Of a DNA stretch of 64,000 nt, positions 1-64,000 are shown one piece after another. Each line of letters opens with the position of its first letter. The first letter of the stretch is position 1. The stretch is from Candidatus Latescibacterota bacterium (GTDB lineage: Bacteria > Latescibacterota > UBA2968 > UBA8231). The stretch spans positions 1,056,001-1,120,000 of the forward strand of contig OZ242005.1 in assembly GCA_965204725.1 (NCBI GenBank), written 5' to 3'. Both the position numbers and the translations under genes were made by a program. The notes below the pieces were generated by a model. The model was not told the origin of the DNA. It worked only from the letters and a program-made list of their open reading frames with translations, and made no database searches.

Positions 1-508
1 CGCATACATTGCTGAGGTATAGGTCTCGCTCGGACGGGTCCGTAGAGGTAAAGCAATCGGAATCGTATAAAGCCACGATCTCCTTGCCGTCCTTCAAGTG
101 AACCGTGATCCATTGAGACTGGGCACGCATGAACTTCCAATCCCACGCCGACGGAATGCCGTGAACAGGTTCTAGCCCGACTTTTCGCAAAAGCCAGTAC
201 AGCCACTCTTTTTGAATCCCGTGTCCAACGAAAATCCCGATGGCGACGGGGACCAAAACGACCACTACGGCCGCCAACCAACCGACGTCCATGTCGCGAA
301 TGCGATGGGCTACGTCAATGGCCGAACCCCAACCACACAAGGACCATACCACCACGTAATACGCGCTCGACACGGCCAAGCCGGCAGCGAAGGCCGGACG
401 CCCGGTGGTGAAGCGAGAGATGATAAATAGAATGACATAGCCGGGCGTTAATAATGCCGCTGTCACTAGCGGCACTATGGAAATGCTGATCGCAAAATCG
501 GTATTCAT
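1..508 (-). CDS. DUF6338-like membrane protein (3' end outside window)
   Basis: Manual translation from ATG 508 (GAGGAA RBS upstream): MNTDFAISIS..., hydrophobic helices, then PVHGIPSAWDWKF...WITVHLKDG...STDPSERDLYL. Not in ORF track because it runs off the window. Confidence 0.7.
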   Translation of the reverse strand, partial: MNTDFAISISIVPLVTAALLTPGYVILFIISRFTTGRPAFAAGLAVSSAYYVVVWSLCGWGSAIDVAHRIRDMDVGWLAAVVVVLVPVAIGIFVGHGIQKEWLYWLLRKVGLEPVHGIPSAWDWKFMRAQSQWITVHLKDGKEIVALYDSDCFTSTDPSERDLYLSNVC

Positions 509-600
509 TTTGTTTTCCTCAATGGATAGTGCCGCGAGCGGCTATCGACATTGCATAGACGACTCAAGGGGCGGATCGGCGGGCTATCTCGGTTCTCTAT

Positions 601-629
601 AAAATAGAATACACCTTTTGGGTGTATTC
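601..629 (-). terminator. Probable intrinsic terminator after CRTAC1 gene
   Basis: 9-bp stem GAATACACC/GGTGTATTC (607-629), followed on the minus strand by TATTTT. Confidence 0.45.
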
Positions 630-643
630 GGGCAACGCCGCGC

Positions 644-2245
644 TCAAGGCTCGCGGACGGTCAGGAGCTGATCGGCTGCGACGTCGTACAAGCGTTGGAC
701 GCGGCCGCTGGGCCAGCGGATTTCTACCTCGTCGGCGCGGGTGCGGTCGCCCAACCCGAAAAACGGGCGCGGCGCGCTTTGGCATAGGTAGCTCGACCCA
801 GCGCGCACCACGTCCCACCACACGTGGTCGCCCGCAGCGACGCGGACCTCGGCCCCGATGGAGTCCCCGACCAACCGCAAGCTCAAATAGTGCTGGGCAT
901 TGCCGCCGTCGTTGCGCAAGAGCGCGGCGGCTTGGTTGTTGTTGGCGACGATAATGTCGAGGTCGCCGTCGTGGTCGTAATCGCCCATGGCCGCGCCGCG
1001 GCTGACTTGCTGCAACCGCAGGCCCGGCCCCACCTGATTGCTCACGTCGGCGAAGCGCCCTTGCCCCTGATTGCGGAAGAGTTGGTTTTGCTGCGCGTAT
1101 GTCACCGCGTCGAACAAGTGGATGTTGTCGTCGAGGTGCCCGTTGGCTACAAACAAGTCGCGGTTGCCGTCGTTGTCGTAGTCAATGAAGAGGGCGCCCC
1201 ACGCGAGGAATTGCAAGCTCGGAACCCCCAATCCAGCCTGAAAGGTCACGTCGGCGAAAAACCCATTGCCGAGGTTGCGGTAGAGGCTGTTGGTTTCCCA
1301 CTGGTAGTTGGTGACAAAAAAGTCAAATCGGCCGTCGCCATCGTAGTCGCCCACGTCAACCCCCATGCCCGCCAGCGGCTTGCCCGCGTCGTTATAGGCG
1401 ACCCCGGCCAACGCGCCGACCTCGGCAAATCGGCCCCCGTCGTTGCGGTAGAGCAAGTTGGGGGTGCGGTCGCCGGCCGCGTACAAGTCGAGATCACCGT
1501 CGCCATCGTAGTCGATAAAAAAGGCCCCTAGTTCCTTGGCGGCCTCTGGGAGCAACCCAACCTCTGAGGTGACATCGGCAAAGGTGGCGTTGCCTTCGTT
1601 GCGATAAAAGACATCGCGCTGCGGTTCAAAAGCCTCCGGCCCGCAGTACACCGCGATCCCGCCGGCGCGGATGCAGGGCTGATGTATTTCGGGACGAAAC
1701 TGGGCGTAATTGGCCACGAAGAGATCTACGTCGCCGTCGCTGTCGTAGTCGGCAAAGGCCGCGCCCGTACTCATCGCGGGGTTGACTAAGACCGGCCCGG
1801 CCACGCCGGCTGCGTCGGTCGCATCCGCGAATTGGCCGGTGCCGGCATTGCGGTAGAGGATATTGGGGCCGTACGCGGTGACGTACAAGTCCAAGGTGCC
1901 GTCGCCATCGTAGTCGGCCGCGGCACAGCCCAGCCCGTAGCCCGAATGGGCCACGCCGGCTGCGTCGGTCGCGTCCGCAAACCGACCCGTGCCCTCGTTG
2001 CGATAGAGTGCGGCCGGGCCGGCGCTGTTGACGAAGTACAAGTCGAGCCACCCATCGGCATCAAAGTCGGCAAAGGCCGCGCCCGAGCCCATGGTCTCCA
2101 TGGGGTACTTTTGCCCTTGCGCCCCGTTTTGATGGCGAAAGGCGATCCCAGCCTCGGCCGTCACCTCGACGAATTGCACCTCGGCGCGGCCCAACGCGGC
2201 CTGTAGGCAGGCGAAAGCGGCTCCTAAGAGGGCGCGTCGCGTCAC
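644..2245 (-). CDS. CRTAC1-family protein (FG-GAP/VCBS repeats + ASPIC/UnbV), secreted
   Basis: Repeated DYDGDGDLDL and LYRNxG motifs, C-terminal FGLG..EIRWPSG. GTG start at 2245 overlaps the upstream stop (GTGA) and gives a signal peptide. Confidence 0.9.
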   Translation of the reverse strand: MTRRALLGAAFACLQAALGRAEVQFVEVTAEAGIAFRHQNGAQGQKYPMETMGSGAAFADFDADGWLDLYFVNSAGPAALYRNEGTGRFADATDAAGVAHSGYGLGCAAADYDGDGTLDLYVTAYGPNILYRNAGTGQFADATDAAGVAGPVLVNPAMSTGAAFADYDSDGDVDLFVANYAQFRPEIHQPCIRAGGIAVYCGPEAFEPQRDVFYRNEGNATFADVTSEVGLLPEAAKELGAFFIDYDGDGDLDLYAAGDRTPNLLYRNDGGRFAEVGALAGVAYNDAGKPLAGMGVDVGDYDGDGRFDFFVTNYQWETNSLYRNLGNGFFADVTFQAGLGVPSLQFLAWGALFIDYDNDGNRDLFVANGHLDDNIHLFDAVTYAQQNQLFRNQGQGRFADVSNQVGPGLRLQQVSRGAAMGDYDHDGDLDIIVANNNQAAALLRNDGGNAQHYLSLRLVGDSIGAEVRVAAGDHVWWDVVRAGSSYLCQSAPRPFFGLGDRTRADEVEIRWPSGRVQRLYDVAADQLLTVREP

Positions 2246-2493
2246 GCGCGCTCGGAGTCGCCGGCGGCTTCGCTGGCCCCGCGACCGGCGACCATGTTGC
2301 GGATCATCTGGGCCACGTCGCCAAAGCCCTTGTACGCGACAGCGATGACGATGCCGTAAAAGAGGACGCTGGCGACGATAAAAACCACCTGCCAGACCTC
2401 GCGCCAAGGCATCAGCCTAAGTTCGATGTAGGCCGCCACACCCACGAACAGCAGGGCGAAGCGGGCAATGTCTTTCCAGCGTTGGGCTTCCAT
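2242..2493 (-). CDS. Small membrane protein associated with sodium:solute symporter
   Basis: 83 aa, two hydrophobic helices, tightly coupled between SSS and CRTAC1 genes. Confidence 0.7.
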   Translation of the reverse strand: MEAQRWKDIARFALLFVGVAAYIELRLMPWREVWQVVFIVASVLFYGIVIAVAYKGFGDVAQMIRNMVAGRGASEAAGDSERA

Positions 2494-2496
2494 GGG

Positions 2497-4038
2497 TCAC
2501 TCCATGTTGCTAAAGTCTAAAGGACGCGGTGGATGGGAGCGTTGCGTGAGCGCGGCCACGACCAGCATGGCGAGGCCGCCCAAGGCGAGGCTGGTCACCC
2601 CGACGAGGTTGGAGTTTTCGACCAACGGCAACAAAAACTTGGGCACCAAGTCTTGGTTTTCGTTCATAATTAGGAAGTTGATCGGCACGAGGGCACCCAG
2701 TATCAGGGCGCAGTACGCCCCCGGGGTATTGGCCTTTTTCCAGTACAACCCCAAGGCCACGGTGCCGACGCAGCCGGAGAAGTAGATGCTGCCGGTGACG
2801 TACATAAAGCGGAAGGCCGTCTCGGGAAGCTGGTAGAATGCGCCGAAAATGGCCAAGAAGGCGGCGAGGATGACGACGATGGCCCGGGTCCAGTAGATCT
2901 CGCGCTCGCTCGACAGCCCCCCCCACGTGCCATCGGCTTCGCGCCCGCCGCTCGACTGGGCGAGCATGGCCTTAATCGGCGAGACCACGTCGCGGACGAT
3001 GACGCCGCTCCAAGCCAATAGGTAGCTGTCGTGGGTGGACATGAAGGCGGCGAACATCCCGGCCATGAGCAGGCCGGCAATGCCGATGGGCAGGATTTTG
3101 CCGAGCATTTCGGGCATGGCGTAGTGGGGGTCGAGCGCGGGGTCGCCAAAATAGGCCAGCGTCGCGATGCCCCAAAACATCGGCACCATGGCCCGCCCCA
3201 TGACCGTGCCCGCGGCGATCCAAAACACGCGGCGGGCCACTTTGGGGCTTTCGGCACTGAGCGGCCGCATCATTTCGGGTTGCCAGACCACGCCGACTAG
3301 GCCGACGCAGAACAAAAACGAGATCACGGGGAGGCCGTAGTGGGGATTGGCTATCGGGTCGAAGCCGAGGTCGCCTTTGTGCGTCTCAACGGCTTGGACG
3401 ATGGTATCCCAGCCGAGTTGCGGGTGATTGAGAATGATGTAGGTGCCAAAGAAAAACCCCAGTGCCAACAACACGAACTGAGCGAAGTCCGTCAGCACCA
3501 CGGAGACCATGCCGCCCATCAGCGTGTAGAAGACGACGATGATCAACATGCCGATCATGACGTAGTTGACGTATTCCTTGTCGAGGCCGGTGAAGCCGAC
3601 GATGAATTTGCTGCCGAGGATGGGGAACAGCCCCATGTTGAGGGTGCCGGCGAGGGTGAGGATGATGCCGCCGAGCAGGCGCACGCCGCGAGTGTACTTG
3701 AGCTCGTAGAACTCGGGCACGGTCATCACCTGCAAATGGCGCAGGCGGCTGACGATAAAGCCCGTGCGGCCAATGATTAGCGTGGTGATCAGCGCCATGA
3801 GGCCAAAGACAAAGGGCGCGAAGCCGTATTTGAAGCCTTCCTCGGCCATGTACATGACCGTGACGAGCCCGAGCCCGGTCGAGACCATGGTGGCGACGGC
3901 CATGTGGGTTTTGAGGCCGCGACCCGCGACGAGAAAGTCGGAGATGCCCTTGATGGCACTGCGCGCCAACGTACCGGCGACGATGGTGCCGCCGACATAA
4001 ACGAGGACGATGGCGTAGTCGATCCAACTCAGGTGCAT
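2497..4038 (-). CDS. Sodium:solute symporter family protein
   Basis: DFLVAGR, YTLMGGMVSVVLTDFAQF and AAFMSTHDS motifs; many TM segments; AGGAG RBS before ATG 4038. Confidence 0.92.
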   Translation of the reverse strand: MHLSWIDYAIVLVYVGGTIVAGTLARSAIKGISDFLVAGRGLKTHMAVATMVSTGLGLVTVMYMAEEGFKYGFAPFVFGLMALITTLIIGRTGFIVSRLRHLQVMTVPEFYELKYTRGVRLLGGIILTLAGTLNMGLFPILGSKFIVGFTGLDKEYVNYVMIGMLIIVVFYTLMGGMVSVVLTDFAQFVLLALGFFFGTYIILNHPQLGWDTIVQAVETHKGDLGFDPIANPHYGLPVISFLFCVGLVGVVWQPEMMRPLSAESPKVARRVFWIAAGTVMGRAMVPMFWGIATLAYFGDPALDPHYAMPEMLGKILPIGIAGLLMAGMFAAFMSTHDSYLLAWSGVIVRDVVSPIKAMLAQSSGGREADGTWGGLSSEREIYWTRAIVVILAAFLAIFGAFYQLPETAFRFMYVTGSIYFSGCVGTVALGLYWKKANTPGAYCALILGALVPINFLIMNENQDLVPKFLLPLVENSNLVGVTSLALGGLAMLVVAALTQRSHPPRPLDFSNME

Positions 4039-4127
4039 ACGCACTCCTGATGGTCTGATAAATGGGAGGATAAGTAAGTGCGCTAATATAACTCTGGTGC
4101 TGCGGTTGTTAAACCCTGCCCGGCGTT

Positions 4128-4156
4128 TTGACAGCCGCCGTGGAGGGCGTTAATTA
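4128..4156 (+). promoter_or_regulatory. Putative sigma70 promoter of Uma2 gene
   Basis: TTGACA-17 nt-TAATTA. Confidence 0.5.
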
Positions 4157-4179
4157 GGCATAGCCCATCAGCGAGGAGA

Positions 4180-5196
4180 ATGGTAATGGCTGAGACAAAC
4201 GTCGTCGATGCAGTGTTGAATGCGGAAGAGGGGGTCGCGCCGGTACTCTACCTGCCCAACGGCCAGCGGCTGGTGTTCCCCGGTTGCCACGCCAAACACG
4301 TGTCGGCGACCGAGATCGAGACGTACGAAGGGCGCTTTGAGTATTGGCACGGGCCGACCGAGACCTTGATCGTGTCCGATGCCGACGCCCGCATCGTCAG
4401 CGGCGACCACGAGTTGCCCGGGCAGTATCTGGCGCAGCTCGCCCAACAGCTCGCCGATGAGTGCGGAGCGCACTTTATCGCGTTTGGCACGACGAGTATC
4501 TGGCGGCTGGACGCCCAAGGGCACTACGAGGGGATCATGCGGCCCGATCAATGCGTCTATCTGCGTCCGCAGGAGGCCATATTGCCGGATCGCCAAGGAC
4601 TAAAACTCGGCGTTCACACCCTGCCGGATGTGGTTTTAGAAGTCGATCACACCACGGACATTCGGCGGGGGAAGCTGGGGCTGTACGAGTCGTGGGGGTT
4701 CCCAGAGTTGTGGGTGGAGGTGCCGGACGCGTACACGCCGAATCGGCTGGCGGGTTCGCCGGGGCTGACGATTCGCGTGTTGGAGGAGGGGTGCTATCGG
4801 GAAGTGGATGAGAGCCGGGCGTTTGCGGGCTGGACGGCGGCAGAGATTCACGCAGCCCTAAACGAGCGGACGGGCTGGTCGGCGGCGACGACCGCGGCTT
4901 TGGTGCGGGTGGGGCAAGCCCTGACGGCGCAGTTGGGCACGGCCGGCCCGAAGGGAACCCCGCGGCTGTGGCGACACCGCGCCGAGGGGCGGCGTGAAGG
5001 TCGGCAGCAGGGGTACACCGAAGGCGAGCGAGCGATGTTGTGCCGTCTAGCCGCTCGGCGGTTCGGCGGCGAGGTGGCTGCGAGCTTGGAGATGCTGTTG
5101 GCAGGCTTGGCGAGCGAGGACTTAGGAGACGTGGGCGATTGGATATTCGAATGCGCGAGCGACGAGTTGCTGCGGCGGGTGCGCGCGAGGCGCTAG
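4180..5196 (+). CDS. Uma2-family PD-(D/E)xK endonuclease with DUF4351/Rpn-like tail
   Basis: RPDQCVY, PDVVLEVDHT and KLGLYESWGFPELW motifs; tail EGRREG...LAARRFGG. Confidence 0.8.
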   Translation: MVMAETNVVDAVLNAEEGVAPVLYLPNGQRLVFPGCHAKHVSATEIETYEGRFEYWHGPTETLIVSDADARIVSGDHELPGQYLAQLAQQLADECGAHFIAFGTTSIWRLDAQGHYEGIMRPDQCVYLRPQEAILPDRQGLKLGVHTLPDVVLEVDHTTDIRRGKLGLYESWGFPELWVEVPDAYTPNRLAGSPGLTIRVLEEGCYREVDESRAFAGWTAAEIHAALNERTGWSAATTAALVRVGQALTAQLGTAGPKGTPRLWRHRAEGRREGRQQGYTEGERAMLCRLAARRFGGEVAASLEMLLAGLASEDLGDVGDWIFECASDELLRRVRARR

Positions 5197-5216
5197 GCTT
5201 TAGGAGGAAGGCGAGC

Positions 5217-5633
5217 TTGATACCATGGATGCTGTTGGTCGCGGCCCTGTCGTGGGCTGGTTGCGCGGGCGATGACTCGACGCTGGGGCCGGACGAGTCG
5301 GACGGCGCAGGAGCGCGTACCGAGGCGACCCGAGCGCAAGTCGGCGAAGTCTTTGCGGTGGGGTGCGCCATTTCGGGTTGTCACCGCGGCGGGCAGCCCG
5401 CGGCCGATTTGTCGCTGGCGGGCGATTTTGCCGCTCGCATCGTCGGCGTCGCCAGCAACCAGCGGCCGGATCTCTACCTCGTCGATCCGGGGAATCCCGA
5501 TGACTCGTACCTGCTGCTCAAGATGCGCGGCGACGACGAGATCGTCCTCCAGCAAATGCCGCCGGGCGGTGCTCTGCCCGCCGAGCAGGTGGCGATAATC
5601 CGCGCGTGGATCGCCGCCGGGGTGCAAGAGTAA
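5217..5633 (+). CDS. Lipoprotein with CxxxxCH cytochrome c-like domain
   Basis: TTG start after AGGAGG; lipobox WAG-C; CAISGCH, PGNPDDSYLLLK, MPP, IRAWIAAG. Confidence 0.7.
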   Translation: MIPWMLLVAALSWAGCAGDDSTLGPDESDGAGARTEATRAQVGEVFAVGCAISGCHRGGQPAADLSLAGDFAARIVGVASNQRPDLYLVDPGNPDDSYLLLKMRGDDEIVLQQMPPGGALPAEQVAIIRAWIAAGVQE

Positions 5634-5728
5634 CGCCCGTCTTTTCCGCTGCATCCCTGGTGAAATTTTCGTAGAGGAAGAGACGTGGGCGCAGATTGTG
5701 GCGAGTGCGGCCAAGGTGGGGGTTGGGG

Positions 5729-7108
5729 TTAGCCCTCCTGCCTGAGCCGGTCCAGCAGGCGGCCGAGTTGCCCCACCAAGTAAAGGGGCAGTGAGAGCAA
5801 GGTCATTTCCACAGTCTGCTGCGTTCCGCTTACTCGGTGCCGGATGGACTGGACGGTGGGCGGATTGAGATCGAAGCGCACTGCGAGGCGCGTCCCTTTG
5901 GCCGCGGCGAACTGATGCAGCGAGCGCAGGGTGCCGCTGGTGCCCGCTTTGACTTCGACCGGCACGATCCAAGTTCCCCGAGCCAGCGCGTAGTCCACTT
6001 CGGCGTTGGTGCTTTTCCCTTCCCGCAACCAGTAGTTCAGACGGGGCGTCTCCCGCCCCTCTTCCAAGTAGAGCAGGTGTTGCCCGACGAACTGTTCGGC
6101 CAAGGCTCCTTCATTGACCAGCCGGCGATCGTCCAAGTCTTTCAGAGCCAGCCAGTCTAGGCCGCACAGCCGGTTCATTAGGCCGATGTCCAAAAAGAGG
6201 AGTTTGTAGGTTTTCCAATGGACTTCGGCGTGGAGGGGCACCCCGGAACAGGCACTGTGGAAGACGGGTGCAATGACCCGGGCCTTGGTTAGCAAGTCAA
6301 TGGCGACGCGCAGTTCGCGGGCGGTCTCCTCGCGGTGGATCTCGGTGTATTTGACTTTGCGACCCACGGCTCGGGGGACGTAGTTGAAGACTCGCTGCAA
6401 GCGCAACCGGACTCGGGCGGAGGCGTACTTGGCAAAATCGTCTTGGTAGGTATCGACGATGGACTGATGCACGGGCCGCACATCGGCAAAGCAGCGGGTG
6501 GAGCTATACGCGGCCACGGCTTCGGGCATCCCCCCCACCAACAGGTACTCCCGCTGATAGGCCAACAGGCGGGTGTGGACGGCATGGGGCAAGGGCTGCT
6601 CAAGGGCGTAGCCTTGCAGATAGGCCAACAGGGGCGGGTCCAGTGCGGCGAGGAATTCCTCAAAGCTCATCGGGCCTAGATGGAAGTATTGAATGCGCCC
6701 TACCGGCATGGTAAAGGCGTGTTGCGAGAGGACGAATTCGAGTAAGGATCCAGCGGCGATGACCGGCAGCTCGGGGTGGTCTTCCCAGAAGTAGCGCAGG
6801 GCGGGCAGGGCGTGGGGGGTTGCTTGGATTTCATCGAGGAAGAGTATGCTGCCCGATGCCAACAGCGGTTGGCCCAGCAGCCCTTCGAGTTCTTGGCGGA
6901 TGTGCGTCAGGTCCAAGGTTTGGAAGACGGATTCCAAGTATGGGTGGCGCTCGAGGTTGACTTCGTTGAGGCGCAAGCGCTGGGACTGGGCGAATTGACG
7001 CACTAGGGTGGATTTGCCCACTTGGCGGGCGCCGCGGATGACCAGCGGTTTTCGCTGTGGGGCGGCAAACCATTGGGCCAGCGCACGTTCAGCCGTTCTA
7101 TTTATCAT
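5729..7108 (-). CDS. AAA_14 + DUF4143 ATP-binding protein
   Basis: GARQVGKST, FLDEIQ, GGMPEAV, EVDY..PVEVKAG. Confidence 0.9.
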   Translation of the reverse strand: MINRTAERALAQWFAAPQRKPLVIRGARQVGKSTLVRQFAQSQRLRLNEVNLERHPYLESVFQTLDLTHIRQELEGLLGQPLLASGSILFLDEIQATPHALPALRYFWEDHPELPVIAAGSLLEFVLSQHAFTMPVGRIQYFHLGPMSFEEFLAALDPPLLAYLQGYALEQPLPHAVHTRLLAYQREYLLVGGMPEAVAAYSSTRCFADVRPVHQSIVDTYQDDFAKYASARVRLRLQRVFNYVPRAVGRKVKYTEIHREETARELRVAIDLLTKARVIAPVFHSACSGVPLHAEVHWKTYKLLFLDIGLMNRLCGLDWLALKDLDDRRLVNEGALAEQFVGQHLLYLEEGRETPRLNYWLREGKSTNAEVDYALARGTWIVPVEVKAGTSGTLRSLHQFAAAKGTRLAVRFDLNPPTVQSIRHRVSGTQQTVEMTLLSLPLYLVGQLGRLLDRLRQEG

Positions 7109-7116
7109 AATGAATA

Positions 7117-7165
7117 AAAATGCCCCCTTTTTCGTACGTATAATGTACAAAAAAGGGGGCATTTT
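7117..7165. promoter_or_regulatory. 21-bp inverted repeat (putative operator) upstream of DUF4143 ATPase
   Basis: AAAATGCCCCCTTTTTCGTAC-GTATAAT-GTACAAAAAAGGGGGCATTTT; 20/21 match, 7-nt loop. Confidence 0.65.
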
Positions 7166-7257
7166 ACAATCTTTTTGGCCACAAGGCCTAGATTGATCTC
7201 AGGGTACGAACTGGTTAGCTTCCTAGTCAGGACAATTTTGAATTCGGAGAGGTTACT

Positions 7258-7518
7258 ATGAATAGATCGTGGCAGGTACAAGAGGCTAAGGCGCGGTTTA
7301 GCGAACTCCTTGAGGCGAGCCTTGCCGAAGGGCCGCAAATCGTGACCAAACGGGGCGTAGAAACGGCGGTGCTGGTGCCCATTGACCAATGGCGGCGATT
7401 GGAGCAAATGAGCCAACCTACGCTGAAGCAGTTGCTACTCGCGCCCGAACCGCAGGCCGATATCCCGATACCACCTCGCCGCAGGCACCGTCATCGTCCA
7501 GCGTCGAGTTTTGAATGA
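7258..7518 (+). CDS. Phd/YefM antitoxin
   Basis: WQVQEAKARFSELL...GPQIVTKRG; overlaps PIN gene. Confidence 0.92.
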   Translation: MNRSWQVQEAKARFSELLEASLAEGPQIVTKRGVETAVLVPIDQWRRLEQMSQPTLKQLLLAPEPQADIPIPPRRRHRHRPASSFE

Positions 7519-7924
7519 ACAGATGTATCTTCTCGATACCAATGTCGTCTCGGAGACGCGCCGCCCCAAGCCCAATAGGGGGGTGCTAGACTGGCTGACC
7601 AGTGTGCCCGACGAGGAACTCTACATCTCCGCAGTGACGATTGGAGAACTTCAGGCGGGCATCGAGATCACGCGCGAACAGGATGCTGCCAAGGCAGCAG
7701 AATTAGAATCTTGGCTCGACGAGGTACTCGCTTCGTATAGCGTATTGGTGCTGGATGCGGCAACCTTTCGAGCGTGGGCGCGGCTCAAGCATCGGCAGTC
7801 AGATACCCTAATGGAAGACGCCTTGATCGCGGCCACTGCCGGAACTCATAGGCTGACCGTCGTAACCCGTAACGTTGGCGACTTTGCCCAACTCGGCGTA
7901 CAGGTACTGAACCCGTTCCAGTAA
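7511..7924 (+). CDS. vapC: VapC PIN-domain toxin
   Basis: YLLDTNVVSE, DALIAATA, VVTRNVGDF. Confidence 0.92.
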   Translation: MNEQMYLLDTNVVSETRRPKPNRGVLDWLTSVPDEELYISAVTIGELQAGIEITREQDAAKAAELESWLDEVLASYSVLVLDAATFRAWARLKHRQSDTLMEDALIAATAGTHRLTVVTRNVGDFAQLGVQVLNPFQ

Positions 7925-8123
7925 ATGATCGGTTGTTCGCGCTAATTCAAAACACAATGCTCGACACCGCTTTGGAAATCAGTGCCAGCGCGATGGAAGA
8001 CATGCCGACCAATCCCATCCCGCACGAATAACCTGCCAAGAGAATCGACGCGTAAGCCCGCCAGTGCGCCACGTCAAGCGTAGCCCATTAAAAAATTCTT
8101 GCAGAAACGTTTTAGAAAAATTT

Positions 8124-8152
8124 TTGACAAAATAAATTATTATCAGTATCTT
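8124..8152 (+). promoter_or_regulatory. sigma70 promoter of HTH-GTPase gene
   Basis: TTGACA-17 nt-TATCTT, overlapped by an imperfect inverted repeat (AATAAAT..TCAG / CTGA..ATTTATT). Confidence 0.65.
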
Positions 8153-8193
8153 TGCTGAAACATTTATTTATCTTACAACTAAGGAGGTATAGC

Positions 8194-10335
8194 ATGACCG
8201 CTGAAATGGGTAAGTACTTGGCCCACCTCAGGGACAAAGCCGGTCTCAAGCAGAATGAACTGGCCCAGAAAGTGACGTGGAGCCCGGCAGTTCTCTCCCG
8301 CGTAGAATCGGGAGGACGGGATGTGTCCACCGAAGAGTTGAACTCTATCTTGGAGGCAATCGGCACCGAGGAAGCCCTGCGATTTCGAGAGACCGTCGGG
8401 CGCGTTTGGCAGAAGTTGCAGAAGCCACCGTTCGGACACCCCGACGAGTCGTTTCTTTGGGAAGCAGAGCAGGCACTCCAGAGCGTAGAAGAGCTTTCGG
8501 CAAGGCCGGACATCAAGAACGTATTTGTGAAGCGCTTGGAAGAATTTCATGATGAACTCGACAAAGCTGCCGAGCTCGTCTTGGGAACAGAGCACAGCGT
8601 CGCGTTCGTCGGAGACATTGGCGTAGGGAAATCCACAGCTATATGCCGCGTAGCTGACCTTGAGGTGCAAAAAGAGAATAAGGTTGATCCCGTGCTTGAA
8701 GCAGGTGGGGGTGGAGTAACCGTATGCGAAGTCCATCTCGTGCAGGGACCTCACTACGGGCTCGTCGTCGAACCTATGGACGAAAGCGAGCTCCGCAGAG
8801 AAGTCCTTGAGTTCGCGTCTTTCCTCAGGCATTCCCCAGAGGAACATCAAGAAGAGGAAACAGGGGATCTAGATGCTCACGGGACCTCAAAAGAGATAGA
8901 GCGTGCAATCCGAAACATGAGCAGGCTTACTAAGAAAGTCAGCAGAAAGACGGGACCTGATGGTAAGAAGGTACGGGTGTCCGTGGATCCCGCCGAGGAT
9001 CTGGCTGAGAAATTCTCAGCCTCGAATGCGCTTGCCGTAGAAATCTTGGAGCGAATGAGGCTCCAAAAGAGGACAAGGCGAGAGCTATGGCTCTCCGAAG
9101 CCTCCAGCGAGGACCCGCTGCTGTGGTTGAAGAAAAATTTTGAGCAGGTGAACAACGGGAGGCATCCCGAGTTTTCTATACCAAAGCGCATCGAGATCTC
9201 TGTGCCCCAACGAATTCTTGAGGAGGAAGCACTGTCCATCCGCATGGTGGACACTAAGGGCATTGATCGGACAGCCGAACGCCGGGACTTGGAAGAACAT
9301 TTCAATGCCCCTAATACGATTGTGGTCCTTTGCTCCTCCTTTAACGATGCGCCTTCAAACTCGGTGCAACAGCTATTGGAAAGGGCGGAAAAAGGACGGG
9401 TTGCTAACTTACAGGACAAGGCCGCAGTGCTGGCGTTGCCACGACCCGACGAGGCCCTTGCTGTGAAGGATGATGAAGGGTTTAGAGCCGAAACCGTGGA
9501 CGAGGGGTATGAACTCAAAGGGGACCAAGTTGAAATGCGCTTAGAAGCACTGAATGTCTCCGATGTGCGCGTCGAATTCTTCAATGCGCGTGAAGATGCA
9601 CCTAAACGCCTCAGTGACTTTTTGTTGAAATTGGTCCATGGTCTAAGGAAAAGGCACCGTGAAAATCTTGAGGAGGCGATAGACGGTGCCAATCATCTGG
9701 TGCAAAATTTTGAAGAGAAACAGGTCCAAGAGATACAGCAACAGGCAGCCAGACGCCTGAGCGTATGGCTAGAACACAATCAGCAGATCGGCCACTTCTC
9801 CAAGGGCTTACAGGATAGCTTGCTCGCGGCCATCGCAAGAGCACATGCGAGTTCTTTACGGGCAAGCGTTCGTCGTCAAGGAGAATGGTACAACCTTGAT
9901 TATTCTCACCAACTCGACAACGGTGCCCGAGTGGTGGCCGCAGGTGCTGTGGGAGCCAAACAAGATAAACTCGAGGCGGTTACTGATAATCTCCTCCAAA
10001 ATAGTGATTTCAAGGAGGCTTTCGACCTAGTGCGTCAGGCCCGCCGGATTCTCAAGTCTGGAATCGACGATCTTCTTTGGAAGAGCCAACTGTTGGGAAG
10101 GACAATCCATACTAGGGATATGATGCCCGATGGACAACTCTGGAATAAGTGCAACGAGGAATGGGGCGGAGGTTCAGGGTATCGTGATCGGGTATTGAAG
10201 CACCACCGAGATTGGTTTGCTGATGGCAGCCACGCCATCAATGCACAGGCACTTGTTGAACTTGTCGAAAAGGAATGGCGGGAAATCCTGAATCGTCTAG
10301 CGGCTATTCTCGACTTCAAGGAGGACGAGGAATGA
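8194..10335 (+). CDS. XRE-type HTH fused to dynamin-like P-loop GTPase
   Basis: ATG after AAGGAGG; HTH LRDKAGLKQNELAQKVTWSPAVLSRVESG; G1 GDIGVGKST, G2 GGVTVCE, G3 VDTKG; long helical C-terminus. Confidence 0.75.
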   Translation: MTAEMGKYLAHLRDKAGLKQNELAQKVTWSPAVLSRVESGGRDVSTEELNSILEAIGTEEALRFRETVGRVWQKLQKPPFGHPDESFLWEAEQALQSVEELSARPDIKNVFVKRLEEFHDELDKAAELVLGTEHSVAFVGDIGVGKSTAICRVADLEVQKENKVDPVLEAGGGGVTVCEVHLVQGPHYGLVVEPMDESELRREVLEFASFLRHSPEEHQEEETGDLDAHGTSKEIERAIRNMSRLTKKVSRKTGPDGKKVRVSVDPAEDLAEKFSASNALAVEILERMRLQKRTRRELWLSEASSEDPLLWLKKNFEQVNNGRHPEFSIPKRIEISVPQRILEEEALSIRMVDTKGIDRTAERRDLEEHFNAPNTIVVLCSSFNDAPSNSVQQLLERAEKGRVANLQDKAAVLALPRPDEALAVKDDEGFRAETVDEGYELKGDQVEMRLEALNVSDVRVEFFNAREDAPKRLSDFLLKLVHGLRKRHRENLEEAIDGANHLVQNFEEKQVQEIQQQAARRLSVWLEHNQQIGHFSKGLQDSLLAAIARAHASSLRASVRRQGEWYNLDYSHQLDNGARVVAAGAVGAKQDKLEAVTDNLLQNSDFKEAFDLVRQARRILKSGIDDLLWKSQLLGRTIHTRDMMPDGQLWNKCNEEWGGGSGYRDRVLKHHRDWFADGSHAINAQALVELVEKEWREILNRLAAILDFKEDEE

Positions 10336-10369
10336 ACGCAACTCTCCGTAGTCGGCGTTGTTCTTAGCC

Positions 10370-10646
10370 TAGAAGCTATCTCATAAATAGTCTGGCCGTG
10401 CTACGTTAGTGGTATTCCCTTTCGGAGGTATCTCTTATGGATCGTACCGATGACCAGTGGTCGATCGTGTCCCCGCTGCGGCCGGCGTGTCCCAAACGCC
10501 GCGATGGCCGGGGTCGTCCTTGGCGTTGTAACCGGGCGGTGCTCAATGGTATTCTGTGGATTCTCCGCACCGGGGCGCCTTGGCATGACCTGCCTGATCG
10601 CTATCCGTCCTACCAGACCTGCCATCGTCGATTCCAACGGTGGTCG
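10370..10646 (+). mobile_element. IS5-family transposase 5' fragment (DUF4096), interrupted
   Basis: ORF from 10437: TDDQWSIV...[37 protein letters not shown], cut at the IS4 end. Left boundary approximate. Confidence 0.85.
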
Positions 10647-11330
10647 CTAAGTACACGACAGTAACATGTGTTCATATTGTCGTGCGTATTTAGGTTGTTC
10701 TTGTGCTTGATGTATGATTTGGGTGAGTTGGTCGAGTCCTCGTCGCCACAGGCTGATGGCTCTTCGTCCGTGTTTTTTTATGGGGCTGGGTTTTGTCTGC
10801 TGGAGTTGTAGTCCTACCAGCAGCGTCCACAGGAGCGTCCACGCGAGCAGCCCCAGCAGCAAGGGCAAGCGTTGGGGGTGGGTCCGATGAGTATCTTGGC
10901 GGTTAAATCCTCTCGATTTCAAACACGCAAAGGTGGTCTCAATCGTCCAGCGTTGTCCATAGAGGGTTCGCACCTGCTTTAGGTCGGTTCGGTTGGTGAT
11001 CAGCAGGATGGGTTCGCCGTGGGCGGGACGATGACAGACCAAGTTCACGGTCACGCCGCCGTAGAGGGTGGTCTGAGGGTAATATCGGGTGGTGTTTTGG
11101 GGCATTCGCGCATTAAACGTCGCGCCATAGCACTGCCGCCCATCTTGGAGGGTCCGCCGGGTGTTGCCGTGCAGACGGATAACAAAATCGACCGCTTGCT
11201 CCTGTAGAAAGGTCCACCACGCTCGCCCCATACACTCGCGGTCAGCGCCCAGACAGCACATCCTTCGGTCGAAGTAGGACAACACTTGGGTTAGCAGGTG
11301 CTTCCGTTCGGCGGTGTTGGAGTTGCCCTA
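10647..11330 (-). mobile_element. IS4-family transposase 3' fragment (pseudogene)
   Basis: GNSNTAERK, ADRE, YGQRWTIETTFACLKSRGF, ends LLSCT*; N-terminal part missing. Confidence 0.85.
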
Positions 11331-12765
11331 TCTGAACGGCGAGTTGCCGTAACTCGCTATCAGTCAGGCTCGGAATCGGCACCTTAACGGCCCCCGCCAC
11401 CTCAAGAGGCTCCAAGTGTTTACCGGGCTGACTCAAAACGATCAGTGTGCTGCCAAGCGGTAGATCTAGGGCCGCAAGTGCCTCGGCCAGTGTGAAGGAC
11501 GGATCAATGGTTGGCGATCTACCGCTGACATGAGAAACGCGAGTAACGTGGTCTATCCCATCGACCACGAGGGCGACACGGTGATCGGGCTGCTTCCTGA
11601 GTGCTGCAACGACAGTTTCCTCAAGTGCCTCCTCATCGACCGCAAACCTTGGCCGCTGCTTGGAAACCAGTTCTGGGTCAGATTCGGCGATTCGTCCAAG
11701 GAGACTCCCGAATACTGACTCTGTAAGAACGCGAGGGAGCCGTTCCCCATCCGCGTCGCCGAGGTAACAGTAATGCTCTGCAACGAGCCATTCCTTGTTT
11801 GAAAGACTGTTGATCATTTGCTGGCAAATCCAAGACTTCCCTTGTCCTGGTGGACCCACGAGCAAGATGACTTTCCCCGCGGCGGTCGCTGTAGCCGCCT
11901 GTTGAACTAGTTTGGCCACGGTCCTAGAGCGCGATACCTCAATGGTTTGATCAACTGGATGGGCACGGACGACCGCGCCGAAGTCGCTACGGAGTTGAGC
12001 CCGACGCAGTAGTTCCGATGTGGTGACAGTCATGGAACCCTGCCGTGCGATGCGGGCAGACCTGATGAGAGCCTCAGCAACATCGACAGCCGATCTGTCT
12101 GCATTTGGGTACATCCCCGCGCCGACTTCGGTCTGGACGCGTTTGAGCAACAATTGCTCTGCCGCACCCGGTTCGGTCAGATCCAAGCTCGCAGCTGGCG
12201 CATCAAGCTCAACGACGAGGCGTTCACAAACCCAATCTAGATCTGGACGTTCAACGGCTCCTTGGATAAAAACAAAAGGCTTAGCTGCCAAGTCGCTGAG
12301 TTCTTCCCAGAGAGCATCGGCACGGAAGCGCATACGTACGCTGTCCATTCTAGGCAAAATTGGGCCAGGGTCAGGATTCGCCGGTTCAAGAACCGCGAGT
12401 AGCCGTGCGTCGGTCGGCGGTGCGTCGCGCAATACGATTCGGAAAGAAAATCCCTTGGCTTGAATTCCCGGTCCATCTCGATCTGCAAGCACGGTCGAAA
12501 TTACACGATCCAATCGAAGACTACGTGCATCACTGGTGAATGTCGCCAGCGTCAGGGCTTGATCGGCATTATCCGTATGCTTGATTTGTATGCGCTCCCG
12601 ACAGCCTGTTTCATCCACAGTGGTCAGGTCATCAAATCTGTCGTCCGGTACCAGTTTCTCGTCAACACGGATATTCACGATTGATCCAAGCATGACATCT
12701 ACTAGCCGTGTAGCTACCAGCAGATCCTGATACTCGTACCCTCGATAAGCAGATGTTAGTGCCAC
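11331..12765 (-). pseudogene. Truncated Avs-like protein: PD-(D/E)xK nuclease + STAND/NACHT ATPase, sensor region lost
   Basis: RGYEYQD...RFDDL...RIQIKH; Walker A GPPGQGKS, Walker B LVVDGIDH; reading frame runs into IS4 sequence at ~11330. Confidence 0.7.
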
Positions 12766-12896
12766 GGTTTTAAATAGACGTTGGTTAGAAGTGAAGTGAA
12801 ACCCTTTGGATAGCAGGATAACACCGCGTCCAAGGTGCGTCGGTACAGAGCCGCATGCGGCTGCGGTACTGTTCCTCCTAATACCTTACACCTAAC

Positions 12897-13973
12897 TCAG
12901 TACACCCCCACCACCACGGACTCCTGCAACTCCGTCAGCAGGCGCAGGTCTTTGACGCCGTCCCAAGGATAGGCATCGATGGGCGCGGCGCGTTCGGCCT
13001 CGTCGCGCTCGAGAAAGCGGGGCATGAAAAATTCCTTGGTCAGGGTGGTGAGCATGACTTGGCCGGTCTCGCCGTAGCCGACTTTGCGCGCGGGATCGCT
13101 GGGATCGACCAGCTCGATGACGGCGCGGGGCTGCGGCGGGTAGTAAGTGATGGCGTACTCGTCGGCCGGGTCAAAGGGCTTGGGGCAGGCGAGGCCCATC
13201 AGGGTGTTGCCGTAGGTGGGCACAAAGGCGAGGCCGGGCACCAGCTCCTCGCGGGCGAAGCGATGGAACTGGGCGTTCATCTCCGTGCCGCCGCAGAAGA
13301 CGCCCTTGATGCCCAGCTTGGGCAGGGAGACTTTTTCGCAGAGGGCTTCGAGGAGCCGGGGGGTGGTGAACACGCACTGCACGTTGTCGTGAGTCTTGAG
13401 GATTTTGAGGGCCTGATCGACGATGTGGGCCTTGTAGGCTTCTAGCTCTCGCATCTGGCCGGCGCGGATGAGTTCGTTGACCCAGCGCGGGTCGAGATCG
13501 ACCATGAAGCACAAGCCGCCGCGGTGCTGGGCCAAGTACTCAATGGCGAGGCGCAGGCGGCGCGGCCCCGAAGGCCCCAGCATCAGCCAGTCGGCCCCCT
13601 GAGGAAAATCCGCCGCGGACAGGCTCTCGCTGTAGAGCGCGTAGTCGGTTTGGAAGTCGCGGATGTTGATGCGGTATTTGGGCAGGCCGGTCGAGCCGCC
13701 GGTCTCAAAGACGTAGATCGGCTCGTCGGCATACGCTTGGGGAACCCACTGGCGCACCGGGCCGCCGCGCAGCCACTCGTCCTCAAAGTGGCCGAGCCGG
13801 GCCAAGTCGGCGTAGGAGCGAATGTGCTCGCGGGGGTCGAAGCCGAGCCGCTGGGCGTAGGAAAGCCAAAATGGGCAGCCGGTCTCCGGGCTGAAGTGCC
13901 ACTCGACGATGGCGCGGACGTGGGCGTCAAGGGCGGCGCGGGCGGCCGCGATCGCAGCGGGCGAAACGCTCAT
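12897..13973 (-). CDS. EhpF/phenylacetate-CoA-ligase-like adenylate-forming enzyme
   Basis: ETGGSTGLPK loop, GGTEM, YGNTLMG, RFLERD; ATG 13973 overlaps the upstream stop. Confidence 0.75.
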   Translation of the reverse strand: MSVSPAAIAAARAALDAHVRAIVEWHFSPETGCPFWLSYAQRLGFDPREHIRSYADLARLGHFEDEWLRGGPVRQWVPQAYADEPIYVFETGGSTGLPKYRINIRDFQTDYALYSESLSAADFPQGADWLMLGPSGPRRLRLAIEYLAQHRGGLCFMVDLDPRWVNELIRAGQMRELEAYKAHIVDQALKILKTHDNVQCVFTTPRLLEALCEKVSLPKLGIKGVFCGGTEMNAQFHRFAREELVPGLAFVPTYGNTLMGLACPKPFDPADEYAITYYPPQPRAVIELVDPSDPARKVGYGETGQVMLTTLTKEFFMPRFLERDEAERAAPIDAYPWDGVKDLRLLTELQESVVVGVY

Positions 13974-15397
13974 TGGTCCTCTGCTGCGATCGCGAAGAGG
14001 GTGTTGCGCGAGGCGATGTAGAGCACGCCGTCGCGGGCGACCGGAGTGGTGTACACGGCACTGCCCAGATTGGTCTCGTGGAGTACGGCGAGGGTTTTGC
14101 CGGCCTTGAGCACCGCGACATCGCCGTCCTCGTCGCCGATATAGACCTTGCCGTCGGCGACAAAGGGCGAGCCCCATACCGCAGCAAACGTGTCGTGCGT
14201 CCAGTGGTGGGTGCCGGTCTTGGCGTCGAGGCAATAGACGAAGCCGCTTAGGTCGGCGGCGTAGAGCAGGCCGTCGGCAATGGCGACGGTGGAGATGGTG
14301 CGGTGGTAGGCTTTGCCGCCTACGTGCCAGACCGCGCCCGTCGCGGTGATGTCGCCGGTGCCGGTGGGGTCAATGGCCCACAGGTGTCCTTCGCCTTCGC
14401 CGTGCTCGGGATCTTGGCCGACGCCGATATAGACCAAGCCGTCGTGAAAGACGGGCGTTGAGACGAGGTTGTTGCGGGTGCCGCGCCCGCCCAATGCCCA
14501 CACCGATTCCTTGGGGTTGCAGTCGAATTTCCAGATCAGTTCGCCGGTGTCGGGGGCGAGGGCATAGACCCAGCCGTCGCCGCCGGGGAAAATGACCTGC
14601 TTGCGGCCCCCGGCCTCGCCGTAAGCGGGATTGGACCACTGGCCGTGCAGAATCCGGTCGCCGGGCAAGTCGCTGTCCCAGAGGAGGCGACCGGTCTGCA
14701 TGTCGAGGGCGATAAAGCTGGGGGCAAAGGGAGCCGGGATGTGGATGTGGCTCTCATCGACGCCGTTGCTGGTCAAGGCAAAGAGTCGGCCATCCACGCC
14801 GAGGGGCGAGCTGGTTGCGAGGTTGTGGGGGAAGACGTCCAACTCGGCGATCATGTCGAATCTCCAGATAAGATCCGCGTTGGTGGGCGCGGTGGCGGGT
14901 TCGTCGGTGATCGGGCCGTCGTTCTCGCCGTCGCGGAAGCCTTCGGTGTCGAGGCACAGGACTTCGGCGCGATTGGAGACATAGTAAAGGCGGTCGCCGG
15001 CGATGTATGGGGTGGAGCAGACGCCCTGCTGCGGCCAGTCGTTGACGCGGCCGGCCGGCAGCTTGGGATGGGCGATTTGCCAGAGGAACGAGCCGTCCGC
15101 TAAGGAAAAGGCCATGACCACCCCCCGGTCGCCTTGGTGGCTGGGATCGCGCTCGGCTTGGTTGTTGGTGCCGACGAAAATTTTGTCGCCGGCGATCAAA
15201 GGCCCGCCGTAGGTCTGCGAGCCGAGCGCGGCACGCCACTTGACGTTTGCCCCGGTCTCGACGTCCCAAACGGTGGGCAGGTTTTGCTCGCCCGAGGCTT
15301 GGTTGCGCCCCGGCGAGCCGCCCCACATCGCGGTTTGGGCGCTAGCGGAAGCGGTTAGGGCGAGGAGGAGGAGGAAGTGCTGAGCCATCGTTTTCAT
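13970..15397 (-). CDS. Secreted PQQ-like beta-propeller repeat protein
   Basis: Signal peptide; WGGSPGRN and repeated STP/SP...YxLDxxTG..W blades; ATGA coupling. Confidence 0.88.
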   Translation of the reverse strand: MKTMAQHFLLLLALTASASAQTAMWGGSPGRNQASGEQNLPTVWDVETGANVKWRAALGSQTYGGPLIAGDKIFVGTNNQAERDPSHQGDRGVVMAFSLADGSFLWQIAHPKLPAGRVNDWPQQGVCSTPYIAGDRLYYVSNRAEVLCLDTEGFRDGENDGPITDEPATAPTNADLIWRFDMIAELDVFPHNLATSSPLGVDGRLFALTSNGVDESHIHIPAPFAPSFIALDMQTGRLLWDSDLPGDRILHGQWSNPAYGEAGGRKQVIFPGGDGWVYALAPDTGELIWKFDCNPKESVWALGGRGTRNNLVSTPVFHDGLVYIGVGQDPEHGEGEGHLWAIDPTGTGDITATGAVWHVGGKAYHRTISTVAIADGLLYAADLSGFVYCLDAKTGTHHWTHDTFAAVWGSPFVADGKVYIGDEDGDVAVLKAGKTLAVLHETNLGSAVYTTPVARDGVLYIASRNTLFAIAAEDQ

Positions 15398-17559
15398 TGC
15401 CAAACTTTCAGGTTGTCGTAGTAGATTGCAGCGGGAGAATAGCCGTAGAGCCCGGGGCTGCCGCTGCGGTTGGGCAGCGGGTCGATCGCTTGGATGGTCC
15501 ACCTAGCTGGCTCCGGCTCGTCGCGGGGCCAGACCTTGCCGCGGATATGGGCTGCATCGCCTTCGATTTCCACCTGCATCTTCATGGTGTACCAGACGCC
15601 GGGCGCAAAGGCGAAGGGAACGGTTTTGGCCATGCGCAGTTCGGCGGCCCAAGTGCGGACCTGCAACTGCTGGTGATAGCCCATCAGGTCGAGGGTGTAG
15701 CGCTGGGCAATCAGCCCCATGTCGGGGACGGCGCGGCCCTTCTTATTGCCGAGCAGGTCGGCTTGGATGGTGTAACCGGCCATGTCGGGCGGGCCGAAAT
15801 ACGTGTTGGCGCGGTGCAAGCCGCGCGCGGCCGGCGGCTTGACCAACACCTTGTTGCCCGCTATTGCGCGCACCTTGAATTTGCTGCCCACGCCGACCCA
15901 AGCCGGCGCGGCCTCAGCGGCGAACCCCTCAAAGTCTTCGCGGTAGGTCGGCGGCGGCAGCACGGCGATGCGCGCTTGGGCGGTCAATGCGCCGGTGCGG
16001 GCGGTGATGGTGCCGCCGCTCGGTGCATCTGCGAGCGTGAGCACGTCGTCGTCGAGTTGGCCGACCGGGCCGGCGAGCGACCACTCGGCGGCGACCGGCC
16101 CGATCCGGCGGCCCTGCGCGTCGAAGGCCCGAGCGCGCAACGACACGCGGGCCTTCGGCGGGGCTGCTACTTCGGCGGGAATGAGTTGCAGGAGCGCCGG
16201 TTGCGCGCTGGGGGGCGCTTGTTCGCGCGGGTAGTTGGCCTCGGTTGCTGCGACCTCGAACTGCGCGGCTGGGTCGCCGAGGCAGTACAGGCCCGCTTCT
16301 GTGGAAAGGTAGAGGCGGCCGTAGGCGATGGCGGGCGATCCGAACAGCTCGGCCGGTCGACCGTCGGGCATTGCAATTTCGGCGCGGTCGAGCGTCTCGG
16401 CGTCGTCGGGGCCAAGGGCGACGATGGCGAAGCGGCCGTTGACCTCGGGCGCGTAGAGCCGGCCGTCGGCCAACACGGGCGACCCCTTGCCGACGGTGCC
16501 GATGTTGTGGATCCAGTGCAGTTGGCCGGTCTCGGCCGCGAACGCGTGGATGTTGGCCGAGTTGTCGATGATGTACAAGCGGCCGTCGTGGACTACCGGG
16601 CTGCTATAGCCGGCGAAAATGCCGTCGTAACGCCAGACTTCGTGAGTGTTGGTGACGTCGCCTCGTCCGGTGGCGTCGATGCACACGACGCGGCCGAGGG
16701 CGGTATTGTCGAGGTTTTCCTCGCTGTGGGCCGCGTACACCTTGTCGCCGGCGACGACGACCGAGGAGTTGATGCCGCGCCGACTGAGCTTAAAGCCCCA
16801 CGCTGTCTCGCCAGTGCGGATTTGCAGCGCGTAGATGGCACCGTCGGCATTGCCGCCGATGAGCAGGCGGACGCCGTTGATGACGGCGACGACGGGCACG
16901 GAGTACGTGGTGTCGAGCGGCCGGCCCCCTGGGGTGGCGATCCAGACGACTTGGCCGCTGCGCTTGTCAAAGGCGAAGTAGCGGTGGCGGCCCGGGGTGT
17001 GGTCGCCCCAATTGGAGCTGAGATAGCTGATGATGACGAGGTCTTCATCGACTACGGGAGTGTGGACGCGGCCACCGTACCCGGAGATGCGCCCAAATTC
17101 CTCGGTCAGCGACCGCGACCAGACGACTTGGCCGTCGCGATCAAAGCAAAAGAACAGCCCGCTGACCGTGTGGGCATAGACATAGCCGGTCTCTGGGTCG
17201 CCGGCGAGGCTGGCCCAGCCGACGCGGTTGAAGGGGATAGTGGTGTGGAAGATGTTGTAGGGGTGTTCCCACAGCAGGCCCCCGTCTCGGGCGTCAAAGG
17301 CGGCCACGACGCCTTCTCGGGCGATACCCTCGCCGCGCCGGCCAATGACAAAGACCCGGCCATTGAGGACGATGGGGGTCGAGCGGCCGGTGAATTCGGC
17401 GCGCCAGACCGGCGACCAAGATGAGACGAGGCCGGTTTCTTCGGAGACGCCGGTTTGCGCCGGGCCGCGCCAAGAAGGCCAGTCGGCTGAAAAAGCACTC
17501 GCAGCGACGAGCAGGAGGCCAAAAAGGACGAAGAGAAGGTTCAGGCGGAGGTTGGGCAC
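15394..17559 (-). CDS. Secreted PQQ-like beta-propeller protein with C-terminal beta-sandwich domain
   Basis: GTG 17559, signal peptide, ADWPSWRG, propeller repeats, C-terminal KVWPRDEPEP..W..GSPGLYG...YYDNLKV. Confidence 0.85.
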   Translation of the reverse strand: MPNLRLNLLFVLFGLLLVAASAFSADWPSWRGPAQTGVSEETGLVSSWSPVWRAEFTGRSTPIVLNGRVFVIGRRGEGIAREGVVAAFDARDGGLLWEHPYNIFHTTIPFNRVGWASLAGDPETGYVYAHTVSGLFFCFDRDGQVVWSRSLTEEFGRISGYGGRVHTPVVDEDLVIISYLSSNWGDHTPGRHRYFAFDKRSGQVVWIATPGGRPLDTTYSVPVVAVINGVRLLIGGNADGAIYALQIRTGETAWGFKLSRRGINSSVVVAGDKVYAAHSEENLDNTALGRVVCIDATGRGDVTNTHEVWRYDGIFAGYSSPVVHDGRLYIIDNSANIHAFAAETGQLHWIHNIGTVGKGSPVLADGRLYAPEVNGRFAIVALGPDDAETLDRAEIAMPDGRPAELFGSPAIAYGRLYLSTEAGLYCLGDPAAQFEVAATEANYPREQAPPSAQPALLQLIPAEVAAPPKARVSLRARAFDAQGRRIGPVAAEWSLAGPVGQLDDDVLTLADAPSGGTITARTGALTAQARIAVLPPPTYREDFEGFAAEAAPAWVGVGSKFKVRAIAGNKVLVKPPAARGLHRANTYFGPPDMAGYTIQADLLGNKKGRAVPDMGLIAQRYTLDLMGYHQQLQVRTWAAELRMAKTVPFAFAPGVWYTMKMQVEIEGDAAHIRGKVWPRDEPEPARWTIQAIDPLPNRSGSPGLYGYSPAAIYYDNLKVWQ

Positions 17560-17678
17560 GGCGCGTCTGCCTCGATCGGGGTGGCGGTTCAACATGCGTT
17601 GGCTACAGGGTACATAATGGACGCCGCCAATCCTTGTCAATTTAGCGATGCGGCGAGCCACGGGGCCGAGTTCATTCT

Positions 17679-18668
17679 TTACGGGCGTCGCGCCTCGCGC
17701 TCCACTAACGCGCTGATGGCTTCGAGGTCGAGGTCGCGGCCGTCTTGGGGATAGGGGTAAGGCAAAAGCCACCAATCCTCAGTAAAGGAGGCTTCGCCGC
17801 CGGGCGGAATATCCTCGCGCGGCCCAATCGGCTCCAACTCGCACATCAGGTCTTGGTAATACCAGATCGAAATAGTCAGCCCGGCCAGTTCGCCGTAGGG
17901 GCGGTCGGGGTACACGGGATAGCGCTTGACCCACAGCAGGTCGTTGCGGTCGAGGTACGCGAACCACCCGGCTTGCGAGTCCATGCCGAGCTTGGGGTTG
18001 AGCGGCGTGGAAAGGATTTCGAGGAAGTTGTCGCGGATGCGGATATTGGGGTCTTCGGGCCGGTAGTTGATGACCGGGCCGGGGCCGTACATGACATAGG
18101 AGGCCGGGAAGCGGCTCGCCGGCGTCAGGGGGATGAGCACGATGCCGCCGCCCGTGCCAAAGGTGCGGCTCCAGTGCCCCCAGTGTTTTTCGCGGTCGGA
18201 GACGTTTTTGATGGTTTGGGTGACGCGCAAGTGCGTGGAATGCTCGGCGAGTGCGAAGTCGCGGATGAGTTGGACGCCGGTGGGCGCGTCCTTTTTGCTG
18301 ATTAGGCGCGCCGAGCGCGGGCCGGTAATCTGGCTTTCCCACGGCCCGAGCCAGAGGTCGGGATGAGCCGGGATGACCATTTCCGGGCCGATGTCGAGGC
18401 GGCCGCCCGTAGGACCAAAGGGCGGGGCACCGTCGGCAAAGGTCGCGCCTGCTTGCGCGGGGTCGAGGTAGATGGCGTTGGGGCCTTTGCGCGAGTATTC
18501 GAGGATGCGGCCAGCCGATCCGGTGAGGACGACGCGGGTGTGGGCGTTTTCGAGCAAGATGCAGTCCTCGTAGCCGAAGTACGGGATGCGGTCCGTTCCG
18601 GGCATGTTGGGCTCGGCTCCTGTTTGGATGGCGGTTAGGGTGACAAGTAGAAGCGTTAGTCGGCGCAT
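17679..18668 (-). CDS. Secreted DUF4380/galactose-mutarotase-like protein
   Basis: Signal peptide; LEN..RVVL..AGRILEY, ELEPIGP...FTEDW. Confidence 0.6.
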   Translation of the reverse strand: MRRLTLLLVTLTAIQTGAEPNMPGTDRIPYFGYEDCILLENAHTRVVLTGSAGRILEYSRKGPNAIYLDPAQAGATFADGAPPFGPTGGRLDIGPEMVIPAHPDLWLGPWESQITGPRSARLISKKDAPTGVQLIRDFALAEHSTHLRVTQTIKNVSDREKHWGHWSRTFGTGGGIVLIPLTPASRFPASYVMYGPGPVINYRPEDPNIRIRDNFLEILSTPLNPKLGMDSQAGWFAYLDRNDLLWVKRYPVYPDRPYGELAGLTISIWYYQDLMCELEPIGPREDIPPGGEASFTEDWWLLPYPYPQDGRDLDLEAISALVEREARRP

Positions 18669-18686
18669 AGTGCGGTTCCTCTCGTT

Positions 18687-18771
18687 ATATAGCAGTCCTA
18701 AGTGACCAGCATGACACCGAGACGCAGCTTCGTGCCCCAGCCCTTGTCATACTGAGCGAAGCGAAGTATCT
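18687..18771. repeat. MITE-like end plus REP-like motif
   Basis: ATATAGCAGTCCTAAGTGAC matches the reverse complement of 49826-49845 at 18/20; followed by GTCATACTGAGCGAAGCGAAGTATCT. Confidence 0.55.
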
Positions 18772-18812
18772 CATACCCAAAAATCCATCTAAGCGATGGC
18801 CCGCAACGTCCG

Positions 18813-19787
18813 TTAGTGATTGGGATTGACGATGACGCGGCCCTGTACTTTGCCGGCTAAGATGTCCTTGCCGAGGCGGGGGACCTCGGCTAAACCAACC
18901 TCCGTGCAGATGCGGTCTAATTTTTCCAAGGGCAGTTCGGCCGCCAAGCGCACCCAAGCACCCGTGCGGCGATCAATGGGGTAGAAGACCGAGTCGATGC
19001 CGAGGATGTTGACCCCGCGCAGCAAGAAGGGGAGGACGGTGGTTGCGAGTTGAGCACCGCCGGCTAAGCCCACGGCGGCGACCGAACCCCCGTAGGCCAT
19101 CTGGGCCAAGACGCGGGCCAAGGTGGTGCCTCCGACCGAGTCGATGCAGGCGGCCCAGCGCGCACTTTCCAAGGGTTTGTCGGATGGCTCGGCGAGGGCT
19201 GGGCGCGGAATGATGGTCTGGGCGCCGAGGTCTTTTAGATAGGGTTCGAGTTCGGGGCGGCCAGTAGATGCGGCGACTGAATAGCCCAGCGCGGCGAGCA
19301 GCAAAACCGATAAGGAGCCGACGCCGCCGGCCGCGCCCGTGACGAGAACTTCGCCTTGGTCCGGCGCGAGCCCGTGCGCTTCGAGTCTTTCTAAGGAGAT
19401 CGCCGCGGTCAGGCCGGCCGCGCCCAAGCCCATGGCGGTCCTCAGCGTGAGGCCAGCAGGGAGGGGCACGAGCCAGTCGGCCTTGAGCCGCGCCTTTTGC
19501 GCGTAGCCGCCCCAGTGGATTTCGCCGACGCGCCAGCCGGTGCATATAACTTGGTCGCCGGGTTGGAACGAGTCGCTTTGGCTGTGGACGACGGTGCCGG
19601 CGAGGTCAATGCCCGGGACGTGGGGATAGGTTTTGACCAAGCCGCCTAGGCCGTTGAGGATCATCCCGTCCTTGTAGTTGAGCGAGGAGTACGCAACGGC
19701 GATTTCTACATCGCCGCGAGGGAGGCGGCTTTCGTCGAGTTCTTCAACGAGGGCGGAGTGCTGATGTAAGACGAGTGCTTTGAACAT
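18813..19787 (-). CDS. YhdH/AcuI-family MDR oxidoreductase
   Basis: YSSLNYKD, PGIDLAG, VTGAAGGVGS, PFLLRGVNILGIDS. Confidence 0.92.
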   Translation of the reverse strand: MFKALVLHQHSALVEELDESRLPRGDVEIAVAYSSLNYKDGMILNGLGGLVKTYPHVPGIDLAGTVVHSQSDSFQPGDQVICTGWRVGEIHWGGYAQKARLKADWLVPLPAGLTLRTAMGLGAAGLTAAISLERLEAHGLAPDQGEVLVTGAAGGVGSLSVLLLAALGYSVAASTGRPELEPYLKDLGAQTIIPRPALAEPSDKPLESARWAACIDSVGGTTLARVLAQMAYGGSVAAVGLAGGAQLATTVLPFLLRGVNILGIDSVFYPIDRRTGAWVRLAAELPLEKLDRICTEVGLAEVPRLGKDILAGKVQGRVIVNPNH

Positions 19788-19884
19788 GGTTTATGTGATT
19801 GAATAGGGGATTCGGCCGACAGACGATCTGCCGGGGGATTATGGTATTGCCTCCGCTCGAAATCCGCAACTAACCGCGTTGGCC

Positions 19885-20355
19885 TCAAAATCCCCTGATA
19901 AGCCTCGGGTCGAAGTCGAACTCAGTGGAGCGACCAATGCGTATTTGCGCGAAATCGGGATGCTGTGGATTTAGGAGGAAATTGTGTTCCTGCGGAACGA
20001 CGGCACTGGGCACGACGAGCACGGCGGATTCGCAAGCGGTGGCCCACCTAGTGCCCATCTCTTGGACATTTGGCGGCACTGGATCGGATGCCCAATTATC
20101 GGGTAAGGCGTCTAATGCCAGTACCTTGCACAGGCTGTCGTCAAATTCGACCGGAATGCTCAGATACCGGTCGAGGGTTGCGGCCGAGTCGAGGTTGACG
20201 AGGATTTCGAGTGTGGCCAACGACAGGGATTCCGCCGTGTAGATGATAGGGGTGCCGCGGCGATTCCAGCGTCCCCCGAAAAGACGCGCTCCTGTTCCTT
20301 CAAAGGCCCGGTCCGCAAAGCGCGTCTGGACGATGCGCCAAGCTCGGATGATCAC
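19885..20355 (-). CDS. RES-domain toxin
   Basis: GGRWN, YTAESLSLATLE, VPSAVVP.EHNFLLNP.HPDF. Confidence 0.92.
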   Translation of the reverse strand: MIIRAWRIVQTRFADRAFEGTGARLFGGRWNRRGTPIIYTAESLSLATLEILVNLDSAATLDRYLSIPVEFDDSLCKVLALDALPDNWASDPVPPNVQEMGTRWATACESAVLVVPSAVVPQEHNFLLNPQHPDFAQIRIGRSTEFDFDPRLIRGF

Positions 20356-20882
20356 GAGAATACGCCGTATTCGAGGCGACCGAGGAGGTTTTCGACCTCG
20401 CGGGCACCCGGCTCGGTGTCGGCGTATTGCAGGGGCGTCTTCATGCCGAGGGCCTTCTTAGGCTCTTTGAACCACGCCCTCGCTCGCTCTGGGTCGCCCA
20501 AGACCTCAATCGCCCGGTCGTATAGAGCGGCAATGCGGAATAGGCGCTCGGATTCATCGGTTTGGAGGCGGCCTTCTTTGCGGCGGCGATTAAGCGTCCG
20601 TACCGCGATATTAGCCGCGCTGGCCAAGGTCTTGGCCGGTACAGCCATGGCGACTTGAAGGCGGTCAAAGGCGTTGATCGGCAACCCGCGCTTGAGCTGG
20701 CGGATCAGGGTTCCGGTATCTTTGCACGACAGTCCTGCAGAGGCCCCGTAAGAGGGGCTGGAGTGGGCATCCGCGCTGATGGTCGAGGCGTCCAAAGGCT
20801 TTGTGCCCTCGGAAGCCCAAACGTAAGTGCCCATGGGTTTATTTGGTTTTTTAGACGATGGAGACATGGCGGCTTCAGGCAT
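20352..20882 (-). CDS. Xre/MbcA/ParS antitoxin (start may be 20867 or 20834)
   Basis: RTLNRRRKEGRL..DESERL, ARAWFKEP..ALG..TPL, LGRLEYGVFS. Confidence 0.9.
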   Translation of the reverse strand: MPEAAMSPSSKKPNKPMGTYVWASEGTKPLDASTISADAHSSPSYGASAGLSCKDTGTLIRQLKRGLPINAFDRLQVAMAVPAKTLASAANIAVRTLNRRRKEGRLQTDESERLFRIAALYDRAIEVLGDPERARAWFKEPKKALGMKTPLQYADTEPGAREVENLLGRLEYGVFS

Positions 20883-21636
20883 TGCAGACCGAGAAGGCGT
20901 GGGTCAGGGAGTCAATAGGGTCGTCCTTGGGCCGGTACTCGTGGCCGACGTAGCCTGCGTAGGAAGTGGCGGCGATGGCTCGCATGATCGGCGGGTAGTA
21001 AATCTCCTGCTGATCGTCGAGGTCTTGGCGGCCGGGGTTGCCGGCCGTGTGGAAGTGGCCAATGCAGTCGATGTGCGCGGTGATGTTGCGGATGAGATCG
21101 CCTTCCATGATCTGCATGTGGTAGATGTCGTAGAGGAGCTTGAACCGGGGCGAGTCCACGGCCCGGCACAGGGCCGCGCCCCAAGCGGTGCGGTCGCACT
21201 GGTAGTCGGGATGGTTGACGCGCGAGTTGAGCAATTCCATGCACAGGGTAATGCCTTTTTCCTCGGCGGTCCCGGTGACGCGGCGCAAACCGGCGACGCA
21301 GTTGGCAAGCCCCTCTTCTGAGGACCGGCCCTCGCAGTTGCCGGAAAAGCAAATCAGCGAGGGGATGCCGTATTCAACGGCGAGGTCGCAGTGGGCGAGG
21401 AGCTCGTCTTCGATGCGGTCGTGGTTTTCGGGCTTGTTGAGGCCGTCGGGCAGGGAGGCATGGCCGGCGACAATGGCGATGGCAAGCCCGTGGTCTTGGA
21501 TGAGCGGCCAGTGCTCTTGGGGGGCCATCTCCACGGACTGGTAGCCAATGCGGGCGGCGGCCGCGACCAGCGCTTGCGGGCTGAGGCCGCTACCGGTGAA
21601 GGGATTGAAGCAGACGGATTGTTTGATGGCCGGCAT
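20875..21636 (-). CDS. Hydroxypyruvate isomerase family TIM-barrel protein
   Basis: ELLNS.VNHPDYQCD, YDIYHMQIMEG, HFHTAGNPGR, VGHEY. Confidence 0.88.
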   Translation of the reverse strand: MPAIKQSVCFNPFTGSGLSPQALVAAAARIGYQSVEMAPQEHWPLIQDHGLAIAIVAGHASLPDGLNKPENHDRIEDELLAHCDLAVEYGIPSLICFSGNCEGRSSEEGLANCVAGLRRVTGTAEEKGITLCMELLNSRVNHPDYQCDRTAWGAALCRAVDSPRFKLLYDIYHMQIMEGDLIRNITAHIDCIGHFHTAGNPGRQDLDDQQEIYYPPIMRAIAATSYAGYVGHEYRPKDDPIDSLTHAFSVCNA

Positions 21637-21639
21637 ACG

Positions 21640-23127
21640 CTAGGCTCCTGTGCCGAACATTTCGGCAACCGGGGTAAAAGGGGCATCGGGTTCGAGCGGG
21701 TACATGGGCCGCTGGCAAACGCGGTGCCCGAGCGTGGGCAGGTTCGCGCTGGTCGAGCCGAGGGCGTCGATGTTGAAGTTTACCTCGGCCCACTCGTCGA
21801 AAAAGTGCCACTGACAGTGCGGCGACTTGATGACGATGAGGTCGTAGTCCTTGGGATTGATGTCGTGGGCCATAAAGACCGAGCGATCGATAAAGGGCAC
21901 GGAGCGGCTGACGCAGACGATGGTGAATGCGTCGCTTGCTAGCACGGCCGTAGGCCCGGCGTGCTGGGGCGTGTTCCAAGATTCGCAGACATATTCGCCG
22001 TCGCCGAGTTGGGTGACTTCGACTGCGAGGTCGAGCGGGGCAAAGCGCGAGTCGAGCGAGCCGCCCAAAACCACGTGGATGCGGGCGCCGAGCCCGGCGT
22101 CGTGGGCCATGTACGCGGCGGGCGCATCCACCAGCGGCGCGAGCACTCGGCCCGAGTACCCGCTGGCGTGCAGGGCGTGGAGGAGGACATTGCTGTCGCC
22201 GGTCGCGCCCGAGGAGGGGGCGTCGGCCGCGTCGGTAAAGAGCACCGGACCGCTGTATTGCGCGGCTTGGGCTACGGCGTCTTCGACCGACACGAGGTCG
22301 GGCTGCATGAGGGCGCGATGTTCCCAGAAGTTGGCGGCGAGGTGGAGGGCCTCGCTGCGGGCGAGGTCCGGGTCGGCATCGGCCACGACGATGGCTTGCG
22401 AGCACAGCTCGGGCACATCGGTGAACGGATTGCCGATCATCACGCCGGCCGCGAGGATGTCGGGTTGCTCCTCTAGGGCTTGGCAGTAGCGGATGGACTC
22501 GCCGTACACGCCCGAGGCGGTGATGAGCTCGTTGCCGCGCACGAGCGCGGGTATCCGCACCCGGGCCACCACCGGCTGAGCACCGGCGAGGACTTGGAGG
22601 AGCAAGTACGCGGCGCGGCGACCCGTGTCGGCCAAATCCACGTGCGGATAGGTGTGATAGATCGCGAGGCCGTTGGAGTGCTCCAGCATGCGATGGGTGA
22701 GGATGCCGTGGAGGTCTTGCGAGATCACGATGGGGAAATCGGGACCGGCGCTGAGGCGGAGCTGTTGCAGCAAGTAGCCCTCCGGGTCGAGCTCCTCGGT
22801 GCAGCCCATAGCCCCGTGCAAGCAGCAGTACAGGCCGTCGGCTTCGGCTAGGTGCGGCGCGACCGCGTCGAGCAACTCGGCGGCAAGGCGCTCGAAGTCC
22901 CGTTGGTCTAAAGGCCCGGCCGAGGGGGCGCAGGCCCCGTAGGTGGGGATGACCTCGACGTGGCTGTCGGCAAACACCTGCAAGGCACCGCTCAGCTCGG
23001 TCTCGCGGCCTTGGTGATAGGCGAGCAACTCGGGGCCGCGGCGGATGGAGAAATTGTCGTACGTGCCGATGATCGGGTTGAAGGAAGAGATTTCTTGCTT
23101 GCACTCGGCGACGAGGATGCGGAACAT
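21640..23127 (-). CDS. M81 (MlrC-family) metallopeptidase
   Basis: QEISSFNP, LHGAM, DLHG, YPHVD, VIKS; ATG 23127. Confidence 0.88.
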   Translation of the reverse strand: MFRILVAECKQEISSFNPIIGTYDNFSIRRGPELLAYHQGRETELSGALQVFADSHVEVIPTYGACAPSAGPLDQRDFERLAAELLDAVAPHLAEADGLYCCLHGAMGCTEELDPEGYLLQQLRLSAGPDFPIVISQDLHGILTHRMLEHSNGLAIYHTYPHVDLADTGRRAAYLLLQVLAGAQPVVARVRIPALVRGNELITASGVYGESIRYCQALEEQPDILAAGVMIGNPFTDVPELCSQAIVVADADPDLARSEALHLAANFWEHRALMQPDLVSVEDAVAQAAQYSGPVLFTDAADAPSSGATGDSNVLLHALHASGYSGRVLAPLVDAPAAYMAHDAGLGARIHVVLGGSLDSRFAPLDLAVEVTQLGDGEYVCESWNTPQHAGPTAVLASDAFTIVCVSRSVPFIDRSVFMAHDINPKDYDLIVIKSPHCQWHFFDEWAEVNFNIDALGSTSANLPTLGHRVCQRPMYPLEPDAPFTPVAEMFGTGA

Positions 23128-23149
23128 GGGCGTCCGTTCGGTTAGTCGG

Positions 23150-24532
23150 TTAGGCTGGGGAGCGCGGGCGAATGTGAGGGCCTTGCGGGGTGTCTTCGAT
23201 TTCGTAGCCGGCCGCGGCGATTTCGTCGCGCAGGGCGTCGGCCGTAGCCCAGTCCTTGGCGGCGCGGGCCTGTTGCCGCTGGGCGGCGAGCGCGCCAATG
23301 GCGTCGGGGATGGCCGCCTCTTGCGGCGTCCACTCGGCCAGCCCCAAGCCCATGACTTGGTCGAAGTGCAAAATCGTGGCCTTCTTGGTTGCGGCGGGGA
23401 GATCGTCGGCCGCCAGCTCCCAGCACAGGGCGAGGACGCGCGGCAGGTTGAGGTCGTCTTCGACGCGCTCTTTGAACGCGGTCACATAGCGGTCCTCGGG
23501 TTCGGACGGCGCTCCCCAAGCGTGGGTCGCGGCGCGCAGCCGGTCAAGGGCTGTGGCCGCGCCGGCGAGGCTCTCGTAGGTAAAGGAGAGCTTGGCTCGG
23601 TAGCGCGCCCCGAGGCAAAAGAAGCGGTAGGCGAGCGGATCGTAGCCCGCTTCGACGAGGGATTCGAGGCGCAGGAAGTCGCCGCTCGACTTGGACATTT
23701 TCTCCCCGTCGAGCTGCAAAAACGCGCCGTGGAGCCAGAACTCGGCCAGCCGCGTGTCGTAGCAGGCTTGGGCTTGGGCAATTTCGTTGGTGTGGTGGAC
23801 CGGGATGTGGTCCTCGCCGCCGCAGTGGATGTCGAAGTACGGCCCCAAGTATTTGGCGGCCATGGCCGTGCATTCGATGTGCCAGCCGGGGAAGCCGCGG
23901 CCCCACGGGCTGTCCCACTCCATCTGCCGCTGCGTCTGGGCCGGGCTGAACTTCCACAGGGCAAAGTCCGTGACGCGGCGCTTTTGCCCGAGCTCGACGC
24001 GCTGGCCGCCTTGCAGGCCCTCGATGTCGAGGCGGGCGAGGTGGCCGTAGTCGTTCAGGCGCGCGGTGTCGAAGTACAGGCCGTCGTCCGTGCGGTACGC
24101 ATAGCCTTTTTCCTCAATCGCGGCGATGGCCGCAATCTGCTCGCGGATGTGGTCGGTGGCCCGGCACCAGACGTGGGGCGGGCGCACGTTGAGCCATTCG
24201 AGCTTTTCGCGAAAATCTGCGGTGTAGTGCTCGGCGATTTCCCAGGCCGACCGACCGGTGCGCCGCGCGCCGGCCTCCATTTTGTCCTCGCCGGTGTCCG
24301 CGTCTGAGGTCAGGTGCCCTACGTCGGTGATGTTGACGACGTGGTGAACCGCATAGCCGCTGTATTCGAGGGCGCGCCGCAGGATGTCCTCGAAGATGTA
24401 AGTGCGCAAGTTGCCGATGTGCTGGTAGTTGTACACGGTCGGGCCGCAGGCGTACAAGCGGACTTGGGGCGGCGCGAGCGGTTGGAAAGGGCGCGCTTGG
24501 CGGCTGTACGTGTCAAAGAGGCGGAGCGTCAT
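23150..24532 (-). CDS. cysS: Cysteine--tRNA ligase
   Basis: YACGPTVY..HIGN, DFALWK, PGWHIEC, KMSKS. Confidence 0.97.
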   Translation of the reverse strand: MTLRLFDTYSRQARPFQPLAPPQVRLYACGPTVYNYQHIGNLRTYIFEDILRRALEYSGYAVHHVVNITDVGHLTSDADTGEDKMEAGARRTGRSAWEIAEHYTADFREKLEWLNVRPPHVWCRATDHIREQIAAIAAIEEKGYAYRTDDGLYFDTARLNDYGHLARLDIEGLQGGQRVELGQKRRVTDFALWKFSPAQTQRQMEWDSPWGRGFPGWHIECTAMAAKYLGPYFDIHCGGEDHIPVHHTNEIAQAQACYDTRLAEFWLHGAFLQLDGEKMSKSSGDFLRLESLVEAGYDPLAYRFFCLGARYRAKLSFTYESLAGAATALDRLRAATHAWGAPSEPEDRYVTAFKERVEDDLNLPRVLALCWELAADDLPAATKKATILHFDQVMGLGLAEWTPQEAAIPDAIGALAAQRQQARAAKDWATADALRDEIAAAGYEIEDTPQGPHIRPRSPA

Positions 24533-24543
24533 AGCGCGAGGTC

Positions 24544-24765
24544 TCAGGCGTCGAGCTCGGCCAGCGATACAGGCCGGCTTTCCACCGCGCTTTTGACGGC
24601 CGCAAAAACCATGGCCAGCTCGGGGAAGTCGCATTCTGCGGCGGCGCGGGCGCGGTTTTGTGCGCTCGGCTCGACGCCAGCGACCACGTCAACCCCCGGC
24701 TGCTTTTGGCACTGGCCGAGCCAATAGCGGCCCCGGCCACCCAACCCTACGAGTATGGCTTTCAT
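24544..24765 (-). pseudogene. Gfo/Idh/MocA oxidoreductase with large in-frame internal deletion
   Basis: Rossmann start MKAILVGLGGRG joined directly to a typical C-terminus LAMVFAAVKSAVESRPV; only 73 aa. Confidence 0.7.
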
Positions 24766-24836
24766 CTGCGTCCTTTCTCTTTCATTTATTATAAAATAAA
24801 GGGTTTGGCCTGCGGCGGGGCCAGTCGCTGAAAAAA

Positions 24837-24865
24837 TTGACAGGGTTGCAGCGCAGGGCTACCTT
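24837..24865 (+). promoter_or_regulatory. sigma70 promoter for the rightward gene run
   Basis: TTGACA-17 nt-TACCTT. Confidence 0.6.
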
Positions 24866-24910
24866 TGGGCGGTTTTAACGCCGTCCCCTTGCCACTGAGG
24901 TACGCTTCTT

Positions 24911-26077
24911 TTGCCTATATCGCACGGCGCGTCCACGCGCCTCGTCCTCTCGATTCTCGCGTGGTGCTTGGTTTGGAGTTGCGCCCGGCAAAGCACCGAG
25001 GAGCTCGCGCCCGGGGTAGTGTACCGCGAGATTCACTTGCCCGAAGGACCGTGGCAGGTCCATATAGTGGAAGTGGACCTGCTGCGCTCTTGGGCGGCGG
25101 GCGTCCGCGTGCGCACGGCCAAGCAAGCCGAGGCGCAAAAGACCAGCCACTTGGCCGTCGGCGCCCTAGCCGCCATAAACGGGGACTTTCTGTTTCCCGG
25201 GGAGGCCGGCCGGCCGGCCGGATTGTACATTGAGTCCGGCCACCTCATCCGCATCCCCCAGCGGCGCTCGGCCTTTGCCATGACCGAGACCGGCCAGCCC
25301 CTAATCGCCGTGTACAAGATGGAACTGGGCTTGTTGACCGCCCAAGGCGAGCACCTGCCCATCGCGGGCTTTAACCGCGAGCCCGCGCTCGGGGAATTGG
25401 TCTTGATCAACGATCGGGCACAGGTGCCGGGCGATTCCCTGCATGCCCCCACCGGCTTCCTGTTGCAGGGGTTGGGTGCCACCTCCATCGCCAACGACAC
25501 GATCGCGGTTCGGGTCCAACAAGTCCGGCGGCAGGCTTGGCCGCTCGCCCTCCAGCGCGACCAGTGGCTGTTGGCCGCTGGCCCCGAATACGAGGCGACC
25601 GAACAGGTGGCCTTGGGCGACACGGTGCAACTGTATTGCCGGCTGTTGCCAGCCCGCGCCAAATTGATGGAGGCCATCAGCGGGGGGCCGCGCATCCTGC
25701 GCGATGGCCAAGTCTCTATCGAAGTAGAAAAGGAGCGGCTCAGCCGCAGCTTTGCCGACAAGCGGCACCCGCGCACGGCCATTGGGTATTCCCAAGACGA
25801 GCAGGTGCTGTTTCTGATTGTGGTCGATGGGCGGCAACCCGGGTACAGCGTTGGCATGAGCTTACAGGAGTTGGCCGAATTTATGCGCACCCGCTTGGCC
25901 GATTTTTCCCACGCCAAGACCAATGCCTATCAGGGGCTAAACCTCGATGGCGGCGGCTCGACGACGATGGTCGTAGCGGAGCAGGTGGTCAACAGGCCCT
26001 CCGATCCCACGGGCGAGCGGCCGGTGGTCAACGCCCTGTTGGTCGTTTCGCCCGCTTGGGACGAGGAGCGGCCCTAG
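24911..26077 (+). CDS. Phosphodiester glycosidase (NAGPA) family lipoprotein
   Basis: AINGDF, RHPRTAIG, VDGRQ, NLDGGGST. Confidence 0.88.
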   Translation: MPISHGASTRLVLSILAWCLVWSCARQSTEELAPGVVYREIHLPEGPWQVHIVEVDLLRSWAAGVRVRTAKQAEAQKTSHLAVGALAAINGDFLFPGEAGRPAGLYIESGHLIRIPQRRSAFAMTETGQPLIAVYKMELGLLTAQGEHLPIAGFNREPALGELVLINDRAQVPGDSLHAPTGFLLQGLGATSIANDTIAVRVQQVRRQAWPLALQRDQWLLAAGPEYEATEQVALGDTVQLYCRLLPARAKLMEAISGGPRILRDGQVSIEVEKERLSRSFADKRHPRTAIGYSQDEQVLFLIVVDGRQPGYSVGMSLQELAEFMRTRLADFSHAKTNAYQGLNLDGGGSTTMVVAEQVVNRPSDPTGERPVVNALLVVSPAWDEERP

Positions 26078-27141
26078 TGCCCACCTTGCGCGCCGAAGCC
26101 CTCGATGCGCTAGCGCGGGCTTGCTTGCAACAGGTCGGCGTCCCCGTGGCCGACGCCGCGCTCGTGGCCGAGCACTTGGTTGAAGCCGGGCTGATGGGGC
26201 ACGATACCCACAGCGTGTTGCGGCTGCCCCAATACGTACAGATGGTGCGCGACGGCCAAGTTGAGCCGGGCGCGGAGTTGGTGGTGCTGGAAGAAAGCGC
26301 GTGTGGGGGGCGGCTGAGTGGCCAGTGGAATTACGGCCCGGTGACCGCCACCGAGGCCGTGCGCTGGGCGTTGGACAAACTCGGCGATGGGGCGGTCGCA
26401 GTCGTCGGGGTGCGCGACTGCAACTACGTGGCGCGGCTGGGTCGTTTTGTCGAGATCGCTACCCGCGCCGGCTGCATCGGCCTCATCGCGGCCAATGGAC
26501 ACGGCGGCGATGGGGCGGTCGCGCCCTTTGGCGGCCGCAGCCGACGCCTGCCGACCAATCCGATCTGCTGCGGCATTCCCACCAGCGGCGCGTGGCCCGT
26601 GATCCTAGACATGACGACGAGCATGATTTCCGGCGGCGACATGCGTCTTTTGCGCAACCGGGGCGAGGACGCCCCCCCCGGGATGCTGATCGACGCCGAG
26701 GGCCAGCCGACGACGAGTGTAGAAGCGTACTATGGCCCGCCGGCCGGGGCCATTTTGCCGCTTGGTTTCCCGCAGAGCGGGCACAAGGGCTACGGGCTTT
26801 CCGTGCTGGTCGATATTTTGGCCGGGTCGCTTTCCGGGGCTGGGATGACGTGCGAAGCGCCCGAGCGCCCGGGCAACGCCCTGTTCATCGCCGTGCTCAA
26901 GGTCGCGGCCTTCCTGCCGTTGGACGAATTTTACGCCGAGGTCGCGAGTTTTGTCGAGTGGGTCAAATCGTGTCCGCCGGCGCCCGGAGTGGCCGAGGTG
27001 TTGCTGCCCGGCGAGCGGGCGCACCAGCGCTTGCAGGCGCGGCGGCGCACGGGTCTATACGTGGATGAAACGGCTTGGGCCGATATAGGTGCTTTGGCAG
27101 CCGAGTTGGGAGTGGAACTGCCCAGGCCGGTGGCTACTTAA
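26077..27141 (+). CDS. Ldh_2 (malate/L-lactate/ureidoglycolate dehydrogenase) family oxidoreductase
   Basis: GTG 26077; GHDTHS, TNPI, LDMTTS, GHKGYGL, LPGER. Confidence 0.9.
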   Translation: MPTLRAEALDALARACLQQVGVPVADAALVAEHLVEAGLMGHDTHSVLRLPQYVQMVRDGQVEPGAELVVLEESACGGRLSGQWNYGPVTATEAVRWALDKLGDGAVAVVGVRDCNYVARLGRFVEIATRAGCIGLIAANGHGGDGAVAPFGGRSRRLPTNPICCGIPTSGAWPVILDMTTSMISGGDMRLLRNRGEDAPPGMLIDAEGQPTTSVEAYYGPPAGAILPLGFPQSGHKGYGLSVLVDILAGSLSGAGMTCEAPERPGNALFIAVLKVAAFLPLDEFYAEVASFVEWVKSCPPAPGVAEVLLPGERAHQRLQARRRTGLYVDETAWADIGALAAELGVELPRPVAT

Positions 27142-27160
27142 AATCAAAAAGGAGGGTGCA

Positions 27161-28156
27161 ATGCTTCACATTGGGATTGTCGGCATGGGCGGAATTGGCA
27201 ACAACCACGCCCGTTGCTACACAGAGAACGAGAACGCGCAGGTCGTCGCCGTGTGCGACATGGTCGCCAAGCAGGCGGACGCAGCGGCCGAGCGCTATGG
27301 GGCGCGGGCCTTTTACTCGGTTGAGGAGATGATCGCCCGCGGCCCGCGGCTCGACGCCTGTTCGGTGACCACGGCGGGGGTGGAAAACGGCGGCGATCAC
27401 TACGAGCCGACGATGGCGCTGTTGCGCGCCGGCATCCCGGTGCTGGGCGAGAAGCCGATTTCCAATGAAATTCCCAAGGCGCGCGAAATGGTGGCCTTGG
27501 CCGCAGAACAGCGGTTGCCCTACGGGATCAACCTGAACCACCGCTTCACCCCGGCCGCCGTTCAGGCCAAGGAATGGCTGGCCGCCGGGCGGCTCGGCGA
27601 ATTACAACTGGTCAACATGACGATGTGGATCAACAATCCCAACGAGTCGAGCCCGTGGTTCCACATCCGCGCGCTGCACCCGCACTCGCTCGACGTGATG
27701 AGCTATTTCGCCGGCGGAGTGGAGCGGGTCCACGCCTTTTTTAAGAAGGGAAAAGGGCGGCAGATCTGGTCTAACGTGCAGGCGAACTTGTTGTACGAAA
27801 ACGGCGTCATCGGGCACTTGACCGGGTCGTACGACGCCGGGGGCAGCTACGGCTTGGAGACCTTGGAGTTGGTTGGCTCGGAGGGGCGGGTCATCATCAA
27901 CGAAGCCTGCGAGAAGCTGACGTTTTACCCGCGCTTTTCGCGCGAGGTGGAAAGCTACGATCACCTCGGGGGCATGGGCGGCTTTGCCGACACCTTTCCG
28001 GCCCGCATCAACGCTTGGATCGACGATTTGCTCAACCAAGTGCCGCCGGAGCAGGTGGATGCCAAAGGGGCGGACGCCTTGCGGGTGCAGTTGGTCATTG
28101 AGGCGCTCATCGAAAGCTGGGAAACCGGGCAGGTGGTGGAGGTGCCCAAACGATAG
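27161..28156 (+). CDS. Gfo/Idh/MocA oxidoreductase
   Basis: IGIVGMGGIG, EKPIS; AGGAGG RBS. Confidence 0.92.
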   Translation: MLHIGIVGMGGIGNNHARCYTENENAQVVAVCDMVAKQADAAAERYGARAFYSVEEMIARGPRLDACSVTTAGVENGGDHYEPTMALLRAGIPVLGEKPISNEIPKAREMVALAAEQRLPYGINLNHRFTPAAVQAKEWLAAGRLGELQLVNMTMWINNPNESSPWFHIRALHPHSLDVMSYFAGGVERVHAFFKKGKGRQIWSNVQANLLYENGVIGHLTGSYDAGGSYGLETLELVGSEGRVIINEACEKLTFYPRFSREVESYDHLGGMGGFADTFPARINAWIDDLLNQVPPEQVDAKGADALRVQLVIEALIESWETGQVVEVPKR

Positions 28157-28214
28157 GCGCAAATGGCGGCTAGGAGGGCAGTTTGTTATACTCAGGTCTG
28201 AGGAGATGCTGCGA

Positions 28215-28919
28215 ATGGAGCAGGCCAAGCAAAAGTCCGAACTCGGCCAATACCTGTATTCTATACTAACCGTCGTAGGGTTGTTTCTGGTCATTCGCAC
28301 CGGGGTGGTGCAAGCCTTTTACATCCCTTCGAGTTCGATGGAAGACACGCTCTTGGTGGGCGATTATCTGCTGGCGAACAAGTTTATCTACGGCGTTCCG
28401 GTCGATGTGCCCCTGACCAGCATTTCCCTGTTTCGCCTGCCCGCGCTCAGGACGCCGCAACCGGGCGACATCGTCATCTTCCGCTCCCCGCAGGACGAGG
28501 AGCGCGACCTAATCAAGCGCTGCGTGGCCGTCGGGGGGCAGAAAGTGGAGATTGTCAACAAAGTGCTCTACGTCGATGGCCTGCGCCAGCCAGACCCGCC
28601 GCAGGCCAAGTACACGGAACGCAGAGTGCTCTCGGCGGAGCGCGGTTCCCGCGACAACTTCGGCCCTTACATCGTGCCCGATGAGCATTTCTTTATGATG
28701 GGCGACAACCGCGACAACAGCGCCGACAGCCGCATCTTCTTGGCCGTGCCCGAGCGGCTGATCAAGGGCAAGGCCATGAACCTCTACTGGTCGTGGGAGC
28801 CCGACACGCGCGGGCCGTACTACAGCGGCTTGAGCTCGCTGCCCGCAGTGGTGGCCAGCTTTGTCTGGCGTCTGCCCAGCCGAGTGCGCTACGGCCGCCT
28901 CGGCGACGTGATCCACTAA
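28215..28919 (+). CDS. lepB: Signal peptidase I
   Basis: PSSSMEDTL (Ser), LIKRCV (Lys), GDNRDNSADSR. Confidence 0.95.
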   Translation: MEQAKQKSELGQYLYSILTVVGLFLVIRTGVVQAFYIPSSSMEDTLLVGDYLLANKFIYGVPVDVPLTSISLFRLPALRTPQPGDIVIFRSPQDEERDLIKRCVAVGGQKVEIVNKVLYVDGLRQPDPPQAKYTERRVLSAERGSRDNFGPYIVPDEHFFMMGDNRDNSADSRIFLAVPERLIKGKAMNLYWSWEPDTRGPYYSGLSSLPAVVASFVWRLPSRVRYGRLGDVIH

Positions 28920-28930
28920 CGAGAAACAAT

Positions 28931-30625
28931 ATGAATCGCAGGGAATCGCACGAATACAACGAAGACCAAGAGCGCGAGGAGCGGGCCACCGAGCCGTTGC
29001 GCTTGGTCGATCAACTGCTGGCGTTGGCACCCGACCGCGACCCGGCCCGGCCCCTATTGTACCGCCTCCGGCGTCAGCTCATGGAGCGGGAGATTTCCTT
29101 TCAGGAGGCGCGCCGAGCGCTGGTGGAGATGGAAGCCGCCCTAGAAAAGGTAACGGCGCCGGCCAATCGCGTCGGCATCTTCCTCGGCATGCCGAGCGAG
29201 GGGATTGCCACGGTCTTCGTCGGCAGTGCCGAGTACTATGCCAACATCGACCCGCGCGTCGATGGGTCGCAACTCAAGGTCGGCTGTCGGGTGCTGGTCA
29301 ACGAAGCCTACGCGGTCGTTGGCAACTTGGGGCCTAGTCCCGCGGGGCCGGTGGCCAAGGTCGGCGACCTGCTGCCGGAGGGCCGGTTGCGGATTGCCCA
29401 AGCGCACGGGACCCAAGAGGTGGTCGTGGAGCGGGCCGCAGAATTGGCGGACGCGAATTTGCAAATCGGCGACGAGGTGCGGCTGGACCCGGCCTACAAG
29501 GTGGCACTCGAAGTGTTGCAGTCCGCCGAGAGCAAGGAGTACTTCATCGAGGAGGTCCCCCCAACCCCGTGGGAGAGCATCGGCGGCCAAGCCGAAGCGA
29601 TTGAGGCCATCCGCGACACCATTGAACTGCCGGCGTTGCACCCCCAGCTCTTCGAGCGCTTTGAGTACTCCACGCCCAAGGGCTTTTTGCTCTACGGCCC
29701 CCCGGGCTGCGGCAAAACCCTCATTGGCAAGGCCACAGCTTACAACTTGGTGCAGCACATGCGCGAGGTCGAGGGACTGGAGTTGGAGGAGTACTTCATG
29801 CACATCAAGGGGCCGGAGATCCTCAACATGTGGCTCGGGGAGACCGAACGCATGGTGCGCGAAGTCTTTGCCCAAGCGCGCCAAAAGCGCAAGGAGGGCT
29901 ACTTGCCCTTTGTCTTTATCGACGAAGCCGAGTCTATTTTGGGCACTCGGCGCTCGATGCGGAGCCACAACATCTCCAACACGGTGGTGCCGATGTTTTG
30001 CACCGAGATGGACGGCATTGAGTCCCTACACGACGTGGTGCTGATTTTGGCCTCCAACCGCCACGACCTGATTGACCCGGCCGTGCTCCGGCCCGGCCGC
30101 ATCGACCGCAAGATCAAGGTCGCCCGCCCCAACTACGAGGCCGCGGGCGACATTTTGGGCATTTACCTCAAGCCCGAGCTGCCGATTGACCGCGCCGAAG
30201 TGGAGCAGCACAACGGCGAGGCCGCGGCGCGCCAAGCCCTGATACAGGAGGGCCTCGACGAGTTGTTTGCCAAAGGCGAAGAGGCTCGCTTCTTGGAGGT
30301 GTCGCTACGCAGCGGTCGCCAAGAAGTGCTCTACTGGGGCGACCTGATTTCCGGGGCCATCATCGCCTCGGTCGTATCGCGGGCCAAGGAAATGGCCATC
30401 AAGCGCGCCATCGCCGAGGGCGATCCCGAAGGCGGGATCCGCGGCGAGGATCTGCGGCAGGCGACGCGGGCCGAATACCGCGAAAACGAGGTGTTCCCCC
30501 CCTCGGACAGCGTCGAGGACTGGCTCAAGCTGCTCGACTACGAGCCGGAGAACGTGGTAAAGGTGACGCCCGTCAGACCCCAGCCGGAAAAGGCACCGGA
30601 AAAGCGCGTCGGCCAGGTGATCTGA
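28931..30625 (+). CDS. arc: Proteasome-associated AAA ATPase (ARC/Mpa)
   Basis: N-terminal coiled coil and OB-like region, GPPGCGKT, IKGPEILN, FIDEAES, LRPGRIDRKI; heads the proteasome operon. Confidence 0.93.
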   Translation: MNRRESHEYNEDQEREERATEPLRLVDQLLALAPDRDPARPLLYRLRRQLMEREISFQEARRALVEMEAALEKVTAPANRVGIFLGMPSEGIATVFVGSAEYYANIDPRVDGSQLKVGCRVLVNEAYAVVGNLGPSPAGPVAKVGDLLPEGRLRIAQAHGTQEVVVERAAELADANLQIGDEVRLDPAYKVALEVLQSAESKEYFIEEVPPTPWESIGGQAEAIEAIRDTIELPALHPQLFERFEYSTPKGFLLYGPPGCGKTLIGKATAYNLVQHMREVEGLELEEYFMHIKGPEILNMWLGETERMVREVFAQARQKRKEGYLPFVFIDEAESILGTRRSMRSHNISNTVVPMFCTEMDGIESLHDVVLILASNRHDLIDPAVLRPGRIDRKIKVARPNYEAAGDILGIYLKPELPIDRAEVEQHNGEAAARQALIQEGLDELFAKGEEARFLEVSLRSGRQEVLYWGDLISGAIIASVVSRAKEMAIKRAIAEGDPEGGIRGEDLRQATRAEYRENEVFPPSDSVEDWLKLLDYEPENVVKVTPVRPQPEKAPEKRVGQVI

Positions 30626-30633
30626 CTCAGCTC

Positions 30634-32175
30634 ATGCAGCGGCTCTGCGGGCTAGAAACCGAATACGGCATCCAGATTGAGCAAGACGAGTCCATGGACG
30701 TGGTGGTTGAGTCCATGGAGCTGATCCGCTGCTATGTGCGCCAAGATTTTGTCGCGCTGTGGAATTACGCGCTCGAAAACCCGCGGCTCGACATGCGCGG
30801 CTTTGAGGTCGCCCAGCTCCGCAACGACAAGGACGAGACCGTCCACTTGCAGAAGGATCGCCAGCGCCCCATCCCGCTGGCAGACCTGAAAAGCGACCTG
30901 ATCGTGTTCAACGGGGCGCGCCTGTACAACGACCACACCCACCCGGAATTTTCCACCCCAGAATGCTACAGCCTCCGCGACTTGGTCGCGGTCGATCGCG
31001 CCGGGGAGCAAATTCTCCTCCAGTGTGCGCGGCAGCGCACCGCGGACCGCGGCCGCGGCGTGGTGCGTTTGTACAAAAACAACACGGATTTTGAGGGGCA
31101 CAGCTACGGCTGCCACGAAAACTTCCTGCTCAGCCGCGACATTCCCTTTGAGCAGGTGATCAACGGGCTGCTGCCCTTTGTGGTGACGCGCCAAATTTTT
31201 GCCGGCGCCGGCAAGGTCGGGGTCGAGCAGGACGCTCGGGCGCAAGCTGCCACCTATCAGCTAACCCAGCGCGCGGACTTTTTTGAGGTCATCGCCAGCG
31301 TCGATACCATGCACCGCCGCCCGCTGATCAACACCCGCGACGAGCCGCACGCCGACCCAGCCCGCTACCGCCGCCTGCACCTGATCATCGGCGACGCCAA
31401 CATGTGCGAATACGCCACCGCGCTCAAGGTCGGCACGGCTTCCTTGGCACTGGACCTGCTAGAGGCCGGCGCGTTGCCGGCGTTTGCCTTGGCCGATCCC
31501 ATTGGCGCGCTCAAGGCCATTTCCCGCGACGAATCTCGGCGTTGGCCGGTGGCCTTGGCCGGGGGCGAGGTCCGTTCGGCGCTGGAGATCCAGACGGCCA
31601 TTATGGCCGCGGCCACCCGGCTTTTTCAGGGCCGCGACGAGGAGACCGATTGGGTCCTCGCGGCTTGGCGCGACGTGTTGGATGCCCTCGCCCGCGACCC
31701 CCAAGCGCTGATTGGACGCCTCGATTGGGTGACCAAAAAGTGGCTGTTGGATGCGTTTGCCGAGTCCGAGGGCCTCGATTGGGAACGGCCGGAGGACCGC
31801 GCTTGGCTGCAAAGCCAAGACCTCGAATACCACAACATCGATCCGGCTGAGGGGCTGTACCCGGCGCTCGAAGCGGCCGGCCAAGTCGAGCGCGTCGTCT
31901 CCGCGGAGGCGGTGGCCCGGGCGTTGGTCAATCCGCCCGGGGACACGCGCGCCTATTTCCGCGGCAAGATATTGCAGAAATTCGCCGCGGCAGTGCGCTC
32001 GCTCAACTGGGATAGCATTGAGCTGGAACGCGACGGCCGTGCCGAGGTCATTGACCTCAAGGCTTGTGTCGGCAGGGAGACGGCGGCTTATTATAACGAG
32101 GCCCTAGACGCGGCGTCGAGCGTCGAGGATTTGCTCGCCCGATTGGGTCAAAACCCAAAGGAGGTGTCACCATGA
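30634..32175 (+). CDS. dop: Dop-type deamidase/depupylase
   Basis: GLETEYG, NGARLYNDHTHPEFSTPEC, SYGCHENF, RRLHLIIGDAN. Confidence 0.88.
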   Translation: MQRLCGLETEYGIQIEQDESMDVVVESMELIRCYVRQDFVALWNYALENPRLDMRGFEVAQLRNDKDETVHLQKDRQRPIPLADLKSDLIVFNGARLYNDHTHPEFSTPECYSLRDLVAVDRAGEQILLQCARQRTADRGRGVVRLYKNNTDFEGHSYGCHENFLLSRDIPFEQVINGLLPFVVTRQIFAGAGKVGVEQDARAQAATYQLTQRADFFEVIASVDTMHRRPLINTRDEPHADPARYRRLHLIIGDANMCEYATALKVGTASLALDLLEAGALPAFALADPIGALKAISRDESRRWPVALAGGEVRSALEIQTAIMAAATRLFQGRDEETDWVLAAWRDVLDALARDPQALIGRLDWVTKKWLLDAFAESEGLDWERPEDRAWLQSQDLEYHNIDPAEGLYPALEAAGQVERVVSAEAVARALVNPPGDTRAYFRGKILQKFAAAVRSLNWDSIELERDGRAEVIDLKACVGRETAAYYNEALDAASSVEDLLARLGQNPKEVSP

Positions 32176-32360
32176 GCGATTTTATTGACTACCGGGAGCG
32201 CGCCCCCCGGCCGACCAAGCCGCTAGACGACGGCGAAGGCCCCGATACCGGCCCGCGCCGCCCGCGGGTTGAGCGCCCCAGCACAGACGACATCCTCAAG
32301 CGGATGCGCCGAGTCGATCCGAATCAGGCCCGCCGCTATCGCCAGCGCACCGGCCAGTAG
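32172..32360 (+). CDS. ubact: Ubiquitin-like protein UBact
   Basis: 62 aa, disordered, ends LKRMRRVDPNQARRYRQRTGQ (R[T/S]G[E/Q]); sits between dop and prcB. Confidence 0.93.
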   Translation: MSDFIDYRERAPRPTKPLDDGEGPDTGPRRPRVERPSTDDILKRMRRVDPNQARRYRQRTGQ

Positions 32361-32366
32361 CTGCCG

Positions 32367-33125
32367 ATGGAAAGCTGCGACTTCCTCGACTTGCTCAAGG
32401 AGCGGGGGCTTTTGCCCACGGCCCCGGCCGCCGCTCCAGAAGGGTCTTTGCAGCCGGTCGAGGGCACCACGATTGTAGCGGTGCGTTGCGCCGACGGGGT
32501 GGTGGTCGCCGGCGACCGCCGCGCCACCATGGGCCACTCAGTGGTGTACGACCGCGCCGACAAAGTGCTGATTATCGACGACGAAGCGGTCATGGCCATT
32601 GCCGGCTCGCCCGCGGTGGCGTGGGACATTGCGCGGATGCTGGAAATGTCGGTGCAATATCATCGCCGCAGCCAATTGCAAGGGCTGAGCTTGGACGGCA
32701 AAGTGCGAATTTTGTCGCGGCTGTTGCGCCAGAATTTGCCGCTGGCCATGCAGGGGATTGGCGCGGTGGTGCCGATCTTTGCGGCCTTTGATCACGGGTC
32801 CGCAAAGGGCAAAATTTTCTTTTACGACCTCTTGGGGGCCGAGTTTGAGTGTGTAGATTTTTGCGCCACCGGGTCGGGTGCCCACATCGTGCGCGGCGCC
32901 CTGTACTACCAAAACCGCTGGGGGCCGCAGCCGCTGCGGGAAATGGCCGGGGAGCAGGCGGTCGAACTGGTGCTCAAGATGCTGGAGACCGCCGCTGAAT
33001 ACGACACCGCGACCGGCGGCTTCCGCGAGGCTGCCCACGTCTTTCCCCAAGTCGTGCAGGTGACGGCCGAGGGCTTGAGCATCGTGCCCGACGCGGATTT
33101 GGCTGCGCTCTACCAAAGGACTTGA
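32367..33125 (+). CDS. prcB: 20S proteasome beta subunit
   Basis: 33-aa propeptide then G/TTIVAV (catalytic Thr), AGDRRAT, TGSG. Confidence 0.93.
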   Translation: MESCDFLDLLKERGLLPTAPAAAPEGSLQPVEGTTIVAVRCADGVVVAGDRRATMGHSVVYDRADKVLIIDDEAVMAIAGSPAVAWDIARMLEMSVQYHRRSQLQGLSLDGKVRILSRLLRQNLPLAMQGIGAVVPIFAAFDHGSAKGKIFFYDLLGAEFECVDFCATGSGAHIVRGALYYQNRWGPQPLREMAGEQAVELVLKMLETAAEYDTATGGFREAAHVFPQVVQVTAEGLSIVPDADLAALYQRT

Positions 33126-33130
33126 GGGGC

Positions 33131-33883
33131 ATGTTAGAGGAACCTTATCGCTGGGTCGAGGCCATCAACAACCGCCGCGAATACGTGGAAGACCAACTCG
33201 CCGGCGGCAGTCCAGTGGTGGGTACGACCTACTCCGACGGGGTGCTGCTGCTGACGGCTACCCCAGGCCCGCGCAAGCTCTTTGAGGTGTACGACGAGAT
33301 CGCCTTTGCGGCCGTGGGGCATCCGGCCGACATCGAGAAGCTGCGCAAAGCCGTCATCGACATCGCCCATGTCGAGGGATTCAACCTGTCGGCCAACGAT
33401 GTGGCCTTGCAGCGATTGGTCAGCTTTGGCATCGGCCCGCTGATGAAGATGGCTTTCGACGAGATTTTCCGCTCGCCCTTTATCGCCCGCGTGCTGATGG
33501 CCGAGCTCGACCCGGATGGCGGCGACGTCTTTTTCACCATTGACGCCGATGGGGCCTTTGCCCAGCGCGGTGGGGCCGCGGCCATTAGCGGCAACGCCGA
33601 GAGCGCCGAGGCCATGATGGCCCAACTGCAAGCTGTTAGCCCCAAGCTCCCCCTCGACCAAGCCTTGGGCACGGCCTTGGAGGTCTGGGGGTTGGGCCGA
33701 TTGACTCTCGAGGCCCGCGATGTCCCCAGCTCAGAGGCGGTGCGCGATTTTCTAAAGGGCGGTTTGCAAGGGCTGACCCTTGAGGCCGCAGTGCTCGACC
33801 GCGAGCGCGCTGCCAAGTCCAAGTTCCGCCTGCTCACCCCGGACCAACTAACCGAGCCGCTCGCTTCCTACTTCAAGGTCTAA
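33131..33883 (+). CDS. prcA: 20S proteasome alpha subunit
   Basis: EPYRW...GSPVV, RKLFEVYDEIAF, LEAAVLDR; operon position. Confidence 0.9.
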   Translation: MLEEPYRWVEAINNRREYVEDQLAGGSPVVGTTYSDGVLLLTATPGPRKLFEVYDEIAFAAVGHPADIEKLRKAVIDIAHVEGFNLSANDVALQRLVSFGIGPLMKMAFDEIFRSPFIARVLMAELDPDGGDVFFTIDADGAFAQRGGAAAISGNAESAEAMMAQLQAVSPKLPLDQALGTALEVWGLGRLTLEARDVPSSEAVRDFLKGGLQGLTLEAAVLDRERAAKSKFRLLTPDQLTEPLASYFKV

Positions 33884-33893
33884 AAGGTCTAGT

Positions 33894-35327
33894 ATGGAAG
33901 GTCGCATCTATGGGTTGGAAACCGAGTACGGTTGCCTACCGCCGGCTTCGGATCCCTTTCTGAGTCCCGATTTTGTGTCGATAAAGGCCAAGGACTACGC
34001 GTTCTACCGCGAGCACTTGGGCATTATCGACACGCACTATCGGGGCCGCGACGAACCGCCCGGCAATGGCGGCTTCCTCTTCAACGGCGGACGCCTGTAC
34101 ATCGACATGGGCCACCTAGAGTACGCCACGCCAGAATGCACCGGGCTGTTTGATTTGGTGGCGGCCGACCGGGCGGGCGAGCAGTTGGTGCAGCGCGCGC
34201 TAGAGCAGCTTGGCTTGGCCGATAGCGCGGCCTTCTTCAAGAACAATATCGACCACTACACCGGGGCTACTTTTGGCTGCCACGAAAACTACCTCGTGCG
34301 GCGGGAGGTGCCGTTTTCGCAAGTGCTGTTGCCGACCATGCTGCCCTTTTTCGTCACCCGCCAGATATTCGCCGGCGCCGGTCGCGTCGGTTGCCACACC
34401 GATATCTTCGAGTACAGCAGTGCCGAGGACGAAGGCGTTGATTTCCAGCTCTCCCAGCGGGCCGACCACATCGTCACCGAGATATACCAGTGGATCCAGT
34501 TCAGTCGAGCGATCATCAACACGCGCGACGAGCCGCTGGCCGATTGGGGGCTGTACCGCCGCTTGCACCTGCTGGTGGGCGACTCGAATATGATGGAGTA
34601 CGCCACGGCCCTGAAGGTGGGGACCACGGCCTTGGTGTTGCAGCTTTTGGAAGAGCAAGAGCGCGTAATCTGCGACGATATCAAGCTCCTCGATCCGGTA
34701 CAGGCCATCCGCGACATTTCGCGCGACATGACCTATCGCTGGGAAGTGCAGCTAGAGGACGGCCGCTACACCACGGCTACGGAGATACAACGCACGTACC
34801 TCGACTTGGCCGAGCGCTATCTACGCGGCCGGGACGAAGAGGGCGACTGGGTGTTGGACGAGTGGCGTTTTGTCATTGACGCTTTAGAACACGATCCGGG
34901 GTGTTTGGTCGATCGCGTTGATTGGGTCGCCAAGAAGTGGCTGTTGGAGTACTTCATGCGGGAAGAGGGGCTGGACTGGCAGGATACTTGGATCCAAAGT
35001 TTGGATTTGGAATACCACAATCTCAACGCGGCGCGTAGCCTCTATTTCGACCTGTACGAGCGCGGGATGGTCAAGCGCGTCGTTGACGAGCAGATCAACC
35101 AAGCCATCACGCATCCCCCGGCCAATACCCGCGCTTGCGCTCGCTCCCGAGTGATGAGGGCGCTGACCGACCAAAAGACGCACTCTCAACGCTACCAAAT
35201 TGATTGGGACTCCATTTGCGTGGGCGACGATAAGTTCCTCAGCCTCGACGACCCCTTTCTCACCTACGGCCGCGAAGCCGAAGCCTTCATCGGCGAGTGC
35301 CGACAGACGCCGGTCGATACGTTTTGA
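33894..35327 (+). CDS. pafA: PafA-type Pup/UBact-protein ligase
   Basis: GLETEYG, FLFNGGRLYIDMGHLEYATPEC, TFGCHENY, DLEYH. Confidence 0.88.
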   Translation: MEGRIYGLETEYGCLPPASDPFLSPDFVSIKAKDYAFYREHLGIIDTHYRGRDEPPGNGGFLFNGGRLYIDMGHLEYATPECTGLFDLVAADRAGEQLVQRALEQLGLADSAAFFKNNIDHYTGATFGCHENYLVRREVPFSQVLLPTMLPFFVTRQIFAGAGRVGCHTDIFEYSSAEDEGVDFQLSQRADHIVTEIYQWIQFSRAIINTRDEPLADWGLYRRLHLLVGDSNMMEYATALKVGTTALVLQLLEEQERVICDDIKLLDPVQAIRDISRDMTYRWEVQLEDGRYTTATEIQRTYLDLAERYLRGRDEEGDWVLDEWRFVIDALEHDPGCLVDRVDWVAKKWLLEYFMREEGLDWQDTWIQSLDLEYHNLNAARSLYFDLYERGMVKRVVDEQINQAITHPPANTRACARSRVMRALTDQKTHSQRYQIDWDSICVGDDKFLSLDDPFLTYGREAEAFIGECRQTPVDTF

Positions 35328-35328
35328 T

Positions 35329-35392
35329 GGCTGGGCCGCTCGGAACGCGGGCGTCCCAGCCGCTCATGTCGTTCTTGCGGAGGCAGGCATAC
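35329..35392. repeat. Hairpin / REP-like sequence after pafA
   Basis: GGCTGGG..CCCAGCC stem enclosing GGAACGCGGGCGTCCC; followed by degenerate GTCGTTCTTGCGGAGGCAGGCAT. Confidence 0.4.
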
Positions 35393-35396
35393 ACAG

Positions 35397-36446
35397 ATGA
35401 ATCTGCTCGTCGAAGGCGACAATATCGCTGGCTTGAGCTATCTCTTGCAAGAGAGGAAGCTCCAAGAAAAAATAGACTTAGTGTACATTGACCCCCCCTT
35501 CGCTACCGGCGGCAATTTCACCATTACCGAAGATCGTGCGGCGACGATTAGCAATTCAAAGCGCGGTTCCGTCGCCTATTCTGATCGATTAATGGGTTCT
35601 GAATTTGTCGAGTTTTTGCGCCAAAGGTTGCTCTTGCTAAGGGAGCTTTTATCTGCGAGCGGTTCAATTTACTTGCATACCGACTACAAAATCGGCCATT
35701 ACATCAAAGTTATGATGGATGAAGTGTTTGGCATGGATAACTTTCGCAACGACATAACGAGGGTAAAATGCAATCCCAAGAACTTTAAGAGAACCGGCTA
35801 TGGGAACGTGAAAGACTTGATCCTCTTTTACAGCAAATCGTCGCATCCTATATGGAATGAACCCCAAGAAAAATACTCGGCGAGCGATATAGAGCGGCTA
35901 TTTCCAAAGACGGACCAACGGGGACGGCGCTATACTACGGTGCCGATTCACGCGCCGGGCGAGACGGAACGCGGAAAATCCAATCAGCCGTTTAGAGGTA
36001 TGATGCCGCCAAAGGGCCGCCATTGGCGAACCGACGTCGAGACGCTGGAGCGGTGGGACAGAGACGGCCTGATAGAATGGTCGGCAACGGGCAACCCGAG
36101 AAAAGTTGTATTTGCAGACGAAAGAGAGGGTAAGAGGGTACAAGACATTTGGGACTATAAAGACCCTCAATACCCAGTGTACCCAACGGAGAAAAATGCT
36201 GACTTATTGGACTTGATTATTCGCACCTCGTCCAATCCGGGCAGCATGGTCTTGGACTGTTTCTGTGGGTCGGGGACGACGTTAAAAGCGGCGCAACGGC
36301 TCAACAGAAACTGGATCGGCATGGACCAATCGGAACACGCCATTAGAGCAACTAGGGAAAAACTTGGGGACGGCGAAGGCGACTTTTTTGCGAGCAAGCC
36401 TGCGTACGAGTTTCTGAAGCTCGCTGCCTGTTCTCAAGAGAGATAA
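35397..36446 (+). CDS. Beta-class amino (probably N6-adenine) DNA methyltransferase
   Basis: YIDPPF precedes DCFCGSGTT; YPTEK. No clear RBS, so it may be 5'-shortened. Confidence 0.88.
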   Translation: MNLLVEGDNIAGLSYLLQERKLQEKIDLVYIDPPFATGGNFTITEDRAATISNSKRGSVAYSDRLMGSEFVEFLRQRLLLLRELLSASGSIYLHTDYKIGHYIKVMMDEVFGMDNFRNDITRVKCNPKNFKRTGYGNVKDLILFYSKSSHPIWNEPQEKYSASDIERLFPKTDQRGRRYTTVPIHAPGETERGKSNQPFRGMMPPKGRHWRTDVETLERWDRDGLIEWSATGNPRKVVFADEREGKRVQDIWDYKDPQYPVYPTEKNADLLDLIIRTSSNPGSMVLDCFCGSGTTLKAAQRLNRNWIGMDQSEHAIRATREKLGDGEGDFFASKPAYEFLKLAACSQER

Positions 36447-36449
36447 CGC

Positions 36450-37751
36450 ATGAGTGCTGTTAGTTGCTTCGACGCATTGCGGAAAGCATTGGGTGCCGAT
36501 TTGGATTTTCACGGTACAGACGGCAAGTATGCCTCGCATGGTTGGCATCCGTTCCCCGCCAAGTTTCCGCCGCAATTACCCCAATTTTTCATTGAGCATC
36601 TTTCGGATGTAGAAGATGTAGTTCTCGATCCGATGCTTGGTTCGGGGACGACGCTGGTGGAAGCTATGCGGCTGGGACGGCGCGTCATCGGTTGCGATAT
36701 CGATCCGTTGGCACGCATGATTGCCGCGACCAAGCTGGCTCCTATCGAAGCAGTAAAAACCCTGCAAACTGGATATAGGATTATCGACGCGGCCAAGCGC
36801 GACTATTGGCAAAACCGCGATGCGCTGGAACGGGAGTTGAGTCTGCGCTTCGACGAAAAAACTAGGGAGTTTATCAACTATTGGTTTCTGCCACAGCAGC
36901 AGTTGGAGTTAATCGCGCTTTTGCAGCACATTGAATCCCTGCCCGTGCATTCGCAGGAAAGGATACGAGATTTTCTCAAGATCGTTTTTTCTTCGACGAT
37001 CATTGCCAAATCCGGGGGGGTTTCGCTCGCGCGCGATCTGGCACACACGCGCCCCCACAGGGATACCGACAAAACCCCCAACTCGGCGTTTGCCGAATTT
37101 GCCAAGCGGTTGGAACGCAACCTCGCCGCGTACGATAGAGGCCGCTTGAAGTCCCAGACAACGGGTGCGCCTTTTCAGATTCGAGCGGCTAGCGCGGAAA
37201 AGACCGGGTTGGAAACGGCGAGCGTTGATTTGATTGTGACTTCGCCGCCTTATGCCAACAATGCGATTGACTACATGCGGGCGCACAAGTTTTCGCTGGT
37301 GTGGTTTGGCTGGAAAATAGCCGACCTAACCAAAATTCGCGCCCAGTACTTGGGACATGATGCCGCATCCGGCGAGGCGGGCGATCCCCTGCCGGAGCAA
37401 TGCGAAAAAACACTGGCCAAGCTGACGGAGCTCGATTCAAAAAAGGCAGTAGCTTTGCGCCGATATTTCGGCGAAATGTCCGCCGTGATTGCGGAGATGC
37501 AGCGGGTTTTGAAAAAAGGCAAGGCGGCCGTGATTGTCGTCGGCACCTCGCACTTGCGAGGCCTAGATGTCGAGACGCAAAAGGGGCTCGCCGCCATTGG
37601 CAAAAGCGTCGGTTTTGACTTAGCCGGAATCGGCGTCCGCCGTTTGGACCGCGATAAGCGCATGATGCCGGCGCGCTGGGGCACTAAGCGACACTCGCAG
37701 ATTGAAGAACGGATGCACGAAGAGTATGTGATTGGATTGGTGAAATCGTAA
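36450..37751 (+). CDS. Alpha-class N4-cytosine DNA methyltransferase
   Basis: HPFPAKF, DPMLGSGTT, then VTSPPY. Confidence 0.88.
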   Translation: MSAVSCFDALRKALGADLDFHGTDGKYASHGWHPFPAKFPPQLPQFFIEHLSDVEDVVLDPMLGSGTTLVEAMRLGRRVIGCDIDPLARMIAATKLAPIEAVKTLQTGYRIIDAAKRDYWQNRDALERELSLRFDEKTREFINYWFLPQQQLELIALLQHIESLPVHSQERIRDFLKIVFSSTIIAKSGGVSLARDLAHTRPHRDTDKTPNSAFAEFAKRLERNLAAYDRGRLKSQTTGAPFQIRAASAEKTGLETASVDLIVTSPPYANNAIDYMRAHKFSLVWFGWKIADLTKIRAQYLGHDAASGEAGDPLPEQCEKTLAKLTELDSKKAVALRRYFGEMSAVIAEMQRVLKKGKAAVIVVGTSHLRGLDVETQKGLAAIGKSVGFDLAGIGVRRLDRDKRMMPARWGTKRHSQIEERMHEEYVIGLVKS

Positions 37752-37889
37752 TGTCGGAGAAAATCGAAGAGTTGAGACGTGGCTATCATCGCCGAATTTG
37801 CGACGAGGTATTGCGAGTTGTTGGATACGCTGGTTTGCGGTCGCCGCTTGCGCGACATCAGCGATTTGCCGTTTGATTTGGCGATTTGA
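37751..37889 (+). pseudogene. NgoMIV-family restriction endonuclease remnant (internal deletion)
   Basis: ATG coupled to the MTase stop gives MSEKIEELRRGYHRRICDEVL; another frame (37815-37889) gives ELLDTLVCGRRLRDISDLPFDLAI*, resembling the NgoMIV C-terminus. Confidence 0.7.
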
Positions 37890-37898
37890 GCATCCCTC

Positions 37899-64000: not shown

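Follow-up and report, generated by a model that had tools for sequence, protein, structure and literature searches.

The locus and its surroundings

The window analyzed here, meaning the whole 64-kb stretch of DNA, contains an open frame at 8152-10335 on the forward strand, within which ATG 8194, six bases past AAGGAGG, is the likely start of a 713-aa product; the homologues share this start point. The gene, referred to below as the HTH-dynamin gene, lies among the following features.

5729-7162, reverse strand: ATPase with AAA_14 and DUF4143, matching the PADLOC candidate system PDC-S01 (E 1.8e-147)
7258-7924, forward strand: independent toxin-antitoxin pair, Phd/YefM antitoxin (7258-7518) and PIN/VapC toxin (7511-7924)
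8124-8152, forward strand: predicted sigma-70-type promoter, TTGACA (8124-8129), 17-nt spacer, TATCTT (8147-8152)
8181-8187, forward strand: ribosome-binding site AAGGAGG
8194-10335, forward strand: HTH-dynamin gene, 713 aa plus stop
10437-11285, opposite strands: IS5-type transposase fragments, a DUF4096 N-terminal part (10437-10664, forward) and a DDE_Tnp_1 C-terminal part (10647-11285, reverse)
11242-12765, reverse strand: STAND-type NTPase of 507 aa with NPHP3_N and AAA_16 matches, its 3' end abutting the IS fragment

The initial annotation had described an intact 713-aa gene with a promoter and a ribosome-binding site, and the frame, the start codon, the AAGGAGG, and the starts of the homologues all agree with this description. 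The promoter-like site matches at 10 of 12 positions; as a scan found 2 sites overall where shuffled sequences gave an expectation of 1.8, the promoter call is based on position and on the operator evidence given below, not on the scan. GC is 36% in the 154 bp that precede the gene. The gene is also poorer in GC than the backbone, as had been noticed, with 52.8% GC compared to 61.8% for the window, and a GC3 of 0.57 compared to 0.86 for a backbone gene.

The source genome has a single copy of the gene, and a match is present in only one of 24 genomes of the same genus, where the copy belongs to the other clade (34% identity). The family nevertheless spans many phyla, with 1040 clusters at 50% identity reaching E ≤ 1e-3 and 297 reaching E ≤ 1e-30. 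Family members occur on 19 plasmid records, nine of them conjugative, and one plasmid copy adjoins DUF262, RelE/HigA, and an Eco57I-type methylase, while no family match was found in 50,697 records of phage genomes. Degraded copies are present in several genomes (L004, L046, L057, G029). The gene has been acquired horizontally, and is accessory and mobile.

Upstream, the toxin-antitoxin pair reported earlier is Phd/YefM-VapC. Downstream, the neighbor first called Avs-like is a STAND-type NTPase, but PADLOC does not match it at E ≤ 1e-8 and the IS fragments separate it from the HTH-dynamin gene, so that this description is borne out only in part; the NTPase was not found in 40 related genomes. 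At related loci, tallies that were made with a crude greedy ORF caller, and that count single HMM hits, not called systems, at non-independent loci, place an RM or defense protein within three genes in at least 25 of 77 cases, and give PADLOC matches for 21 of 89 near neighbors, compared to 11 of 106 ORFs at least 5.5 kb away at the same loci (Fisher p 0.019). The defense genes near these loci include RM, pAgo-TIR, Qat, Gabija, BREX, Bil, MmeI, and PDC. By association, these figures agree with the defense-like islet that had been suggested. Between about a third and a half of the related loci show only housekeeping or unannotated neighbors (e.g. L007, L008, L011, L028, L036, L038, L047, L049, L051, and L052). 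The commonest neighbor family is found at no more than 7 of 78 loci and there is no conserved partner, consistent with the proposal of a single-gene system.

Body and head of the 713-aa protein

The protein can be divided into the following regions, all encoded on the forward strand.

8203-8382: XRE/Cro-C1 HTH, residues 4-63 (Pfam HTH_31, E 1e-12; PDB profile match)
Within the HTH: recognition helix S30-PAVLSR-36, which changes together with the operator
8428-8589: linker and N-terminal neck (BSE-like) helices, residues 79-132 (model and structure alignment)
8590-9588: large G domain, residues 133-465, with P-loop G140-T148, T176, and D353-G356
Within the G domain: family-specific insert of about 150 residues, residues ~197-345
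9589-10332: C-terminal neck helix and all-helical stalk, residues 466-713 (model and full-length alignments)

The Cro/XRE HTH recognized in the initial annotation is well above the Pfam cut-offs (HTH_31, 48.6 bits against 27; HTH_3, 35.3 bits against 23), and the PADLOC HTH, "control protein", and capH models match residues 5-59. When the family profile was searched against PDB sequences (E ≤ 1e-3), only HTH proteins came up, C.BclI among them, so the fold assignment of the body rests on structure comparison.

The AlphaFold model (pLDDT 87.2, pTM 0.72) places helices at 470-706. The Foldseek matches listed against the PDB (ranks 1-49, with gaps) all belong to the dynamin superfamily, including Campylobacter DLP (5oxf, the best, E 6e-10), SynDLP, BDLP, IniA, mitofusin, and Mx. 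An aligner independent of Foldseek, run over 48,161 chains, gave ten dynamin-superfamily entries and EHD4 as its top 11 rows, with Z from 17.1 to 13.4; small GTPases rank next, with only about 160 residues aligned. With VIA-align, mitofusin-2 reaches a Z of 17.4 (296 residues aligned, rmsd 5.7) and the SynDLP minimal G domain 16.1 (326 aligned, rmsd 5.0). Full-length structure alignments were obtained with SynDLP (488 residues), dynamin 1, Drp1, and MxB. The dynamin-like fold for which structure prediction and Foldseek had been proposed as a check is thus supported by two independent comparisons.

The motifs G1 to G3, also noticed before, are kept in nearly all of the 119 representatives compared. 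In G1, which reads G140-D-I-G-V-G-K146-S-T148, G140 is invariant and G145 and K146 are each kept in 118; T176 of G2 is kept in 118; in G3, D353-T-K-G356, the counts are 119 for D353, 118 for T354, and 117 for G356. The G4 site, past strand 410-415, reads P-R417-P-D419-E instead of the canonical [NT]KxD, and varies among the 119 (R 73, K 21, and Q 13 at position 417; D 36, G 32, and E 15 at position 419). With such a degenerate G4, the GTP specificity of the protein is not given by its sequence, and it may not be GTP-specific. Pfam Dynamin_N (PF00350) scores 17.9 bits (E 0.0034), below its cut-off of 27, so it is fold and motifs, not a sequence profile, that place the protein in the superfamily.

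The stalk has conserved Trp- and Gly-rich loops, including W565, W650, and G658, in the 119 representatives. No TM or hydrophobic segment was detected by hydropathy, stalk included, the highest Kyte-Doolittle 19-residue mean being 1.15, on the P-loop strand; a long helical stalk with no obvious TM segment was what the first reading of the sequence had described. Contact with lipid through an amphipathic segment or a loop would be compatible with the hydropathy data. A complex prediction with two copies of residues 79-513 scored 0.00, which is no answer and bears neither way on binding. Taken as modeled, these features support a soluble NTPase of the dynamin superfamily, in which neck helices and a large G domain are joined to a helical stalk.

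Of 115 complete representatives, 86 carry the HTH fused to the NTPase and 23 are headless. Some homologues have TIR or SAVED as their head: TIR_2 replaces the HTH in P0259 and P0263 (E ~1e-19) and SAVED replaces it in P0250 (E 8.6e-7, over the gathering score). These homologues align to residues 72 or 82 to about 676 of the 713-aa protein with 30-31% identity, which puts the junction of the swap at residue 72-82. Homologues with a predicted TIR or SAVED domain where the HTH sits are new here. The two heads suggest opposite roles of the dynamin body, which would be the scaffold of the effector under TIR and the effector itself under SAVED. A metagenome scan with the TIR-headed P0259 gave two marginal loci (E 4e-4), which were left out of the analysis. 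No fused forms longer than 1248 aa were found, which is weak evidence. NCBIfam gave nothing above cut-off, and neither PADLOC nor NCBIfam has a model beyond the HTH. We found no description of the HTH-dynamin fusion or of the family in the full-text literature, a listing in supplementary tables being possible.

Predicted operators at the promoter

Three predicted operator sites, none assigned to a strand, lie around the predicted promoter.

8104-8113: site 1, GAAACGTTTT, one base off G[A/C]AACGTT[G/T]C, upstream of the -35
8115-8124: site 2, GAAAAATTTT, 11 bp from site 1, abutting or overlapping the -35
8157-8166: site 3, GAAACATTTA, 42 bp from site 2, just past the -10 and close to where transcription is expected to start

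These sites resemble a 10-bp palindrome of the family, G[A/C]AACGTT[G/T]C, whose consensus was derived from 53 sites. Its core AACGTT occurs within 150 bp upstream in 33 of 45 loci of the clade with at least 38% identity (55 occurrences, 0.86 expected), and persists in 32 of 44 once identical upstream regions are dropped. In the clade below 38% identity, AACGTT is upstream in none of 26 loci, and 15 of them have CATATATG instead, which is found in none of the 45. The exact core motif is missing in 12 of the 45 loci of one clade and 11 of the 26 of the other, several of which show variants such as GAAATATTTC or GAAAGCTTTC. Distances between sites group around 11, 21-23, 31-33, and 42 bp, the 11-bp spacing recurring across loci.

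The motif follows the recognition helix: SPAVLSR pairs with the CG-type operator G[A/C]AACGTT[G/T]C, and DQSRVSR pairs with GCATATATGC. Three loci outside motif discovery agree, namely L084 (CG-type), L085 (GCATATATGC), and the plasmid locus L083 (ACATATATGT). L084, a relative with 72% identity, has GAAACGTTTT at the position of site 3 of the window. Within the window itself, 3 of the 13 matches to GAAANNTTT fall within 62 bp around the promoter. All three sites are imperfect compared to the family palindrome, and site 2 is the weakest, with AA in place of the central CG. A classical XRE dimer would also be expected to bind a longer site than a 10-bp palindrome, which we count against the operator reading.

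A palindrome that lies in helical phase on the gene's own promoter, and that covaries with the recognition helix, indicates that the HTH head most likely binds these predicted operators, as a dimer or in a larger oligomer, and represses transcription of its own gene. This covariation is new here and predicts autorepression. The initial annotation had left the choice between an autoregulated and a DNA-sensing protein; the evidence favors the former. The stretch 8130-8168, proposed earlier as an EMSA probe, contains only one of the three predicted sites.

Relation to known systems and possible function

BDLP-type bacterial dynamins and mitofusins are built like the 713-aa protein: helices of an N-terminal neck precede a large G domain with G1-G3, from which a helix returns into the neck, and the stalk is helical. 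Compared to a set of BDLP-type structures (Nostoc BDLP 2j68/2j69, Campylobacter DLP1/2 5oxf/5owv, SynDLP 7zw6/9em9, IniA 6j72, MFN1/2, and Fzo1), Z is 13.4-17.4 over 270-490 aligned residues, with 9-15% identity. The protein differs from them by the absence of a paddle or TM, the additional XRE HTH, the ~150-residue insert, and the degenerate G4; its gene is accessory and horizontally transferred, whereas the BDLP type is housekeeping. Animal Mx proteins (MxA 3szr/4p4s, MxB 4whj) are likewise soluble, with a G domain, BSE, and stalk (Z 13.7-16.1), but lack a DNA-binding head; we have no evidence of direct descent, and a shared mechanism would be hypothetical.

Among bacterial antiphage systems, Eleos/LeoABC consists, in the available part of its description, of two or three dynamin-like genes in one operon, and P-loop mutations abolish its defense (Millman et al. 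2022, 10.1101/2022.05.11.491447). As described there, Eleos shares with our gene the dynamin superfamily and a location in defense islands, but the HTH-dynamin gene stands alone, with no conserved partner in 78 loci, and the available part of the same source mentions no HTH for Eleos (10.1101/2022.05.11.491447). Identity with LeoA/LeoBC was rejected: PADLOC matches LeoBC only, at residues 84-149 (E 0.0055, 13.9 bits). LeoA (4aur) has a Z of 11.4, below the BDLP and mitofusin rows. DynA of Bacillus subtilis, another dynamin-superfamily protein with an antiphage effect, is presented in the accessible text as housekeeping, two-headed, and membrane-binding, and as delaying lysis (Guo et al. 2022, PMC8844932), whereas the 713-aa protein is accessory, single-headed, and HTH-bearing, with no predicted membrane element.

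DO-GTPases, as far as the available text describes them, are TRAFAC-class GTPases with a conserved GAP1 partner, often paired paralogues, and a Walker B glutamate, with which TIR effectors are associated (PMC7159879). Like our family, they are TRAFAC-class proteins, there proposed as switches of conflict systems, with TIR among the linked effectors. Membership was rejected on the features given in that text, since no partner gene is conserved in the 78 loci and D353 of D353-T-K-G356 is invariant. The head, for its part, resembles C proteins of RM systems, CapH, and antitoxins, which also combine an XRE-type HTH with palindromic operators at their own promoter (predicted in our case). In those systems a small protein of its own does the regulating, whereas the HTH of our family forms one polypeptide with the large NTPase under its presumed control.

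Our main reading, to which we give a probability of about 0.6, is that the gene encodes a self-repressing, single-gene, soluble, horizontally acquired dynamin-superfamily NTPase, whose most likely function is to defend against phages or other mobile elements. In a resting cell, the protein would limit its own amount to a low level and sit on its operator. A trigger derived from infection would induce nucleotide-dependent self-assembly of the dynamin body, and assembly would be both the defensive act and the release from the operator, by which more protein would be made. The act itself might consist in trapping or remodeling a phage structure, as has been suggested for Mx proteins, which the available text describes as antiviral through viral structures, not membranes (10.1101/2022.05.11.491447), or in an action on membranes, as for DynA and Eleos. 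Trigger, assembly, and act are modeled here on Mx, DynA, and Eleos. The TIR- and SAVED-headed sisters on the same body would fit an immune scaffold that is common to them all and whose head can be exchanged.

It is unlikely that the protein is instead a signal-responsive transcription factor outside immunity, with the NTPase as a sensory or oligomerization module and an HTH that regulates host genes in trans along with its own gene. Its public label, "helix-turn-helix transcriptional regulator", the housekeeping neighbors at many loci, and a homologue with a C-terminal sigma-70 region 4 (P0147) would suit such a role, but no conserved target gene lies nearby, TIR or SAVED can take the place of the HTH on the same body, the neighbors are enriched for defense genes, and a patchy gene that has moved across phyla and onto plasmids is a poor fit to a host regulon. 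A DNA-sensing or DNA-anchored dynamin, whose head would recognize phage or plasmid DNA or tether the NTPase to nucleic acid, and would bind its own promoter only incidentally, seems to us quite unlikely. Indeed, the conserved palindromes lie in phase on the gene's own promoters, overlapping the -35, -10, and start regions, and they vary with the recognition helix between clades, as expected of co-transferred self-operators and not of a sensor of a conserved phage sequence. The frequent HTH fusion does show that DNA contact clearly matters to most members, and no membrane-binding element is seen by hydropathy, but headless, TIR, and SAVED forms speak against sensing by the HTH.

Type Ia ParA proteins are NTPases that have an N-terminal HTH and repress their own operon, and the plasmid copies, together with a relaxase and coupling protein at L010, ICE genes at L031-L034, and recombinases or integrases at H1 and L040, could indicate a ParA-like maintenance or competition factor of mobile elements, whose role would lie in the stability or exclusion of plasmids or ICEs instead of in phage defense. 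We consider this improbable, given that there is no ParB-like partner or conserved neighbor, that a 19.9-kb Sphingopyxis plasmid with a copy has its own ParA beside the replication gene, and that the copies are mostly chromosomal, inside defense-gene islands. That the protein is a housekeeping membrane-remodeling dynamin of the BDLP, DynA, or IniA type with a regulatory head is very improbable: its best structural matches are membrane-active (mitofusin, IniA, SynDLP, and BDLP), but it has no hydrophobic paddle or TM segment, and the gene is accessory, of foreign base composition, and degraded in several genomes.

Beyond the self-repressing defense NTPase that we favor, we tentatively envisage, as a possible but rather doubtful extension, a bacterial counterpart of Mx-type immunity, in which a soluble dynamin scaffold with an exchangeable N-terminal slot would assemble on a phage-derived structure. 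With an HTH head, assembly would be linked to de-repression of the gene, making one polypeptide a self-amplifying sensor and effector, while a TIR head would convert assembly into NAD+ destruction and a SAVED head would let a cyclic-nucleotide alarm control the dynamin body; the phased operator arrays would store the resting oligomer.

Few immune modules, dynamin-like proteins among them, are common to animals (Mx) and bacteria (Eleos and DynA). Because family members are single genes, they should be easy to clone, and the predicted operator and the head-domain swaps provide direct handles on the mechanism. If the family protects against phages, it would be a widespread system missed by current defense-finding profile libraries.

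Gene, domains and predicted fold

The gene of the HTH-dynamin protein P0002 is intact and preceded by the promoter and ribosome-binding site noticed in the initial annotation. Its best start, ATG 8194, lies six bases past AAGGAGG and is also the start position of the homologues.

Features of the gene and its promoter
8124-8129 (TTGACA) and 8147-8152 (TATCTT), + strand: near-consensus promoter, 17-nt spacer, within a 36%-GC stretch
8152-10335, + strand: open frame, a real ORF
8181-8187, + strand: AAGGAGG
8194-10335, + strand: HTH-dynamin coding sequence, 713 aa

The base composition of the gene (52.8% GC, GC3 0.57) is indeed below that of the window (61.8% GC) and of a backbone transporter gene (GC3 0.86), and a low-GC tract extends from about 7000 to 13000. 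The Cro/XRE annotation of the head is borne out at residues 4-63 (Pfam HTH_31, E 1e-12). On the whole protein, PADLOC and NCBIfam profiles detect nothing beyond this HTH, apart from a marginal LeoBC match (E 0.0055, residues 84-149), and Pfam Dynamin_N remains sub-threshold (17.9 bits vs a cut-off of 27). The protein contains no TM-like or paddle-like hydrophobic segment.

The structure predicted from an alignment of 44 family members (pLDDT 87.2, pTM 0.72) consists of a helical head (1-67), a linker, two long helices (85-130), an alpha/beta region (133-465), and an all-helical region (470-706), in line with the helical, TM-free stalk initially described. The Foldseek matches listed against the PDB all belong to the dynamin superfamily, with the Campylobacter DLP pair as the best (E 6e-10), followed by SynDLP, BDLP, IniA, mitofusins, Fzo1, MxA/B, Drp1, and dynamin. 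VIA-align gave Z 17.4 for mitofusin-2 (296 residues, rmsd 5.7), 16.2 for IniA, 16.1 for the minimal G domain of SynDLP (326 residues, rmsd 5.0), and 14.8 for BDLP; the stalk is covered in full-length alignments to SynDLP (488 residues), dynamin 1, Drp1, and MxB. In a Foldseek-independent search of 48,161 representative chains, the top 11 rows are ten dynamin-superfamily entries and EHD4, Ras-like and translation GTPases come next (Z 12-13, only about 160 residues aligned), and LeoA (4aur) scores Z 11.4. A family-profile search of PDB sequences matched HTH proteins only and no dynamin, so that the relationship shows in the fold and the motifs rather than in the sequence. The protein thus almost certainly combines an XRE HTH head with a dynamin-like body, the fold first proposed.

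The G1-G3 motifs, also noticed initially, are nearly invariant: the P-loop (G140, G145, K146), switch-I T176, and DxxG (D353, T354, G356) residues are kept in 117-119 of 119 representatives of at least 590 aa, drawn from the 150 best of the exhaustive 50%-identity search. In the same set, W650, G658, W674, and W695 of the stalk loops are near-invariant, and G4 is degenerate, with R/K/Q at position 417 and D/G/E at 419. The protein is therefore only likely a GTPase, its base specificity not being readable from the sequence; EHD ATPases also belong to the dynamin superfamily, and an EHD protein (EHD4) is among the structural matches. We also observe a conserved cysteine pair, unusual for dynamins: C178 (8725-8727), in a T-x-C-E-V motif past switch I (111/119), and C380 (9331-9333), in the strand after G3 (116/119).

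The protein resembles the dynamin superfamily in fold and motifs and differs from it in scoring below the Pfam threshold and in having no membrane element. Among characterized systems, Eleos/LeoABC was rejected because the family is single-gene, its PADLOC match is marginal, and its likeness to LeoA is below that to BDLP and mitofusin; a DO-GTPase system was rejected because the GAP1 partner is missing. In a protein-language-model atlas, the whole protein falls in clusters named 'XRE family', and its body (residues 80-713) lies near unnamed HTH-less clusters, cyanobacterial clusters partly with Dynamin_N, and clusters of the 'virulence effector SrfC' (PF10139). The score of 0.96 to the latter suggests that SrfC proteins may share the dynamin-like build; PF10139 itself has no Pfam match on the window protein. 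A separate Bacillota cluster (score 0.87) has Dynamin_N in all members and HTH_3 in 88%, so that a Pfam-recognized family has the HTH-dynamin arrangement too. No description of HTH-dynamin proteins was found in the main texts of the articles searched.

Predicted operator sites and probable autoregulation

Recurring palindromes, which differ between two clades, stood out in the 110-bp upstream regions of 71 family genes. In the closer clade, whose proteins share 38% identity or more with that of the window, AACGTT occurs within 150 bp upstream in 33 of 45 loci, with 55 occurrences where the remaining sequence of these loci would predict 0.86; 32 of 44 still have at least one after removal of identical upstream regions. 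It is found in 0/26 loci of the more distant clade, 15 of which have CATATATG instead (0/45 in the closer clade). The 53 sites define a 10-bp palindrome, G[A/C]AACGTT[G/T]C, and neighboring sites lie 11, 21-23, 31-33, or 42 bp apart, which places them on one helix face. The predicted distant-clade operator, GCATATATGC, is spaced by 31-32 bp. Sites peak 40-70 bp before the start codon, on the -35/-10 elements, and the minor variants GAAATATTTC and GAAAGCTTTC occur in loci without an exact core.

The recognition helix changes in step with the predicted operator: T-W-S-P-A-V-L-S-R goes with the CG-type and L-D-Q-S-R-V-S-R with the distant-clade type. A third helix, F-T-A-S-R-V-S-R, occurs in four loci (L048, L049, L050, L053), of which L048 and L049 show a third type of repeat, GCAC...GTGC-like, in upstream sequences read by eye. 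Three loci obtained after the motifs were defined conform to this rule: L084 (72% identity) has CG-type sites upstream of -35 and past -10, L085 (34% identity, from the genus of the window) has the distant-clade type, and a Sphingopyxis plasmid has ACATATATGT.

Predicted operator sites of the window
8104: GAAACGTTT
8115: GAAAAATTT
8157: GAAACATTT

These sites bracket the promoter with 11-bp and 42-bp spacing, and each is about one base off the family palindrome; GAAANNTTT has 13 matches in the 64 kb, three of them at this promoter. The simplest reading is that an oligomer represses its own gene from phased predicted sites. Of the two arms of the initial proposal, autoregulated or DNA-sensing, the covariation of promoter palindromes and recognition helix thus favors the former, and we consider autoregulation highly probable.

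Distribution and genomic neighborhood

A word-indexed protein search scored 8000 candidates, of which 1155 reached E<=1e-3. The 120 matches listed are mostly of about 710 aa, with a few of 535-682 aa, at 53-96% identity, and, where named, are only called 'helix-turn-helix transcriptional regulator'. In the exhaustive search of 50%-identity representatives, 1040 clusters passed E<=1e-3, of which 703 also passed 1e-10 and 297 passed 1e-30. A search of species-representative genomes confirmed 158 relatives, and the 80 loci retained span Chloroflexota, Alpha-, Beta-, Gamma-, and Deltaproteobacteria, Actinomycetota, Planctomycetota, Acidobacteriota, Cyanobacteria, and further groups. The genome of the window holds one copy. 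Among 40 related genomes, matches are present in one of 24 from the same genus (34% identity, other clade) and in two of 12 from a second family, one 72% identical and one a degraded remnant. The gene occurs in 19 plasmid records, nine of them conjugative, and in no phage record. This patchy pattern identifies an accessory, horizontally moving gene, which is lost as well as gained, since broken or internally deleted copies (pieces of 259-376 aa) occur in L004, L046, L057, and L086; in the last, from related genome G029, about 500 bp separate the N- and C-terminal ends, with a TGA within.

The family gene was located in 77 loci plus the window, with ORFs called by a simple longest-first routine. 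Among 692 clustered ORFs within five genes, no conserved partner was found; N6-adenine methylases, the commonest neighbor family, occur in only 7 of 78 loci, so the gene stands alone, as initially supposed. Neighbors of at least 110 aa up to three genes away were scanned with Pfam (187 proteins of L002-L054, a set from which 13 duplicates of L032-L034 had been left out) and PADLOC (134 proteins: 3 window neighbors, 42 without Pfam match, and all 89 neighbors of L054-L081). We counted a recognized restriction or defense protein within three genes in at least 25 of the 77 loci.

Examples of defense genes within three genes of family members
L058, L060, L027: type I RM, directly downstream
L010:12818-16224: REase-TIR-APAZ and short pAgo, SPARTA-like by PADLOC, directly downstream
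L015, L040: MmeI
L002, L016: Eco57I-type methylase and PLD-SNF2 helicase
L026: KAP/QatB/QatC
L060, L061, L063: Gabija
L075: BrxABC
L041: BilD
L020: PIN-TPR-GreABC
L069, L078, L080: PDC candidates

Three further loci (L019, L022, L054) have toxin-antitoxin pairs only, and others, such as L028, L036, L047, L049, L051, and L052, have only housekeeping flanks. PADLOC matched 21 of 89 near neighbors vs 11 of 106 ORFs at least 5.5 kb away in the same 25 loci (L054-L081), in agreement with the expected enrichment near defense genes, although the Fisher p of 0.019 overstates the case because related loci are not independent. Conjugative or integrative elements hold several loci (L010, L031-L034, L040); the pAgo pair of L010 sits inside one with relaxase and coupling protein. 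A HipA gene or HipB-HipA pair lies divergently upstream in at least three loci (L022, L041, L054), and HTH_3 genes are at -1 in L013, L022, and L054, the last being an HTH-less form adjoining HipB.

Islet around the window gene
4180-5196, + strand: 338-aa ORF, weak Uma2 (E 5.9e-5, below gathering score)
5729-7162, - strand: AAA_14 + DUF4143 ATPase, 477 aa (PADLOC PDC-S01, E 1.8e-147), beyond the toxin-antitoxin pair
Immediately upstream of the HTH-dynamin gene: Phd/YefM-VapC pair
10437-11285: IS5-type transposase debris, a DUF4096 N-terminal piece (+) and a DDE_Tnp_1 C-terminal part (-) with an 18-base overlap
11242-12765, - strand: STAND-type NTPase, 507 aa

The toxin-antitoxin flank is as first described, and the ATPase is another candidate single-gene defense system (PDC-S01) in the same islet. 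Uma2 is a putative restriction endonuclease fold. The Avs-like neighbor is upheld in part: a STAND NTPase is present downstream, but it has no PADLOC match and is separated by IS fragments, among which there is no intact transposase. The STAND NTPase was not found in the 40 related genomes, its roughly 280 N-terminal residues have no domain match, little sequence follows the NTPase domain, and, with IS debris adjoining its 3' end, it may be truncated.

Exchangeable head and proposed mechanism

The body is complete in 115 of the 150 best representatives; of these, 86 have an HTH, 23 no head, and six another N-terminal domain. The latter are TIR_2 in P0259 and P0263 (Pfam, E about 1e-19), SAVED in P0250 (Pfam E 8.6e-7; 29.3 bits vs 26.2), and domains of 68-188 residues without Pfam match in P0162, P0167, and P0256. 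Some members carry a Schlafen/AlbA_2 piece before the HTH, and some a C-terminal sigma-70 region 4 or zinc finger. By BLASTP, alignments of the TIR and SAVED proteins to the window protein begin at its residue 72/82 and end at about 676 (30-31% identity, E 2e-76 and 9e-79), so that the heads are exchanged precisely at the linker that follows the HTH. Both domains are hallmarks of immunity, and no other single argument for a function of the body in conflict systems is as strong as their replacement of the HTH. They point in different directions on the role of the body: the TIR head suggests a scaffold activating an effector, and the SAVED head suggests that the body itself is the effector.

In the mechanism considered most likely, the protein would bind its own promoter and keep its own level low. 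An infection cue would trigger nucleotide-dependent assembly of the dynamin body, which would both perform the defense and titrate the repressor off the DNA. Assembly might act either on a phage structure, as has been suggested for Mx, or on the membrane, as for DynA or Eleos.

The architecture, intact nucleotide-binding motifs, soluble character, single-gene status, mobility, defense-island residence, and self-operator signal are established in silico. The initial interpretation was largely right, and the finding is real. We consider a role in defense reasonably likely, and give a probability of about 0.6 to the combined reading of a soluble, single-gene, self-repressing dynamin-like defense protein. 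Our verdict, from sequence and structure comparisons, is that the family probably represents such a self-regulating protein with an exchangeable head. New defense candidates are common, and the present family is known from sequence and model only; what is new is the covariation of the operator with the HTH recognition helix and the exchange of the HTH for TIR and SAVED. The family is large, is not represented in the scanned profile libraries of PADLOC and NCBIfam, and is easily tested.
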